This document shows, one piece after another, positions 1-58,079 of a stretch of 58,079 nucleotides of DNA. Position 1 is the first letter of the stretch, and every line of letters starts with the position of its first letter. The DNA lies in sequence record SRR22947725_2610; one strand, written 5' to 3'. The notes beneath the pieces were generated by a model. The model saw nothing but the letters and a program-made list of their open reading frames with translations, did not search any database and was not told the DNA's origin. Position numbers and translations under genes: made by a program.

Positions 1-117
1 ATCTTCTCTTTTTTTAAATACCCAAATACAGACACTGTCTTTACTGTGATAGATAGCCTTGAGTTCATCATCAATCTCACAAATTTCTTGAGGTATTTCT
101 GTTTGGATACAATACAT
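1..117 (-). CDS. hypothetical protein, 5' part (runs off window start)
   Basis: AAGGAG RBS then ATG at 117; open frame MYCIQTEIPQEICEIDDELKAIYHSKDSVCIWVFKKRED to position 1. Confidence 0.6.
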   Translation of the reverse strand, partial: MYCIQTEIPQEICEIDDELKAIYHSKDSVCIWVFKKRED

Positions 118-223
118 TTTGACTCCTTATAATTTGGCTTTAGTATACAGAAGGCTTAAATTTTCATTTGTACTTAAACGAGAGTATAAAATGTATTTTT
201 ATGATTGACTGAGAGACCAAAAA

Positions 224-847
224 ATGCCATACAAAAACCGATCTGCAACTGATTATGAGATTTCAATCCATCCATACAAGAATGATTTGTCAGGCGTTGC
301 TAATTATCTTGATAGGCTCAAATTTCAACTATTGACACAAATAGAGCCATTTAAAAATAATCATATATGGACAGCACTCTCACTTCATGGTTTTGGCCCA
401 AATCCTTCTGATATATTTAAGCCAGGATTTGTTAATAACAATATTAAGATTGATTCAAATTTGCAATGGACCACTTTATGTAATGATCCAGTTATGAGGC
501 CAATCTGTGAGATAATTTTTAAGTTGCCATGTGAATTTGAGAGAATTCGATTCATGAAGCTTGCTGCTGGTAAATCTCTTCGAAAACATACTGATAATAT
601 TGATGTAGATATTGAAAAGAAAAAGATTGTCAGGCTTCATGTTCCGATAAGAACAAATGACCAAGTAGTTTTTACTATTTATGAAAATGATGCTGATGAG
701 GTCGGCAAAGAGCTAAATTTAACTACTGGTCGTTACTACTACCTTGATGTGACTAAGCCTCATGCAGTAATCAATAATAGTGATATTGATAGATATCATT
801 TAGTTATTGATTGTCTTGTTAATAACGAATTGAATGCTATCCTTTAA
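224..847 (+). CDS. aspartyl/asparaginyl beta-hydroxylase domain (Fe/2OG oxygenase) protein
   Basis: RFMKLAAG..LRKHTD (HxD), RLHVPI, HAVIN..DRYHLVID pattern. Confidence 0.75.
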   Translation: MPYKNRSATDYEISIHPYKNDLSGVANYLDRLKFQLLTQIEPFKNNHIWTALSLHGFGPNPSDIFKPGFVNNNIKIDSNLQWTTLCNDPVMRPICEIIFKLPCEFERIRFMKLAAGKSLRKHTDNIDVDIEKKKIVRLHVPIRTNDQVVFTIYENDADEVGKELNLTTGRYYYLDVTKPHAVINNSDIDRYHLVIDCLVNNELNAIL

Positions 848-1284
848 CTTTCTGGAATAAATGGTCTGATTGATTTTTGAACATAAGCTGAAGGGAGGTT
901 TGCACTTTTAATACCATGGTTGATTCTTTCAATATACTCAGCTTGTGGTTGACCATTCTCATTATCAGTTGCAACATAAACGAGGCAATCAATATCGCCA
1001 TTTAGAGTTGAAACACTCATAATAAACTTTTCATACAATCCTTCTGCTACACTCTCATAGATGTCTAATAATTCGATATCTTTATCACTCAATTTAAATA
1101 TTTCTCCCAAGACAAAATCATTTAGATTTTGCCTTATACTGGCATATCCTCGAGTATTGATGAACCAAGAATAGTCTGAGAGTCTTCCAGAAGTCAGGTA
1201 GCTTGACTCAGGGCAGCGAACAAACATTTGATCTTTCGATAAATTAGATCCATAACCAAAATAGTAGTTTGTTACGGAAGGCAT
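844..1284 (-). CDS. gamma-glutamylcyclotransferase family protein
   Basis: N-terminal YFGYGSNL and LDIYE motifs. Confidence 0.85.
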   Translation of the reverse strand: MPSVTNYYFGYGSNLSKDQMFVRCPESSYLTSGRLSDYSWFINTRGYASIRQNLNDFVLGEIFKLSDKDIELLDIYESVAEGLYEKFIMSVSTLNGDIDCLVYVATDNENGQPQAEYIERINHGIKSANLPSAYVQKSIRPFIPES

Positions 1285-1292
1285 ATTTTTAA

Positions 1293-1460
1293 TTAAAAGT
1301 TGGGAATAGAGTCAACACCTTTTTTAATAAGGTTTTGAATGTACTCAGCTTTTTGTTTGTAGAAGTTTGACTGTTGAATGTTGTCATTAAAGTCAGACTC
1401 ATATTGTAAGTCACGCAGTCTTTTAAGCTCTGTATGGCAGTCAATGAGCCTGTCATCCAT
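1293..1460 (-). CDS. small hypothetical protein (55 aa), not in ORF track
   Basis: MDDRLIDCHTELKRLRDLQYESDFNDNIQQSNFYKQKAEYIQNLIKKGVDSIPNF; start overlaps upstream stop (ATGGATGA) and the ORF fills the gap between two minus-strand genes. Confidence 0.65.
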   Translation of the reverse strand: MDDRLIDCHTELKRLRDLQYESDFNDNIQQSNFYKQKAEYIQNLIKKGVDSIPNF

Positions 1461-1842
1461 TCAAATCACCAACTACATCACCATTTTTAAAGACATATTC
1501 AGCAGTTTTTACTCCATTCTCATAGAATATAGATGCGCCATTCAAAACCCCATTTTTATATTCTTGCTCAGACTCAAGTTGACCATTCTCATTCCATGCC
1601 CTTTGTATACCCTCAGGCTTATCATTTTTATAAAAGCCTTCAGAGGCTTTGGTGCCATTGTCATACCAGTAGGTCAGTGATCCCTCCAGTTTGTTTTTGA
1701 GATAAGAGCCTTCAGAGGCCTTTTGACCATTGGCATACCAATACGTTTCAATACCATTTTTAAGACCATTGTCATAGTTTGTTTGAAGCGTCATTCCATT
1801 TTCAAGTAGTTCGGTATTGAGACCATTTTTATTTTTTTTCAT
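1453..1842 (-). CDS. MORN-variant repeat protein (YwqK antitoxin-like family)
   Basis: tandem YWYxNGxKASEGxY repeats. Confidence 0.85.
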   Translation of the reverse strand: MKKNKNGLNTELLENGMTLQTNYDNGLKNGIETYWYANGQKASEGSYLKNKLEGSLTYWYDNGTKASEGFYKNDKPEGIQRAWNENGQLESEQEYKNGVLNGASIFYENGVKTAEYVFKNGDVVGDLNG

Positions 1843-1884
1843 AGACTTATTATATTAAAAAATAAAGAACTATTTCTTGCATAT

Positions 1885-2100
1885 TTATTTCCAGCCTTGT
1901 TGCCACTTATTTGAGTCTTTTAATTCATTCCAGTCTATTGATTCATTATTCTTTGAAATGATTGCCTCAATTAAACAATCGCTGATTAACTCATTATCAT
2001 CATATTTAAGTTCAGAAATCAAAAAATGTTTTTCATTGTTAGTTGGTAATACTTTAGTCCACTTACTATTTAATAATTTTTTTGGATTAATTTGATTCAT
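1885..2100 (-). CDS. TIGR02450-type Trp-rich small protein
   Basis: INPKKLLNSKWT...EKHFL...IDWNELKDSNKWQQGWK signature. Confidence 0.85.
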   Translation of the reverse strand: MNQINPKKLLNSKWTKVLPTNNEKHFLISELKYDDNELISDCLIEAIISKNNESIDWNELKDSNKWQQGWK

Positions 2101-2268
2101 TGACTTATCTATCTTATGGTTTATCTAATTAATTATTTCATATTCAGTTAAATATTGGCTGAATTAAAAGTTATTAATCAATCTCCACTCAATATTCATT
2201 AATTCTTCATAGTCCATAGATGTCTTCTCTCTAAACTCCTCAATTGAAGTTGAACTACAAATAATAAC

Positions 2269-2457
2269 ATGAGAAAAAAAATAGGGGTAATTGCGCTTTC
2301 ATTGGCTGCATTAGCAGTGGTTTGGCTTCTACTTGGTATGGCTAATATTATCCCATTTTTAATAGAGTTACCTCAAGAAACAAGCACGCGTGCACACGCA
2401 TCATTGGCTGTGATACTTCTATTGATTGGATCTTGGGCTTTTTGGAATGAAGATTAA
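2269..2457 (+). CDS. small two-helix membrane protein
   Basis: 62 aa, two hydrophobic segments. Confidence 0.65.
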   Translation: MRKKIGVIALSLAALAVVWLLLGMANIIPFLIELPQETSTRAHASLAVILLLIGSWAFWNED

Positions 2458-2477
2458 ATTTTAATAAGGATGTAATT

Positions 2478-2654
2478 ATGATTAAAACGTCAGATATATG
2501 TATTTTAATTTCAGTTGGGGTTGCTTTTGTAACGACAGCTTATCTGTGGTTTCAAGGGGTTGATACAAAACAAGAGGCTTTGTTTACTTCCACCTGGATC
2601 CCATCAATTCTAACATTTGCTATATATTTCAAGATAATATCGAGGAAGGAATAA
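2478..2654 (+). CDS. small two-helix membrane protein (58 aa), not in ORF track
   Basis: AAGGA RBS; MIKTSDICILISVGVAFVTTAYLWFQGVDTKQEALFTSTWIPSILTFAIYFKIISRKE. Confidence 0.65.
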   Translation: MIKTSDICILISVGVAFVTTAYLWFQGVDTKQEALFTSTWIPSILTFAIYFKIISRKE

Positions 2655-2656
2655 CT

Positions 2657-2764
2657 ATGGATGATTCATTAATATTTATTACGGGTATGTTTTGTTTTGT
2701 TATGGCAATTATTGGAGCTGTTTTGACTGTCCGTGAGTTTAAAAATATAGAAAATCAAAAATAG
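2657..2764 (+). CDS. small single-helix membrane protein (35 aa), not in ORF track
   Basis: AAGGA RBS inside previous gene end; MDDSLIFITGMFCFVMAIIGAVLTVREFKNIENQK. Confidence 0.6.
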   Translation: MDDSLIFITGMFCFVMAIIGAVLTVREFKNIENQK

Positions 2765-2781
2765 CTTTGTAGAATCAAAGT

Positions 2782-2816
2782 CCTAATATCTATTGAGTTT
2801 TTTACTAGATATTGGG
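2782..2816. terminator. hairpin between convergent genes
   Basis: CCTAATATCTA / TAGATATTGGG inverted repeat; no clear U-tract. Confidence 0.4.
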
Positions 2817-2845
2817 TCTGTGTGGAACTGTAAGTATGATGTAAA

Positions 2846-3274
2846 TTAATCGTCCAATAAAAATGTTGGCATTTTGTAATAGATGTCAAGGTCTTCAGTG
2901 CTTTGTTCAGTTTCTTCATTTTTTTGTTCTATGCATTTCACTGAGGTCACCATTACGTTTTTAGATTCGGCTTGAAGCTTTGTTTTAGGCGGTGAAATAA
3001 TTCCTTCAACTGTGGTTACTGGCCTCCCGTTTTTGTCATAGAGTGCGCACCTTACATTTGTAGTTGTTTTGCTTTTAATTGATATGTAAGTTGCATCATT
3101 TGATTTTAATCTCTGAAAATCAACGCTTTCAACGACAATTTTGTTAGACTCACCATCAATTGTACTCATCATATTGAGTTCATCTGCAAAAGCTATTTGA
3201 GCTGAAATTAAAGAAATTAAAAAAAATATCTTTCTTGGAATTCTAAAGTTGAATGTTTTGTTAGCTTGATTCAT
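2846..3274 (-). CDS. exported hypothetical protein
   Basis: signal peptide ending AFA, two Cys. Confidence 0.6.
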   Translation of the reverse strand: MNQANKTFNFRIPRKIFFLISLISAQIAFADELNMMSTIDGESNKIVVESVDFQRLKSNDATYISIKSKTTTNVRCALYDKNGRPVTTVEGIISPPKTKLQAESKNVMVTSVKCIEQKNEETEQSTEDLDIYYKMPTFLLDD

Positions 3275-4187
3275 ATAGCTCTTTCATGGCATTTAATCCA
3301 ACGCTTATTGTATCCCCAATTGCTTTGTCATAATCGATAACAGCGGCGCTCGTTGTTGGCCCGCTTATGACAGTGCAAATTGTTCCAGCTCGGTATCCCA
3401 TCTGAGCGCATAAGTGAAAAAATAGGCTTGACTCCATCTCCATATTAAGAACTCTTAATCCATCAATATCAATCTTTGAAAGACTTCCCTTGATGTCTGG
3501 AAATGTATTTTTTAAGCCTTCAATATATCTTGAGGATGGGCCATAAAATCCTGGAGAGGATGAAGTAATACCAATTTCATATTCAATACCCTGTTTTAAT
3601 GCCTGCTTTTCTAAGGCGTTAGTGACTTCAATGGATGCTTTCGAAGCATAAGGGATCAGTTTTCCTTTGAATCTTGATGAGCTAGGGATTGACTTATTCA
3701 ATATTTTTTTAGCAGATTCTTCAATTCTTTCAATCACAGGGTCATTTGATGGTTCTTCAAAATAGATGCCAGTATTGTCAAGGCCAAGCGCATAAGAGCC
3801 AATGGCTTGTGAACCAGGAGTGATATTTGACTGAACCCCGCCCGATGTTCCAAGCCTTATCAATGTCATTGGCTCACAGTTAGTATTTCTTGTTTTGCTC
3901 TCAAAATTGAATTCGTGCTCAATAAAGGCCTCTACTAAAGCAATTTCAACGTTATCTGTGCCAATTCCTGTTCCAATGACAGATACTGGTATGCCCTTAT
4001 ATGTGCCTGTAAATGTTAGGTACTCTCTATTTGAAATTTCACGGTCAACAGTGTCAAATTCTTTAGATACGCGTATGGCTCTTGCGGGATCTCCAACAAT
4101 AAAAATGTTTTGAGCAAGATCTCCTTTTTTTATCCCCAAGTGATAAAGGCGTTCATCAATAATGACAATTTCTGACTTATCAAACAT
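3261..4187 (-). CDS. udp: uridine phosphorylase / nucleoside phosphorylase
   Basis: YHL, VGDPARA, NREY, TGIG, RLGTSGG, NMEMES motifs. Confidence 0.85.
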   Translation of the reverse strand: MFDKSEIVIIDERLYHLGIKKGDLAQNIFIVGDPARAIRVSKEFDTVDREISNREYLTFTGTYKGIPVSVIGTGIGTDNVEIALVEAFIEHEFNFESKTRNTNCEPMTLIRLGTSGGVQSNITPGSQAIGSYALGLDNTGIYFEEPSNDPVIERIEESAKKILNKSIPSSSRFKGKLIPYASKASIEVTNALEKQALKQGIEYEIGITSSSPGFYGPSSRYIEGLKNTFPDIKGSLSKIDIDGLRVLNMEMESSLFFHLCAQMGYRAGTICTVISGPTTSAAVIDYDKAIGDTISVGLNAMKELYESS

Positions 4188-4346
4188 TCACTTAAACTTC
4201 ATCTTTTGTAAAATATTAATCAATATTATATACATCCAAAAGTTATAATTTTTCTACTAAAGCACAATACATTAAAAAGGGGTGAGTGCCATATGTCTAC
4301 CAGACGATTACAATCCAATTTAAAGAGCTCGAAGCGTATTTAAATT

Positions 4347-7300
4347 ATGAATGCTTTCTTAAATTTTCTTGTTCGACAAAAAAAGTTGGCTCTCCTGTTT
4401 ACTTTATCAATTGTCATACTTGGATTTATGACACTACAAAAAATACAGCGTGACACTTATCCTGTCATAGAATTTGACCGACTATCAATCAATACCTCAT
4501 ATCCGAGCGCCTCTCCAAGAGATGTTGAGAAGAATATTACTAATGTTATTGAGAGCAAAATAAAAGGAATTTATGGAATTAAAGAGTTAACCTCAACCTC
4601 CTCAGAGGGTTCATCTCGTATCAATATAGAAATTGATGAAGAGGTGGATGATATTCAGGAGGTAAAGGATAGTATTTCTGAGGCGGTCAATGAAATCGAA
4701 GACTTGCCTGAGGATGCAAATGATCCAAGAGTGGTTGACAGAACCAGTACGGAGTGGCCAATTCTTACAATCGTTATTGGTGGCGACAGTATCAATGTTG
4801 AGACCGCCAAAGCCATTGCAAACAATATCGAGAAAAATCTATCTTTGATTGATGGCGTTTCAAGTGTGAATGTAAGCGGGGATTCAGAAAGAGAAGTTCA
4901 AATCAGAATTAATCCAGATAAGCTCTTACAGTATCAGCTCTCTTTTGATCAAGTTAGAAGTGTCATCGCAGATCAAAATGTTCGCTCTGCTATTGGTGAT
5001 AATAATCAAGGAAGGAATCAAAAAAATATAGTTATTATCTCTGAATATGAAACCATGGAGTCATTAGAGAATGTTGTTGTAAAGTCTAGTTTTGATGGGC
5101 CAACTATTTTATTAAAAGACATTGCAACCATCGATGAGGGTGAAATCGGTTTCAACACAGTTACTCGTATTAATGGAACCAAGGGCTACATACTTAAAGT
5201 TACAAAAACAGAAAAAGCAGACGTTATTAGAACGATTGAAAAAGTAAGGGCGACTTTAGATACCCTTAAAGAGTCTTATCCTTCAAACCTCAATTTGATT
5301 GTTACCGATGACAGATCAAAGCCGGTATCCAATCGATTAAACATTGTAATGAATAATGCTCTAGTGGGACTGGCTCTAATTATGGTAGTTTTGGGGCTAT
5401 TTTTGTCTTTAAAAACTGCATTCTGGGTTGCTGTGAGCATCCCTGTGACGCTGTTAGGAACTGTAGCTTTTTTGGGCTTCGCAGGTGAAACAATTAACTT
5501 GATTTCAACGATTGGAATGGTTTTAGTGTTAGGACTGGTTGTGGATGACAGCATCATCATAGCCGAGAGTATTCACCACTTCAAAGAGAAGGGTGGTGAC
5601 GTCTATCAAAATATCGTTGATGGTCTTAAAAGAGTCATTATGCCTGTCATTACAACTATTTTAACTACAGTCCTTGCCATATCAACCGTTCTACTAGTAA
5701 GTGGTACGACAGGAAAATTTATATACATATTGCCCATTACTGTTATCTGTGCACTAACGTTTTCATTACTTGAGGTAAGCATCGCCTTACCGGCTCATAT
5801 GTCTGGTAGTGAGGCTAAAAAACAAAAAACATGGTTTAAACCCGTCGAAAGGTGGTTTGAAAAAGCATTATTAGTCATCCTTAGGTGGCGCTTTATCATT
5901 TTGAGCCTGTTTATTGCTCTTCTTGCTTTTAGTGCTTATATAGGAACAAAAGAAATTTCTTATATCCAGTGGCCATCGAGCGGAACCAATTCAATAAATA
6001 TCAGAGTGCAGACTCCTCTTGGGACTCCAGTTGAGACTACAGAGCAGTCCATCATCAAAATTGATGAGATTATTATGGATAAGGTTGGCTCAAATCTAGA
6101 CTTTTTTACAAGCACAATTGGATCAAGAGGATCTAATCGAGCGGCTATTGCAATTACGTTGATTCCAGCTAATGACCGTGAAGCCACTGCCAAAGATATT
6201 ATAGAAATTCTAAAGGCAGAAACAGAAGATATTGAAGGCGTTTCGAGGATTAACTTTAGGACAAATAGGGGTGGCCCTAGAGGGGCGCTTGATATTGAGC
6301 TCAGTTTAATTGGAAGCAATGACGAGCAGCGACAAGCAGCTGTCGATCAGCTTGAAATTATTCTTAATAGCTTCGAGGGTGTAAGCGACATTGATCGTGA
6401 TGATGATTTAAGCAAAAATCGAATTGAAGTTTTGTTAGATTATGAGTCAATGGCAAGATTAGGTATTCAATATCAGCAGGTTTATAGTCACTTAAGGACG
6501 ATCTATTCTGGCATGGATGTTTCTGATGTTGAGTTTAATAATGCTAGCTTAAACGTGAAAATGTATCTTGGTGATAGTAATTATTCTGATGATTATATTA
6601 CGAAAACCTCGATCAGAAATAATCAAGGAAGAATGATTCCAATGTCTCAATTTGCAAATGTTATTGAGACTCCGGGTGATCCAAACTATAAGCATTTGAA
6701 TGGTGAGCGAGTTGTTAAAGTAAGCGCTGCGGTTGAAGATTCAGTAACTACCGCACAATCTGTCTCAAAAAGAGCACTTGATGAGCTCGATTTGATAAAC
6801 AATTTTCCTGAAGTTCGTGTCATAGAAGGTGGAAGTTCCTTAGAAGCAAAAGAAGCCTTGAGTGATTTTTCTTTGGCGCTTGGTTTTGCTGTATTTGGGA
6901 TATATATGCTTATATCGCTTCTTTTTAATTCATACTCTCAGCCATTATTAGTTATCCTTAGCATTCCTTTTGCATTAATTGGTGTTGTTTGGGCTTTTTT
7001 CTTTCATTCTGAGACATTTAGCTTTTTCGTTTTGCTAGGCGTCTTGGCATTAGTTGGCGTTGTTGTAAATGACTCGTTAGTGATGATAAGCCATCTAAAT
7101 TTCATTAAGAAAAATAAAGATATGGATGGTTCATCAATCGAGTGGATTGCAAAGGGAGCAAAAGACCGCCTAAGGGCGGTAATATTAACGACCCTTACAA
7201 CGCTTGCAGGTGTTCTGCCTCTGATTTATGGCTTTGGAGGTAAAGATGCATTTTTACAACCAATGGTTATGGCTCTTGGCTATGGGTTATTATTTGGAAC

Positions 7301-7391
7301 TTTTGTGACTTTAATACTGCTTCCTTGTTTGTATTCAATTAATCTTGATGTCTCCAACTGGTTTTCGAGGTTAAAGACCAGGTTTCTTTAA
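4347..7391 (+). CDS. RND transporter permease (AcrB/AcrD/AcrF family)
   Basis: 1014 aa, two large periplasmic loops, GLVVDDSIIIAE and RLRAVILTT motifs. Confidence 0.92.
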   Translation: MNAFLNFLVRQKKLALLFTLSIVILGFMTLQKIQRDTYPVIEFDRLSINTSYPSASPRDVEKNITNVIESKIKGIYGIKELTSTSSEGSSRINIEIDEEVDDIQEVKDSISEAVNEIEDLPEDANDPRVVDRTSTEWPILTIVIGGDSINVETAKAIANNIEKNLSLIDGVSSVNVSGDSEREVQIRINPDKLLQYQLSFDQVRSVIADQNVRSAIGDNNQGRNQKNIVIISEYETMESLENVVVKSSFDGPTILLKDIATIDEGEIGFNTVTRINGTKGYILKVTKTEKADVIRTIEKVRATLDTLKESYPSNLNLIVTDDRSKPVSNRLNIVMNNALVGLALIMVVLGLFLSLKTAFWVAVSIPVTLLGTVAFLGFAGETINLISTIGMVLVLGLVVDDSIIIAESIHHFKEKGGDVYQNIVDGLKRVIMPVITTILTTVLAISTVLLVSGTTGKFIYILPITVICALTFSLLEVSIALPAHMSGSEAKKQKTWFKPVERWFEKALLVILRWRFIILSLFIALLAFSAYIGTKEISYIQWPSSGTNSINIRVQTPLGTPVETTEQSIIKIDEIIMDKVGSNLDFFTSTIGSRGSNRAAIAITLIPANDREATAKDIIEILKAETEDIEGVSRINFRTNRGGPRGALDIELSLIGSNDEQRQAAVDQLEIILNSFEGVSDIDRDDDLSKNRIEVLLDYESMARLGIQYQQVYSHLRTIYSGMDVSDVEFNNASLNVKMYLGDSNYSDDYITKTSIRNNQGRMIPMSQFANVIETPGDPNYKHLNGERVVKVSAAVEDSVTTAQSVSKRALDELDLINNFPEVRVIEGGSSLEAKEALSDFSLALGFAVFGIYMLISLLFNSYSQPLLVILSIPFALIGVVWAFFFHSETFSFFVLLGVLALVGVVVNDSLVMISHLNFIKKNKDMDGSSIEWIAKGAKDRLRAVILTTLTTLAGVLPLIYGFGGKDAFLQPMVMALGYGLLFGTFVTLILLPCLYSINLDVSNWFSRLKTRFL

Positions 7392-7393
7392 AT

Positions 7394-7579
7394 TTACTCT
7401 CCAAAAAAGTCATTTTTTCTGCCATCTGTAAAGTCTCTAGACAAGAACTTTGTTAGCCCAATAATTGACCACCAAAATGCGCCGTACAATATCACTTTAA
7501 GGCATAGCAAAATGTCCTTATAAATGAATCCTATAGCTATAAGCGTTAGAATAAATAGCGTTATGAGAAGCTTATTCAT
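7394..7579 (-). CDS. small membrane protein
   Basis: 61 aa hydrophobic ORF in an otherwise empty interval. Confidence 0.5.
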   Translation of the reverse strand: MNKLLITLFILTLIAIGFIYKDILLCLKVILYGAFWWSIIGLTKFLSRDFTDGRKNDFFGE

Positions 7580-7767
7580 TATCTAATTATATTTAAGTTA
7601 TCTTGAAAGTTTGTCAAACTTATATTCTAATTATTGTCTTAAAAATCAAAAATATTATGAGCAATCTTTTTTTAAAGCTCAGTAAAAAGGTCTACAATAA
7701 TTTATTCAAATTTGAAAGAGTTTGAATAAATTTATTAATTACATACTAAACAAAAGGAGGGGTAGCG

Positions 7768-9405
7768 ATGAAGTTATTTAAGAGATTTCATTCTATTAGA
7801 TTAAGTAAAGTAAGATCAATGCCTTTAGTAATTGGTCTGAGCTGTTTTTTAACATTAGGCCTGTCTTCACAGCCTGTATTTGCTGATGGTCATAAATCAT
7901 TTGAAATAACCATTCTTCATACAAATGACTTTCATGCTAGATTTAGACCAATAAGCAAGTATGACAATAACTGTTCTGCAGAAAATAATGCTGAAGGTAA
8001 ATGCTTTGGAGGTTCTGCTCGCTTAATTTCAGCGATTGAAGATGCACGCTCTAGACACAAGAATACAATCTTGCTGGATGGCGGTGATCAGTTCCAGGGA
8101 ACCCTTTTCTACACCATGTATAAAGGGAAAGTAGCAGCAGAAATGATGAATAAGATGCAATATGATGGTATGGCAGTTGGTAATCATGAGTTTGATGATG
8201 GGCCAGTAACATTAAGGGCTTTTATGGATACTGTGAACTTTCCAGTATTGATGGCGAATGCTAATGTAGATCTCGAGCCTGAGCTCAAAGACAAATTACA
8301 AAAATCAACCATTATTGTTAAAGATAACCGAAAGATTGGACTTATTGGTGTCGTGACTGAGGATGTAGTTGATATTTCTAGTCCTGGTGATAACATTATC
8401 TTTACTGACGCTATTACTGCAGTTCAGGCTGAAGTCGATGCGCTAACTCAGCAAGGCGTTAATATCATTATCCTTTTATCTCACTCTTCATATGCAATTG
8501 ATAAGGAGATTGCAGCTAATACAACGGGTGTTGATGTGATTGTAGGTGGCCATGATAATACTTACTTGTCTAATGTTAGTGACAGGGCAAAGGGTCCTTA
8601 TCCAACCGTTGTAAATGATACTCAGATTATCCAAGCTTATGCGTATGGAAAGTTTCTTGGCGAGCTTTCAGTTGTCTTTGATGACAAAGGAGAGGTTGTA
8701 TCTGCAACTGGTGAGCCAATCACAATTGATAAATTAATTAGTGAAAATAGTGACGTTGTCGCTCGCCTGGATGAGCTTGAAGTGCCAATTAACGAACTCA
8801 AAGAAAGAGAGGTCGGTAGTGTCTCTAGTGAGTTAAATGGAAACAGGGCAGTTTGTAGAGTCCAGGAGTGTGATATGGGTAATATGATCGCTGACGCAAT
8901 GAGGCATGCTGTAATGGAAAAAGGCTATACAATAGCACTTATGAATTCAGGTGGCATTAGAGCTTCGCTTGATTCTGGCAAAGTCACTCTTGGAGAGGTT
9001 ATGACGATTTTGCCCTTCCAGAATACTTTGGCAACCTTTAAGGTTACAGGGAAACAGCTGCTAACTGCTATTGAGAATGGTGTTAGTGAGGTTGAGGATG
9101 TTGCTGGAAGATTCCCTCAAGTCTCAGGAATGCGCTTTACTTTTGATGCAAGTAGACCTGCTGGAGATCGGGTAACTTCAATTGAGACTCAGGATGAGTA
9201 TGGCTGGAGCAACTTAAATCTTTATGGAACCTACGGTATGGTATCAAACAACTTTATCCGGGGTGGTGGCGATGGATACAAGGTATTCCGCTCTGCTTCT
9301 GATATTTATGACTTTGGTCCTGACTTAGCAGACGTGGTTGCTGATTATATTGATGCAAACCCTGGTTATTCTGGTTATACCGATGGTCGAATTAATCAAG
9401 AGTAG
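7768..9405 (+). CDS. ushA: periplasmic 5'-nucleotidase / UDP-sugar hydrolase
   Basis: HTNDFH, LDGGDQFQG, GNHEFD, GGHDN, NSGGIRA motifs; signal peptide; strong RBS. Confidence 0.9.
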   Translation: MKLFKRFHSIRLSKVRSMPLVIGLSCFLTLGLSSQPVFADGHKSFEITILHTNDFHARFRPISKYDNNCSAENNAEGKCFGGSARLISAIEDARSRHKNTILLDGGDQFQGTLFYTMYKGKVAAEMMNKMQYDGMAVGNHEFDDGPVTLRAFMDTVNFPVLMANANVDLEPELKDKLQKSTIIVKDNRKIGLIGVVTEDVVDISSPGDNIIFTDAITAVQAEVDALTQQGVNIIILLSHSSYAIDKEIAANTTGVDVIVGGHDNTYLSNVSDRAKGPYPTVVNDTQIIQAYAYGKFLGELSVVFDDKGEVVSATGEPITIDKLISENSDVVARLDELEVPINELKEREVGSVSSELNGNRAVCRVQECDMGNMIADAMRHAVMEKGYTIALMNSGGIRASLDSGKVTLGEVMTILPFQNTLATFKVTGKQLLTAIENGVSEVEDVAGRFPQVSGMRFTFDASRPAGDRVTSIETQDEYGWSNLNLYGTYGMVSNNFIRGGGDGYKVFRSASDIYDFGPDLADVVADYIDANPGYSGYTDGRINQE

Positions 9406-9427
9406 TTAAAAATCAATTAACTAGATT

Positions 9428-9458
9428 AAAAGGGCCAACACCATGTTGGTCCTTTTTT
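9428..9458. terminator. bidirectional intrinsic terminator
   Basis: AAA-AGGGCCAACA-cca-TGTTGGTCCT-TTTTT between convergent genes. Confidence 0.8.
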
Positions 9459-10947
9459 ATTGGGTGTGCTCTGAGATAAAAGTTTCTGCTCTATCAAAGA
9501 TTAAATCTTTGCGTTCTGGGGAAAGCCTATCAAGAAATGTAGCCTGCAGGGAAAGTCTTGGATTAGACTGATAGAAGCTTCTATTTTTTTCGATAAAACG
9601 CCAATAGAGTCCATCAACAGTGTCACACCAATCACCCCTTTTATAATTACTCATTTTTAAGAAATAATTTGATCCACAGGTATAAGGCTTAGTAGACATG
9701 AGCCCACCATCTGAATAGGTTGCCATGCCAAAAACATTGGGCACCATAACCCAATCTGAAGAGTCAATATACATCTCCATGAACCAACGGTATATCTCTT
9801 TAGGGTCTATTTCACAAAGATTCATAAGGTTGCTGATTACCATAAGTCTTGGTATGTGATGATTGTAGCCATCCTGAAGTGCAGTTTTAATGGAGTCATC
9901 AAGGGGCACAATGCCCGTTGAGGCTTCGTACCAGCTGTCAGTTAATTTGCCAGTGTGTCCCCAGTAATTGCTGTTAAGTTGGAAATCACCTTTTTCTTGA
10001 TAAATACCTCGGATGAATTCTCTCCAACCCAAAACTTGCCTAATGAAGCCCTCAAGAGAGTTCATAGGGATTTGAAATTCATCAGCACTTTCAAGCAGTA
10101 TTTCAAGTATATTTTTTGGTGAAAGAAGTCCAATATTCATAGATGAGCTAATACAGCTATGAAACAAAAAGTTTTGACCCTCTAACATGGCATCTTCATA
10201 GACACCAAAGTTAATCATCCTATTTCTAATAAAGTCCAAAAATTGTTCATTAGCTTCTTTGCGAGTGACTGGGAACCACGGATTATCAAGAAATCCAGGA
10301 TGTTCATCAAAATGCTTATTGATGAGAGTGCAGATTTCATCGTGGTACTTAGAAAGATTTGGTTTAGGTATCTCTGGAATGACTGTCCTTGCAGGGATTT
10401 TCTTTCTATTTTCTTGATCAAAGGACCATTTACCTCCAGCAGGCTTTTGGTTTTCATCAAGCAATATATTAAATTTTTTCCTTCCTTGCTGATAAAAGTT
10501 AGCCATCCTAAATACTTTTTTATCTTTATGTAGTGAGTGAAATTCTTCTCTAGAAAAGAGGAAGTTAGGAGATTGGTGAGAGACCATCTGGATATTAGAT
10601 TTATCTATACCTTCTAGAAGTTCTTTTTCAAAATCTTTGTCTTCAATTTCAAAGTGATTGATTTCCTGAATATTGTTATCAATTATGAATTTTGTAAGGT
10701 GATCTGAATATGATTGACCCTCCTGACGATCATCAAGCTGAGTGTAGTGAATTGAAATATTATGAGACTCTAATTCGTCTTTATACTCCCGCATTGAACA
10801 AAGAAAGAGGTATAGCTTAAGTTTATGATGTTTTTCATAGGCACAAAGGTGGAAATCTTCTGACATGAAGACATCGCTACAACCCAGGTTTTTTAGGATT
10901 TCAGGCTCAAAAAGCTGATTACCAAGAATTACAAATACTTTGTTCAT
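9457..10947 (-). CDS. cryptochrome/(6-4) photolyase of the PhrB/CryB (CryPro) class
   Basis: ILGNQLF, HHKLK, GGKWSFDQENRK, EGFIRQVLGWREF, HHIPRLMV, DGGLMSTKPY. Confidence 0.9.
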   Translation of the reverse strand: MNKVFVILGNQLFEPEILKNLGCSDVFMSEDFHLCAYEKHHKLKLYLFLCSMREYKDELESHNISIHYTQLDDRQEGQSYSDHLTKFIIDNNIQEINHFEIEDKDFEKELLEGIDKSNIQMVSHQSPNFLFSREEFHSLHKDKKVFRMANFYQQGRKKFNILLDENQKPAGGKWSFDQENRKKIPARTVIPEIPKPNLSKYHDEICTLINKHFDEHPGFLDNPWFPVTRKEANEQFLDFIRNRMINFGVYEDAMLEGQNFLFHSCISSSMNIGLLSPKNILEILLESADEFQIPMNSLEGFIRQVLGWREFIRGIYQEKGDFQLNSNYWGHTGKLTDSWYEASTGIVPLDDSIKTALQDGYNHHIPRLMVISNLMNLCEIDPKEIYRWFMEMYIDSSDWVMVPNVFGMATYSDGGLMSTKPYTCGSNYFLKMSNYKRGDWCDTVDGLYWRFIEKNRSFYQSNPRLSLQATFLDRLSPERKDLIFDRAETFISEHTQ

Positions 10948-11088
10948 TGGTTGATAATTTTAGTTAATTCAAAATAAATTAGAATAGTAATTTATAAATC
11001 TTTTTTTGCAATAAGTATCCACTTCAAATAATGAGATAATATCTCTAAATTATATGATTTAACTTCACTCACACGCTGAAAAATCTAA

Positions 11089-12027
11089 ATGCAAAACAAT
11101 ACATCAAAACCCTATGTTTGTGTCATTGGCGGCTTAAATATTGATCTTCAGGGCTCATCAAATTCACCCCTAGTATTTAACGATTCAAACCCAGGTGAGA
11201 TCGAAATGTCGGCAGGTGGAGTCGGCAGGAATATTGCAGAAAATATGGCGAGAATTTCAATTCATTCAAAGATTCTCTCTTATGTGGGAGCGGATGCTCT
11301 GGGTGACTTTGTAATTAACAAGACAACGACAGCAAATGTTGATACTTCTCTATTAATTGAGCATAGCACTCTTCCAACTAGCCAATACTTATCATTACTA
11401 GATGACAACAACGATATGTTGGTTTCTATCTCTGATATGCGAATTATTGATGAAATGACAATTCAAGACATTAATAACTGGAAAGATACCTTAGACCATT
11501 GTGATGCAATTGTCATCGATACAAATATTCCAGTTGAAGTAATTGAGTATATTGTTGAAAAATATAACCATATACCGTTATTTTTAGATCCAGTTTCCTT
11601 TGCTAAAACCTCCAAAGTTCTTCATATTATTGGAAAATTTCACACTATTAAGCCTAATAAATTAGAGGCTGAGCTTATCTCTGGTATTTCCATCAAGGAT
11701 GACGAGAGCATGTTGGATGCTGCTCAAAAAATATTTGAAAAAGGCTGTAAGCAAATTTTTATTACGCTGGGAAAGGATGGTGTTTTTTATTATGATGGAA
11801 AGGAGTATGGACATTATTTGCATGAAGGGGTCAATGTAAAAAGTGCTAATGGTGCTGGAGATGCTTTTACAGCAGGGGTTGTTTATGGTTTTTTATATCT
11901 TAATAGTGTTAAAGAAACAGCAAAGTTTGCCTCTGCGGCTGCAGTAATTGCTTTACAAAGCAAAAATACGATAAGTGAGAACTTATCGGAGCATAATATT
12001 AAATTACTATTAAAGGACGAAATGTAA
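11089..12027 (+). CDS. psuK: pseudouridine kinase (PfkB family)
   Basis: DSNPG, GGVGRNIAEN, GAGDAF; coupled to psuG (TAATG overlap). Confidence 0.85.
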   Translation: MQNNTSKPYVCVIGGLNIDLQGSSNSPLVFNDSNPGEIEMSAGGVGRNIAENMARISIHSKILSYVGADALGDFVINKTTTANVDTSLLIEHSTLPTSQYLSLLDDNNDMLVSISDMRIIDEMTIQDINNWKDTLDHCDAIVIDTNIPVEVIEYIVEKYNHIPLFLDPVSFAKTSKVLHIIGKFHTIKPNKLEAELISGISIKDDESMLDAAQKIFEKGCKQIFITLGKDGVFYYDGKEYGHYLHEGVNVKSANGAGDAFTAGVVYGFLYLNSVKETAKFASAAAVIALQSKNTISENLSEHNIKLLLKDEM

Positions 12028-12947
12028 TGAAATTCAGTGACTATCTTGATTTTCACCCAGATGTAGAAGAGGCAATTAAAAATGGAGAGCCAATTGTCGC
12101 ACTAGAGTCGACTATTATTTCTCATGGAATGCCTTACCCTAAGAATATTGAAACTGCCATGATGGTTGAAGAGACAGTTCGATCTAACAAAGCTGTGCCA
12201 GCAACAATTGCAATTATTAATGGCAGGCTGAAGGCTGGCCTTACTCACGAAGAGATTGAGTTTTTAGCGACTAATGATGAGGTTAGAAAAGTATCTCGAA
12301 GAGATCTTGCAATCACAGTCTCTCAAAAGCAGTCTGGCTCAACGACCGTTGCAGCGACAATGATCATCGCAAAGCTTGCTGAGATAGCAGTATTTGCTAC
12401 TGGTGGAATTGGAGGTGTTCACAGGGGAGCTGAAAAAACATTAGATATTTCAGCTGACCTTGAAGAGCTGGCCAATACAAACGTTTGTGTAGTGTGTGCT
12501 GGCGCTAAAGCAATTTTAGACATAGGTCTCACACTTGAGTATCTTGAAACTAAAGGCGTTCCTGTTATTGGATATAAAACGACTGAATTGCCTGCCTTTT
12601 ATTCATCAGAGTCAGGCTTTGATGTTGATTATAAGATTGACTCTGCTCTTGAGATTGCTGAAATATTAAGGACTAAATGGAGCCTGAGTATTGATGGTGG
12701 GGTTCTTGTAACTAATCCTATTCCAGTTGGCTATGAGCTTGAATCAAGCATCATGAATGAGGCTATAAATCAGGCTATTATTGAGGCAGAAAAAGAACAT
12801 ATAACAGGAAAAAAGATTACACCGTTCCTTCTTTCAAAAGTTAGTGAAATTACTGAGGGTAAGAGTTTGGATGCCAACATTAAATTAATTCAAAATAACG
12901 CTAATTTAGCTGCCAAAATAGCGCTCCATTACTCGAAACAAGATTAG
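12027..12947 (+). CDS. psuG: pseudouridine-5'-phosphate glycosidase
   Basis: VALESTIISHGMPYP, KVSRRD, TGGIGGVHRG, DISADL. Confidence 0.95.
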   Translation: MKFSDYLDFHPDVEEAIKNGEPIVALESTIISHGMPYPKNIETAMMVEETVRSNKAVPATIAIINGRLKAGLTHEEIEFLATNDEVRKVSRRDLAITVSQKQSGSTTVAATMIIAKLAEIAVFATGGIGGVHRGAEKTLDISADLEELANTNVCVVCAGAKAILDIGLTLEYLETKGVPVIGYKTTELPAFYSSESGFDVDYKIDSALEIAEILRTKWSLSIDGGVLVTNPIPVGYELESSIMNEAINQAIIEAEKEHITGKKITPFLLSKVSEITEGKSLDANIKLIQNNANLAAKIALHYSKQD

Positions 12948-13358
12948 TTACTTCTCTCTAACGAAAAAATTAAACATTAATATCAGTCCAATCACGAAAA
13001 GGATTAGCATGATCAGAATGCCTTGGTCAGATTTAACGTAATGATTAACAAATAACTGTGTTTTCGTTTTTAAGTTTGACTCATCATTATTAATGCCGTC
13101 ATCGCCATTTGAAACATCAGAATCTGGAGAGGCGAGTTTGGTTTGAATGAGTTCTTCAATTTCTTCCTGAGCCTTTTGAGTGGCCTCATCCTGCACGATG
13201 ACCTCATCCTCATCCAAAAAGCGAGGTGTCTCATCCTCATTAATTTGCTCAGTATTCAATGAATTAAGGGGTAACTGTTGATCCCTATCATCACCGCCTG
13301 CATAGGCTAAAGTGTGAATCCCTAGTAAAAGAATTGAGATTAATAAAGCATTTTTCAT
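12948..13358 (-). CDS. exported acidic protein with C-terminal membrane anchor
   Basis: signal peptide (AYA), acidic middle, C-terminal hydrophobic helix. Confidence 0.6.
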   Translation of the reverse strand: MKNALLISILLLGIHTLAYAGGDDRDQQLPLNSLNTEQINEDETPRFLDEDEVIVQDEATQKAQEEIEELIQTKLASPDSDVSNGDDGINNDESNLKTKTQLFVNHYVKSDQGILIMLILFVIGLILMFNFFVREK

Positions 13359-13472
13359 GAGTCATATAATGATATACCTTTACTGAAAAATTATCACGCT
13401 ATCTGATTTAGATATTGGAGAAATATTGGTCTAATTCTGTTACTATATTAATACATTAATCGGAGAATACTT

Positions 13473-13664
13473 ATGGCAACTTATGAATGTGATAATTGTG
13501 GAATGGGTGTAAATGCGACCTGCGCTAAGTGTGATGAACCCCTCAAGGATGATTCACTCAAACTTGATGATGGAAGTTCAGTCCAAATCTCAAAATGTCC
13601 AAATGGCCACGGGAAAATCAAATCGCCAATGTGTTGTGGAAGTGACATGCGCTGCGCTATTTAA
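13473..13664 (+). CDS. small Cys-rich putative metal-binding protein
   Basis: GGAG RBS; CxxC, CxxC, CxxxH, CC in 63 aa. Confidence 0.75.
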   Translation: MATYECDNCGMGVNATCAKCDEPLKDDSLKLDDGSSVQISKCPNGHGKIKSPMCCGSDMRCAI

Positions 13665-13676
13665 AATTTATTCAAT

Positions 13677-14510
13677 ATGAGTAGACTTCTCAAGGCTGAT
13701 CAGATTGATCAGTATAAGAAAGATGGTGCCGTCTTAATTAAAGGAAAGTTCGATAGAGCCTGGATTGAAAACCTCAGAAAGGGCATTTCTAAGGATTTTC
13801 AAAACCCTAGTCCACGATTTGTTAGACACACCAAGGATGATGACGTGCCTGGTTACTTCGAAGATTTTTGGACTTGGGATCTTTTTGATGAGTTCACAGA
13901 CTTCGTTCACAACTCTCCAACAGCTCAAATTGCCTCAGAGCTGATGGGTGCAAGTAAAGTCAATCTAGTCATGGATAATTGGTTTCTTAGGGAGGCAGGA
14001 TCTAAATCTGGGGCACCATTTCATCATGACATTTCATACTTTGACTTTGAAGGCTCGATGTGTGTTTTATGGCTTCCACTTGAACCAGTCCCAAAAGAGG
14101 AGGCAATTGCGTGGGTTAAGGGTTCACACCTTTGGAATAAGCTTTATATTCGTACTCGATTTCAAGAGGGACACTCCAACGATGGAAAAGCTGGAGTGGT
14201 TAATGGAAAAAGCTATGACATCACCCCTGATATTCTTAACAACAAAGAGGACTATGACTTTCTTCAGTGGGACTTAGAAGTTGGTGATTGCGTTTTTTTT
14301 GATATCCGAACTCTGCACGGAAGCTTAAGCCAGTCTATACCAAAGAGTACTATTCATAGATACACTCTAAGAATGGCTAAAGAAGGCTCTAAGATAGAGT
14401 ATCGAGGGGAATGGGCTCAAGCTGAAAGAACCATAATGGAGTCGAATGGTTATAAAAATGGAGACGATTTATCTGGAAAAATGTTTCCAACCTTATATCA
14501 AGAAGTTTAG
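13677..14510 (+). CDS. phytanoyl-CoA dioxygenase (PhyH) family protein
   Basis: PFHHD (HxD), WLPL, GSHLW, GDCVFFDIRTLHGS. Confidence 0.88.
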   Translation: MSRLLKADQIDQYKKDGAVLIKGKFDRAWIENLRKGISKDFQNPSPRFVRHTKDDDVPGYFEDFWTWDLFDEFTDFVHNSPTAQIASELMGASKVNLVMDNWFLREAGSKSGAPFHHDISYFDFEGSMCVLWLPLEPVPKEEAIAWVKGSHLWNKLYIRTRFQEGHSNDGKAGVVNGKSYDITPDILNNKEDYDFLQWDLEVGDCVFFDIRTLHGSLSQSIPKSTIHRYTLRMAKEGSKIEYRGEWAQAERTIMESNGYKNGDDLSGKMFPTLYQEV

Positions 14511-14553
14511 TTTTTTTATTAGCCTTCCATTACTTTAAAGTAGGCTTTGAAAT

Positions 14554-15789
14554 CTAAATCTGTTTTAAAGCTTTAATTAGATTACTGACATCATCATGAG
14601 TATTGTAATGAACCATGCTGGTTCTTACCACACCATCATCCACATCTATGCCAAGGGACATTAGACATCTCCAAGCATAGAAATTATCATTCCTTGTTGC
14701 AATCCCATGCTTTACAAGCTCACTACTTAAATCTTTGGATGACTTGTTTTTCATTGTAAAAGCAATTGTTGGCGCCCTGTCTTTGTCAGTGATTGTTTTC
14801 TTGCCGATAAGTCTTATGTCACTTCTATTACTCAAGTAATCAAGAAGTGGATTTGCAATCTCCTTTTCATGTTCTGCAATTAATTCATTTACCTTATGAA
14901 TTTTCTCTCTAATAGGAAGGTGTTCACCAGGGTAGTGGTGCTCAAAGAGATTCATAAAGTATTCATAAACTCCAACTAAGCATGAGAGCTCCTCATGATT
15001 TGGGCCACCTGGATTAAGAGTGTAGGGCACATCACCCTCTAAAAACTCATGATTTTGATTAGGTAGTTGATTAAGAATCTCTTTTTTTCCATACAAAAGA
15101 CCTAAATGAGGTCCATACGTCTTATAAAGACTAAAAGCATAAAAATCAACGTCTAGTCTCTTTACATCTGGGAATCCATGGGGAGCATAAGAGACACCAT
15201 CTCCAACAATGTATGCATCGTATTGATGGACAAGTTCAGCAATCGATTTTAGGTCGTTGATAGATCCAACAATATTTGAGCAGTGAGTAACAGCAACAAT
15301 TTTTGTTTTTTCAGATAAAAGTGCTTTTAAGTCATCTATTTCAAGTTCAGCAGTATCATTATTGATTTGCCACTCCTTGACTATCATTCCATGATCAGCA
15401 AGCCTTCTCCAGGCGCCTACATTTGCTTCATGGTCCTGGTTAGTAACAATCACTTCATCACCTGGCTTTAAAAGGCTTTTTATAGCATTCGAGAGAACAT
15501 ACATGTTCATTGTGGTTGAGCCACCAATTATGATTTCATCATTATCAGCATTAATCATCTCAGCAAAAAAATTGGTCGCCTTATCCATGTTATCGCCGGC
15601 TATAGCTGAGGTATCAAACTCTGCGTAAGGCTGAACCTTAGTAGAGGTCATGAAGTGATTTAAGCGTTCAATCACATTTGATGGGACATAACTACCACCT
15701 GCATTCTCAAAGAACGACCATTTAGAGCTTAGCGGGTCACTAAAAGCTGGGAATTGTTCTCTTACATAATCAGTGTCAAGTTTTGGCAT
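14554..15789 (-). CDS. class V PLP aminotransferase, cysteine-desulfurase-like (VC1184-type)
   Basis: VREQFP, ENAGGS, DHEAN, FSLYKTYGPH, VRTSMVHYN. Confidence 0.88.
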   Translation of the reverse strand: MPKLDTDYVREQFPAFSDPLSSKWSFFENAGGSYVPSNVIERLNHFMTSTKVQPYAEFDTSAIAGDNMDKATNFFAEMINADNDEIIIGGSTTMNMYVLSNAIKSLLKPGDEVIVTNQDHEANVGAWRRLADHGMIVKEWQINNDTAELEIDDLKALLSEKTKIVAVTHCSNIVGSINDLKSIAELVHQYDAYIVGDGVSYAPHGFPDVKRLDVDFYAFSLYKTYGPHLGLLYGKKEILNQLPNQNHEFLEGDVPYTLNPGGPNHEELSCLVGVYEYFMNLFEHHYPGEHLPIREKIHKVNELIAEHEKEIANPLLDYLSNRSDIRLIGKKTITDKDRAPTIAFTMKNKSSKDLSSELVKHGIATRNDNFYAWRCLMSLGIDVDDGVVRTSMVHYNTHDDVSNLIKALKQI

Positions 15790-15811
15790 GATATCTCCTT
15801 TATTAGGTAGT

Positions 15812-16543
15812 TTAGTTTTTGTAATCTGGCTCTTCTTTATCTAGGATCCGCTTTAAGGCTTCAAAGTGCATTTCAGAAGCGTCATAATCTATCCACTGCT
15901 GAGCAGTCTTTTTAGCAACTTTATGGCCTACAACATGAAGTTTTTTGCCTGTTTGGTATGCTCCAATTAGAGTTTGGCATGATCTCTCGTAGTAATACAA
16001 TTCATCAAAGGCACTTGCTACCGTTTTAGCAGCAGTCAAAACGCCATGGTTACCCATTAGCAGAACTGGGTTATTCCCCAAAAGAGTGCTCAATCTTTCT
16101 GCCTCTTTACCTAGCCCCATTCCGCTAAAGTCCTTGTCTATTGAAACCCTCTCATAGAAACGCATTGTATTTTGATCAATAGGCTTCATCTCTTTGTCAT
16201 CAAGAGAGGATAAGATGGTGGCATATTTTGGATGGACATGAAGAATGCATCTAGCTTGGGGATTGTTACGATGTAGGGCGCTGTGAATAGCCCAAGCGGT
16301 TGGGTCGGGTGCATTATGCTGTGACATCGTTTCTGTGTCATTCGCGTCAATTAGAATTAAGTCGCTCGCACAAATCTCTGAAAAATGCATACCAATTGGG
16401 TTTAAAAGGAACTTGGACCCACTCTCATTAACCGCTAAACTGAAATGATTGGCGACTGCCTCATGCATATTCAGCCTTGCAGTCCACCTAAAAGCGGCGG
16501 CTAGATCTTCGCGTTCTTGATTATATTGAGTGTTCATATTCAC
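15812..16543 (-). CDS. class II aldolase/adducin family protein
   Basis: NHFS, IHSALH, LHVH, NHG metal-binding motifs. Confidence 0.88.
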   Translation of the reverse strand: MNMNTQYNQEREDLAAAFRWTARLNMHEAVANHFSLAVNESGSKFLLNPIGMHFSEICASDLILIDANDTETMSQHNAPDPTAWAIHSALHRNNPQARCILHVHPKYATILSSLDDKEMKPIDQNTMRFYERVSIDKDFSGMGLGKEAERLSTLLGNNPVLLMGNHGVLTAAKTVASAFDELYYYERSCQTLIGAYQTGKKLHVVGHKVAKKTAQQWIDYDASEMHFEALKRILDKEEPDYKN

Positions 16544-16586
16544 TAAGTTTAACCTCTACAATTAACGAAGGCAAAATAAATATGAA

Positions 16587-17309
16587 CTAGGCGTCAGGAT
16601 TTCCGATGGTGGTTGTGTAGCTAAACATATCAGCCCTTCCCGTTGTAATTCTAAATTCAACTAAGCCTTTACCTTTTGCGTAAGAATGTCTATTTAAGAT
16701 TACAACAGGATCACCCTTATTGATATGAAGTTTTTCAGCAATCTCAGCGTTCGTAATACCTGCTGTTAGAACCTCCTGAGAAGAAGTGATTTGAGTGTTA
16801 AACTGTTTAAAGATGACAGCATACAAGAGATCTGGTATATGAACTGAAGGGTCTTGAAGGCCTTCTACAACTTCAGCAACCCACCATGATTTTTCAACAA
16901 TGATTGGGCTTTTTTTATCAATGTATCCAAGTCTTTCAAGATATATAACATCATCACCTTGATTAATTCCTAGTTGAAAAGCAATTTCCGCAGAAGCTTT
17001 CTCTTTGAGCCTAATGGGTGTTGTTTTGTATATACGAATAGAAGAGCCGTCTTGTTTTCCATAGCTAAAGAAATTAAAGATACTATTGTCAAAACCATGA
17101 TCAGATACATAGGTGCCTTTACCATGGTGCCTATAGAGCACTTTTCTATTTTCAAGTTTATCAATAGCCTTTCTAACGGTTCCGATACTCACATTAAGCT
17201 TTTTTGAGAGTTGTGATTCTGAAGGAATTAAATCTCCAATAATAAGCTCACCACTATTAATTTGATTGTTGATAAGGTCGATTACTTTTTGATAGAGTTT
17301 TTGTGTCAT
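16587..17309 (-). CDS. GntR family regulator with UTRA domain (HutC subfamily)
   Basis: IPSESQL..VSIGTVRKAI..GKGTYV wHTH; C-terminal UTRA-like region. Confidence 0.92.
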   Translation of the reverse strand: MTQKLYQKVIDLINNQINSGELIIGDLIPSESQLSKKLNVSIGTVRKAIDKLENRKVLYRHHGKGTYVSDHGFDNSIFNFFSYGKQDGSSIRIYKTTPIRLKEKASAEIAFQLGINQGDDVIYLERLGYIDKKSPIIVEKSWWVAEVVEGLQDPSVHIPDLLYAVIFKQFNTQITSSQEVLTAGITNAEIAEKLHINKGDPVVILNRHSYAKGKGLVEFRITTGRADMFSYTTTIGNPDA

Positions 17310-17432
17310 AAATCTTTTGGATTTAACTATTAGGTATTTATTTTAAATATTATTTTGTTTAAGTAAGTATTGATTTAGCAGGTGCTTAATCAAAATGTAA
17401 CTTATTTTTTTCTGATAGGTAAATTTTATTTA

Positions 17433-17504
17433 TTGACAATTAAATAATGCAAGTGTAGCATGCTTTACTCATATACATGAGTTTTTATATTCATATATAT
17501 GAAT
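17433..17504 (+). promoter_or_regulatory. sigma70 promoter of the tctABC-sauST locus with two palindromic operators
   Basis: TTGACA 17433-17438, 17 bp, TAGCAT 17456-17461; ACTCATATACATGAGT 17467-17482 and ATTCATATATATGAAT 17489-17504. Confidence 0.75.
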
Positions 17505-17528
17505 TAATATTAGTGAGTAGGGGTCACA

Positions 17529-19016
17529 ATGGAATTTTTAAACTATTTTGATAACGTATTTACCGTTTATCATATCGCGCTTCTCGTTGGCGGGACATTT
17601 GCAGGGATAATACTAGGGGCACTTCCTGGGCTGAGCCCAACGATGTCAGTCGCACTCCTTATTCCTTTTACTTTTCATATGAAGCCTGAAAGTGGTTTGA
17701 TACTTCTTGGCGCTATGTATACCGCAACAGTTGCTGGCGGCGCTATTAGTGCAATTCTTGTCAACGTGCCCGGTGCACCAGCCAATATTGCAACAGCAAT
17801 GGATGGCCACAAAATGGCACAAAGTGGTAAAGCCAAAGATGCACTTCACTACTGTTTCATGAGTTCCTTTGTTGGCGGTATATTTGGCGTTCTAATTCTG
17901 ATTTTCTTCACTCCACCCTTGGCAGCACTTTCACTCAAATTTATGTCAACTGAACTCTTCTGGGTTGCGATTTTGGGAATTACAATAATAGCAACCTTAG
18001 ACTCTAAGTCCGTTATCAAAGGTTTGATGTCAGGTCTATTTGGACTCATGCTTGCAACCATTGGTGAGCACCCAACCAGTGCGATGGAGCGCTTCGTATT
18101 TACTGATCATTTGGAAGGCGGTGTTCATATTGTTGTTGGCCTTATTGGGCTTTTTGCGATGCCCCAAGTCTGGAATCTTTTAGAGAATTTTTATGGCAAG
18201 AAGAATGAAGTGTTTTCAGCAACGGGGGACTCAACCCTGATGCAATCATTTAGACTTGTTTCTAGCAAAGTCAAGGCATTATCAGTTGGCTCTTTGATTG
18301 GTTCAATCATTGGAATTATTCCTGGAGCAGGCGGTCAAATAGCAGGCATCGTTGCCTACGACCAGTCTAAAAAAATTAGCTCTAACCGAGCGAACTATGG
18401 AAAGGGAGAGCCTGAAGCGATTATTGCAGCTGAGAGTGCTAATAACTCAATGGTTGGGCCTTCATTAATACCACTTTTAACGCTCAGTATTCCTGGGAGT
18501 CCTACGGCTGCTGTCTTGTTGGGCGGTCTGCTAATTCATGGCATTTTTCCAGGCCATGATATCTTTACTAAAAACACTGAAGTGGTTTGGACCTTTATTG
18601 ACTCTCTCATCATTGCTCAAGTTTTGATGCTCATTATTGGACTCTTTTTGAGTCGCCATAGTAAATGGATTATGAAGGTTCCAGATAACTATATGGCTGT
18701 AGGCATTTTGTTGCTTGCTGTTTTTGGAACCTACAGCATTCAAAATGATTACTCTGATGTGCTCATTATGTTTACGCTAGGTACTTTAATGTACTTTGGA
18801 AGTAAAGCTGGTTTTAGCCCAGTTCCAGTCGTTTTAGGTTTGATTTTAGGAACGATGACGGAAGAAAAGTTCCTTCTTGGAAATATGATTGGTAATGCAA
18901 AGGGTAGCTCTTTTCAGCACTTTACCTCTGGAACAATCAACATTGTGTTAATTACCTTGTGCTTTGTTTCTATCGCATATGGTATTTACTCAAGCCGAAA
19001 ATCTAAACAGAGCTAA
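17529..19016 (+). CDS. tctA: tripartite tricarboxylate transporter large permease TctA
   Basis: GALPGL, ILVNVPGAP, AAESANNS, IPLLTLSIPGS. Confidence 0.93.
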   Translation: MEFLNYFDNVFTVYHIALLVGGTFAGIILGALPGLSPTMSVALLIPFTFHMKPESGLILLGAMYTATVAGGAISAILVNVPGAPANIATAMDGHKMAQSGKAKDALHYCFMSSFVGGIFGVLILIFFTPPLAALSLKFMSTELFWVAILGITIIATLDSKSVIKGLMSGLFGLMLATIGEHPTSAMERFVFTDHLEGGVHIVVGLIGLFAMPQVWNLLENFYGKKNEVFSATGDSTLMQSFRLVSSKVKALSVGSLIGSIIGIIPGAGGQIAGIVAYDQSKKISSNRANYGKGEPEAIIAAESANNSMVGPSLIPLLTLSIPGSPTAAVLLGGLLIHGIFPGHDIFTKNTEVVWTFIDSLIIAQVLMLIIGLFLSRHSKWIMKVPDNYMAVGILLLAVFGTYSIQNDYSDVLIMFTLGTLMYFGSKAGFSPVPVVLGLILGTMTEEKFLLGNMIGNAKGSSFQHFTSGTINIVLITLCFVSIAYGIYSSRKSKQS

Positions 19017-19019
19017 TAT

Positions 19020-19451
19020 ATGAACAAACAAATCAAAATTTCTACTGTCCTTGTTACTCTCGTAAGTGCATTTCTGGTTTATGCTTCATTTGTTCTTGGG
19101 AACTCGGAAGACTATCTATTCCCAAGACTCATTTCATCGATGATTGCAGTGTTATCTCTGATGCTGTGGTTTGAGAAAGGGGATGCCGACAAATCCACTA
19201 ATTTCAAAGACTTAATGCCTGGCATTGCGATTGCCACAGCATTTATCTTATTACTCAAAATACTAGGCTTTTATTTGGCCTCAATGATCGTATTCTTTTC
19301 GCTTGTGATGTATTACAGCAAGCCTTCAGAATCAAAAGACTTTTGGCGTGTGTTGCTCATAAAACTGGGTATCACTATTGTGTTCACTATGACGCTTTAT
19401 GGGTTATTTACACTACTTTTACAGGTTCGCACTCCAGAAGGTTTGTTTTAA
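19020..19451 (+). CDS. tctB: tripartite tricarboxylate transporter small subunit TctB
   Basis: 4 hydrophobic helices, FP motif, LGF, C-terminal LQVRTPEG; between tctA and tctC. Confidence 0.85.
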   Translation: MNKQIKISTVLVTLVSAFLVYASFVLGNSEDYLFPRLISSMIAVLSLMLWFEKGDADKSTNFKDLMPGIAIATAFILLLKILGFYLASMIVFFSLVMYYSKPSESKDFWRVLLIKLGITIVFTMTLYGLFTLLLQVRTPEGLF

Positions 19452-19473
19452 TAATAAAAAAAAAGGAGAAGTA

Positions 19474-20433
19474 ATGAAAATTATAAATATAACAAAAGTA
19501 GCCCTGCTTGCTATAGCATCATTGATGCTAATGCCAGCTCAGGCTGACTACCCTGATAAGCCTATTGGCGTCATGGTAGCTTATGGCCCTGGTGGTGCCA
19601 CAGACTTCCAAGCTAGAATCGCAACACTTGCGTCTGGCAAAGAGGATCTTATTGGTCAGCCGATCTATATTCTTAATAAGCCTGGTGCTGGTGGTAGAAA
19701 GGGTTGGAACTGGTTTGCCAGTGAAGCCTCACAGGATGGATATATGCTAGGTGCATATAATGTCCCTCACTTTATAGCTCAGTCAATTGTATTTGATACA
19801 AAATACAATATTAACAACCTAGAGCCAATCGGAAACTGGGGTGCAGATCCTGCGGTATTAATTGTTGGCAAGGACAGCCCATTCAATACAGTTGGAGAGC
19901 TATTAGCTCACGCAGAAGCAAATCCTGGTGCTGTCACAATAAGTGGTGCTGGAAAGTTTGTTGGTCACCATATTGCATTTTTGCAGTTTGCTAAGGCTTC
20001 AGGTGCTAACTTAACTTATATCCCAGCTTCGGGTGGTGTAGACGCATTAAGAATGGTCAAGGCTGGAGAAACAGTAGCTGGATTTAATAACCTTTCTGAC
20101 TCCGCTAGAAGTGCAGCTGATCTTAAGATATTAGCAGTTGCAGACCTGTCAAGACATGAGTACTTGCCTGACGTACCTACACTTCAGGAGAGCGGTGTTG
20201 ACGTTGATGATTCAAGTGTTAACTTCCGTGGATTGATGGTTCCAGCAGGAACTCCACAGGATGTTATTGACTATCTTGCTAGTAAAGTGCCAAATATGTT
20301 TGGTGAAAAGAAGACTGTAGGAAAAATGAAGTCAACTAACTCGCCTGCAAGAATAATGAATAGAGGTGAGGTTATAAGCATGTGGAATGAAAGACAGGCT
20401 TATTTAACAGATCTTTTGGCTGGTCTTCAATAA
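19474..20433 (+). CDS. tctC: tripartite tricarboxylate transporter substrate-binding protein TctC/Bug
   Basis: start moved to ATG 19474 after AAGGAG; signal peptide, YPDKPI, PGGATD, NKPGAGG, PDVPTL. Confidence 0.92.
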   Translation: MKIINITKVALLAIASLMLMPAQADYPDKPIGVMVAYGPGGATDFQARIATLASGKEDLIGQPIYILNKPGAGGRKGWNWFASEASQDGYMLGAYNVPHFIAQSIVFDTKYNINNLEPIGNWGADPAVLIVGKDSPFNTVGELLAHAEANPGAVTISGAGKFVGHHIAFLQFAKASGANLTYIPASGGVDALRMVKAGETVAGFNNLSDSARSAADLKILAVADLSRHEYLPDVPTLQESGVDVDDSSVNFRGLMVPAGTPQDVIDYLASKVPNMFGEKKTVGKMKSTNSPARIMNRGEVISMWNERQAYLTDLLAGLQ

Positions 20434-20456
20434 AGTAAAATCTATTGAAAATTAAT

Positions 20457-20485
20457 TTTGCTAGGGAGTTTTGCTCCCTAGCAAA
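20457..20485 (+). terminator. strong intergenic hairpin after tctC (partial terminator or mRNA stabiliser)
   Basis: TTTGCTAGGGAG-ttttg-CTCCCTAGCAAA, weak U-tail. Confidence 0.7.
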
Positions 20486-20506
20486 TCTTATTAACAATAA
20501 TTCAAA

Positions 20507-23416
20507 ATGACGATCCAACACAACACCTTAATTGAAAAGCTAGTCGCTAATGCGAAAAAAGCTCAAGAAACAATCAATAACTACTCCCAAGAGCAAGTTG
20601 ATGAATTAATATTAGCGGTAGCCTGGGAGATTATTCAGCCAGAAAATAACCAAGAACTCTCCGAGATGGCAGTTAAAGATACGGGTCTTGGAAATATTGA
20701 AGATAAAAAACGCAAAAATCGACGTAAAACACTGGGACTTTTAAGAGACTTAAAGGGCGTAAAAACGGTCGGCATTATTGATCAAAATGTTCAAAAAGGC
20801 ATCATTGAAATAGCCAGGCCTGTTGGCGTTATTGGGGCAGTTGTACCCTCTACAAACCCAGTTGCAACTCCCCTTAATAAAGTCATCAATGCTTTAAAGT
20901 GTAGAAATGCAATCATTCTTGCGCCATCACCAAAAGGTGCTAAAGTTTGTACGCGTGTTGTCGAGCTTATCCAAATAGCACTTACTCGAATTGGAGCTCC
21001 AAAAAACATTGTTCAGTCCCTGCCTGAGCCGATCAGCAAGGAAGACACCAATGAGCTATCTAAACTTGTAGATTTAATTGTCGCAACAGGCTCTCAAAAC
21101 AATATTCAAAGGGCGCTTCAGAGTGGGACTCCAACGCTTGGAGTAGGAGTTGGCAATGTCCCCTCCATTATTGATGAGAGCGCTAATCTTAATGATGCGT
21201 CTCACAAAATTATGACTTCAAAAACGTTTGATAATGCAACTAGCTGCTCCTCTGAGAATAGCATCATAGTTCTAGAGAGTGTTTATGAAGAACTAATTAA
21301 ATCTCTAGAGGAAGAGGGTGGCTCCCTCTTAGACATCCAAGAGAAAAAAATACTCCAACAAGGCATGTGGAGTGAAAATGGCATTATCAATAGAGACATC
21401 ATAGCTAAGAAGTCAAACGAAATAGCTACACTTGTTGGCCTTAAAGGTAATCATTTGAGCTCAAAATTCCTCATGGTAGAGGAGCAAAATGTAGGTCTAG
21501 ACTTTCCATTTTCAATGGAAAAGCTGTCCCCTGTTTTGGCAGTATATAAAGCAAAAGACTTTAGTCATGCAGTTGAAATTGCAACACTGATTTTAAAAAA
21601 TCAAGGTAAAGGACACTCGTGCGGCATTCATAGCCAAAACGAGGACAACATAGAAAGGCTTGGAATGGAGCTTCCAGTGTGCAGAGTTATTGTAAACCAA
21701 GCTCACTGCTTTGCGACTGGCGGTAATTTTGATAATGGACTTCCATTTTCTTTATCAATGGGCTGCGGAACCTGGGGCAACAATGTCACTGATGAAAATT
21801 TAAATTACAAGCACTATCTAAACATTACCAAAATTGTCAAAACTATTGAACCTGATGAGCCATCTGAAAAAGATATTTTCTCGGATTACTGGGAAAAGTA
21901 CTCCTTGAAAAGCTCAACAGTGACAAAGTTAGTTGACCAGTATGCTTATGATACACCTGAGAAAAATTTCCTAATTGATGCAGATCTAAATCTTCACGTG
22001 TCATACAGTCAGCTTCAAAAAGATATACTCGCTTTAGGCACTTTCTTTAAAGCAAACAGCATTCATTCAAATGACAAGGTTGGATTTATGCTTGATAATG
22101 GTTACGCCTCAACGCTGCTTTTTGTTGGTGCAATGTACCATGGCGTTGTCATCGTTCCTTTGAACGTCTTAGCAGGCTCTAAACAAATTAAATATACAAT
22201 TGATCACTCAGAGTGCAAAATCATCTTTGCATCAAGCCTCTACACTGATAAGTTCAAAGACATTTTGAGTGCTTCAGATGCAAGTGTTGTAGAGTATAGT
22301 CAAATTGATAGTCTAAAGATTGCTGATAAAGATTCATTAGATGAGGCAATGACCTTAACTGATCCAGATACACCAGCAGTTTTAATTTATACATCTGGGA
22401 CAACAGGCGTTCCAAAAGGCGCTCTTTTATCTCATAAAAATGTAATTGCTGGGGGCAGGAACACGGTCATCGCTCACGAGATCAGTTCGAGTGATATTTC
22501 GTTCTGCGTATTACCGCTCTATCATATTAATGCTGAAATGGTATCCATTGCAAGTGCGCTAGTTAGTAATAGCTGCGTGGTGACGGTTGGCAAGTTCAGC
22601 GTTAAGAATTTTTGGCAAATAATTGAAAAATATGAATGCAGCTGGTTTAGTGTTGTTCCAACAATTATTAATTACTTACTAAATGATAATTTTAATGTCA
22701 AAACATTAGAACTGAAAAATTTGCGCTTTGGTCGCTCTGCTTCAGCACCTCTTTCACCAGAGGTTCACAAGAAGTTTGAAAAAACGTTTGGCGTGAAGAT
22801 TATTGAAACGATGGGACTAACTGAGACAGCCGCTCAAATACTGTCCAACCCACCTACCAATGGAAAGCATGGCTCTGCTGGAAAAGCTTACGGCAATGAA
22901 GTCAGAGTCATAGCAGATAACGGTAGTTACCTTTCTCATGGAAATACAGGAGAGTTAGTCATTAAAGGTGACAACGTTTTATTAGAATATTTTAAGAATG
23001 AAGAGGCAACTTCTGGAGCCTTCAATGAGGATGGCTATTTTTTAACAGGCGACCTTGGTGTTGAAGATGAAGATGGGTTCTTCTTCATAACAGGAAGAAA
23101 GAAAGAGCTTATCATAAAGGGTGGTGAAAACATCTCACCAAGAGAGATTGATGATACTTTATACAAGCATAACGCTGTATTAGAAGCTTGCACCTTCGGT
23201 ATTGAAGATGATAACTATGGTGAAGAAATATCAGCCTGTGTCTTTTTAAAGGACGATCTTGTTGCCAATGAAAAGGAACTTCTTGACCTATGCAAGGCTG
23301 ACCTTGGTGAATATAAAACCCCCAGACAGATTATTTTTGTAGATGAGCCTTTACCCAAAGGCCCTTCAGGAAAAATTCAAAGACTTAAAATTGCAAGTCA
23401 ATACGGCAGGGCTTAA
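20507..23416 (+). CDS. fused acylating (sulfoacet)aldehyde dehydrogenase + acid-CoA ligase (SauS-SauT-like)
   Basis: N-half: PSTNP, ATGS, GVGVGN, KTFDNATSCSSEN, EKLSP, QAHCFATGGNFDNGLPFSLSMGCGTWG; C-half: YTSGTTGVPKG, ETMGLTET, TGDLG, LPKGPSGKIQR; no stop at junction. Confidence 0.85.
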   Translation: MTIQHNTLIEKLVANAKKAQETINNYSQEQVDELILAVAWEIIQPENNQELSEMAVKDTGLGNIEDKKRKNRRKTLGLLRDLKGVKTVGIIDQNVQKGIIEIARPVGVIGAVVPSTNPVATPLNKVINALKCRNAIILAPSPKGAKVCTRVVELIQIALTRIGAPKNIVQSLPEPISKEDTNELSKLVDLIVATGSQNNIQRALQSGTPTLGVGVGNVPSIIDESANLNDASHKIMTSKTFDNATSCSSENSIIVLESVYEELIKSLEEEGGSLLDIQEKKILQQGMWSENGIINRDIIAKKSNEIATLVGLKGNHLSSKFLMVEEQNVGLDFPFSMEKLSPVLAVYKAKDFSHAVEIATLILKNQGKGHSCGIHSQNEDNIERLGMELPVCRVIVNQAHCFATGGNFDNGLPFSLSMGCGTWGNNVTDENLNYKHYLNITKIVKTIEPDEPSEKDIFSDYWEKYSLKSSTVTKLVDQYAYDTPEKNFLIDADLNLHVSYSQLQKDILALGTFFKANSIHSNDKVGFMLDNGYASTLLFVGAMYHGVVIVPLNVLAGSKQIKYTIDHSECKIIFASSLYTDKFKDILSASDASVVEYSQIDSLKIADKDSLDEAMTLTDPDTPAVLIYTSGTTGVPKGALLSHKNVIAGGRNTVIAHEISSSDISFCVLPLYHINAEMVSIASALVSNSCVVTVGKFSVKNFWQIIEKYECSWFSVVPTIINYLLNDNFNVKTLELKNLRFGRSASAPLSPEVHKKFEKTFGVKIIETMGLTETAAQILSNPPTNGKHGSAGKAYGNEVRVIADNGSYLSHGNTGELVIKGDNVLLEYFKNEEATSGAFNEDGYFLTGDLGVEDEDGFFFITGRKKELIIKGGENISPREIDDTLYKHNAVLEACTFGIEDDNYGEEISACVFLKDDLVANEKELLDLCKADLGEYKTPRQIIFVDEPLPKGPSGKIQRLKIASQYGRA

Positions 23417-23498
23417 ATTAGAATTGAGTTTAATTCTCAAGATATAAAAAATTTACCATTTTCGGGTAAACTATGTCTATCCTTAAAGAGACTCGTTT

Positions 23499-24461
23499 AT
23501 GGCATTACTTGATGATTTAACCAGCAAGGCTAAAAGCAAATATCCTCGAATTTTATTACCTGAATCGACTGACTCCAGAATCATAGCGGCAGCCAAGTCA
23601 ATTAAAGATCAAAAAATAGCTCAAATAGTCCTTTTTGATGAAGAGTCTGCATCTTCTTTGGGGCTTGAGTCAATCAACCCAAAAAACGAAGATTTGAAAG
23701 CACAATATACGCAGACATTATTTGAGCTACGAAAACATAAAGGTGTGACAGTCGAATCAGCATTAGAGATGCTTTCAAATAAAAGTGTCTTTGCTATGAT
23801 GGCTCTTCAAAGGGGCGACGTTGATGGGGTTGTTACTGGCGCAATAACGCCGAGCCAAGAAGTCCTGAGTAACGCACTGAGGATTGTTGGGGTTGCAGAG
23901 GGAAGTAAGCTGGTTTCAAGCTTGTTCTTAATGGTTTTTGACGATAATCATAGTATGTATGGCGGCAACTTGATTTTTTCTGACTGCGCAATGAATATTA
24001 ATCCAAATTCTGAAGAGTTGGCCGAGATTGCTAAAAGCGCATACGAGACGGCGCAATCTCTTCTAACACAGAGCCCTAAACTCGCTATGCTTTCATTTTC
24101 TACTAATCAGAGTGCTAAGCATGCTGAGGTGGATAAGGTAAGAGAGGCAACTGAGCTTCTAAGATCATCACTTCCAGATATTAACATTATCGGTAATGTT
24201 CAGCTGGATGCTGCACTAGATCCAGACGTATTAAAAATCAAAGATTCAGATTCCTCTTTCTTGCCACCTGCCAATGTGTTTATCTTCCCGAATCTGGATG
24301 CTGGGAATATAGGCTATAAATTAGTCCAGCGATTCTCTGGCGCTAGAGCGATTGGCCCAATCCTTCAAGGGCTCTCAAAGCCAGTCAATGACTTATCTAG
24401 AGGTTGCAGCGTTGATGAAATCATTAATACGGTGGTTGTAACAGCAAATCAGTGTAAGTAG
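23499..24461 (+). CDS. pta: phosphate acetyltransferase (short form)
   Basis: LPE..D.R, SDCAMN, MLSFST, QLDAA, FPNLDAGNIGYK, PVNDLSRG. Confidence 0.92.
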   Translation: MALLDDLTSKAKSKYPRILLPESTDSRIIAAAKSIKDQKIAQIVLFDEESASSLGLESINPKNEDLKAQYTQTLFELRKHKGVTVESALEMLSNKSVFAMMALQRGDVDGVVTGAITPSQEVLSNALRIVGVAEGSKLVSSLFLMVFDDNHSMYGGNLIFSDCAMNINPNSEELAEIAKSAYETAQSLLTQSPKLAMLSFSTNQSAKHAEVDKVREATELLRSSLPDINIIGNVQLDAALDPDVLKIKDSDSSFLPPANVFIFPNLDAGNIGYKLVQRFSGARAIGPILQGLSKPVNDLSRGCSVDEIINTVVVTANQCK

Positions 24462-24463
24462 CT

Positions 24464-26083
24464 CTACATTCCTATGTAGTTTGGTCCGCCTCCGCCTTCT
24501 GGCGGTACCCAGTTAATGTTTTGTGATGGATCTTTTATGTCACAGGTCTTACAGTGAAGACAGTTTTGAGCGTTGATTTGAAAATAGTCCTCACCTTCTT
24601 TGTCAACAATCTCATAGACGCCAGCAGGGCAGTACCTTTGTGCTGGTTCATCAAACAACTCTTTATTACGATTCAACGGGATAGAAGGGTCAGTTAATTT
24701 AAGGTGAACGGGCTGATCTTCCTCGTGATTTGTACCTGAGAGAAATAGTGATGAAGTGATATCAAAACTTAAAACATTGTCTGGGGCAGGGTACTCTTTG
24801 GAATAGAGTGGATTATTTAAGTTTAGCGAGTCGCAATCCCTTTGCTCATCTTTGATAGTGACTGGCAATGAATTTCTAAAGATATTTGACTCTATAAAGT
24901 TATAGGCAGCACCTATATAAAAGCCAAACTTATGCATTGCTGCACTGAAGTTTCGTGACTTGTAAAGCTCATTATAGAGTGCACTACTTTTAAATAAATC
25001 ATCAAACTCACATATCTCTTCTGAAAGTATTTTGTTAATATATTCAGCAGCTAAAATGCCTGACTGTAGCGCGCAATGGCTTCCCTTAATCTTACTTGGA
25101 TTAAGAGTCCCAGCGTCACAACCAATTATCATTCCACCATTAAAGTCCATCTTCACAAGTGAATTTATACCGCCTTTAGTGATCGCTCTAGCGCCGTATG
25201 AAACACGCTTACCTGACTCTAAAAATTGTTTAATTTTTGGGTGTTTTTTAAACTGTTGAAATTCTTGGAAAGGGCTGTGACTTGGATTAGTATAGTTAAG
25301 GTCAACAATCAGGCCTACAGCAATACGATTGTTGTCAAAATGGTAAAGGAAGCCGCCTCCGGTTGTTCCTTCGTTGAGTGGCCAGCCCATTGTATGGACA
25401 ACATCTCCAGCGCTATACATGTCATTTTCAACTTCCCAGACCTCTTTAAATCCGATTGCAAAGTGTTGCGGCGTTTTGCCTTCATCGAGATTGAACTCTT
25501 TGATAAGCTGCTTACCTAGGTGACCCCTTGCGCCTTCAGCAAAAATGGTCTGTTTTGCAAGAATATCCATTCCGGGTGTGTAGGTACCTTTTTGGTTGCC
25601 TTCTTTATCAATCCCCATGTCACCAGTTGAAATACCAATAACTCTACCACTTTCATCTTTAATGTAGCTTTGAGCTGGAAAGCCTGGAAAGATATCTACA
25701 CCAAGCTCCATCGCCTTTTCAGAGATCCACTGACAGAGTTCACCCAAAGAAATAATGTAGTTGCCTTTGTTGTGAAGACTCTTTGGCATTAACCAAGAGG
25801 GTACTTTAATACTCTTATTTTCTCCTGTTAGCCAGAACAGCTCATCTTTGGCAACCTGAGTTTTAAGTGTTGGGCAATCTTTAGCGTCCTCAGGAAACAA
25901 ATCAAAGAGCGTTTTGGGTTCAAAAACTGCACCTGAGAGAATATGGGAGCCTATTTCAGATCCTTTTTCTAGGAGACAGACAGAGAGGTTTGGATTGAGC
26001 TGCTTGAGTTTGCAAGCGGAAGAGAGCCCTGATGGACCGCCACCCACTATTACAACATCATATTTAATCGATTCTCTATCCAT
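24464..26083 (-). CDS. electron transfer flavoprotein-ubiquinone oxidoreductase
   Basis: GGGPSGL, EKGSEIGSHILSGA, YCPAGVYE, NCLHCKTCDIKDP. Confidence 0.95.
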   Translation of the reverse strand: MDRESIKYDVVIVGGGPSGLSSACKLKQLNPNLSVCLLEKGSEIGSHILSGAVFEPKTLFDLFPEDAKDCPTLKTQVAKDELFWLTGENKSIKVPSWLMPKSLHNKGNYIISLGELCQWISEKAMELGVDIFPGFPAQSYIKDESGRVIGISTGDMGIDKEGNQKGTYTPGMDILAKQTIFAEGARGHLGKQLIKEFNLDEGKTPQHFAIGFKEVWEVENDMYSAGDVVHTMGWPLNEGTTGGGFLYHFDNNRIAVGLIVDLNYTNPSHSPFQEFQQFKKHPKIKQFLESGKRVSYGARAITKGGINSLVKMDFNGGMIIGCDAGTLNPSKIKGSHCALQSGILAAEYINKILSEEICEFDDLFKSSALYNELYKSRNFSAAMHKFGFYIGAAYNFIESNIFRNSLPVTIKDEQRDCDSLNLNNPLYSKEYPAPDNVLSFDITSSLFLSGTNHEEDQPVHLKLTDPSIPLNRNKELFDEPAQRYCPAGVYEIVDKEGEDYFQINAQNCLHCKTCDIKDPSQNINWVPPEGGGGPNYIGM

Positions 26084-26094
26084 TAATTACTATT

Positions 26095-27021
26095 TTATAC
26101 CTGATAAGCGTTTAATTCATTAAGTGCATCAAATAAGTCGACCTGCCAGACTATATCAGCCATCCTTGACATTGGTGCGTCTGGATCGTTGTTTATCACG
26201 ACAATAACTTGAGAATCTTTCATTCCAGCAAGATGCTGAATCGCTCCAGAAATTCCAACAGCAAGGTAAAGCTTAGGCGCAACAACCTTTCCAGTTTGTC
26301 CAACTTGATAGTCATTAGAAATAAACCCGGCGTCAACTGCAGCCCTTGAGGCGCCAACTGCGGCGTCTAGTTTATCTGCTAACTGCTCAATCATTGCAAA
26401 GTTATCTTTAGACCCAAGCCCTCTACCGCCAGATACAATGCGCTCTGCAGTAGTTAGTTCTGGACGCTCTGATTGTGACTCTTGAAGAGAGATAAATGTG
26501 GAGTTTGACTCTGGCATTGCAGGAGACAACGCTTCTACAGCAGCAGAACCACCATCTTCAGCATGCTCAAAGGCAGTTGCTCTGACCGTCATGACAATCG
26601 TATCATCAGAAGTCTCTACAGTTGCCATCACATTGCCAGCATACAAAGGTCTGACAAAGGTGTTTGATGATTTAATCTCACAGACATCCGAGATAGGCTG
26701 AACATCAAGGAGAGCACCAACGCGCGGCAAAATATTTTTACTGTAAGTAGATGAGCCTGAAACCAAGAATTTGTAATCAGACATGACATCAGCAATCAGT
26801 TTGCTTGCAACTTCCACATTAGCATGCTCAAGAGAATCATCAACGATTGTTTTGACAGTGTTAATTCCACTCATCGAAGCGGCTGAGCTTGCGTTAGCTG
26901 AATCGTTAGTGAGAACTATTGCATCAACACTATCAGAAAGCTGAAGGGCTGCAGTTAATGCTGCTCTGCTATTTGCGCTAACCTCTGAACCATTTAGTTC
27001 GATTAATATAAGTGCTGACAT
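26095..27021 (-). CDS. etfA: electron transfer flavoprotein alpha subunit
   Basis: SGGRG, GASRAAVDAG, QVGQTGK, GISGAIQHLAGM. Confidence 0.95.
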   Translation of the reverse strand: MSALILIELNGSEVSANSRAALTAALQLSDSVDAIVLTNDSANASSAASMSGINTVKTIVDDSLEHANVEVASKLIADVMSDYKFLVSGSSTYSKNILPRVGALLDVQPISDVCEIKSSNTFVRPLYAGNVMATVETSDDTIVMTVRATAFEHAEDGGSAAVEALSPAMPESNSTFISLQESQSERPELTTAERIVSGGRGLGSKDNFAMIEQLADKLDAAVGASRAAVDAGFISNDYQVGQTGKVVAPKLYLAVGISGAIQHLAGMKDSQVIVVINNDPDAPMSRMADIVWQVDLFDALNELNAYQV

Positions 27022-27783
27022 TTATAGAACTCCCATTTGATTTAACTCAGTGAATAGCTCTTCAGCAGAACTAATCTGCTTTGAGGCTCTATCTTTAGTG
27101 CCTGACTCCTCTACACTGACGACCTTAATACGAGGAGATGTGTCAATTCCAAGACTCGATAATTCAATCGTCTCTAATGGCTTAGATCTTGCCTTCATAA
27201 TGTTTGGAAGTGAGGCATATCTTGGCTCGTTTAATCTAAGATCAACGGTTACGATGGCAGGCAAGTTAAGTTTTCTAGTTTCAATACCTGAGTCAATTTC
27301 ACGGCTGACTTCTACACTATTAGAGTCAGAACTTAAATCAAATTTAGAGATAAATGTGCCCAGTGAATAATTTAATAAACCAGATAATATTTGACCAGTC
27401 TGGTTATTGTCATTGTCAACAGCTTGCTTACCCATAATGATAAGCTGCGCTTCCTCACGCTGAATGATATTAGCTAGAATTTTGCCAACATGAAGCGGCT
27501 GAAGATCAAGCTCTGAATCGGTTTTAATAAATATAGCGCGATCAACGCCCATGGCCAGAGCAGTTCTGAGCGTGTCAACCGTTTTATCGGTACCTATACT
27601 CACAGCAATGGTCTCAGTAGCAGCGCCACTTTCTTTTAAAGTTAACGCCTCCTCCACTGCAATCTCACAAAAGGGATTCATCGCCATTTTTGCATTTGAT
27701 AAATCGACCTGCTGAGTCTGCTTATTTACTCGAGCCTGCGTGTAAGGATCGAGAACTCTTTTAACTGGAATAATTATTTTCAT
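27022..27783 (-). CDS. etfB: electron transfer flavoprotein beta subunit
   Basis: MNPFCEIAVEEA, ALAMG.D, GKQAVD, LNEPRYASLPNIMKA. Confidence 0.95.
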   Translation of the reverse strand: MKIIIPVKRVLDPYTQARVNKQTQQVDLSNAKMAMNPFCEIAVEEALTLKESGAATETIAVSIGTDKTVDTLRTALAMGVDRAIFIKTDSELDLQPLHVGKILANIIQREEAQLIIMGKQAVDNDNNQTGQILSGLLNYSLGTFISKFDLSSDSNSVEVSREIDSGIETRKLNLPAIVTVDLRLNEPRYASLPNIMKARSKPLETIELSSLGIDTSPRIKVVSVEESGTKDRASKQISSAEELFTELNQMGVL

Positions 27784-27906
27784 ATTAGATTAAAAAATTC
27801 ATTAAAAACTCGCGAATAATACCATATAAATAAGATTTGTCTATCATTACAAATTACAATTTTTTAGACGCAATAAAATCAACTTTTATAGACATTTCAA
27901 TATCCA

Positions 27907-29367
27907 CTATTTAACATTGAGTGGAAATCTTAGTCTCGCTTCAGCGCCCTGCTGAATAAAGCGATTTTGCAAGCTAATTTCTCCTCCATGGAGCTTCATT
28001 ATTTTTCTAACAAACCTCAACCCTAAACCGTTCCCCCTAACGCCTGTATCTGGCCTTGTCACTGAGAAAAACCTTGTAAACAGTTTATTGATAACTTGAG
28101 GAGGTATTCCGGGCCCATCATCAAGAACAATGATAGAAATAGCAGAGTTCGTTTGAGAGGCTTTAATTGTAATTTTTCCTGAAGCGGGTGTGAAATCTAA
28201 TGCGTTGTTGACGATATTTCCAATGGCCTGAACTAAAAGTATTTTTTCAGCCTTCAGTGTTGCATTGCTGCTAATTTGAATATCGATATTGAGATCCTTA
28301 TCTAGTATTGTTTTAACTCGACTGGGCTCCTTTAAAACGGTATTGACAGTCTCTTTAATGCTCAGCGTTTCGACGTTTTTAAGTGCCTCACGCCTTTCAA
28401 TTCTTGATAAGTCAAGTAGCCTATTGACAAGTAGGTCCATATGCTTGTTCGACTCTAGGATGTTCTCTACAAAGCGCTTTCTTTGAGCATCACTCATCGG
28501 ACTTAAAAGGTTTTCAGCGGTCAGTTGTATACCTGTTATAGGTGTTCTGAGCTCATGAGCGAGAGTGTCTATATATTGTTCAACGTCATCTTTCAGTTCA
28601 ACGTTTGCTCTAGCATCTTTAATTGTTGTTGCAAGCTTATTGAACTGATTATTAAGGTCAGGCATCAAAACATCTTCACCGCTGAAGAGGTTGGCCGTAT
28701 ATTTTTGAACGCGGTTAATATTTCTAGATATACGATAACTACCCAAAAAGCCAAAGAGTAAGGAAATAACAAAGATATAAAAGATAAATCTTAGGAGATA
28801 GCTCTCACCCATTAATTCAATGAGAGGAGCAACCACAACAACGGTTCCTATTATTTCACCATTATTTCCATAAATAGGATTTGAGGCATTTAAAAATCTT
28901 GATTTCAGAAAGTATTCTATGACCACGCCTCTGGCTTTTTGAGTTCCAGCTACTTTTTCCGTTACTACACTTGTTGAATCTATCATGCCGCTCAGAGCAG
29001 ATTCAACCTCATTAGCATCTCGCATGTCTGTACCTAGAGTAAGTCCTCTTGAATCCAGAACCAAAAGACCATCTTTGTCAGTGACATAAATCGCTAAGTT
29101 TTCAAGTTTTTGGGGGCTGTTAGTATCAATCGTATTCCTTTGAGATCGAAGGTAATTGACAATCAAAGTTTCAAAGGTTTCTAAATCAATTTCACCATCC
29201 TTGTTGTTCTGAGAGGCAACACGGCTCATAAGGCTTGATACCTCAACCATAATCGATTTTGCAGACTCAAAAGTTGTTCTTTGAGCAAATAACCATAAAA
29301 GGCTTGAACTTACAATAAAGTAAAGAAGAAAGAGTTTTGTGCCAATATTAAGCTTGAAGCGCTTCAT
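27907..29367 (-). CDS. creC: two-component sensor histidine kinase, CreC-like
   Basis: YVTD..G.L.LDS, VEQYIDTLAHELRTP H-box, NALDF, DDGPGIP, GLGLRFV. Confidence 0.75.
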   Translation of the reverse strand: MKRFKLNIGTKLFLLYFIVSSSLLWLFAQRTTFESAKSIMVEVSSLMSRVASQNNKDGEIDLETFETLIVNYLRSQRNTIDTNSPQKLENLAIYVTDKDGLLVLDSRGLTLGTDMRDANEVESALSGMIDSTSVVTEKVAGTQKARGVVIEYFLKSRFLNASNPIYGNNGEIIGTVVVVAPLIELMGESYLLRFIFYIFVISLLFGFLGSYRISRNINRVQKYTANLFSGEDVLMPDLNNQFNKLATTIKDARANVELKDDVEQYIDTLAHELRTPITGIQLTAENLLSPMSDAQRKRFVENILESNKHMDLLVNRLLDLSRIERREALKNVETLSIKETVNTVLKEPSRVKTILDKDLNIDIQISSNATLKAEKILLVQAIGNIVNNALDFTPASGKITIKASQTNSAISIIVLDDGPGIPPQVINKLFTRFFSVTRPDTGVRGNGLGLRFVRKIMKLHGGEISLQNRFIQQGAEARLRFPLNVK

Positions 29368-30032
29368 TCAATAAGGCTGTATCCAATACCTCTATGAGTT
29401 TCAATATATTCATTAGTTTCATCCAACTCATGAAGACGTTTGCGTATTGATTTGATATGGGTATTAATAGTTTTAATATCTGAGCCATGAGGACGATCCC
29501 AAATAATACTCATTAAGTACTCCCTAGAGTGTACCCTGTTAGGGTTTTTAACTAAATGCGAGAGTATCTTGAATTCAGCGGGTGTCAGTGTAAGGTCCTG
29601 ATCCATGAACACGACTCTTTGCATAGCGTGATTTATACTAAATTTAGAGTCACCACTTTTAACCTCAGGTTTGACCATTCTGAGTTGAGCGCGAACATGT
29701 GCGACAACCAGTCTTGGGCTTAGCGGTTTGGTAACGTAGGCGTTAGCACCAAGTCCTTCAAGGCCCAGAACCTGGTCTGATTCATCATCCCTTGCAGAGA
29801 TAATAATCACTGGCAAGTTAGATTTTTCACGGACTTTTCTTAGTAAATCAAATCCACTCATGTCAGGCAAGCCGACATCGAGTAAGATTAAATCAACCTC
29901 ATTATCTTTATGAAACTCGAGTGCTTCCTTTCCATTGTCGAACCATTTACAATTAAAAGAATCTTTTTCTAAAATAAAGCAGATACTTTCAGCGATTGTT
30001 TTATCATCTTCAACTATTAAGATTGTTTCCAT
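29364..30032 (-). CDS. creB: OmpR-family response regulator, CreB-like
   Basis: VEDD, LDVGLPDMSGF, TKP, wHTH with HIKSIR and THRGIGYSL; 4-bp overlap with kinase. Confidence 0.78.
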   Translation of the reverse strand: METILIVEDDKTIAESICFILEKDSFNCKWFDNGKEALEFHKDNEVDLILLDVGLPDMSGFDLLRKVREKSNLPVIIISARDDESDQVLGLEGLGANAYVTKPLSPRLVVAHVRAQLRMVKPEVKSGDSKFSINHAMQRVVFMDQDLTLTPAEFKILSHLVKNPNRVHSREYLMSIIWDRPHGSDIKTINTHIKSIRKRLHELDETNEYIETHRGIGYSLIE

Positions 30033-30095
30033 ATTTAGATCATTAATTATTTAAGAAAAGTGGCATTGTAAATTAAAACTAAACAAAAGAAAGAA

Positions 30096-30162
30096 TCTTC
30101 ATAAAGTCTTCATCAAAACTCCATATATTCAACATTTGACAACAAGTGTTGGAGACTATTAT
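30096..30162 (+). promoter_or_regulatory. four 11-bp-phased direct repeats plus sigma70-like promoter
   Basis: TCTTCAT 30096, TCTTCAT 30107, ACTCCAT 30118, TCAACAT 30129; TTGACA 30136-30141; TATTAT 30157-30162 (15-bp spacer). Confidence 0.65.
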
Positions 30163-30166
30163 GTGC

Positions 30167-30436
30167 ATATTGTTTTTAGTTTATTAGAGATTTTTCTGTA
30201 ACTACTACCCCTTTAAGTTACAGATTAAACAAATCGTTAATACTCTAATCTTTAGGTTAGATTATACATACCATTTTGTAAGTCTCTAATAGCTAAAAAC
30301 AATATTTAGATATTTAGTTTATGTATCAGTTTTTAAAGAACCTCGAATACCTATGTCATTCTCTCTCCGTTTGACAACTGAGGTACCCGCTTTAGTTGGC
30401 AGGTTACTCCTACCGGCCAACTAAAGTACTTTTCTT
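30167..30436 (+). ncRNA. candidate structured small RNA, family not recognised
   Basis: ~23-bp closing stem 30167-30190/30283-30305 with nested hairpins, further hairpin 30348-30385, terminator at 3' end, promoter at 5' end. Confidence 0.55.
30390..30436 (+). terminator. intrinsic terminator
   Basis: CTTTAGTTGGC / GCCAACTAAAG 11-bp stem followed by TACTTTTCTT. Confidence 0.7.
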
Positions 30437-30451
30437 AACTAACAATATTAA

Positions 30452-30616
30452 ATGCAAAAAACAATGCCTAACAATTCGCTTAAAAGATCTACTGTTTCAT
30501 ATTGCAAAAGAAATAACATTGATGAAAAACAGCTTATCAAAGCTATGAATTGGTATCTTAGTGCTAAACGTGGTGCGAAGGATTACTCAAATATTGATTC
30601 TTTTTTAAAGCCTTAG
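30452..30616 (+). CDS. small basic hypothetical protein (54 aa), not in ORF track
   Basis: MQKTMPNNSLKRSTVSYCKRNNIDEKQLIKAMNWYLSAKRGAKDYSNIDSFLKP; no clear RBS. Confidence 0.4.
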   Translation: MQKTMPNNSLKRSTVSYCKRNNIDEKQLIKAMNWYLSAKRGAKDYSNIDSFLKP

Positions 30617-30639
30617 ATACTATTTCTTAATTTTTGTGA

Positions 30640-31164
30640 ATGACTAGATTATTCAAACAATTCATTTTTGTTGCACTTCTATTACCTATTTCATTTGCTT
30701 CTCTAGCGAAGATCAAGGTCGGCAGTAAAGCTCCAAATTTTACTCTTAGTGATCAAAATAGTATTCAGCACCAACTCAGTGATTATGAAGGAAGCTGGGT
30801 TATATTGTACTTCTATCCAAAGGATGACACCCCAGGTTGTACTACTCAGGCCTGTGACTTTAGAGATGCAGTCAAAAGAATTATTGCAAGCAAGTCAAAT
30901 GTCTTTGGTGTTAGCCTTGATAGTGTTGAGTCTCACAAGCGTTTTGCTGATAAAAATAACCTCCCATTTTCACTACTATCTGATGAGTCCGGAGAGGTCT
31001 CTGAGGCTTACGACTCTCTTAATAACTTTATGAGCTTTAAGAGCGCTAAAAGAAACACGTTTATTATTGATCCAGATGGAAAAGTTGCAAAGATTTATCT
31101 TTCTGTCAAGCCAAGTACTCACTCTCAGATGGTGCTTAATGATTTGAATCAACTTCAAAATTAA
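30640..31164 (+). CDS. bcp: peroxiredoxin BCP/PrxQ with N-terminal signal-like segment
   Basis: LYFYPKDDTPGCTTQACDFRD. Confidence 0.9.
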   Translation: MTRLFKQFIFVALLLPISFASLAKIKVGSKAPNFTLSDQNSIQHQLSDYEGSWVILYFYPKDDTPGCTTQACDFRDAVKRIIASKSNVFGVSLDSVESHKRFADKNNLPFSLLSDESGEVSEAYDSLNNFMSFKSAKRNTFIIDPDGKVAKIYLSVKPSTHSQMVLNDLNQLQN

Positions 31165-31439
31165 AGTGATTTAAAACTATTCACTAAACTTAGTTTAGTT
31201 TCTCTACTCATTTTCTTAATAATGAGTTCCCTTTTAAGGGCATCACTTCTTGAACTAACTTTTTCCTGATAGACTACTTTTAATGGCCTACGAGCTCTTG
31301 TATATTTGGCGCCTCCAGGCAATTCTCCTGCATGCTGTTTAATGCGATTTTCTAAGTCATTCGTGATTCCACAATAGAGCGTTTTATCTCCACACTCAAG
31401 GAGATATACTGTCCAAATTTTTGTAGGAATATCAATCAT
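31161..31439 (-). CDS. GIY-YIG nuclease (YhbQ/UPF0213 type)
   Basis: VYLLEC.D.TLYCGIT.D..R...H, GAKYTR, ALKRE..IK. Confidence 0.9.
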   Translation of the reverse strand: MIDIPTKIWTVYLLECGDKTLYCGITNDLENRIKQHAGELPGGAKYTRARRPLKVVYQEKVSSRSDALKRELIIKKMSRETKLSLVNSFKSL

Positions 31440-31528
31440 TAAAAACTTTTTACCATATTTATCAAATACAATATTAAATTACACTATAATTCGCGCTTTT
31501 TTAAGAATATTTGATTATATAAACGATT

Positions 31529-32779
31529 ATGTTGACAATTGTCATGCGCTCTATATGGCCTATATTTTTAGGCATATTATTTATCAGCCTAGGAAACGGC
31601 CTACAGGGAACCCTCAGTAGCTGGAGAGCAGACTATGAGGGCTTTTCAGTCATTACGACTGGATTAGTCATGTCTGGTTATTTTTTAGGGGCATTTGCAA
31701 GCTCAATGCTTTCACCAGCACAAATCAAAAAAACTGGCCAAATCAGAACTTATGCCGCATATGCGTCGATCGCTTCAACGGCGATATTAATACAAATATT
31801 GTTTATCGAGCCGCCTGTCTGGTTTATTTCCAGATTTTTGTCTGGTTTTTGTGTTGCAGGCATAATGATTATTGTAGAGGGGTGGCTTAATTCCATCTCG
31901 TCTAACGAGAATAGGGGGCAACTATTCTCAATCCATATGGTCGTGGTTTGGGGAGGACTAGCAATGGGACAGGGCCTTTTTGTTGTAGATAATCCTGCAG
32001 GCGTCAGTTTATTTTTGTTGGCATCGATCCTATTGTCTGTTTCACTCATACCCATTCTACTGACTGAAATTAAAGCGCCCGATACCGAAATACAAGAATC
32101 TTTGGGCATTAAGGCGCTATGGAAGTCATCTCCATCTGGCGTTATAACGTTAGGAGTTTCTGGATTGGCTTCTGCTGGTTTTTTTGGAGTAGGCACTATT
32201 TATGCGATTAAGTCTGGGCTCAGTGTTTCTGAAACCGCTTTATTTATGACTCTCTTTATTGGTTTTGGCGCAGCTTCACAGTGGCCATTAGGATGGTTAT
32301 CAGATAAGATTGATCGACGCAAGGTTATTCTGTTGTGTTGTCTAGTGGTGACCAGTATTTGCGTCTTGCTTTCATTATTTGAATTTTCAAAAACAGTCTT
32401 TTTGATATTAAATGGCTTGATTGGAGCATTTACTCTGCCGCTATACTCTCTGGGCGTTGCTCAAACGAATGATCGCTTAAAGCCCAGCCAAATGGTTAGT
32501 GCCAGTGGAACTATTATTTTTGTGTATAGTCTTTTTGCTGCATTAGGTCCATTTTCGATGAGTTACTTTATTAACTTATTTGATGAGTTTGGATTCTTGC
32601 TTTATTTGGCTGGTGTTCATGTGCTCATTGCAATCATTGTGTTTGGCATGATGTTTATTACTGATGACGTTGATGAGTCTGACCAAGCAAACTTCCAGGT
32701 TATGGCTCAAAGACCAAGTGTTGTTGGAATGGAGGTTATTGCTGAGGAAGCTTTAGAGTCTCAGCTTGATTCAGACTAA
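31529..32779 (+). CDS. MFS transporter (YcaD-like)
   Basis: 12 hydrophobic segments, GNGLQGT, QWPLGWLSDKIDRR. Confidence 0.88.
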   Translation: MLTIVMRSIWPIFLGILFISLGNGLQGTLSSWRADYEGFSVITTGLVMSGYFLGAFASSMLSPAQIKKTGQIRTYAAYASIASTAILIQILFIEPPVWFISRFLSGFCVAGIMIIVEGWLNSISSNENRGQLFSIHMVVVWGGLAMGQGLFVVDNPAGVSLFLLASILLSVSLIPILLTEIKAPDTEIQESLGIKALWKSSPSGVITLGVSGLASAGFFGVGTIYAIKSGLSVSETALFMTLFIGFGAASQWPLGWLSDKIDRRKVILLCCLVVTSICVLLSLFEFSKTVFLILNGLIGAFTLPLYSLGVAQTNDRLKPSQMVSASGTIIFVYSLFAALGPFSMSYFINLFDEFGFLLYLAGVHVLIAIIVFGMMFITDDVDESDQANFQVMAQRPSVVGMEVIAEEALESQLDSD

Positions 32780-33390
32780 ACGCTAGCAGGATTGTCTATA
32801 TCATGCCCCAGATCTTTGAGGTCCTGGTATCGATCACCTATTCGATGGTGAGGCCTGCCTCCAATTGAGGCGCCCAATGCCACTACAATTTCATCATCGG
32901 CTGGAGCGTCAGGGATAGAGAGCTGAATGGTTAGATAATGTGATCGACGCCCTGCATCATTTTTGTCCATGAGTGGAATCATGATAGGCGCATTTGCGCC
33001 TCCTCGTATATTACAAAAAGAGAGATAGGATTTAGCACCAACTGCTTCTCTATAAAAGTTACCAAAACGAAGGGTGTGAATGATCCCTGAGGCGTGTTCA
33101 ATTTCTCCTTTTAGGCCTACAATTGCTGATTTGCCATAGCCTTCTACGTTTTCACCCGAGCCGGCCTCATTAATGATCATCTCGGTTAGCTTCTCACCCA
33201 GGCCTGGGGCGACATCGAGAATACTAGGTTTCAGATCAGCTATAAATTGATCACCTTTTTGTAAGTCAATCCAAGGGTTTTTAATGACTGCAACTGCCGC
33301 TATAAGGGTAAGGGGTTTTGGGGCTTCTTTGTTGCCCTCAATATAGGTTTTTTCAACGTGTAACAAAGTTTTTCTTATTTGTGCTGGCAT
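32776..33390 (-). CDS. DUF1185 / 'amino acid synthesis' family protein
   Basis: start moved to ATG 33390 after GGAGA; AVAVIKNPW, YGKSAIVG..GEIEH, RSHY, DAPADDEI. Confidence 0.85.
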   Translation of the reverse strand: MPAQIRKTLLHVEKTYIEGNKEAPKPLTLIAAVAVIKNPWIDLQKGDQFIADLKPSILDVAPGLGEKLTEMIINEAGSGENVEGYGKSAIVGLKGEIEHASGIIHTLRFGNFYREAVGAKSYLSFCNIRGGANAPIMIPLMDKNDAGRRSHYLTIQLSIPDAPADDEIVVALGASIGGRPHHRIGDRYQDLKDLGHDIDNPASV

Positions 33391-33415
33391 ACGTTCTCCA
33401 ATTAATTTCCTTGCT

Positions 33416-33769
33416 TCATTCTGAATTAGAGGCCTTATTAAGGCCTCTTTGAAAAACAATAATTAAAGCGCCGGTCTCAGAAAATGATGAGTGCTCACTA
33501 CCAGGCTCAAAAGAAACAAATTCTCCTTTTCGAAATACAGTGCCATCTGAATCAATGAGCTCGCCTTCGATCATTATAAATTCTTCAAATCCCATGTGCA
33601 TATGGGGAACGGTTTGGGCGCCTGGATCCATTTTTAAGACGTAGCTTCCTTGTCCTGATGTTTGGTCATAACTGATAATATGCCAACTCATCTTTGGGAC
33701 AGGTGATCCGTATCGATCAAAGGGCATGAACTCGATGTTGTGTATATCAACGACGTGTCTATCGTGCAT
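33416..33769 (-). CDS. ChrR-like cupin domain protein
   Basis: PGA..PHMHMGFEEFIMIEG, PGSEHS. Confidence 0.8.
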   Translation of the reverse strand: MHDRHVVDIHNIEFMPFDRYGSPVPKMSWHIISYDQTSGQGSYVLKMDPGAQTVPHMHMGFEEFIMIEGELIDSDGTVFRKGEFVSFEPGSEHSSFSETGALIIVFQRGLNKASNSE

Positions 33770-33793
33770 AGCTATATTGATTAATAAGTATTT

Positions 33794-34609
33794 TCAGATG
33801 GATGATTGTAACCAATTGTCTTCAGCATAATGACAATTATCATCAACTAAATGTATGCTAAAAGCTTGCCTCGATTTGTTTGAAGTATTTTCTGCGCTAT
33901 AGTGAGGAAGCTGACCATGCAGAATAATGAGGGTTCCAGCCTTCACTTCCAAAAGGTCAAGAGCAGTATTAGGCCAGGGGGATTCGTCTAAAATTTCAAA
34001 CTCTGTGCCACCAGATTTAGCCAACTTAAAGCGCTTTTTTAACGGTATTGTGTGACCACCTGTAATCGCTTGAAGGCAACCATTTTCAATATTAGCATCC
34101 TCTAGTGCCACCCAAAATCCAATACAGCTCTTTGGAGAGGTATACAAAAAGGTTGAGTCCTGATGAAGACCGACTTCACCCCCAATATTAGGCTGTTTAA
34201 AAATATGCATTGATTGAAGTTTTCGAGGTTTTTGAATTCCTAATTGCTTACCAATCTCCGGAATATCAAGCGAATTAATCACCTTTTTATAAATTGGATC
34301 TAATTCATGCTGTGCGTGACCTATTTTATTAATTGATTTTTGCTTTGGCACAGTAAAGTTACCGTTGCTATCAATCGCCTTTTCTTCAAAGAAGAATCGA
34401 ATCTGGTCTCCTGAGCTCAAAAAGTAATCATCACTTGATCTTTCTTGTTCGTTGGTTGTAAAAATTGAATGCGATGAGGAGGGGTCAAAATCATCAATAA
34501 GCTCTTCAGCACGCTCCATTAGAAGTTTTCTTTGGGTGTCACTAAGAAAGTCTTTGACAACGAGGTAGCCATTTTTATTGTAGGATGAAATTTGAGTTGA
34601 GGTTAACAT
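33794..34609 (-). CDS. phytanoyl-CoA dioxygenase family protein (PHYHD1-like)
   Basis: INKIGHA.H, QSM.IFKQP.IGGEV..HQD.TFL, ENGCL, LPHYS..N.S..SR. Confidence 0.9.
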   Translation of the reverse strand: MLTSTQISSYNKNGYLVVKDFLSDTQRKLLMERAEELIDDFDPSSSHSIFTTNEQERSSDDYFLSSGDQIRFFFEEKAIDSNGNFTVPKQKSINKIGHAQHELDPIYKKVINSLDIPEIGKQLGIQKPRKLQSMHIFKQPNIGGEVGLHQDSTFLYTSPKSCIGFWVALEDANIENGCLQAITGGHTIPLKKRFKLAKSGGTEFEILDESPWPNTALDLLEVKAGTLIILHGQLPHYSAENTSNKSRQAFSIHLVDDNCHYAEDNWLQSSI

Positions 34610-34659
34610 GATTAAAGAATGTTAAAAATATAGATTGGAGATTATATTAGCTTTAAAGT

Positions 34660-35739
34660 TTAAGAGACATAAGTTTTGTAAACCCTATTTGTAATTTTTG
34701 TGAATATCTCATAAGAAATTGTATTGGAGTTTTCAGCAACCACATCAATAGGGATATTATCTCCAAAAAGCTCCACGCGATCGCCTATTTGAGGATTTAG
34801 AACCCCATCCAAGTCAATTGTGATCATATCCATAGAGACTTTGCCTGCTAGTTTGGCAACAGAGCCATTAATAAAAACAGGTGTACCATCTCTAGCGCTT
34901 CTGGGGTATCCATCGCCGTAACCAATTGCAACTACGCCAATAGTAGTATCTTTTTTGCAGGAAAATCTATCGCCATAGCCAATAGTTTGTCCTTTTTTAA
35001 AGCGCTTAATAGAAATAACTGTCGAAGAGAGTGTCATGACTGGCAGCAGGTCCTTGAAATTCTCACTGAATGGAAAAGGAGAAGAGCCATAAAGCATAAT
35101 TCCTGGCCTTATAAAGTCTCTATGTGAATCTCCATGAGCCATTATTGCAGCTGAATTTGCGAGCGAAGTTTGTTTTTTGTTATAACCTAGTAGACTATTA
35201 AATTTAGATAATTGTTTGTCTGTTGAGTTACTTTCTAGGTTATCTGCGCTGGAAAAGTGTGACATTAATGTTATGCTCTCAACATTTTTACTATTTTCAA
35301 GCAGTTGAGAAACTTTTATAAATTCATCCTCTTGGAACCCTAAGCGTCCCATACCAGAGTCAATTTTAATAAAAATATTAAATTTGAAGTTTGACTTATT
35401 ATTAAGTACCCATTGCACTTGAAGGGAATTACAGACAACTAGCCAAAGGTTTAATTGGCTTACCAGTTCTGTCTCAGACTCTTCAAAAATTCCCTCCATA
35501 AGAAGTATGGGTGTGGAGAGAATTCCTGAATTTCTAAGCTCCTGAGCTTCTTCAGAGCAAGCAACACCATAACAGTCAGCATCTCCTTCAAGTTGGTGGG
35601 CAACCTCTATAGCTCCGTGGCCATAGGCATTTGCCTTAACAACAGCTATCACCTGGGATTGAGGTGCTAATGATTTAGCATAGAGATAGTTTTTTTTAAT
35701 TGCACTAAGGTTGATCGAGGCAATGCATTTTCTAGCCAT
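34660..35739 (-). CDS. alr: alanine racemase
   Basis: VVKANAYGHG, KIDSGMGRLG, RPGIMLYG, GYGDGY, VSMDM; start ATG 35739 overlaps dadA end. Confidence 0.95.
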   Translation of the reverse strand: MARKCIASINLSAIKKNYLYAKSLAPQSQVIAVVKANAYGHGAIEVAHQLEGDADCYGVACSEEAQELRNSGILSTPILLMEGIFEESETELVSQLNLWLVVCNSLQVQWVLNNKSNFKFNIFIKIDSGMGRLGFQEDEFIKVSQLLENSKNVESITLMSHFSSADNLESNSTDKQLSKFNSLLGYNKKQTSLANSAAIMAHGDSHRDFIRPGIMLYGSSPFPFSENFKDLLPVMTLSSTVISIKRFKKGQTIGYGDRFSCKKDTTIGVVAIGYGDGYPRSARDGTPVFINGSVAKLAGKVSMDMITIDLDGVLNPQIGDRVELFGDNIPIDVVAENSNTISYEIFTKITNRVYKTYVS

Positions 35740-37018
35740 AATTTTGGGGTGTTCTATTAGCAAAGCTATAACGGCTCATATCTATTCCTTCTAAGGATAT
35801 TTCAGGCTCACTTCCAGAAATTAAATTAGCTAATAGTTTGCCAGAACCCGCTGACATTGTCCATCCAAGGGTTCCATGTCCAGTATTTAGATATAAATTA
35901 CTGTATGGTGTAGGCCCAATGATCGGAGTGCTATCCGGCGTACTTGGTCTAAAGCCCGTCCAAAAATTTAAATCCTTTGTCTGTTCATATGAGTTGGGAA
36001 ATAATCTATCTATACCTTGCTTTAAAGACTCGAGTGATTTGGCTCTTAATTCCTTATTAAAGTCAGTTAGGTGAGCAATTCCAGCAACACGTATTGTATC
36101 TCCTAGCCTGGTGATTGCAATTTTATTTCTCTCATCCATTATTGTAGATTGAGGGGCATCTTTATCATCCAAAACAGGGAGAGTGATGGAGTATCCCTTG
36201 ACAGGATAAATAGGAGTTTGAATGCCAATTTGAGAGAGGATATTATTGGAGTGACTACCAAGAGAAACAGAATAGCAATCCGCTTTAAATTCCCCTTTAC
36301 TGGTTAAAACTGCAGAAACTGCATTATTGTGTGTTTCAATGGCATTAATTTCAGTCTTGAACTCAAAATTAACGCCCATTTCTAAACATTTTTTATAGAT
36401 CTCATTTGAAAATAAATAACAATTTCCGGTAAAGTCATCTGTAAATTGAACCCCCCCAGCAATTTGATTTTTTACATATCTAAGGCCGGGCTCAATCTTT
36501 AAACAACCCTCAGGATCAAGTAGCTCAGATTTAATATTAAATTTTTCTAAAATTGAAATATCTTTCTTTGCTTTATCAATTTCCTTGGAATCCCAAAAAA
36601 GTTGAAGAGAGCCTTGTTTTCTCTGCACATAATTGATATCAAAATCTGCCTCAATTTCAAGTAGTGCTTTTTGAGAGTAATTAGCAATTCTAAGCATACG
36701 ACTTTTATTAACTTCATAGCTTTTTGAATTACAGTTTTTATACAATCGATACATGAACTTAATAGTCTCAATGCTCATGTTTGGGTTAACAACAAGAGGT
36801 GATCGCCCTGACAAAGCCCATTTTAAAATATTAAAGGGAAGTCCAGGAGACGCTAAAGGGGATGTAAAGCCATAGGATAAGCAACCAGCATTCGCATGGC
36901 TAGTCTCCATAGCAACACTATCTTGCCTGTCAATGACAGTAACATGATGCCCTTGTTTAGCAAGGAAATAGGCTGAAGTTGTCCCAATTACTCCAGCACC
37001 TAAAACGAGAACTTTCAT
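35732..37018 (-). CDS. dadA: D-amino acid dehydrogenase
   Basis: GAGVIG, ETSHANAG, YPVKGYS, NTGHGTLGWTM; upstream of alr. Confidence 0.93.
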   Translation of the reverse strand: MKVLVLGAGVIGTTSAYFLAKQGHHVTVIDRQDSVAMETSHANAGCLSYGFTSPLASPGLPFNILKWALSGRSPLVVNPNMSIETIKFMYRLYKNCNSKSYEVNKSRMLRIANYSQKALLEIEADFDINYVQRKQGSLQLFWDSKEIDKAKKDISILEKFNIKSELLDPEGCLKIEPGLRYVKNQIAGGVQFTDDFTGNCYLFSNEIYKKCLEMGVNFEFKTEINAIETHNNAVSAVLTSKGEFKADCYSVSLGSHSNNILSQIGIQTPIYPVKGYSITLPVLDDKDAPQSTIMDERNKIAITRLGDTIRVAGIAHLTDFNKELRAKSLESLKQGIDRLFPNSYEQTKDLNFWTGFRPSTPDSTPIIGPTPYSNLYLNTGHGTLGWTMSAGSGKLLANLISGSEPEISLEGIDMSRYSFANRTPQNYG

Positions 37019-37241
37019 TCTTTTATGGGAATTAAAAATGTTAATTTTACCACTTTGAAATATGGATTATTTGTTCTAGAGATTGAGTAATTTATTGAAG
37101 GATATATTTTAAATATTTTTAAATAACAACCATATAAAAATCATACTATAAATGCTTGTAAAAAAAGAATAATTATCTCTATGCTTTTTGAAATAAAGCG
37201 TTTAAAATCATCATATTAATTATCTATTTTTGGAGCCAGTT

Positions 37242-38495
37242 ATGTTTGATAAAAATCTTACATTAAATGATGTTGATCCCGATATCGCTAAGGTCATAAG
37301 TGCTGAGGAAGCTAGGCAAGAGGCTCATATCGAATTAATTGCATCTGAGAACTATACTTCACCTGCTGTTATGTACGCTCAAGGCTGTCAAATGACTAAT
37401 AAATATGCAGAAGGTTATCCTGGTAAGCGTTACTATGGTGGTTGTGAGCATGTTGATGTTGCAGAAACTCTTGCTATCAGCAGAGCAAAAGAGCTTTTTG
37501 GAGCGGCCTATGCCAATGTTCAGCCACATTCAGGCTCAACGGCTAATGCAGCAGTCTTTCAAGCGCTGTTAGTTCCGGGTGATACAATATTAGGCATGAG
37601 TCTTGCTCATGGCGGCCACTTGACTCATGGCGCGGGGCCATCATTTTCGGGAAAGCATTACAAAGCCTTTCAGTATGGGCTTGATGAGTCTACTGGTGAA
37701 ATTGATTATGATGAGGTTGAGAGACTGGCTCTAGAGCACAAACCAAAAATGGTTATTGCTGGATTCTCTGCTTACTCAAGAATTATTGATTGGCAGCGTT
37801 TCAGGGATATTGCGGATATGGTTGATGCCTATCTACTGGTAGATATGGCTCATGTCGCAGGTCTAGTTGCCACAGGTGACTATCCTTCGCCAATAAATAT
37901 AGCTGACGTCTGCACGACAACAACTCATAAAACTTTAAGGGGGCCTCGAGGCGGCTTAATTGTTGCCAGAGCCAACGAAGAAATAGAAAAAAAACTTAAT
38001 TCTGCCATTTTTCCTGGAATCCAGGGTGGCCCATTAATGCATATTATTGCAGCTAAAGCTATTGCCTTTAAAGAGGCGATGAGTGAGGACTTTAAGTCTT
38101 ATCAGAAGCAAGTCGTTAAAAATGCAAGAGCGATGGCTGGTGTCTTTATGGAAAGAGGTTATGACGTTGTTTCAGGTGGAACTGATAACCATGTGTTTTT
38201 AGTCAGCTTTATTGAGCAAGGGTTGACAGGAAAGCTGGTTGATGCAACATTAGGATCAGCACATATAACAGTCAACAAAAACTCTGTACCAAATGACCCT
38301 CAATCTCCATTTGTAACCAGTGGAATTAGAATTGGAACTCCTGCGGCAACGACGCGTGGTTTCGGTGAATCCGAGTGTAGAGATATAACTAACTGGATTT
38401 GTGACATCTGTGATGATATTGAAAATAATGAAGTCATAAATGAAGTTAGGGCAAAGGTTGAAGAGCTTTGCTCTAGATTTCCAGTTTATAAGTAA
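37242..38495 (+). CDS. glyA: serine hydroxymethyltransferase
   Basis: [35 protein letters not shown]; start moved to ATG 37242 after GGAG. Confidence 0.98.
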
Positions 38496-38500
38496 CTCAG

Positions 38501-38953
38501 ATGCGCTGTCCTTTTTGTCAATCAGATGACACCAAGGTTTTAGATACTCGACTACTGGATGATGGCTCACAAGTTCGCCGAAGAAGGGAGTGTATAGCAT
38601 GCGGGGAGAGACACTCAACTCGCGAGACTGTTGATCTTAACCTCCCAAGGCTGATTAAAAGTGATGACTCTAGGCAGAGCTTCAGTGAAAATAAGTTACG
38701 CTCAGGTTTGCTAAAGGCACTTGAAAAAAGGCCTGTTGAGACTTCAAAAATTGAAATGGCCATTCAAAAAATTCAAAGAAAATTGATGGCGCAAAATGAT
38801 AGAGAGGTTCCTTCTTCTATGTTAGGTGAGTGGGTTATGGAGGAGCTTAGAGCGCTTGATGAGGTCGCCTATATTCGTTTTGCCTCTGTTTATAGGCAGT
38901 TCCAAGATATCGAAGAATTCAAGAGTGAAATTGACAAGTTAATCAATAAGTAA
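38501..38953 (+). CDS. nrdR: transcriptional repressor NrdR
   Basis: MRCPFC, RRRREC..C, ATP cone, AYIRFASVY. Confidence 0.97.
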   Translation: MRCPFCQSDDTKVLDTRLLDDGSQVRRRRECIACGERHSTRETVDLNLPRLIKSDDSRQSFSENKLRSGLLKALEKRPVETSKIEMAIQKIQRKLMAQNDREVPSSMLGEWVMEELRALDEVAYIRFASVYRQFQDIEEFKSEIDKLINK

Positions 38954-38957
38954 TCTT

Positions 38958-40319
38958 ATGGCTAAGACAAAAGTAGAGTTTGTATGCCGAGAGTGTGGGG
39001 CGTCTCACCATCAATGGGCTGGCCAGTGTTTAGACTGCAAAGAATGGAACACACTTGAAGAAATTGTCATATCGCAAGCAACATCATCCAAGCCAGAGAG
39101 TTTAAAGGACCTTCCAGCTTCAAAAGTTCAAAATCTGACTGAGATTAAAGCACAAAATAAAGATCGCCTTTCAACTGGCCTATCGGAGCTAGATCGAACA
39201 CTTGGTGGTGGTCTTGTTGATGGATCAGTAGTTCTGATAGGGGGTGACCCTGGAATTGGCAAATCTACTCTAATTCTTCAAGCGTTAGCTAAACTCAATA
39301 GTGACAACACAACTTTGTATGTCAGTGGAGAGGAGTCTGCTGAGCAGGTTAGTGAAAGGGCAATAAGATTGGGCATCAAGGAAGATATCCTTTTTATAGG
39401 TGAAACTCACTTAGAGAAAATAATCAAGCTATCAAAAGACATAAAGCCAAAAGTAATTGTTATTGACTCTATTCAAACGATGGTGACTGACCTTTCAGCG
39501 TCAGCACCTGGGTCTGTAACTCAGGTCAGAGACTGCGCAGCTCAGCTTACTCAGTTCGCTAAGCAAACTAATACTATTTTATTGATGATTGGCCATGTAA
39601 CAAAGGGTGGAGCGCTTGCGGGACCAAGAATTCTTGAACATATGGTGGATGCAGTCCTATATTTTGAGGGGGATGCTGGGGGTCGTTATCGAATTATTAG
39701 GGCTGTAAAAAATCGTTTTGGTGCAGTGAATGAGATAAGCGTATTCGCGATGGGTGAAAAGGGGCTTCAACAAGTCAGCAATCCATCCTCTATATTCCTT
39801 TCTAATCAAGAGAATCCTTCATCTGGATCAATGGTCATGGTTACTAGAGAAGCCACCAGGCCCCTTTTGGTCGAAATACAAGCACTGGTTGATCAATCGA
39901 ATGGAACACCAAAAAGAGTCAGCGTAGGGCTAGATCAGAATCGACTTGCTCTTCAGCTTGCTATTCTTCATAAACATTCAGGAATTGCAACGTTTGATCA
40001 GGATGTTTTTATCAATGTAGTTGGTGGTATTAAAGTGAGCGAAACTGCATCAGATTTAGTTGTGATGCTCTCTATTGTCTCAAGTCTTAGAGATAAAGTA
40101 ATCCCAAGTAAATGGATTGCGTTTGGCGAGGTTGGATTAACCGGTGAAGTAAGGCCGGTATATAATGCCCAGGAAAGGCTATCTGAGGCTCAAAAGCAAG
40201 GATTTGAGCTGGCTATTATCCCGAAAGGGAATGAGCCCAAAAAGCCCATAAAAGGTATACAAGTGATTCCAGTTGGGTATTTATATCAAGCAATTCAATA
40301 CCTTTTAGAAAACAGTTAA
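38958..40319 (+). CDS. radA: DNA repair protein RadA/Sms
   Basis: C4 Zn finger, GGDPGIGKST, KNRFG, GEVGLTGE. Confidence 0.97.
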   Translation: MAKTKVEFVCRECGASHHQWAGQCLDCKEWNTLEEIVISQATSSKPESLKDLPASKVQNLTEIKAQNKDRLSTGLSELDRTLGGGLVDGSVVLIGGDPGIGKSTLILQALAKLNSDNTTLYVSGEESAEQVSERAIRLGIKEDILFIGETHLEKIIKLSKDIKPKVIVIDSIQTMVTDLSASAPGSVTQVRDCAAQLTQFAKQTNTILLMIGHVTKGGALAGPRILEHMVDAVLYFEGDAGGRYRIIRAVKNRFGAVNEISVFAMGEKGLQQVSNPSSIFLSNQENPSSGSMVMVTREATRPLLVEIQALVDQSNGTPKRVSVGLDQNRLALQLAILHKHSGIATFDQDVFINVVGGIKVSETASDLVVMLSIVSSLRDKVIPSKWIAFGEVGLTGEVRPVYNAQERLSEAQKQGFELAIIPKGNEPKKPIKGIQVIPVGYLYQAIQYLLENS

Positions 40320-40323
40320 TTAT

Positions 40324-40917
40324 TTATAAGTCAATCCCTTTTTGAGCTCTAATATTAGCTCTAAAAGCGTGTTTTACATCCTCAACCTCGCTCACAGTGT
40401 CCGAAGCATCTATTAAGCCTTTACTGGCAGCTCTTCCGGTTATAACGACATGTTGATTCTCAGGTCTGTTTGATAGTGTATTCAAAATTTCAGCTTCATC
40501 AAGATAGTTGTAATTGATCATGTAAGTAATTTCATCTAAAACAACTACAGAAATCTTAGAGTCAGAAAGAAATTTTTTTGCCTCAAGCCAGGTTTCCATA
40601 GCTCTTTTCTTGTCCAGATCCTGGTCCTGAGTGTTCCAAGTAAAGCCGCTTTCCATATGAGCAGAAAGAATATTTGGGTGATTATCTAAAAAAAGATCTT
40701 CTCCTGTCTGCTGCTCACCCTTTAAAAAGCGAACAAGACCAATCTTCATGTTATATCCAAGAGCTCTACAAATCATACCCATAGCTGAGGATGACTTCCC
40801 CTTACCATTGCCAGTCAAAAGAACAATGATTCCAGTATCAATATTAGCTTCATCAATACGGGAATCAATATATTCTTTTTTACGCTGCATGCGCTTTTTA
40901 TAGCTAGTTTCACTCAT
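40324..40917 (-). CDS. cobO: cob(I)alamin adenosyltransferase
   Basis: TGNGKGKSS, GFTW, LDE, TGR, KHAF, AQKGID. Confidence 0.93.
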   Translation of the reverse strand: MSETSYKKRMQRKKEYIDSRIDEANIDTGIIVLLTGNGKGKSSSAMGMICRALGYNMKIGLVRFLKGEQQTGEDLFLDNHPNILSAHMESGFTWNTQDQDLDKKRAMETWLEAKKFLSDSKISVVVLDEITYMINYNYLDEAEILNTLSNRPENQHVVITGRAASKGLIDASDTVSEVEDVKHAFRANIRAQKGIDL

Positions 40918-40939
40918 CTAATTAAGCCTTCATAGTACA

Positions 40940-42946
40940 TTAAAATTTGTATGTAAGTCCTGCTTTAATATTTCTAGTCGAGTTACCTGGGTATATAACA
41001 TCATCTCTCAAACGCGTTCCATAGCTATTTTCAAATAAATTTTCAACATCAAAAGAAAAGCTTAGGTCATCGTTGGGGTTGTAAGAAAAGTTAAAGTTTG
41101 TTGAATTATATTCCGGCTGTTTTTTTGTAAATATATTTGCATAATCCTCTTCTGCAAAAGCTTCACTACGATATTTTTGAGTCAGTGTCATATTAGTCTT
41201 ATTGCTCAAGCTATATATAACAGAAGCTGAAATATTATGCTTTGAGGTCATTGGATTTGTTTTTCCATTTAATGCACCTGCGCCTTTATCATCCGAATCT
41301 ATCTTAGCAATTGTATAAGCGTAATTAAGGCCAGTAGACCATTTTGGACTAAAAACATATTTATTCTGAAGCTCTAGACCTTGCTTATGAGATTTATCAA
41401 GATTTAGATTATCACCATATAGCCCACAATCTGATGCTGCATTTGACTTACATAAAAACATTTCGTCTTTAATATTTGAGCGATATAAGGTTAACTTAGT
41501 CTTGGAATTATCAGTTAGATGGTTTAGTCCAATATTGAAGGTTCTGCTTTTAGATGGGCGGACAAACCCGTTGAATACTTGACCGGTAGCAGGCCATGTA
41601 GCAGAAATAAAGAATCGATCAATTAAAGGGGCTTGAAAGGCATGGTTATAATTCGTAAATATAGTGGTATTAGGGCTCAAAGAGGTATTTATACCAATAT
41701 CAAACGCATTTAAATCATATTCGCCAGACAATGCAGTGCCAGACTCAGGGCTGTACTTATAATCTACTTTTTCCGAGCGAGCACCAACGGTAAATACTGA
41801 ATCATTTCTGAAATATTGAAGCTGAGAAAATACACCTAAGTTTTCCTTTGAAGTTGTATTACGAGAGCTAACACTGGTTGATTCAACTGTTCTCTTCCCA
41901 TCAAATATATTTACACCACTATCAATTTTTATATCTCCATTTGTATATGTTAATAGGTAGTCATTGCTCTTATAATCATACTTGTAGTTATCAACAGTTG
42001 CTCCTGAGTAAGAGTAAAAATTTCTACTTTCTTTATCAATAGCTGATCTATTTGTTGTGAATTCAAAATTTTCACCCCAGTTACGTTTTACTTTGAAGTT
42101 AGTTGTACTTGACTCAGCATCACGGTAGGTGTATCTGCTTCCAGATCCACTTCCAGTTGGGTCAGCTTCAAATTGAGCATCACTAAGGTAGTTTGGATAT
42201 CTAATGTCAGAATTAGTTCTATAAAGGTCTAGTGATATTTCTGTCCCACCATCAGTAGCATAGGTGCCACCAATACTTGATTTAGTTTGTTTGCCTTTAT
42301 CTTTAACTCCTCCAGTAGCGGCTTTATGAAAGCCATCATGCTTGGAGTTATCTAAAGAAATATTTAAGTCAATTTTTTCATCATTAATACCAACAGATGC
42401 AGAGGTTTGAGAGACGCCATAATTTCCTGAGGTTGTTGATATTTTAGTCTGTATATTCTTTTTTGTATAAAAATGAATAGCACCTGCCATCGCGCTATCA
42501 CCATAAATTACTGACCCACTTCCTTTAGTAATTTCGACTCTTTCAATATCATTGATGTTAACTCCAGCAATTTCTGGGCCACTAGTATCAATATTATTGA
42601 GTCTTCTGCCGTTTAAAGTAACAACAAGATTATGAGAACCAATAGTTAAACCATAACCACGAGCGGAGATTTTTTTAGAAAATCTATTTCCAGACGATGG
42701 AGCAAGTGATAGCGAGGTGTTTTGTGATAAAAAATCATAGATATTGGTTGCATTTGAATTTTTAATATCATCTTGCGTATAAACCTCTGATGAAAATGGA
42801 GCAAAAGTATCCACTTCATTAAAGTAATTTGAAGATAACTCTGTAGGATTTAAAGTAATTTTGATTGGACCGATTACAGCGTTTGAAGGTTGCGATAAAA
42901 CAAGTGCTGAAAAAGAGACAGCAAGAAATATTTTTTTATTAAACAT
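40940..42946 (-). CDS. btuB: TonB-dependent receptor, probable cobalamin uptake (BtuB-like)
   Basis: signal peptide, plug motif IERVEITKGSGSVIYG, NLF, terminal YKF; B12 riboswitch upstream and cobO downstream. Confidence 0.75.
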   Translation of the reverse strand: MFNKKIFLAVSFSALVLSQPSNAVIGPIKITLNPTELSSNYFNEVDTFAPFSSEVYTQDDIKNSNATNIYDFLSQNTSLSLAPSSGNRFSKKISARGYGLTIGSHNLVVTLNGRRLNNIDTSGPEIAGVNINDIERVEITKGSGSVIYGDSAMAGAIHFYTKKNIQTKISTTSGNYGVSQTSASVGINDEKIDLNISLDNSKHDGFHKAATGGVKDKGKQTKSSIGGTYATDGGTEISLDLYRTNSDIRYPNYLSDAQFEADPTGSGSGSRYTYRDAESSTTNFKVKRNWGENFEFTTNRSAIDKESRNFYSYSGATVDNYKYDYKSNDYLLTYTNGDIKIDSGVNIFDGKRTVESTSVSSRNTTSKENLGVFSQLQYFRNDSVFTVGARSEKVDYKYSPESGTALSGEYDLNAFDIGINTSLSPNTTIFTNYNHAFQAPLIDRFFISATWPATGQVFNGFVRPSKSRTFNIGLNHLTDNSKTKLTLYRSNIKDEMFLCKSNAASDCGLYGDNLNLDKSHKQGLELQNKYVFSPKWSTGLNYAYTIAKIDSDDKGAGALNGKTNPMTSKHNISASVIYSLSNKTNMTLTQKYRSEAFAEEDYANIFTKKQPEYNSTNFNFSYNPNDDLSFSFDVENLFENSYGTRLRDDVIYPGNSTRNIKAGLTYKF

Positions 42947-43009
42947 TATGACCCCTTATAAATAGAAATTTAAAGAGGGATTGAGAGATAAAGAGTCAAT
43001 CAATTATGA

Positions 43010-43135
43010 ATCCTTAACTCACCACCCATCGTAGTATTAAGTAAATCAATTTGACACGTATCGGACTAATCTAGAAGAAACACCGTTGCGAGGGCAGCGT
43101 TGGAATCACACCAACTTCCGTCGTCAAATTGAGTC
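43010..43135 (-). ncRNA. compact cobalamin riboswitch (class II / variant type)
   Basis: minus strand TCAATTTGAC-GACGGAAGTTGGTGTGATTCCAACGCTGCCCTCGCAACGGT...AGTCCGATAC-GTGTCAAATTGA, then hairpin whose CGATGGG can kiss CCCTCG. Confidence 0.88.
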
Positions 43136-43276
43136 AGATTATATCTTTTTTTTAAAAATGCGCAATAGTTTAATTACTAAAGTTTTTTTTATTCATATAC
43201 ATAATAATAACAATACTTTTAAGTGGATTAAGTCTTAGGTAAAATACACCCAAAACATTCAACTAAAGCTTTACTA

Positions 43277-44356
43277 ATGAAAAGTAGGTCGCTTCAAAAT
43301 TTAAGGTCAGAAATTGACGAACTGGATCAAAAGATTCAGCTCCTTATTTCTGAGCGTGCAGACCTCGCTGCAGAGGTTGCACTAGTTAAGCAAGAATCAA
43401 ATACTCAAACTGCTTTCTATCGTCCTGAGAGAGAGGCTGAAGTTCTCAGTAAAGTGATTGAAAGAAACAAAAGTCTTCTTAAGGACAAAGATATTGCTCT
43501 CATTTTTAGAGAGATTATGTCGGCATGCCTTGCACTTGAGCAGCCACTAAAAATCGCTTTTCTAGGTCCTGAGGGTACGTTTACTCAAGAAGCAGCACTC
43601 AAACACTTTGGTCATGGCGTTTCTCCGCTTGACTGTGGAACAGTGGATGAGATTTTTCATCAAGTTGAAACTGATAATGCGCAATATGGCGTTGTTCCTA
43701 TTGAAAACTCCTCAAATGGTGTCATTGGAACGTCTCTTGATATGCTTTATAGTCATGACTTAAATATTTGTGGAGAGGTTGAAATTGCTGTTGCTCATCA
43801 CCTTATGATGCAGGATCAATCTCAAGAAATTAAGGTAATTTATGCGCACCAACAAGCACTTGATCAGTGCCATAGATGGCTAGCTAATCATTATCCAAAT
43901 ACAGAGTTAAGGCCAGTAGCTTCAAATGCTTTAGGTGCTAGAATGGTTAAAGATGAGCCTAATGCTGCTGCCATTGCCTCAAAGGTTGCTTTAAACATTT
44001 ATGGTCTTCAAAGAGTAGCTAAAAATATCGAAGATAATGCTGGAAATGTTACTCGCTTCATAGTTATTGGAAAGGATGAAGTGCCAATGGGAATAAATGA
44101 CAAAACCTCACTATTGGTTGTGACAAAGCACGAATCTGGTGCTCTTTTTGATCTATTGGAACCTTTTAAAGATAACAACATTAATATGCTCCAGTTAGCA
44201 AGACACCCCATACCTGGTGTAAAGTGGGAATATCTGTTTTTTATTGATATAGAAGGGCATCAAAATAATGATAATGTTAAAGATGCCATCTCCAAGATCA
44301 AATCTAAAGTCTCTAAGTTGGAAATTCTTGGCTCGTACCCAATAGCAGTCTTATGA
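43277..44356 (+). CDS. pheA: chorismate mutase / prephenate dehydratase (P-protein)
   Basis: LRSEIDELD, YRPERE, FLGPEGTF, VPIENS, TRF, LGSYP. Confidence 0.96.
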   Translation: MKSRSLQNLRSEIDELDQKIQLLISERADLAAEVALVKQESNTQTAFYRPEREAEVLSKVIERNKSLLKDKDIALIFREIMSACLALEQPLKIAFLGPEGTFTQEAALKHFGHGVSPLDCGTVDEIFHQVETDNAQYGVVPIENSSNGVIGTSLDMLYSHDLNICGEVEIAVAHHLMMQDQSQEIKVIYAHQQALDQCHRWLANHYPNTELRPVASNALGARMVKDEPNAAAIASKVALNIYGLQRVAKNIEDNAGNVTRFIVIGKDEVPMGINDKTSLLVVTKHESGALFDLLEPFKDNNINMLQLARHPIPGVKWEYLFFIDIEGHQNNDNVKDAISKIKSKVSKLEILGSYPIAVL

Positions 44357-45420
44357 ACGCCTGTGAATCAATCCTTGGCTTGAGTCCATATCAAGGAGGA
44401 AAGCCAATTGAAGAGCTTGCGAGAGAGCTTGGCTTAACTAAAATTTCTAAGCTTGCCTCTAATGAGAATCCTTTAGGGATCAGCAGTAAAGTCAAAGAGG
44501 CAATTAATGACTCACTTTCGAGTATCAATCGTTACCCAGATGGCAATTGCTTTGAGCTTAAAAAGGCTATCGCAACTAAACATAATGTGACTCCTGAGAT
44601 GATCTCATTGGGCAATGGTTCGAATGAGCTATTAGAGTTAATCGCAAGGGTTTTTGTCTCAAAAAAAACTGATGAGGTTATTTTTTCACAGTATGCATTT
44701 GTTGTTTATCCACTTGTTACTCAGGCTTTAGGGGCAACTGCTGTTGTCTCACCTGCAAAAAACTTTGGACACGACTTAGATTCAATGCTGAGTATGATTA
44801 CAACGAATACTAAACTTATTTTTGTTGCTAATCCTAATAACCCCACTGGCACACTTCTTACTGATAAAGAGGTTTATAACTTTTTAAAACAAGTGCCTGA
44901 AGGCCTTCCAGTGGTTCTTGATCAAGCCTATTTTGAATATTTAAATATTGATGACTCTGCCATTCAATGGCTGAGTGAATTTAGTAACCTTATCATTACT
45001 CGTACTTTCTCTAAGGCATATGGACTAGCTGGTCTTCGAGTTGGATATTCACTTTGTAGTCCTCTAATTGCTGATTTCATTAATCGCGTCAGAGAGCCAT
45101 TCAATGTGAACTTCACAGCACAAGTTGCGGCTATTGCTGCCTTGAGAGATGATGACTACTTGTCAGAATCTATCAAGGTCAATTCTGATGGATACGAGCA
45201 GTTGGTCGAATGTTTTAAATCGCTTCATTTAAACTTTATACCATCGCATGCAAATTTTATTGCTGTTGAGTTTGATGATGCAATGGACATATATAACGCT
45301 CTTCTTAAAGAAGGAGTCATTGTTAGACCTGTTGAGATGCGTGGGTATCTTAGAATTTCAATTGGCACTTTCGATGAAAATGCACATCTCATAGCTGCCC
45401 TTAATAAAATCTTATGCTAA
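44353..45420 (+). CDS. hisC: histidinol-phosphate aminotransferase
   Basis: YQGGKP, KLASNENP, NPNNPTG, RTFSKAYGLAGLRVGY. Confidence 0.95.
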   Translation: MNACESILGLSPYQGGKPIEELARELGLTKISKLASNENPLGISSKVKEAINDSLSSINRYPDGNCFELKKAIATKHNVTPEMISLGNGSNELLELIARVFVSKKTDEVIFSQYAFVVYPLVTQALGATAVVSPAKNFGHDLDSMLSMITTNTKLIFVANPNNPTGTLLTDKEVYNFLKQVPEGLPVVLDQAYFEYLNIDDSAIQWLSEFSNLIITRTFSKAYGLAGLRVGYSLCSPLIADFINRVREPFNVNFTAQVAAIAALRDDDYLSESIKVNSDGYEQLVECFKSLHLNFIPSHANFIAVEFDDAMDIYNALLKEGVIVRPVEMRGYLRISIGTFDENAHLIAALNKILC

Positions 45421-46265
45421 ATAAAATTACAATCATAGGGGTGGGTCTCATCGGAGGCTCTCTTGCAAAAGCTATAAAAGCTAACAAATTAGCTAATATA
45501 GTATGCGGATATGGTAGAGATCAATCTCGACTAAAGAAAGCTAAAAAAGGCAATATCATTGATGAGCTATCAACTGATATGGCTGAGGCAATTAAAGGTG
45601 CTGATATCGTTGTTATTGCTACTCCAGTTGGAACTTTTAAGCAAATTCTTAAAGAAATAGAGCCATTTATCTCTGATCAAGTCATTATTACTGATGTTGG
45701 AAGCACTAAAACCAATATCATAAAAATGGTAAACGAAGTTTTAGTTAAAAAATCTAAATGCTTTGTGCCTGCACACCCCATAGCTGGAAAAGAAAAGAGT
45801 GGCTTTGAGGTCAGCGTTCCGGATTTATTTGAAGACAAGAAAGTCATCATTACACCTTTAGATAATAATGCGCCTGAGTCCACTCAAATCATTCACGATA
45901 TGTGGAGTTCGGTTGGTGCTGATGTAGACTTTATGAGTCCTGAGTCTCACGATGAGCTACTTGGTATGACCTCCCACTTACCCCATATGCTTGCTTTCTC
46001 CCTTGTTAATTATCTAGTGAGTCAAAACCCAACGGCTTCAATCTATGCTGGTGGAGGATTTAAAGACTTCTCCAGGATTGCCTCTGGCGATGCTGTCATG
46101 TGGAGAGATATTTGCCTACAAAACAAAGATCAAATCATTGATCATATCAATGGCTACCAAGCCACTCTTAGTGAGCTTAAAGATGCTATTAATAGCGACA
46201 ACAGTGAAAAACTTGAGCTGCTATTCACGACTGCGAAAAATACAAGAGATTCATGGGTGGGTTAA
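45414..46265 (+). CDS. tyrA: prephenate/arogenate dehydrogenase
   Basis: GVGLIGGS, TDVGSTK, HPIAGKE, SHLPH, DFSRIA. Confidence 0.93.
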   Translation: MLNKITIIGVGLIGGSLAKAIKANKLANIVCGYGRDQSRLKKAKKGNIIDELSTDMAEAIKGADIVVIATPVGTFKQILKEIEPFISDQVIITDVGSTKTNIIKMVNEVLVKKSKCFVPAHPIAGKEKSGFEVSVPDLFEDKKVIITPLDNNAPESTQIIHDMWSSVGADVDFMSPESHDELLGMTSHLPHMLAFSLVNYLVSQNPTASIYAGGGFKDFSRIASGDAVMWRDICLQNKDQIIDHINGYQATLSELKDAINSDNSEKLELLFTTAKNTRDSWVG

Positions 46266-46273
46266 GATAATCG

Positions 46274-47578
46274 ATGGCTAGCTTTGTAACGTCCCACTCT
46301 AAATCATTATCAGGATCAATCAGGGTACCTGGAGATAAATCAATTTCCCACAGATCTATCATGCTCGGTTCAATTGCAACGGGAACAACTAAGGTCTCAG
46401 GATTCCTTCAAGGTGAGGATAGTTTGGCGACCTTGAATGCATTTAAGGAAATGGGAGTTTCTATTGAGCGAAAAGGCTCTGATGTGATCATTCAGGGTGT
46501 TGGAATGCACGGCTTAAAAATGCCAACAAACTCTTTAAATCTTGGAAATTCAGGAACCTCAATTCGACTGATGTCGGGCCTTCTGAGTGCGCAATCATTT
46601 AACTCAGAGCTTTGCGGAGATAAATCACTATCCAAAAGGCCAATGGGAAGGGTGATTGAGCCTCTTCGTCAAATGGGTGCAGACATCTCAGGATCAAACT
46701 CAATGCCACCTCTTTCGATTAACGGCGGAAAGACATTGTCGGCTATCGAATATACTTTGCCTGTTGCATCAGCCCAGATTAAATCCTGTATCTTGTTAGC
46801 AGGCCTCTATAGCAAAGGCTCTACAACAGTTATTGAGAATGGCATTTCAAGAGATCACACAGAACGGATGCTCAGAGGCTTTGGTTATGAAGTTCAAACC
46901 TCCCCCAATAAAATATCGATTGAGGGTGGAGGATCCTTAAAGGCTTGCAATATTGAAGTGCCCAGTGATATCTCTTCAGCCGCCTTTTTTATGGTTGCAG
47001 CATGCATATCAGATGATGCTGACATTGTTTTAGAAGCGGTCAACATCAATCCTACTCGAACAGGTGTCATTGATATTCTTAAGTTAATGGGTGGTAATAT
47101 TGAGCTGTTGAATGAGAGGATTGATGCTGGGGAGTTAATTGCTGACATTAGAGTTAGCTCTTCAAACCTCAAAGGCATTCAAATTCCAAAAAAACTAGTC
47201 CCACTTGCCATTGATGAGTTTCCAGCAATATTTATAGCTGCCAGTTGTGCCGATGGAGAAACCCTTCTGACAGGCGCAAAAGAGCTTAGAGTGAAAGAGT
47301 CAGACCGGATACAAGTCATGGCTGATGGATTATCATCGCTAGGGATTGTAAATCATGTGCTAGAAGATGGCATTAGGATAGTAGGCGGTAAATTCAAAGA
47401 ACAAACTGTACCCATTGAGTCTCATCATGACCATCGAATCTCTATGGCTTTTGCCATTGCATCGGTCAGTTCAGAGGCAGATATAACAATTAAAGGGGTT
47501 GATAATGTAAAAACATCCTTCCCTAATTTTGTTGCACTAGCCAACTCAATCGGAATGAGTATTACTGAAAGCGCTTAG
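46274..47578 (+). CDS. aroA: EPSP synthase
   Basis: PGDKSISHR, GNSGT, SAQIKS, RDHTE, RVKESDR, DHRISM. Confidence 0.97.
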   Translation: MASFVTSHSKSLSGSIRVPGDKSISHRSIMLGSIATGTTKVSGFLQGEDSLATLNAFKEMGVSIERKGSDVIIQGVGMHGLKMPTNSLNLGNSGTSIRLMSGLLSAQSFNSELCGDKSLSKRPMGRVIEPLRQMGADISGSNSMPPLSINGGKTLSAIEYTLPVASAQIKSCILLAGLYSKGSTTVIENGISRDHTERMLRGFGYEVQTSPNKISIEGGGSLKACNIEVPSDISSAAFFMVAACISDDADIVLEAVNINPTRTGVIDILKLMGGNIELLNERIDAGELIADIRVSSSNLKGIQIPKKLVPLAIDEFPAIFIAASCADGETLLTGAKELRVKESDRIQVMADGLSSLGIVNHVLEDGIRIVGGKFKEQTVPIESHHDHRISMAFAIASVSSEADITIKGVDNVKTSFPNFVALANSIGMSITESA

Positions 47579-47642
47579 AGACTAAGTTAAGCAAAAGGCC
47601 ATCAGGTTGTTATAATACGCCCTTTAAAAAAAACTCTATTCT

Positions 47643-48557
47643 ATGTCTATATACGAAGCAGTATTAAAAAACGCGGAACCATTCTTTGCCTGGGATGTTC
47701 TCTCATGGCTATTTGTTGCAATGATACTTGCAATTGTTATTGTTTTGATTGATCTTGCGCTCTCTAAGCGTGATCAAGAGTCTGCATCAGATGCCATAGT
47801 AGAAAAATCAAAATTTAGCAAAATTGCCTACTTTTTAATTTTTTTGAAGTTCTCAAAATCTGAAAAATATAGCCATAGACCTAAACTGGTTCAGTGGTCA
47901 ATCGAGTTGTTCCCTGTTTTGCTTTTAGTGTTAGTCTTTAGAGGGTTCATATTTGAACCTTTTCGTGTTCCATCAAACTCAATGATGCCGACGCTTTTAA
48001 CGGGTGACTTTATTCTAGTCAATAAATTTGATTATGGCTTCAGGCTCCCTATATCAAACACCAAACTGGTTGAATTCTCAAAACCTAATAGGGGTGATGT
48101 CATTGTATTTAGGTATCCAAATTATGAAAAAAACCCTGGCTATTCAGGGGTTGATTTTATTAAACGAATTGTTGCTGGTCCTGGTGACGTAATTTCATAT
48201 AAAAATGATCAATTGACTATCAATGATAATTCAATGGATATCAAGACAATTGGGCCTTATATCGGTGTCGACTCAGGCAAACCCATGAACAACTACAAAC
48301 TTGTTCAGGAGTTCATAGACTCAATGCCTCATGAAATCCTTTTAAATCCAAAAGGGCACTCAAAGGAGCTTCCTGAAATTACGATCCCTGAGGGACACTA
48401 TTTTGTGATGGGGGATAATCGTGCACACAGCAGTGATTCCAGATTTTGGGGCTTCGTCCCAGAGGATTACATTATAGGGCGTGCAATTGGAATTTGGATG
48501 CACTGGGACTGGAACTTCAACACCATGCAATTTAGTAGAATTGGTGGATTTGACTAA
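47643..48557 (+). CDS. lepB: signal peptidase I
   Basis: PSNSMMPTL, FIKR, MGDNR..S.DSRFWG. Confidence 0.95.
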   Translation: MSIYEAVLKNAEPFFAWDVLSWLFVAMILAIVIVLIDLALSKRDQESASDAIVEKSKFSKIAYFLIFLKFSKSEKYSHRPKLVQWSIELFPVLLLVLVFRGFIFEPFRVPSNSMMPTLLTGDFILVNKFDYGFRLPISNTKLVEFSKPNRGDVIVFRYPNYEKNPGYSGVDFIKRIVAGPGDVISYKNDQLTINDNSMDIKTIGPYIGVDSGKPMNNYKLVQEFIDSMPHEILLNPKGHSKELPEITIPEGHYFVMGDNRAHSSDSRFWGFVPEDYIIGRAIGIWMHWDWNFNTMQFSRIGGFD

Positions 48558-48564
48558 AGATTGA

Positions 48565-48603
48565 AAGTGCTCTCAATTCAATAACTGAGAGCACTTGTAT
48601 TTT
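48565..48603. terminator. terminator hairpin between convergent lepB and ctpA
   Basis: AAGTGCTCTCA / TGAGAGCACTT 11-bp stem. Confidence 0.75.
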
Positions 48604-50017
48604 ATTTATTATAAATCTTCAAAGCTTTAAGAACATTCACAGCTTCATGGACATAGTAGTCTTCAAGCAATAGGTCTATGAACTCCTGATCACGCTCAGC
48701 AGCAATCTTATCCTGTGACTCTAGGATTTCCTCTGATGTTAGCTCAGTCGGATTAACTTCATCTTGCGAATCTGAAGTGTCAACTTCAGTAGAGTCTGAT
48801 GCATCATCAGCACTAGTTTCATCTTCATCCTGCGCTGATAGCGCATTCTTAAGATCTTTTTCCTGTGAACTAAAATCTATTGACTCTTCTTCCTCATCGT
48901 CATCTTTCAATGAAATGTTGTCGAGTGCAATATCTGGAGAAATTCCCTTCGCTTGGATAGACCTTCCTGAAGGTGTGAAATATCTGGCAGTTGTAAGTTT
49001 AAGACCGTAACCATCCTGAAGGCTCATCATGGACTGGACAGACCCTTTACCAAAGGACTCTTCACCCATAATGATGGCGCGTTTGTGATCCTGCAGAGCA
49101 CCAGCAACAATCTCAGAGGCTGATGCAGAGCCCACATTCATGAGAACAACAATTGGGGCACCATTCAAGATGTCACCCGGTTTGGTTGGAAAAGACATAT
49201 TTGAAGTAGGCGTTCTACCTTCCGTGTAAACAACGATTCCTGGCTCGTCAATAAATAAATTAGAAATATCAATTGAAGAATCAAGGAGTCCGCCAGGATT
49301 ATTTCTTAAATCAATAATCAGGGAATCAAGGTCACCTTCATTTTTCCTTACTAAGTTAGCAATAATTTTCTCTACAACCTCAGCTGTTGGTCTTTGAAAC
49401 TGAGCAATTCTAAGGTAACCAATACCATCATCAACAAGTAATCCTTTGGCCGAAGTTATTGTAATAACTTCTCTGGTGATTTCGACTACAAAAGGGGCAA
49501 TTTCAGGCCTGCCAATTGTTAGTTTAATAGTTGTACCAGGGGCACCCCTCATAAGCTTGACACCTTCCTCAAGGTTTATTTGGCTAACATTTTGGTCGCC
49601 GATTTGCAAGATAATATCTCCTGCTTTAAGTCCAGCCCTGTAAGCAGGGGTATCATCAATTGGAGATACAACCTCTATAAATTCACCCTTAGTGCCAATT
49701 ACTATCCCGAGACCTCCAAATTTGCCCATAGTGCTCTCACTGACCTTTGACTGATCAACTGGCTCTAAGAAACTCGAATGAGGATCTAATCCTTCAATGA
49801 GTCCCCTTATAGCATTATTGAAAAGAGTTTCATCATCAATGTCATCAACATACATCTGTTTGATCTGAGAGAAAACCGCAGTAAAAGTATTTAAACCCTC
49901 AAAGAATGATGGGGAATCAAGGGGCGAGTAATTGTCTTCATCTGCAACAGTTAAGGTTGCAAATAAAATAAAAATTGAAAGAGCAAAAGATTTAAAAAAA
50001 GTCTTTAAATTAATCAT
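48602..50017 (-). CDS. ctpA: carboxyl-terminal processing protease (S41, PDZ)
   Basis: LDPHS, GLGI PDZ, DLRNNPGGLL, SASASEIVAGAL, FGKGSVQ. Confidence 0.92.
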   Translation of the reverse strand: MINLKTFFKSFALSIFILFATLTVADEDNYSPLDSPSFFEGLNTFTAVFSQIKQMYVDDIDDETLFNNAIRGLIEGLDPHSSFLEPVDQSKVSESTMGKFGGLGIVIGTKGEFIEVVSPIDDTPAYRAGLKAGDIILQIGDQNVSQINLEEGVKLMRGAPGTTIKLTIGRPEIAPFVVEITREVITITSAKGLLVDDGIGYLRIAQFQRPTAEVVEKIIANLVRKNEGDLDSLIIDLRNNPGGLLDSSIDISNLFIDEPGIVVYTEGRTPTSNMSFPTKPGDILNGAPIVVLMNVGSASASEIVAGALQDHKRAIIMGEESFGKGSVQSMMSLQDGYGLKLTTARYFTPSGRSIQAKGISPDIALDNISLKDDDEEEESIDFSSQEKDLKNALSAQDEDETSADDASDSTEVDTSDSQDEVNPTELTSEEILESQDKIAAERDQEFIDLLLEDYYVHEAVNVLKALKIYNK

Positions 50018-50195
50018 AAGGATGCCTGATAGGTCTCAAAAAAAATTAAATTGTACTAATAAACAAACTATATAGCATGAAGAAATAATATAGTTTTTAT
50101 GAAGAACATTTTAACTTTTAATTTATAAAGTTGCATGCTGAACTAAAATTGTCAGCTTAAATCTAAAAAATGAAAATGGATAAAGGGCAATTCAT

Positions 50196-50654
50196 ATGGA
50201 CAAAATCTTAAAAGACTTTAATTTAATTATTGACATTAAAGTTGACTGGGGAGATATGGATGCACTCCAGCATGTCAATAATATTGAGTATTTCAAGTAT
50301 TTTCAAACGGCTCGAATTGCATACTTTGAAAATATAAACTCTGGTGACTTGTTTGGAGAGTCAAGAATTTCAACGATATTGGGCTCCACACAGTGCAAGT
50401 TTATTTATCCACTGTTTTATCCAGATAGTATTTCAGTAGGTGTTAGAGTCAACTCTATGGCAGATCAGTATTTCACTATGAAATATGAAGTAAAGAGTCA
50501 TAATCACCAAAGGCTTGTAGCAATTGGTGATGCAAAAGTGGTTGCATTTGATTACGTCAATAATGTGAAAGCTTCAATACCTGATGAGGTAAGAAATACA
50601 ATCATCGGCTTTGAAAAAACTAAAGTTCAAATCCTCGGTAAAAGTTCTTCCTGA
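50196..50654 (+). CDS. acyl-CoA thioesterase (4HBT family)
   Basis: WGDMDALQHVNN..Y..YF..AR. Confidence 0.9.
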   Translation: MDKILKDFNLIIDIKVDWGDMDALQHVNNIEYFKYFQTARIAYFENINSGDLFGESRISTILGSTQCKFIYPLFYPDSISVGVRVNSMADQYFTMKYEVKSHNHQRLVAIGDAKVVAFDYVNNVKASIPDEVRNTIIGFEKTKVQILGKSSS

Positions 50655-50670
50655 TGACTCAAAGTTAACG

Positions 50671-51906
50671 ATGGATAATTATATTCTTCCAAAAAAACAA
50701 GCTATTATTGTTTTTTTTGTTTTTGCTTTTGGCTATTTTTTATCGTGCTTGCTAAGAGCTATCACAGCTACACTTTCTCCAGTATTAACAATTGAATTTG
50801 ATTTAATGGCTGCAGATTTGGGGCTGCTTGCTGGAGGGTATTTTTTAGGTTTTGCATCCATGCAAATACCTCTTGGGTATTTGTTAGATAAGTTTGGACC
50901 TAAAAAAATTGTATCTTCATTTACATTAATCGCATTAATTGGAACTGTCTCTTTTGCACTTGCTCAAAGCTTCTCAGGTCTACTAATTTCTAGGATATTA
51001 ATTGGAGTTGGGGTGAGTGCTTGCCTAATGGCGCCATTAACAGGATACAGAATTTGGTTTGCGGAAAACCAACAACAAAGGGCAAACTCATGGATGTTAA
51101 TGATTGCTTCGTTAGGGTTTTTATCTTCAACACTACCTGTTCAACTTTTATTACCTGCGTTTGGCTGGAGATGGATGTTTGGTGGAATTGCATTGTTAAT
51201 ACTAATTAGTATAATTTTGATGTTAATCTTTATTCCAAAGTGGGACCATCAAAAGGATGGGTCTTTAGATGGCTCATTTGCTGAAGTATGGAAAAATAAA
51301 TTCTTTATCAGTGTCATTCCGCTGGGTTTGTTTAATTATGGTGGCTTAATGGCAATCCAAACTTTGTGGGCAGGACCCTGGATGATTAGAGTAGCAGGGT
51401 ATTCTCCACTTGAGAGCGCTACAGGATTATTTTGGATAAATATTACAATGCTGGTTTCATTTTTCTTATGGGGTTATTTTTTACCTAAGATTATAAGTTT
51501 GGGTTTTAGTGCAATAAAAATATTAAAACTGGGCATACCATTAAGTTTTTTGGTAATGTTAACTATTATCCTTTTAGGGCCAAAAGCGGGTGCATTTTAT
51601 ATTACATTATTTATCCTAACTTCAATCTTCTTATCTGTAATACAGCCAGCCGTAGGCTTGACTTTTCAAAGCCACCTAGCAGGCAAGGCGCTTACGTCAT
51701 TTAATTTGTTAATTTTTTTAGGAGCTTTTATAATGCAATGGTTTATAGGACTTGTAATCGACTTAGTTAAAGGTTTGGGCTACAGTGAAATCATAGGATT
51801 TAAAACGTCCTTTTCAGCTTTCTTATTATTAAGTTTGATGTCTTACATTTTCTTTTTAGTTATCAACAAAAAACCACAATCGATTCATCATGGAAAGGCC
51901 ACTTAA
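50671..51906 (+). CDS. MFS transporter
   Basis: GYLLDKFGPK motif A; about 12 hydrophobic segments; ATG 50671 preferred over upstream TTG. Confidence 0.88.
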   Translation: MDNYILPKKQAIIVFFVFAFGYFLSCLLRAITATLSPVLTIEFDLMAADLGLLAGGYFLGFASMQIPLGYLLDKFGPKKIVSSFTLIALIGTVSFALAQSFSGLLISRILIGVGVSACLMAPLTGYRIWFAENQQQRANSWMLMIASLGFLSSTLPVQLLLPAFGWRWMFGGIALLILISIILMLIFIPKWDHQKDGSLDGSFAEVWKNKFFISVIPLGLFNYGGLMAIQTLWAGPWMIRVAGYSPLESATGLFWINITMLVSFFLWGYFLPKIISLGFSAIKILKLGIPLSFLVMLTIILLGPKAGAFYITLFILTSIFLSVIQPAVGLTFQSHLAGKALTSFNLLIFLGAFIMQWFIGLVIDLVKGLGYSEIIGFKTSFSAFLLLSLMSYIFFLVINKKPQSIHHGKAT

Positions 51907-52040
51907 AATTATTGGTATATTAATCTTGACTAGGATCCTAATGAGGGGGCTTTTTTTAATAACATGAAATATATAATGTGTACTGTAGGGATTGAGAGTC
52001 AACAATCTGCTGCTGAACGATCCTCTCACCTAAACAAATT

Positions 52041-52262
52041 ATGATAGATTTTCTGGTTCCTACTCCTCTTACAATAGGATTTTTATTAGTCCCTTTTTGT
52101 GGATTATTTTTTCTAAAACGCACCAAGTATCGTAAGTTAGGTATTGGTTTAATCATAGTGTTTGTAGGTTTTCTAGTTTATACCGTTTTGGGATTTCTTC
52201 TATTGTGGTTATCAGTTTCAGTATTAGGCGCTCATCCTGGGGCTGAATCCCTCATAAATTGA
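52041..52262 (+). CDS. small membrane protein
   Basis: 73 aa, two hydrophobic helices around a basic loop. Confidence 0.55.
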   Translation: MIDFLVPTPLTIGFLLVPFCGLFFLKRTKYRKLGIGLIIVFVGFLVYTVLGFLLLWLSVSVLGAHPGAESLIN

Positions 52263-52264
52263 TT

Positions 52265-53089
52265 ATGAAAAAACTACTCCTTTTTTTATTTATCTCTATA
52301 AGCTTCAATGCTGCTGCTGATGATGATTTAGGAGAGTATATGGATAACGGCTTACCAAAGCATTATGAGTTATTAGATGGCAAAACACCCATTTATATTG
52401 AGTTCACTGATGTCATACAAGGGCGCTACATAGTTGATGTTGAATGGTTTCCAGACTGGGGATTAGTGCCTATGTTTAATGGTCCTGCTAATATCAATTT
52501 CAAGCTGGTTGACAGAGACGTCAAATTCACCATTAAAACCGACTTTTTCAATATTGGGAATAGGATGTTCAGTTTTCCAAAATATAGGATAAACGCCAAT
52601 ACTATAGCTAATAAAGAGGTCATCAAGATAAAGTATAGCGATATAGCCAATGAACCCTTTGCTTTTGGTGATATGAATTTTGATGGCATTAAGGAGTTAG
52701 TCATAGCTAATAGGAAGCAAGGTCAAAGGCATCATGATGCTTATGAGGTCTATTTGATTCAGGAAATAGAAGATACAAGCTACTTTAATATCCTAGATTT
52801 AACCGATACATTACCATATAGCAACATAGATGCAACGACAGAGTTTGATTCAGATAATAAAACAATCCAGCTGTATTATTCTGGTGGCGCTTGTAGCTCC
52901 TCCTATGAGACTTATAAAAGGGTTTTTAGTGACTATCCTTTGAGAGACTATAAGTTCGAATTAATCCATAAAATTGACTATGAGACCTGGGATGAAGATG
53001 GGAATGACATACCTTGCACTAAGTATGTTTATGATGTTGTAGATGGTAAAGAAATTCTAGATGAAGCCAAGTCTGGAACTGTAGATTAA
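52265..53089 (+). CDS. exported acidic protein with DxNFDG loop (XAC2610-like)
   Basis: signal peptide; FGDMNFDGIKEL; GGAC. Confidence 0.6.
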   Translation: MKKLLLFLFISISFNAAADDDLGEYMDNGLPKHYELLDGKTPIYIEFTDVIQGRYIVDVEWFPDWGLVPMFNGPANINFKLVDRDVKFTIKTDFFNIGNRMFSFPKYRINANTIANKEVIKIKYSDIANEPFAFGDMNFDGIKELVIANRKQGQRHHDAYEVYLIQEIEDTSYFNILDLTDTLPYSNIDATTEFDSDNKTIQLYYSGGACSSSYETYKRVFSDYPLRDYKFELIHKIDYETWDEDGNDIPCTKYVYDVVDGKEILDEAKSGTVD

Positions 53090-53120
53090 GTACAAAAGTG
53101 CCTCGAAAATTGTGAAAAAT

Positions 53121-53312
53121 TTACTCATTTCCATCACCAACATTATTGATCTTTATCTCTCCATCATAAACTTCATAATCAAGTTTATTCGGGTTACAAC
53201 ATACCTCACAATCATAAATCTCACTGATGTTCCCAACAAAAGAGGCTCCAACCTCTAACGAAACTTCAAACTGCTCAAAACAAAAAAAACAAGTGATTGC
53301 TTTATATTCCAT
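53121..53312 (-). CDS. CPXCG-type cysteine-rich small protein
   Basis: CFFC...DCEVCCNP spacing. Confidence 0.8.
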   Translation of the reverse strand: MEYKAITCFFCFEQFEVSLEVGASFVGNISEIYDCEVCCNPNKLDYEVYDGEIKINNVGDGNE

Positions 53313-53403
53313 TTTTATTTTTCATCAATAAGTAGATTCTCTGAAAATTTATTGACATAACTAACAAAAGCGCAATAACTACAATTTCAAACCAAAAACT
53401 CAT
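53302..53403 (-). CDS. small single-helix membrane protein (33 aa), not in ORF track
   Basis: perfect AGGAGGT RBS; MSFWFEIVVIALLLVMSINFQRIYLLMKNKNGI; overlaps start of the Cys-rich gene. Confidence 0.65.
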   Translation of the reverse strand: MSFWFEIVVIALLLVMSINFQRIYLLMKNKNGI

Positions 53404-53503
53404 AATACCTCCTATTATCTTTCAAATAAAAAAATGTCCCTAATTTTAATTAACTTATAATTCTGTACACAAAAAAAAATATTGTAACTGTTAGGAGAAT
53501 ATT

Positions 53504-53761
53504 ATGAATGTATGTATCGTTTCAACTTTTGAAGGCACTACTGAAGATTATATGGAAATGTTTAACGCCACAAAAGAAAAGGGGGAAGGCTTTATGGCAG
53601 ATTATCATATTGGTACTATAAGAGAGGGAAAAGTAATGGTAATGATGCAAATATCAGATATGGAAAAAATGCAAGAAATAATGAGTTCTGATGAAATGAA
53701 AGCTTGGGATAAAAAGTTTAATTGTGTTGATGAAGTCTATTCTCTTGAAAGAATGAATTAA
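53504..53761 (+). CDS. small Met-rich hypothetical protein
   Basis: AGGAG RBS; 85 aa. Confidence 0.7.
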   Translation: MNVCIVSTFEGTTEDYMEMFNATKEKGEGFMADYHIGTIREGKVMVMMQISDMEKMQEIMSSDEMKAWDKKFNCVDEVYSLERMN

Positions 53762-53873
53762 AGTACTAGTATAATCCACCCAAATTAAAGGAATAGTTCA
53801 CCCCACGAACTAGGTATTTGTTCCATATTGTGTACCTTAGGATTTCCCTTAAAACACTAAAAAGGAGGAAGGT

Positions 53874-54386
53874 ATGTCATACCAGAACAAATCTGATTCG
53901 GACCATTTAAGTATCATTGTGGGTCCACCAGGACCAGAAAATATAATTAATTCTGTTCATAACTTTGCCGCTCAGCAAGATATCTCACTAGATGATGCCT
54001 GGACAGCTTATGTCAAATCGAAGGCAGATTACTTTATGGAGCCTGATGACTTGGGACTAAGTCACTTCTCTGAAATCTTTACTGACATATTAAAGCAAAA
54101 TGTAACAGTCTCAGAGTATTTCTTAACGCATTATATAAATACGTTTTTAGCCGATGGGCAATTACGGGTTAAAATAAAAGATGATTTTAAAAGAGAGTCA
54201 TATATTGCTCCAGCAATCATATTTCACGCGAAAAACATCTTAGATAGTGAAGGAAGAGCAATCAACATTAAACTGTTTAATGAAATCAATAGAGATATCC
54301 TTCAAAGCCTGATGCTTCTTCTATGGAATGTCAATTGGATTCATACATCAATATCGTATGGATACGAGAAAATTAAAGCTACATAG
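53874..54386 (+). CDS. hypothetical protein
   Basis: AAGGAGG RBS; 170-aa ORF. Confidence 0.65.
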   Translation: MSYQNKSDSDHLSIIVGPPGPENIINSVHNFAAQQDISLDDAWTAYVKSKADYFMEPDDLGLSHFSEIFTDILKQNVTVSEYFLTHYINTFLADGQLRVKIKDDFKRESYIAPAIIFHAKNILDSEGRAINIKLFNEINRDILQSLMLLLWNVNWIHTSISYGYEKIKAT

Positions 54387-54550
54387 CTATTACTAAGAAT
54401 CAAATACTATTTGTAAGTTAAATCTTATTAATTGAGTTCATAAAGTAACAATTAATCCCTATAATTGAACCTGTACAAATACTAAATTTAATGAATAAGA
54501 TATTTTACAAACACTTGGTAACACTGAACTTACGGCGAATCTAAAACTTT

Positions 54551-54627
54551 GCGCTCGTAGCTCAGCTGGATAGAGTGTCGGCCTCCGAAGCCGAATGTCG
54601 GGTGTTCGAATCACCTCGAGCGCACCA
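54551..54627 (+). tRNA. tRNA-Arg(CCG)
   Basis: acceptor GCGCTCG/CGAGCGC-A-CCA, D arm GCTC..GAGT, anticodon arm TCGGC-CTCCGAA-GCCGA, T loop TTCGAAT. Confidence 0.97.
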
Positions 54628-54638
54628 AACTAATCATT

Positions 54639-55067
54639 ATGAAAAAAATATTTCTAGTTATTGCTCTTTGTCTTGGGGCTTTTATCGTTCAAGCTGCCAC
54701 TTCATATGGCACAGTAACAGTATCAAAAGTGATCAGCGTCTATGACGGAGATACTTTTAAAGTAAATATAGACTCTCTGCCCCCTTTAGTAGGCAAAAAC
54801 ATACCTATTCGGCTAAAGGGTGTAGATACTCCTGAAATACAAGGAAAGTGTCAATATGAGAGAGATTTAGCCCTCAAGGCGAGAGATTTCGTCAGAAGTA
54901 AACTCGCGAATGCAAAAGAGATTAGACTGCAGGAGCTTCAAAGAGGCAAGTACTTTAGAATTATTGCTGATGTAATAGTAGATGGAATAAGCCTAGAAAA
55001 AGAACTTCTTGAAAATGAATTAGCTTATAAGTACAGTGGCGGTAAAAAATCAAGCTGGTGTAATTGA
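54639..55067 (+). CDS. exported thermonuclease (SNase family)
   Basis: signal peptide; VYDGDT, IRL.GVDTPE, KYFR. Confidence 0.9.
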   Translation: MKKIFLVIALCLGAFIVQAATSYGTVTVSKVISVYDGDTFKVNIDSLPPLVGKNIPIRLKGVDTPEIQGKCQYERDLALKARDFVRSKLANAKEIRLQELQRGKYFRIIADVIVDGISLEKELLENELAYKYSGGKKSSWCN

Positions 55068-55153
55068 TTTTTAAACTTTGAAAACAGGTTTAAATAATCT
55101 ACATCTAAACAACTCACAATCTTCACCTTCTGTTTGTGCACATTAAATAGAAT

Positions 55154-55942
55154 ATGCGCATGAAAAAAATATCACTATTATTAATCTCTCTTTTCGTCTC
55201 TCTTGGTGCCCATTCTGAGTGGACAAATGTCTTACCAGGAAATAATGCTTCTTTGTATATTGATTTTGAAACGTTAGAGGAAAAGGATGGGTTTATCTAT
55301 TGGTGGTATATGGACACATGGAGCACTGGAAGTGAGAAGACTTATGCACAAGGCGATTGCAACTTAAAGGGATTTAAAGTCAATAAGCGCTCCAGATTTC
55401 CTTTTCCTATGGGTGAAGGAGAAGGGGTTGAGAAAGAAGTAGTGAGCGCCTGGGAATATTACGCACCTAACAGTGGCTTTGATGTTTTATTGAGTTTCAT
55501 TTGTGAAATGTCTAGGCTGTCTTCAGAAGAAAAAGCAGAGCGTATAGAGGTTTTAAATAAAAGAAATGAAGAGTTTGAAAGGCAAAGAAAGGAGGCTCTG
55601 AATATGAAAAATTCCACTCAAGTCAGCAATAGTAATTCTTCCTATGTCAAAGCAATTCTTACAAAAATAAAATCTTCATGGAAGTACGATGAGGCCGATA
55701 CGAATTGGAGTTGTAACGTCCAAATAAACCAAGCAATTAACGGTGCAATAGAGGGTGTCAAAATTTTAGGGTGTGATGTTGGTAGTATTGACGACTCCTC
55801 AGCTGCAAAAAGTAAATCGCAAGCCTTTGGTAACTCTATTAGAAGGGCAGTCTTTAAATCTTCCCCGCTCCCACTTCCCCAAAATCAAGCAGATTTCAAA
55901 AAAAAACTTATTATCAAATTTAGTGCCAACTTGTATAATTAG
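55154..55942 (+). CDS. exported two-domain protein with C-terminal TolA/TonB-C-like domain
   Basis: signal peptide, charged linker, Y..AI..KI..SW...C...C...F.NSIRRAVFKSSPLPLP. Confidence 0.6.
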   Translation: MRMKKISLLLISLFVSLGAHSEWTNVLPGNNASLYIDFETLEEKDGFIYWWYMDTWSTGSEKTYAQGDCNLKGFKVNKRSRFPFPMGEGEGVEKEVVSAWEYYAPNSGFDVLLSFICEMSRLSSEEKAERIEVLNKRNEEFERQRKEALNMKNSTQVSNSNSSYVKAILTKIKSSWKYDEADTNWSCNVQINQAINGAIEGVKILGCDVGSIDDSSAAKSKSQAFGNSIRRAVFKSSPLPLPQNQADFKKKLIIKFSANLYN

Positions 55943-55970
55943 AGTCATTATCTAATGATGCAATGCTCCA

Positions 55971-56348
55971 ATGAAAGCTACTCATGTTGTTGCTGCAATA
56001 ATTAAAAAAAACAACCATTACCTCATAGCTAAAAGAAATCGAGACAAATATATGGGTCTCATGTGGGAGTTCCCTGGTGGTAAGGTTGAGGGGTCTGAAA
56101 CCTTTGAAGAGGCTCTGTCTAGGGAAATTCTTGAAGAGCTCAATGTCTCTATCACTATTCACAACAAAATAGCTGAAGAAAAATATAAAGATGACGAAAT
56201 TGACATTGTCTTGCATTACTTTGTCTGCACTATAAATCAAGGGGAATTGACACTCTCTGAACACGAAGCAATCGAATGGGTCGTAAAAGAAGATTTTGAT
56301 CAATACGACTTTGTTGCAGGAGATGGGAATATTACTTCACAACTATAA
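55971..56348 (+). CDS. Nudix hydrolase, MutT/NudG-like
   Basis: WEFPGGKVEGSETFEEALSREILEEL Nudix box. Confidence 0.9.
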   Translation: MKATHVVAAIIKKNNHYLIAKRNRDKYMGLMWEFPGGKVEGSETFEEALSREILEELNVSITIHNKIAEEKYKDDEIDIVLHYFVCTINQGELTLSEHEAIEWVVKEDFDQYDFVAGDGNITSQL

Positions 56349-56382
56349 TTAAAGTCTTTTAAATACTTTATCATTCTCAATC

Positions 56383-57132
56383 ATGAAACTTTTATCTTAT
56401 AAAAAAATTGGAAAGGGTAAGCCATTAGTATTAGTTCATGGCTATTTAGGTGGTCAGGATATGTGGAAGTTTCAAGAAGAGCTAAAGGATCACTTTGAGC
56501 TAATCATGCCTTCACTCCCTGGTTATGGAGAGAGTGCATTTATGAGAGCACCTTCAACAATCCGTGATAATGCAGTCAAAGTTTTCGAATTATTAGATTT
56601 ATTAGGAGTAGAAACTTTTTACCTATTGGGTCACTCTATGGGCGGAATGATAGTTCAGGAGATGGCCGCATTATTCCCAGAGAGAGTTAAAAAATTGATC
56701 TGCTTTGGAACTGGCTCAATTGGCGTCTTGCCAAATCGATTTGAAACGATCGAGGAATCCAGAAACAAAATCAAAGAAAAGGGAATTAAAGAGACTAGAG
56801 AAAATATCGCAAAGACATGGTTTGTTGATTATTTACTAGGTGATGGCTATCAATTGTGTTTGGATGAAGGTGCTAAGGCCACTTCTCAGGCAGCTTTGGC
56901 AAGCCTTGATGCTTGGGATTCTTGGGATGGGAGAGGGCAGCTAGATAAGATTCAATCACCAACACTGATTCTATGGTCGGACAAGGACCGTTCATATGAC
57001 TGGAATCAGCAAGAAATACTTAAACGTGGCATTCATAACTCTAAACTAGAAATTATCGAGGGTTGCGCTCATAATTCTCATATGGAAAAACCTGAGCTAG
57101 TTAATAAAATTATTAAAGAGTTCCTCTCTTAA
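56383..57132 (+). CDS. alpha/beta hydrolase
   Basis: HG oxyanion loop, GHSMGG nucleophile, D and H of triad near C-terminus. Confidence 0.9.
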   Translation: MKLLSYKKIGKGKPLVLVHGYLGGQDMWKFQEELKDHFELIMPSLPGYGESAFMRAPSTIRDNAVKVFELLDLLGVETFYLLGHSMGGMIVQEMAALFPERVKKLICFGTGSIGVLPNRFETIEESRNKIKEKGIKETRENIAKTWFVDYLLGDGYQLCLDEGAKATSQAALASLDAWDSWDGRGQLDKIQSPTLILWSDKDRSYDWNQQEILKRGIHNSKLEIIEGCAHNSHMEKPELVNKIIKEFLS

Positions 57133-57142
57133 GATCAAGTTA

Positions 57143-57179
57143 GTTTCATTATGAAACATAAGTTTTCATAATATGAAAA
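57143..57179. promoter_or_regulatory. tandem palindromes upstream of binding-protein gene
   Basis: GTTTCAT-T-ATGAAAC 57143-57157 and TTTTCAT-AAT-ATGAAAA 57163-57179. Confidence 0.55.
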
Positions 57180-57283
57180 TATGCATAAAAGATATATATT
57201 AATTGATGTATACTAAATTTTTCAAACAAAAAAAATAATATCAATATCGTTTGAAAAAAATCTAAATATTTGAGGAGAAAATA

Positions 57284-58079
57284 ATGAAAATGATGAAGAA
57301 AACAGCTATTGCAGCTATTGTAGCGTTGTCTGCTTCTATGACAACATACGCTGAAAAAGTGAATATTGGCGATCCAGGCTGGACAGGTGCAACAGCTATT
57401 GCAAACCTTTTATCTGCAGTTATTACTGACAAAATGGGTGGAGAAGTTGAGCTGGTCCCAGGCAACAATACTGCCATTTATGGAGCAATTGATAGAAGCA
57501 AGGGTGAGATTGAAGTTCATCCAGATGTCTGGTTACCTAACCAGCAAGCATATACAAATGATCTAGTTCCTAAGGGCACTCTTAAATTAAGCTCTAAGAG
57601 TTACGAAGGAAACCAAGGTTATTGCGTGTCGCAGGCATTCGCTGCAGAAATGGATATTACATCTATCTTTGACTTAGGGCGTCCTGAGGTTGTCGCTGCA
57701 ATGGATAGTGACGGTAATGGTAAAGGTGAATTTTGGATTGGTGCTGATGGCTGGGCCTCTGCTAATGTAAACGAAGTTAAGGTCAGAGACTATAAGCTTC
57801 TCGATGCAGGTATTGAGCCAGTTAGAGCTGCTGAAGCAGTTAAAAATGCACGCGTTCTAGACTCAATTAAAAAGGGTGAAGGTTATGCATTCTATTGCTA
57901 TAAGCCACACGCTATTTGGGGAATGGCTGATGTAGTAATGCTTACTGAGCCAACTCATGACCCAGCTGCATACAAGATGGTTCAACCTAAAGAAGATGCA
58001 GATTGGTATAAAAACTCTTATGTAGCTTCTAAAGATGCTTTAAAGAATATTCAAATTGGTTGGGGAACTTCATTAGAAG
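57284..58079 (+). CDS. glycine betaine/proline-family (ProX/OpuAC) ABC substrate-binding protein, truncated by window end; not in ORF track
   Basis: GAGGAG RBS; MKMMKKTAIAAIVALSASMTTYAEKVNIGDPGWTG...HPDVWLPNQ...DSDGNGKGEFWIGADGWAS...FYCYKPH; no stop before 58079. Confidence 0.88.
   Translation, partial: MKMMKKTAIAAIVALSASMTTYAEKVNIGDPGWTGATAIANLLSAVITDKMGGEVELVPGNNTAIYGAIDRSKGEIEVHPDVWLPNQQAYTNDLVPKGTLKLSSKSYEGNQGYCVSQAFAAEMDITSIFDLGRPEVVAAMDSDGNGKGEFWIGADGWASANVNEVKVRDYKLLDAGIEPVRAAEAVKNARVLDSIKKGEGYAFYCYKPHAIWGMADVVMLTEPTHDPAAYKMVQPKEDADWYKNSYVASKDALKNIQIGWGTSLE

Follow-up and report, generated by a model that had tools for sequence, protein, structure and literature searches.

Two proteins encoded by separate adjacent genes are described for sulfoacetate reduction in Cupriavidus necator H16, namely SauT, a sulfoacetate-CoA ligase of the AMP-forming type, and the acylating sulfoacetaldehyde dehydrogenase SauS (PMC10413351, excerpt); the substrate is taken up in this strain by the MFS transporter SauU (PMC12625764, excerpt). 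Clusters in which SauS and SauT are combined with a TTT transporter of the SauXYZ type have also been published. SauZ binds sulfoacetate with a Kd of 0.13 uM, and its alpha- and gammaproteobacterial homologues are mostly linked with SauT and SauS (PMC10413351, excerpt). In Bilophila wadsworthia, the SauXYZ-SauS-SauCD system has a TTT transporter beside SauS and a sulfoacetyl-CoA intermediate, which is made by the ADP-forming two-subunit ligase SauCD, while sulfoacetaldehyde is passed on to isethionate and a glycyl-radical lyase (PMC10413351, excerpt).

The DNA analysed here, a window of 58,079 nucleotides taken as a whole, comes from a Pseudothioglobus singularis-like genome and carries an operon of the order tctABC (TTT)-sauST-pta, beside which a GntR regulator is transcribed divergently (Table 1). 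The sauST gene probably encodes a bifunctional SauS-SauT enzyme of single-origin fusion that would convert sulfoacetate to sulfoacetaldehyde. Compared with the C. necator H16 proteins, which were considered by description only, both chemical steps, both superfamilies and the S-then-T order are the same; here, however, a single polypeptide without an added linker is found, pta is part of the operon with xsc elsewhere, and a TTT system takes the place of SauU. The TTT transporter beside SauS and the sulfoacetyl-CoA intermediate are shared with Bilophila, whereas the ligase of the present locus is AMP-forming and fused, and an Xsc/Pta route would replace the isethionate branch. No published description of a SauS-SauT fusion was found in the literature searched, and the labels of the protein in public records are confined to "aldehyde dehydrogenase family protein" or a generic ligase or reductase.

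Table 1 Features of the sauST locus, in positions of the window
Feature	Coordinates	Strand	Residues and motifs	Basis
GntR/UTRA (HutC-type) regulator, divergent, candidate for the operon	16587..17309	-		Pfam GntR + UTRA
TctA-family large membrane subunit of TTT transporter, SauX/Y-like	17529..19016	+		Pfam TctA, 432 bits
TctB-family small membrane subunit	19020..19451	+		Pfam TctB
TctC-family periplasmic binding protein, SauZ-like	19474..20433	+		Pfam TctC
Stem-loop of 13 bp between tctC and fusion gene	20457..20485	+		RNAfold
Fusion gene, single unbroken reading frame	20507..23416	+	ATG start, TAA end, 969 aa	
Putative SauS domain, residues 1-470	20507..21916	+	Catalytic C247 (codon 21245-21247), T116, E338, H370; native C-terminal tail with helix 454-465	NF047625 match, invariant residues, 8CEI/5J78 alignment, AF2 model
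Putative SauT domain, residues 471-969 and stop codon	21917..23416	+	P-loop YTSGTTGVPKG, TGD, GRKKELIIKGGENI, K956 (codon 23372-23374)	Pfam AMP-binding + AMP-binding_C, invariant motifs
Phosphate acetyltransferase Pta	23499..24461	+		TIGR00651, 335.7 bits (cut-off 311.2)

Pfam divides the protein into Aldedh (residues 8-270), AMP-binding (478-829) and AMP-binding_C (880-956), and the best 120 database matches are all of 967-969 aa with all three domains. A preliminary description of this DNA had proposed a continuous 969-aa frame made up of an acylating aldehyde dehydrogenase, with its catalytic Cys in NATSCSSEN, and a CoA ligase ending in PKGPSGKIQR, and it had likened the two halves to SauS and SauT. 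This was borne out: the frame runs from ATG to TAA and, of the 43 genomes of the genus, 17 likewise have it open, the Cys is C247 and is invariant in a 40-row alignment, both AMP-binding Pfam domains are present with K956 as the lysine of the terminal motif, and the two likenesses are supported by a curated family model and by gene orthology, respectively.

The N-terminal half scored 702.8 bits with the NCBIfam SauS equivalog NF047625, above its cut-off of 600, with protein residues 6-465 matching model positions 3-462 of 464. This curated model supports its assignment as a CoA-acylating sulfoacetaldehyde dehydrogenase (SauS). For residue comparison, the structures of the succinyl-CoA reductase of C. 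kluyveri (8CEI) and of an acetylating enzyme (5J78) were used. T116, C247, E338 and H370 do not vary across the 40 rows of the alignment and align with Thr112, Cys242, Glu332 and His364 of 8CEI, the roles of which are as given in PMC12041015 (excerpt). The candidate anion-binding residues K74 and S248 have as their counterparts in 8CEI Lys70 and Ser243, which place the distal carboxylate of its substrate (PMC12041015, excerpt); 5J78 has Ala at both positions.

The C-terminal half retains all core motifs of the ANL superfamily in the alignment (P-loop, TGD, GRxKE..GGENI and K956). None of the curated family cut-offs was reached, the top model being the generic PRK06187 with 342.6 bits vs 476, and no NCBIfam SauT model was among the matches to the 969-aa protein. 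Identification as SauT is supported by orthology to the ligase genes next to sauS: of the 22 split clusters examined, 21 have an orthologue of the C-half directly downstream of sauS, namely 17 of 18 extended gammaproteobacterial loci and all four named MAG loci (42-46% identity in the latter). Over both sets the identity to the C-half is 42-53%, and among the matches listed, those at 34-38% identity are ligases that lack an adjacent sauS. The search of genome contigs with the ligase alignment picked up generic ANL motif patterns, 4 of the 80 matches listed being SauT-like and none a Cupriavidus necator locus. In the tree of the ligase half, the fused rows nest inside the clade of sauS-adjacent ligases, and the C-half is thus predicted to be a sulfoacetate-CoA ligase of the AMP-forming type. 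The nearest solved structures are the oxalate-CoA ligases 5IE0, 6QJZ and 8AFF and the malonyl-CoA synthetase 4FUQ. Enzymes that activate small di-anionic acids are thus the nearest structural neighbours of this half. One column, S780, had come up as a residue specific to the ligase clade; it was dropped because the outgroup used in the comparison probably still contained SauT orthologues.

The sequence DYWEKYSLKSSTV (residues 460-472, 21884-21922) had been regarded as a linker. Its position holds, apart from a start that lies one base earlier, at 21884, but nothing has been inserted there: SauS's own conserved C-terminal tail makes up residues 446-470, and T471-V472 match positions 3-4 of a stand-alone SauT. 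The tail helix of SauS continues directly into SauT residue 3 with no linker added. This is the layout expected if about 11 nt, comprising stop codon, spacer and start codon, had been deleted, and such a deletion is sufficient since the stop codon of sauS and the start codon of sauT are only 2 nt apart in the split relative L015 (TAA CC ATG). Translation of a separate SauT from an internal start was rejected, as the eight orthologues compared share no start codon close to the junction. In each of the two half-trees the fused rows form one clade (SH-aLRT 100 and 99), indicating a single origin, and it is proposed that the fusion arose once, in the Pseudothioglobus ancestor, from adjacent sauS and sauT genes through loss of stop, spacer and start. 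Genes that abut and encode consecutive enzymes fuse frequently, and the fusion is therefore no surprise in kind.

A survey of related genomes, as had been suggested, showed that the fusion is a lineage-restricted variant of the known two-enzyme pathway. Within the genus, 17 of 43 genomes lie above the SauS cut-off, and every one has the fusion intact, with open frames of 766-989 aa; the fused state is retained down to 68% identity, and no reversion to the split form was seen among these 17. Outside the genus, all 26 SauS matches above the cut-off are stand-alone proteins, and among 1.84 billion representatives a single cluster at 50% identity shows the fusion architecture. Eight orthologues contain no stops, with dN of 0.10-0.30, saturated dS and dN/dS of 0.05-0.07 in the SauS core. 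Purifying selection is strong across both halves and the junction.

That the long frame is an artefact of sequencing or assembly, or a decaying pseudogene, is refuted by these data and has practically no probability left; no point in its support was found. Hundreds of independent metagenome contigs, like the 17 genus genomes, have the frame open, it is under the selection just described, and region 21880-21930, singled out at the outset for a stop or frameshift, contains neither and is spanned without gaps by metatranscriptome contigs from four runs of four studies. The gene was found in six RNA runs of five studies; contigs from RNA libraries indicate presence and are not proof of transcription. 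The window differs from the other data by a single indel, one base in an intergenic A-run (19448-19456). In some RNA runs contig depth was greater over tctC than over the fusion gene, although such depth cannot rank genes.

The neighbourhood of the fusion gene agrees with the TTT and pta genes noted earlier, with Pfam TctA, TctB and TctC and TIGR00651 matches and a layout like that of published SauXYZ-type clusters. With tctA, tctB and tctC adjoining sauS, the locus has the gene arrangement of the SauXYZ type, and its TctC protein is a candidate sulfoacetate-binding member of the SauZ cluster UniRef50_Q165A0. In related loci, tctA is syntenic with sauS, and in 17 of 18 extended loci the gene immediately upstream of sauS is tctC. 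The start of tctC is most likely the ATG at 19474 and not that at 19399 of the ORF list; a GGAG stands ahead of the former, the N-terminus that it opens resembles a signal peptide, and the match of the nearest genome, G001, begins only at residue 21 of the longer ORF. At the site of this locus's stem-loop, past tctC and ahead of the fusion gene, all eight related loci have a hairpin of 11-14 bp with differing stem sequences, and a partial terminator or an mRNA-stabilising element is its likely function. Homologues of the GntR gene, likewise divergent, adjoin split clusters in L015, L030, L031, L033, L035 and L037.

Statements on the whole genome rest on G001, whose fusion gene is 98% identical. 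The pta gene downstream of the fusion is the sole pta found in G001. No xsc gene is present in the window; in G001 it lies about 120 kb from the fusion in a tauR-tpa-ald-xsc/tauE cluster, while in another member of the genus, G013, it begins 46 nt past the fusion. Xsc is encoded in 16 of 18 fusion-bearing genomes of the genus, the remaining two being only 70% and 80% complete, and it lies within the sauS cluster in 4 of 18 extended loci and two of the four named MAG loci.

In the proposed pathway, sulfoacetate would be taken up by the co-transcribed TTT transporter and converted by the C-terminal ANL ligase domain, via the adenylate, with ATP and CoA to sulfoacetyl-CoA, AMP and PPi. The acyl group would then be transferred to C247 of the N-terminal ALDH domain with release of CoA, and reduction with NAD(P)H would yield sulfoacetaldehyde. 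The net reaction would be sulfoacetate + ATP + NAD(P)H to sulfoacetaldehyde + AMP + PPi + NAD(P)+, in which CoA is recycled catalytically. Xsc, encoded elsewhere in the genome, would form sulfite and acetyl phosphate, and the latter would be turned into acetyl-CoA by the Pta of the operon. Both the substrate, sulfoacetate, and the cofactor, NAD(P)H, are deduced from the assignments given above. The established thermodynamics of AMP-forming ligases, with their release of PPi, led to the rejection of a reverse role in which sulfoacetate would be formed.

It is quite improbable that the enzyme pair instead reduces another small anionic acid (e.g., malonate, oxalate, succinate or 3-sulfopropionate) to its corresponding aldehyde, with the operon then serving a pathway other than that of sulfoacetate. 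Such a function would suit the lack of a dedicated family model for the ligase half and the oxalate- and malonate-activating enzymes among its nearest structures, as well as the score of the ALDH half against the succinyl-CoA reductase 8CEI, which is nearly equal to that against acetylating enzymes. Against it, the N-half passes the SauS equivalog cut-off, the sulfoacetaldehyde-specific Xsc is encoded beside or inside orthologous clusters, and the only pta of the genome, the partner of Xsc, sits in the operon.

Whether the sulfoacetate-active fusion passes its thioester directly from one domain to the other was considered separately. Channelling appears possible, at somewhat less than an even chance. 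In the AF2 model each domain is confident (mean pLDDT 91.0), but their mutual placement is not (pTM 0.62), and residues 461-470 have a pLDDT of 63; because the arrangement of the domains is left unsure, the model gives no computed support for a fixed inter-domain tunnel. A complex prediction with the two halves as separate chains (a 40-row alignment each), run without controls, gave a score of 0.00, the mark being 0.32, and is neutral with regard to an interface between them. The chances are nearly even that the fusion is real and active on sulfoacetate but does not channel, the domains exchanging free sulfoacetyl-CoA: a neutral or economy product of genome streamlining, brought about by a small deletion between overlapping or abutting genes and kept for 1:1 expression and less regulatory sequence. 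The inter-domain geometry, which the AF2 model does not fix, the 2-nt spacing of the split genes in L015, for which an 11-nt deletion is enough, and the absence of any gained linker or new interface element all speak for this, as do the small genomes of the genus (0.7-1.8 Mb). The retention of the fusion in 17 of 17 SauS-bearing genus genomes, down to 68% identity, with dS saturated and with no reversion seen, counts against a product without benefit; this persistence fits a selective advantage, without proving one. A benefit of the fused sulfoacetate enzyme may lie in local sulfoacetyl-CoA/CoA, a fixed 1:1 stoichiometry or economy in a 1.7-Mb genome.

In a more speculative version, which seems unlikely, the protein would be a CoA-based carboxylic acid reductase without a carrier domain, and its thioester would at no point equilibrate with the cytoplasm: a single CoA, moving between the ligase and ALDH sites, would act as a non-covalent swinging arm, or the ALDH Cys would be acylated directly from sulfoacetyl-AMP with CoA dispensable, and the tail helix would serve as a docking element. 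An assay of SauCD with SauS in the absence of CoA gave 14% of the full rate, and another activated intermediate was suggested for SauS (Liu et al. 2023, PMC10413351, excerpt). If this version were true, SauS and SauT would have been pre-adapted for fusion by the conserved tail helix 454-465, a feature that stand-alone SauS shares.

Fusions with comparable chemistry are known from other families. AdhE, in which an ALDH reductase is likewise fused to a neighbouring pathway enzyme, has an ALDH half that is the closest structural family, but its partner domain is an Fe-ADH, where the present protein has an AMP-forming CoA ligase. PRK13805 (AdhE) matches the ALDH half only (model positions 10-451 of 872; 395 bits vs a cut-off of 951), and Pfam has no match to an Fe-ADH domain in the 969-aa protein, which places it outside AdhE. 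Plant Delta1-pyrroline-5-carboxylate synthetase (P5CS) has glutamate kinase as its other half; it also fuses ATP-dependent activation to reduction of the activated acyl group, but its partner is this kinase. The C-terminal part of the multifunctional plant enzyme is a glutamyl-gamma-phosphate reductase (PMC12041015, excerpt). Carboxylic acid reductase (CAR) and alpha-aminoadipate reductase are A-T-R fusions that perform the same net chemistry, carboxylate to aldehyde with ATP and NAD(P)H, in one polypeptide; the R domain of CAR is related to the GapDH superfamily (PMC12041015, excerpt), whereas the reductase found here belongs to the ALDH superfamily. Both enzymes begin with the ANL adenylating domain, unlike the present one, in which the reductase comes first, and the acyl carrier of CAR is a covalent phosphopantetheine arm on a PP-binding domain, where free CoA would be used here. 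The three Pfam domains of the 969-aa protein (Aldedh, AMP-binding, AMP-binding_C) include no PP-binding carrier. On this domain content, the protein is CAR-like in its predicted net chemistry and is not a member of the CAR family. In the excerpt of the 2025 review PMC12041015, no AMP-forming CoA ligase partner appears for ALDH fusions among the matches listed.

The protein is thus predicted to be a natural single-protein acid-to-aldehyde reductase that uses free CoA in place of a phosphopantetheinylated carrier, and for that reason a PPTase would not be needed. Its split orthologues are ready controls for the question of fusion vs channelling. Marine metagenomes commonly contain the fusion gene, which also occurs in metatranscriptomes, and its junction sequence offers a specific single-gene marker for the predicted sulfoacetate trait. 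Pseudothioglobus (ARCTIC96BD-19), heterotrophic relatives of SUP05, is one of the abundant groups of bacterioplankton. The fusion points to sulfoacetate as a likely source of carbon, energy or sulfur for these bacteria, and in this it bears on the marine sulfur cycle.

The fusion gene encodes one uninterrupted polypeptide of 969 residues, as the ORF listing and the translation bear out, and Pfam recognizes Aldedh (residues 8-270), AMP-binding (478-829) and AMP-binding_C (880-956) domains in it. Its top database match, at 99 % identity, is an 'aldehyde dehydrogenase family protein [Candidatus Pseudothioglobus singularis]' from a gammaproteobacterium of the family Pseudothioglobaceae; the G+C content of the window is about 38 %. 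The genome nearest to the window, G001, has 54 % of sampled words in common with it and carries the same fusion gene at 98 % identity.

The assignment of the N-terminal half to the acylating aldehyde dehydrogenases, made in the preliminary description, was confirmed: residues 6-465 match NCBIfam NF047625, the equivalog model for 'acylating sulfoacetaldehyde dehydrogenase', with 702.8 bits (curated cut-off 600), and the models ranked next, for AdhE and EutE-type acetaldehyde dehydrogenase, both score far under their own cut-offs. Residues T116, C247, E338 and H370 are invariant in a 40-row alignment and align with Thr112, Cys242, Glu332 and His364 of the succinyl-CoA reductase of Clostridium kluyveri (8CEI), residues to which the available text of a 2025 review assigns CoA positioning, the thioester nucleophile, NADP ribose binding and a proton relay (PMC12041015). 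In the alignment, the counterparts of K74 and S248 in the same reductase are Lys70 and Ser243, which position the distal carboxylate of succinyl-CoA according to that text (PMC12041015), and both positions are Ala in the acetylating enzyme 5J78. This match fits an acyl group with a negative charge, such as sulfoacetyl. The third carboxylate-positioning residue of 8CEI, Thr395, is unmatched in the fusion, aligning with C401 beside a one-residue gap.

The C-terminal half is the complete CoA ligase that had been proposed, keeping all ANL core motifs (YTSGTTGxPKG, the E of (T/S)E, TGD, GRxKE..GGENI and K956, the lysine of PKGPSGK). It exceeds no curated family cut-off, the best model being the generic PRK06187 (342.6 bits versus 476). 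Its nearest solved structures are the oxalate-CoA ligases 5IE0 (267.7 bits), 6QJZ and 8AFF, followed by FadD13 and malonyl-CoA synthetase. Such ligases act on very small acids with a second negative charge, and sulfoacetate is an acid of the same kind. As the predicted substrate of the fusion, sulfoacetate is well supported by homology and gene context.

The transporter and pta genes mentioned as neighbours were indeed found on either side of the fusion gene, in what is a complete-looking sulfoacetate operon as judged from its genes.

Features around the fusion gene and RNA-library contigs across its junction (window coordinates)
Feature	Coordinates	Strand	Remarks
GntR/UTRA regulator	16587-17309	minus	
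tctA, tctB, tctC		plus	upstream of fusion gene
A-run	19448-19456		nine A's between tctB stop and tctC ribosome-binding site
Stem-loop	20457-20485		13 bp; between tctC and fusion gene
Fusion gene	20507-23416	plus	969 aa
pta	23499-24461	plus	behind fusion gene; TIGR00651, 335.7 bits vs cut-off 311.2
ETF-ubiquinone oxidoreductase, ETF alpha and beta subunits	24464-27783	minus	directly beyond pta; no evident link to sau operon
Contig of run X14	21116-22662		gap-free
Contig of run X15	20846-22089		gap-free
Contig of run X17	21116-22032		gap-free
Contig of run X18	21818-22599		gap-free

Translation of tctC most likely starts at the ATG at 19474 instead of the listed ATG at 19399, since the former has GGAG in front and a signal-peptide-like sequence behind it. 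A hairpin of 11-14 bp occurs at the place matching the stem-loop in all eight related loci, with differing stem sequences and, in some, a T-run after it; in the window it may be a partial terminator or a stabilizer that adjusts how much binding protein is made relative to the enzymes.

No xsc was found in the 58,079 nt of the window. In G001 the gene (TIGR03457, 1017.7 bits, cut-off 676.4) is some 120 kb away from the fusion, in a cluster (G001:C1:790000-808000) with a MocR-type regulator, a class-III aminotransferase and alanine dehydrogenase and with a TauE-family sulfite exporter alongside, which is read as a classical taurine route. A pta is missing from this cluster; G001 has just one, the gene behind the fusion (G001:C1:917140-918036). 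Sulfoacetaldehyde would therefore be the point where the two routes join, and the taurine-type route would depend on the pta of the sau operon.

A survey of related genomes showed SauS to be fused in every genome of the genus Pseudothioglobus in which it exceeds the cut-off and split elsewhere in the samples. All 17 such genomes (of 43) have it in open frames of 766-989 aa, 15 of them of 967-989 aa; an eighteenth genome has a fusion fragment ending at a contig end, and none of the 43 showed a stand-alone SauS above the cut-off. Among 400 genomes sampled evenly across the class, SauS exceeded the cut-off in 21, fused in G001 only and of 477-525 aa in the other 20; for 401 genomes of the phylum the figures were seven, G001 only and 472-541 aa in the other six. 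The genome G082, flagged as unpublished, gave a SauS match below the cut-off only and bears on none of the conclusions. The genus member G012 has a second SauS-like gene (G012:C5:24703-26073), a putative paralogue or pseudogene that scores 436.6 bits, short of the cut-off, and has one TAA within the matched stretch of its 473-aa frame.

The order tctA-tctB-tctC-sauS-ligase is kept in 17 of 18 loci (17 from the class with flanks, plus G037; two further loci are on contigs too short to judge), the exception being L032, with no ligase beside sauS. Four of the 18 have xsc within the cluster and two have pta. In the split cluster L030 (G355:C1:814000-832000), the ligase match is broken into three pieces and that of xsc into two that overlap, a pattern suggestive of frameshifts, whether by gene decay or by faulty assembly. 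Among the matches listed, named MAG loci from Rhizobiaceae, Rudaea, Burkholderiaceae and an unclassified proteobacterium, with ligases 42-46 % identical to the C-terminal half, all four have sauS directly upstream of the ligase, and two have xsc before sauS; four listed loci with ligases only 34-38 % identical have no sauS. Xsc was found in 16 of the 18 fusion-bearing genus genomes, the remaining two being 70 % and 80 % complete. It lies about 10-12 kb from the fusion on the same contig in G010, G044, G045 and G019, and begins 46 nt after the fusion in G013. The latter has xsc twice on one contig, 20 kb apart (G013:C4:21279-23012 and 41379-43112, the second behind the fusion), with equal scores of 1036.2 bits.

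Using HMMER against 1.84 billion representatives, a single protein, P0122 (967 aa, 63 % identity, 1381 bits), matched the fusion end to end; as the library consists of representatives of 50 %-identity clusters, a fused protein could hide behind a non-fused representative. Next among the relevant matches came unfused proteins: ligases (P0124, 513 aa, 54 %) and SauS-like proteins (476-480 aa, 47-51 %). In a Pfam scan of the 20 representatives of 817-1125 aa among the matches listed, plus P0129, only P0122 combined Aldedh with AMP-binding; the others were A-PCP-C or A-PCP-TE proteins, a double ligase, AdhE and a luciferase-like monooxygenase-acylating ALDH fusion. In the listed proteins above 1200 aa, the best stretches all lay within the ligase half. 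P0174 (971 aa) is a different ALDH fusion, apparently not yet described: a luciferase-like monooxygenase domain at its N-terminus is followed at the C-terminus by an acylating ALDH that shares 38 % identity with the SauS half. As far as these searches see, the SauS-SauT fusion is confined to one marine genus.

In both half-domain trees (quick LG+G4, no bootstrap) the fused proteins form one clade, with SH-aLRT values of 100 and 99, nested within the TTT-linked split clade; the fused ligase halves have the stand-alone P0124 as their sister. The split junction of G037 reads ...NIDPNS-TAA-CC-ATG-AAT-ACC-GTC (M N T V Q Y L...) and the fused one ...SLKSS-TVTKLV..., so that the last SauS residue abuts the third SauT residue. 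A deletion of 11 nt (stop, CC, ATG and codon 2) would produce this arrangement, judging from relatives that are about 55 % identical. The stretch previously taken for a linker turned out to be the conserved SauS tail (consensus EP....F..YW), also present in stand-alone SauS. AlphaFold2, with a 77-row alignment, gave a mean pLDDT of 91.0 and a pTM of 0.62, predicting a tail helix (454-465), a low-confidence block (461-470, pLDDT 63) and the first ligase helix (472-482); in this model the domains are well defined singly but their mutual position is not. In ANL enzymes the C-terminal subdomain rotates between the two half-reactions, and a junction at the ligase N-terminus leaves it free.

Eight orthologues at 68-98 % identity lack stop codons. 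Across orthologues dN is 0.10-0.30 and dS is saturated; where dS could be computed, the dN/dS ratio came to 0.05-0.07 for the SauS core and 0.12-0.31 for a 35-residue junction window. There is no conserved start codon near the junction, which makes a separately translated ligase unlikely. At least half of the sampled words of the gene were found in 19 public runs from 14 studies, among them six RNA libraries representing five studies. The stretch 21880-21930 is crossed without a gap by contigs of four RNA runs, each from another study, which indicates presence of the gene rather than proving its transcription. The only indel reported over 19300-24500 is one A fewer in the A-run, a difference shown by the contigs of all four metatranscriptome runs and by G001; with a tctC start at 19474 the run is intergenic, and the difference is probably a homopolymer error or strain variation without consequence. 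The bifunctional SauS-SauT protein is real, conserved and also present in RNA libraries.

In the proposed mechanism, the ligase domain would form sulfoacetyl-AMP and then sulfoacetyl-CoA. The ALDH domain would take the acyl group onto C247, CoA would leave, NAD(P)H would enter the same site and sulfoacetaldehyde would be released; a ping-pong scheme is described for the acylating ALDH family in the available text of PMC12041015. Xsc and Pta would complete the path to acetyl-CoA and sulfite. Given the thermodynamics of AMP-forming ligases, only the reductive, catabolic direction is plausible.

No fused SauS-SauT was found described in the literature searched on sulfoacetate metabolism, acylating ALDH/CoA ligase fusions, channelling or CAR, and nothing was found on Pseudothioglobus and sulfoacetate. 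The available text of PMC10413351 and PMC12625764 mentions no fusion, although figures or supplements could show one, and that of PMC12041015 has no ligase fusion among the ALDH fusions described. The fusion is an apparently undescribed version of the known two-enzyme system of SauS and SauT; it may serve to recycle CoA locally, contain the thioester, fix the stoichiometry or save genome space.

Follow-up and report, generated by a model that had tools for sequence, protein, structure and literature searches.

Staphylococcal RNAIII is a multi-hairpin, protein-encoding RNA of ~514 nt that acts independently of Hfq and has a number of C-rich loops whose sequences complement ribosome-binding sites. 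Its gene and a two-component operon point away from each other, and direct repeats for the response regulator are located between both promoters. The streptococcal csRNAs are multi-copy RNAs of ~90-150 nt that are controlled by CiaRH and contain anti-Shine-Dalgarno-like sequences. The CpxQ sRNA is described as deriving from the 3′UTR of cpxP, a gene divergent from cpxRA (PMC4817254), and OxyS of Enterobacteriaceae as an sRNA that evolved out of the mRNA of a peroxidase while OxyR kept control of it (Krieger et al. 2022, PMC8825220). For the CreBC system, a cre/blr tag, TTCACN6TTCAC, has been published upstream of creD in E. coli, Aeromonas, and Pseudomonas (PMC4689548).

The locus reported here was analysed within a window of 58,079 nt, the whole stretch of DNA under study, and the host genus is Pseudothioglobus (SUP05 clade, Thioglobaceae). 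SUP05/Thioglobaceae are abundant in the sea; a literature search turned up no paper on their small RNAs. A structured, conserved, non-coding + strand RNA was confirmed at window positions 30165-30436, with each element where the first-pass annotation had put it. The gap upstream of creB, given there as ~600 bp, is actually 419 nt because a conserved 54-aa ORF (orf54) separates the RNA from bcp. The features are as follows:

30065-30070, − strand: candidate −10 of the divergent creB promoter, TACAAT on the − strand (ATTGTA, invariant in 15/15 intergenic regions)
30098-30124, no strand assigned: cre tag-like direct repeats with 11-bp phasing, TTCAT (30098-30102), TTCAT (30109-30113), and TCCAT (30120-30124)
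30135-30162, + strand: proposed RNA promoter, with −35 region TTTGAC/TTGACA (30135-30141), variable spacer, and −10 TATTAT (30157-30162)
30167-30190, + strand: P1 5′ arm, from MFE fold and covariation; corresponds to the former 5′UTR of an SH3-anchor gene
30195-30224, + strand: P2 hairpin, loop ACUACCCCUUUA at 30204-30215; once the start codon and the codons of the signal peptide
30246-30264, + strand: internal hairpin, variable, seen in the MFE fold
30265-30309, + strand: coding relic, frame Y-I-P-F-C-K-S-L-I-A-K-N-N-I-stop, overlapping the P1 3′ arm
30283-30305, + strand: P1 3′ arm, corresponding to former codons ~36-46 of the SH3-anchor gene
30306-30334, + strand: linker, unconserved, where the coding region has collapsed (~470 nt missing)
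30335-30385, + strand: 3′ domain part 1, AAAGAACCUCGAA, corresponding to the former 3′UTR; ACCUC (30340-30344) pairs with GAGGU (30380-30384)
30348-30385 (hairpin 30354-30376), + strand: P4, loop UUCUCUCUCCGUU at 30359-30371, inside ACCUC/GAGGU
30389-30436, + strand: P5 hairpin and tail, stem 30389-30427, loop UUACUCCUA at 30404-30412, tail ACUUUUCUU at 30428-30436; possible partial terminator
30452-30616, + strand: orf54, conserved 54-aa ORF, matched by tblastn in 18 first-set loci

The + strand of 30160-30440 folded with a minimum free energy (MFE) of −75.7 kcal/mol, compared with −44.7 ± 4.5 kcal/mol for shuffles (z −6.85; equalled by 0/200 shuffles), and all of the stems and hairpins drawn in the first-pass annotation (P1, P2, the small hairpin, P4, and P5) were present in this fold. 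The − strand of the same region folded more weakly (z −4.86). The 5′ end of the RNA is predicted at ~30167-30170. No + strand ORF of ≥ 30 aa was present in 30165-30395, and no conserved small ORF was found inside the RNA, an ATG at alignment column 240 occurring in just 6/15 sequences.

Covariation in relatives, which had been proposed as a check of the first reading, was tested using a MAFFT alignment of 15 genomes. Pairing was retained in 96.7% of alignment cells and compensatory changes were found in 16/52 pairs, values reached by 0/500 shuffles; control structures slid along the alignment paired in just 27-42%. One-sided pair changes were mostly G-U on the + strand, with A-C rare, so the strand argument originally made from the wobbles of a single sequence is valid across species. 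P1 (20 pairs) was paired in 97.7% of cells and was recovered in the MFE fold of 44/47 loci; in one clade a single base was deleted from each arm and pairing was kept. P2 had compensatory changes in 3/6 pairs, and its ACCCCUU was unchanged in 15/15 sequences. The internal hairpin was unconserved: L013 has lost it, and in L014/L015 it is either exchanged or enlarged. P4 and P5, with CU-rich loops on differing stems, were recovered in 46/47 single-sequence folds from five genera. Individual pairs of the ACCUC/GAGGU helix were formed in 44-46 of the 47 sequences, with a compensatory replacement in L065. Within the genus, 5/13 P5 pairs were compensatory; across the five genera this applied to nine of the 15 pairs predicted in the 3′ domain, and every one of the nine lies in P5.

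Using a covariance model, the RNA was found in 34/43 Pseudothioglobus genomes, including 15/15 of high quality, with one copy in each; the nine genus genomes lacking a match were 53-84% complete. Across the family, matches were obtained in 52/122 genomes and 5/19 genera. An order-level search covered the same 122 genomes and added nothing. The RNA locus occupied the same syntenic place in every genome. A genome-wide copy search in G001, the nearest genome (98% identical here), returned a single full match, the remaining matches being chance hits of 17-34 nt. Single copies in both searches dispose of the concern, raised in the first-pass annotation, that the element might be a dispersed repeat (MITE). 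That annotation had also been unable to name a family. At the gathering score, Rfam 15 gave just tRNA, SAM-V, and cobalamin matches in the whole window, all elsewhere; in 29950-30700 at E ≤ 10 it gave three chance matches to eukaryotic snoRNAs/miRNAs (E 7.9-10), and the loci of five relatives gave 0 matches at E ≤ 0.1. No family could be assigned to the RNA or to the five relatives by this check.

Four-fold degenerate sites of creB and bcp had 0.23-0.44 identity to the window (the 98% identical twin L001 was left out), compared with 0.54-0.85 for the RNA 5′ domain, 0.77-0.89 for the 3′ domain, and 0.18-0.58 for the linker, the last being near the value of the saturated synonymous sites. Since flanking synonymous sites are saturated while the RNA domains are 54-89% identical, this comparison indicates that the RNA is under selection. 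The locus provides a family of RNA that is new and strongly conserved and for which an obvious candidate regulator exists.

The first-pass annotation had been right about a conserved, structured + strand RNA and could not have seen that it descends from a protein-coding gene. By homology, it is identified as the residue of a creBC-linked gene that encoded a TIGR04211 SH3-and-anchor membrane protein and whose coding part has been lost. In four sister genera, an intact TIGR04211 gene of 207-212 aa was found at the equivalent place beside creB. The ORF was divergent from creB in 13 sister-genus loci (207-212 aa in 12; 179 aa from a later ATG in L065), and the syntenic copies of L061, G114, and G108 scored 83.7, 83.1, and 76.5 bits on TIGR04211 (cut-off 65). 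No ORF in the window scored above this 65-bit cut-off. The 5′ half of the covariance model matched the SH3-anchor 5′UTR and early coding sequence, and the 3′ half matched the 3′UTR, such that the RNA is homologous, in position and in sequence, to the two ends of the intact gene. The P1 5′ arm was homologous to the sister-genus 5′UTR, including its GGA ribosome-binding site; P2 aligned with ATGCG...CTCC of the intact gene; and the coding relic aligned with K-I-P-M-R-A-D-D-V-I-A-K-N-N-I-I of intact SH3-anchor proteins. Nucleotide alignment and reading-frame relics were concordant with this origin. From these alignments, the RNA keeps the old promoter with its CreB-type repeats, the 5′UTR, and the first ~45 codons (now P1 and P2), fused to the old 3′UTR (P4, P5), and ~470 nt of coding sequence are gone from the locus.

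Graded decay of the ORF, with intermediate stages, was observed within Pseudothioglobus. In 3/3 Pseudothioglobus genomes no coding sequence of the cre-linked paralog was present, and only the canonical TIGR04211 gene was kept. In the intact gene, third-codon conservation was highest over P2 (0.89) and P1 (0.84), compared with 0.46-0.73 elsewhere, and the variants N/D/S/G in codons of the P1 3′ arm arise by A-to-G changes, which are compatible with G-U pairing. These codon patterns, with the P1, P4, and P5 folds of the 47 loci, place the RNA elements already within the intact mRNA of the sister genera, where they outlived the protein.

As with OxyS in the published account, an ncRNA replaces a protein gene in place, divergent from a regulator gene and with regulator sites kept, and its origin is revealed by relatives with the intact gene (PMC8825220). 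In contrast to OxyS as described there, the gene is an SH3-anchor gene, the regulator is CreBC-like, and the lineage is another one; both mRNA ends are kept and fused, intermediates occur within one genus, and the regulatory function is putative. The locus would be a second case after OxyS, unusually well resolved, of a regulatory-looking RNA that came from a protein gene and kept the parental transcriptional control, and a natural case of an mRNA turning into a probable regulatory RNA in marine SUP05-type bacteria. The sister genera also resemble the cpxP-CpxQ arrangement as reported (PMC4817254): the gene is divergent from an envelope-type two-component operon, and conserved hairpins and a possible terminator follow an AU-rich stretch in the 3′UTR. 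P4 and P5 there lie immediately past the SH3-anchor stop codon, intercistronic before a sortase-like gene, so that these genera have the architecture of a 3′UTR-derived sRNA, with conserved hairpins behind an AU-rich stretch. The presence of RNase E/G here is a further likeness to the published CpxQ system. Unlike CpxQ in that account, the RNA has no sequence or Rfam similarity to it, Hfq is missing, and the parent coding sequence is gone in Pseudothioglobus.

A cre tag-like site with three phased half-sites lies between the divergent promoters of creB and the RNA. At least one T[TC]CA[CTA]-N6-T[TC]CA[CTA] pair (a permissive regular expression) was present in 47/47 distinct creB-linked loci at an offset of 60-80 from the creB start. 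Deep Pseudothioglobus clades carry the exact TTCAC-N6-TTCAC, and the window has TTCAT-N6-TTCAT-N6-TCCAT. The locus therefore has, at the sequence level, the tag of the cre regulon, and like the published cre promoters it combines the same direct repeat and 11-bp phasing with a position adjoining creBC (PMC4689548). In contrast to those promoters as described, it serves an SH3-anchor paralog or RNA remnant and not creD, it has three half-sites, and the CreB site is putative. The best NCBIfam matches of the regulator pair were CreB and CreC, both under the equivalog cut-offs (CreB-like 238.7 against 273, CreC-like 293.2 against 356). These repeats of CreB cre-tag type, conserved ahead of the putative RNA promoter, are consistent with the two-component link suggested in the first-pass annotation. 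The −10 box that it had noted is TATTAT at 30157-30162, which ends 4-6 nt upstream of the 5′ arm. Conserved blocks AACATTTGA and TAnnAT flank an unconserved spacer; a consensus promoter scan did not list this promoter (spacer 15-16 nt). On the opposite side, we infer that the ATTGTA block at 30065-30070 is a promoter element of creB. Counted from the presumed creB promoter, the repeats also occupy −40 to −66, and autoregulation could be their sole role.

All three conserved loops (P2, P4, and P5) are CUCC/CCCU-rich, and such C/U-rich loops, to which attention had been drawn at the outset, are the most conserved unpaired parts of the RNA. It shares exposed C-rich loops with sRNAs of the anti-Shine-Dalgarno type. 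Likeness to RNAIII extends to the multi-hairpin form, divergence from a two-component operon, repeats between the promoters, C-rich loops, absence of Hfq, and an ancestrally coding transcript; unlike RNAIII, the RNA is 270 nt as opposed to ~514 nt, belongs to another phylum, and has no match to the Rfam RNAIII model. With the csRNAs it shares a two-component link, putative here, and anti-Shine-Dalgarno-like sequences, but it is single-copy, is 270 nt long, has a promoter repeat of cre-tag type that differs from the csRNA repeat, and has no Rfam hit.

Targets were sought in the 58-kb window and among pattern hits in genomes. Complements of the P4 loop (≤ 1 mismatch, four complete genomes) were no commoner than those of a reversed-pattern control; in G001 there were seven other hits compared with 17 for the control, and most of the complements lay within ORFs. 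The trans base-pairing sRNA of the first-pass annotation thus gained no support from this search, which yielded no conserved target. Of 12 contexts examined, one put a P4-loop complement at a ribosome-binding site, that of a BMP-like lipoprotein (G048), and this site was not conserved. Each genome had 14-27 occurrences of the P2-loop complement AAGGGGU before ATG (AAGGGGT-N3-9-ATG) and 8-10 of the control. At this 2-3 fold excess the complement has the look of a generic type of ribosome-binding site, not of a specific target. A duplex scan of 51 crude gene starts in the window (ORF starts mechanically chosen) gave nothing above random 53-mers. The 8-nt match to ushA, already judged chance-level from the letters, proved to be so: its duplex, at −17.9 kcal/mol, was weaker than that of the best random 53-mer (−19.0 kcal/mol).

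RNA-binding proteins were searched in five genomes of 98-99% completeness. Hfq (PF17209), CsrA, and ProQ were found in none of the five, with control genomes positive; RNase E/G and RNase III were present in 5/5. With no Hfq in these genomes, the RNA does not belong with Hfq-dependent sRNAs of enterobacterial type, CpxQ included. The locus offers a way to study how RNA regulation works in Gammaproteobacteria with none of the three classical RNA chaperones.

The most likely explanation, which we hold at about even confidence, is that this single-copy, selectively maintained gene remnant is a CreB-driven regulator that works without a chaperone. Under this model, phosphorylated CreB would activate the RNA promoter, and some transcription would pass P5 into orf54. 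The active form would be either the whole RNA or a ~100-nt 3′ part freed at the AU-rich linker, with neither Hfq nor ProQ. Its three exposed CUCC/CCCU loops, which resemble the 16S anti-Shine-Dalgarno, may pair with G-rich ribosome-binding sites in some of the mRNAs. A more tentative proposal, which we are somewhat inclined to doubt, is that the ancestral transcript had two functions, as RNAIII does, combining a CreBC-induced mRNA for an envelope protein with a regulatory arm that acted via anti-Shine-Dalgarno loops in the 5′ and 3′ parts, and that this function outlived the protein in Pseudothioglobus. If so, the genus preserves the series from intact gene through truncated ORFs to pure RNA, and it does so in streamlined marine bacteria without Hfq, ProQ, or CsrA, in which strong ribosome-binding sites occur in a minority of genes.

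Other roles for the conserved loops and helix were weighed against the chaperone-independent regulator. The ACCUC/GAGGU helix and the pyrimidine-rich loops could titrate or recruit a protein such as ribosomal protein S1, a KH-domain protein, or a nuclease, with no mRNA pairing. Conservation of ACCUC and GAGGU in sequence, beyond pairing, in 44-46 of 47 sequences would fit such a decoy, as would one short motif common to three loops, as in sponge RNAs, and the lack of any specific mRNA complement among the patterns searched; with CsrA, Hfq, and ProQ absent and no candidate protein at hand, we consider it improbable. A CsrB/RsmZ-type sponge on the − strand, where the loops read AAAGGGGU, GGAGAGAG, and AGGAG (GGA/GGGG motifs) and the fold is also good, is already refuted and has a negligible probability, as is a MITE. 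GGA motifs occur on the − strand only, the CsrA gene is found in 0/5 genomes, the wobble pairs are G-U if the + strand is read but A-C if the − strand is, and the conserved promoter and U-tail are both on the + strand; the MITE is contradicted by the single copy and constant syntenic place. Neutral decay of a functionless pseudogene could be imagined from the lost coding sequence, the remaining frames with stops, and the unconserved linker and inner hairpin. It is strongly disfavoured and very improbable, since both RNA domains are retained next to saturated synonymous sites, substitutions and an indel are compensatory, and all 15 high-quality genus genomes keep the RNA.

A cis-acting leader is a serious rival, even if we think it unlikely. 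The RNA would then be the structured 5′UTR of an orf54(-bcp) mRNA transcribed from the cre-tag promoter, with no trans targets; P5 would be an attenuator or stabiliser, and the stems would govern stability, processing, or translation downstream. The case for it starts at P5, which in the window has a 15-pair stem, a 9-nt loop, and a tail with an interrupted U run. The stem and the window tail make the terminator proposed in the first-pass annotation a possible, partial one; a U-rich tail follows P5 in 33 of 47 distinct loci and is missing in 14, including the six closest relatives, and a consensus terminator scan did not list P5. No separate promoter is visible for orf54, which starts 16 nt past the P5 tail and 25 nt past the stem, and in every locus P5 is followed by some ORF within ~12-30 nt; in sister genera, where P4 and P5 are intercistronic between the SH3-anchor and sortase-like genes, ORFs of 49-66 aa occur after the sortase-like gene. 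orf54 had no match in Pfam, NCBIfam, or Atlas and is probably co-transcribed with the RNA by read-through. Given the loci in which P5 has no U-tail and the ORF 16 nt on, the RNA may therefore be partly or wholly a leader. Against this, the gene whose ribosome-binding site and start codon originally lay within P1 and P2 is now lost, yet both elements have been kept, P1 with better pairing. The window orf54 has no Shine-Dalgarno for CU-rich loops to mask, and the loops hold their CUCC/CCCU cores while the ribosome-binding sites of downstream genes vary. Even if the RNA were only a leader, an mRNA structure (a stem from 5′UTR to codon 40) would still constrain protein evolution and survive gene loss.

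Assembled metatranscriptome contigs from RNA libraries spanned the whole element in 4/4 runs. In two runs the contig with the element was deeper than flanking contigs (550 against 2-258, and 320 against 10-88), those of orf54 and bcp among them, which is a weak hint of expression and speaks weakly against a leader because the contigs are unstranded and have one depth figure each. The X1 and X2 contigs bridge the RNA into orf54 and bcp, as a leader would predict. Contigs ended at different places, 30485 in X7 and 30498 in X6.

The RNA predicted on the + strand of the window at ~30167-30436, between the divergent creB gene and a small downstream ORF, derives from a creBC-linked SH3-anchor gene that has been lost: the two ends of that gene, 5′ and 3′, are now joined, and intermediate stages survive in relatives. 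This origin is the main new result. The structure described in the first-pass annotation was confirmed, every listed stem being present in the sequence. The gap upstream of creB, put there at ~600 bp, is 419 nt of real non-coding sequence, because a 54-aa ORF (orf54) occupies 30452-30616. The features are as follows, with stems taken from the minimum free energy (MFE) fold.

29364-30032 (−): CreB-like response regulator; best NCBIfam match CreB, under the equivalog cut-off
Behind the CreB-like gene: CreC-like kinase; best NCBIfam match CreC, under the equivalog cut-off
30065-70 (−): presumed creB promoter element, invariant TACAAT
30098-30124: half-sites TTCAT, TTCAT and TCCAT
30167-30190 with 30283-30305 (+): stem P1
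30195-30224 (+): stem P2, loop ACUACCCCUUUA
30246-30264 (+): small hairpin
30348-30385 (+): stem P4, loop UUCUCUCUCCGUU
30389-30427 (+): stem P5, loop UUACUCCUA, tail ACUUUUCUU
30452-30616 (+): orf54, ORF of 54 aa
30640-31164 (+): PrxQ/Bcp peroxiredoxin gene (bcp)

The MFE of 30160-30440 (+) was −75.7 kcal/mol, a value that none of 200 dinucleotide-shuffled sequences reached (−44.7 ± 4.5; z −6.85); the − strand gave a z of −4.86. Of 41 genomes searched, 15 gave strong DNA matches (E ≤ 1e-20); all of these belonged to the same genus (Pseudothioglobus) and had the order creB, region, orf54, bcp. These 15 sequences were aligned using MAFFT (alignment A1), and the RNAalifold consensus contained 52 pairs. 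Across this consensus 96.7% of cells were paired (only 27-42% in slid controls), and covariation in the relatives upheld the structured RNA, with compensatory changes at 16 of the 52 pairs; the observed values were reached by 0 of 500 column shuffles. One clade had a single base deleted from each P1 arm, with pairing kept. The conserved unpaired parts were three CU-rich loops and an AU-rich stretch preceding the 3′ domain (P4 and P5). Most one-sided pair changes in A1 turned U-A into U-G on the + strand, and A-C cells were few, which supports the + strand RNA that had been read from the window alone.

A covariance model of the RNA (R1) found one copy in 34 of 43 genus genomes, including all 15 with a completeness of 90% or more; the nine genomes without a hit were 53-84% complete. 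In the nearest genome (G001), which was 98% identical over the intergenic region, there was likewise one copy and the remaining matches were 17-34-nt chance hits, so a MITE was rejected. Identity to the window (near-identical locus L001 left out) was 0.54-0.85 in the 5′ domain (P1 and P2), 0.77-0.89 in the 3′ domain and 0.18-0.58 in the linker between them. In creB and bcp, four-fold degenerate sites were saturated (0.23-0.44); since both RNA domains exceeded this, drifting junk was rejected, and the element is under purifying selection. No Rfam match was found at the element at gathering score, and at E ≤ 10 there were only three chance eukaryotic matches. The RNA, which the first-pass annotation could not assign to a family, thus belongs to one without any member in Rfam 15, and no description of it was found in the literature searched, supplementary files aside.

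Family-wide, 52 of the 122 genomes had R1 matches, and these genomes fell into 5 of the 19 genera (the order-level set comprised the same 122 genomes). Outside the genus the matches were paired, ~575 nt apart, beside a creB ortholog (49-58% identity). Duplication was rejected, as one match was the R1 5′ half and the other the 3′ half, and an ORF sat between them. At 13 sister-genus loci this ORF was divergent from creB and measured 207-212 aa in 12, with only 179 aa, from a later ATG, at L065; the L061 copy scored 83.7 bits on TIGR04211 'SH3_and_anchor' (cut-off 65). A sortase-like ORF of 145-155 aa (mostly 146-147) followed in all 13, and then an orf54 homolog. The 5′ arm of P1 corresponds to the 5′UTR of the SH3-anchor gene, GGA ribosome-binding site included, P2 to its start codon and signal-peptide codons, and the 3′ arm of P1 to codons ~36-46 (…I-A-K-N-N-I-I…), while the ACCUC…P4…GAGGU plus P5 module starts directly after its stop codon. 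The window frame at 30265-30309 reads Y-I-P-F-C-K-S-L-I-A-K-N-N-I-stop, against K-I-P-M-R-A-D-D-V-I-A-K-N-N-I-I in intact proteins.

Decay of the ORF within the genus is graded. Six loci kept the ancestral ATG and a 73-75-aa frame (interrupted after 19 codons in L075), in six more the ATG was kept but a stop followed after 13-75 codons, and the 16 loci of the window's clade had lost it. Three Pseudothioglobus genomes carried only a canonical TIGR04211 gene elsewhere (157-167 bits) and two g32 genomes carried that gene plus the cre-linked paralog (76-83 bits), a distribution that makes it the parsimonious reading that Pseudothioglobus lost ~470 nt of coding sequence. The window's clade also lacks the sortase-like gene and has therefore lost two genes, not one; the sortase-like gene was present in deep Pseudothioglobus clades (L016, L018, L019). 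Its L061 representative (1580-2020, −) scored 45 bits on Pfam Sortase and 92 bits on class GN sortase, under the cut-off of 158, and in the sortase-domain ORFs of 146-148 aa the ~35 N-terminal model positions were missing.

The RNA elements predate the coding loss. Among 47 distinct creB-linked loci (de-duplicated from 86), P1 (16-23 pairs) was in the MFE fold of 44, intact genes included; it was absent in L017 and L076, and L016 had both arms with a 3-nt insertion. Within intact genes, K-N, K-D, K-S and K-G variants of the P1 3′ arm arose from A-to-G changes that kept G-U pairing. Third-codon-position conservation was highest over P2 and P1 (0.89 and 0.84, versus 0.46-0.73 elsewhere), and amino-acid conservation there was not above the rest of the gene. 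Single-sequence folds contained both P4 and P5, with a CUCC/CCUC/CCCU loop in each, at 46 of 47 loci, and the remaining locus, L016, aligned normally in alignment A2. The ACCUC/GAGGU pairs were formed in 44-46 of the 47 sequences, depending on the pair, across five genera, with a compensatory replacement in L065; compensatory changes affected 9 of 15 predicted 3′-domain pairs in the five genera, all nine in P5. Lower P1 was better paired after coding loss than in intact genes, which is hard to explain otherwise and points to RNA-level selection.

In the Pseudothioglobus loci L017 and L076 (~155-385 nt from the creB start) P4 and P5 were kept, and a mutually similar 75-aa ORF, faintly like the SH3-anchor N-terminus (D-D-I-T-I-T-I-E), replaced the 5′ domain; this ORF may encode a small protein that has survived, or it may reflect another decay route.

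The repeat T[TC]CA[CTA]-N6-T[TC]CA[CTA] was present in 47/47 loci at an offset of 60-80 from the start of creB. Three half-sites with 11-bp phasing were the usual arrangement, and P1 began at offset 132-140. Deep clades had exact TTCAC-N6-TTCAC, the cre/blr tag as given in PMC4689548. Downstream, the blocks AACATTTGA and TAnnAT were conserved around an unconserved spacer, with the RNA start 4-6 nt on, a pattern characteristic of promoters and proposed as the RNA promoter; a consensus scan of the window did not list it because the spacer is 15-16 nt. Relative to the predicted RNA start the repeats lie at ~−45 to −70, and relative to the presumed creB promoter at ~−40 to −66; they could therefore serve either promoter or both. 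We infer CreB control of the RNA. The earlier proposal of a two-component-controlled base-pairing sRNA stands in part, with strong support for a real RNA and for the regulator link; its action in trans is putative, and no specific mRNA target was found across four genomes and 51 gene starts of the window.

Searches for Hfq, CsrA and ProQ were negative in five genomes 98-99% complete (G001, G020, G048, G108 and G114; three of the genus and two g32) and positive in control genomes; RNase E/G and RNase III were present in all five. The three classical RNA chaperones all seem to be missing from these Gammaproteobacteria. In the best-supported model CreB would drive transcription of a chaperone-independent riboregulator, whose loops would pair with G-rich ribosome-binding sites. 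C-rich loops pairing with such sites are the logic of RNAIII, RsaE and the csRNAs, and the same is proposed here. The nearest precedents, as outlined in their sources, are CpxQ for 3′UTR-to-sRNA logic (PMC4817254) and OxyS for an sRNA of protein-gene origin (PMC8825220). A Shine-Dalgarno-like motif (AGGA/GGAG/GAGG) preceded just 6 of the 51 long ORFs in the window by a crude count, so we speculate that strong sites would form a selective target class.

A cis leader of orf54(-bcp) is a real rival to this riboregulator. P5, read as a terminator in the first-pass annotation, was not listed by the consensus scan; its U-rich tail was limited to 33 of 47 loci and occurred in none of the six nearest relatives. 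An ORF always followed P5 within ~12-30 nt. Metatranscriptome contigs (unstranded, one depth per contig) covered the element in 4/4 runs, deeper than the flanks in two, and ran on into orf54 and bcp in two. Leader and regulatory RNA roles may coexist.

Homologs of orf54 (49-66 aa across the family, e.g., L061:1444-1599, −) always ended the creB-linked cluster, shared the motif E-x-Q-(L/F)-x-x-A-x-x-W-Y-x-S-A and in some sister genera overlapped the end of the sortase-like gene; orf54 had no match in Pfam, NCBIfam or ESM Atlas. In the Bcp/PrxQ protein the AhpC-TSA domain (residues 27-151) is preceded by a hydrophobic N-terminal extension of ~25 residues, which suggests that the protein is exported or tethered to the membrane. 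AAGGGGT with an ATG 3-9 nt further on occurred 14-27 times per genome, versus 8-10 in the reversed control (G001, G020, G042, G048). SAM-V (53803-53870, +; 45.2 bits, gathering score 41) and cobalamin (43036-43143, −; 40.9 bits, gathering score 31.5) riboswitches are present in this gammaproteobacterial window, and the genes that directly follow them have G-rich ribosome-binding sites of unusual strength. Within creB, metatranscriptome assemblies from two studies split at 29844-29958 into numerous short, alternative contigs and resume at 29941; the patch looks strain-variable in natural populations, not like a transcript boundary.
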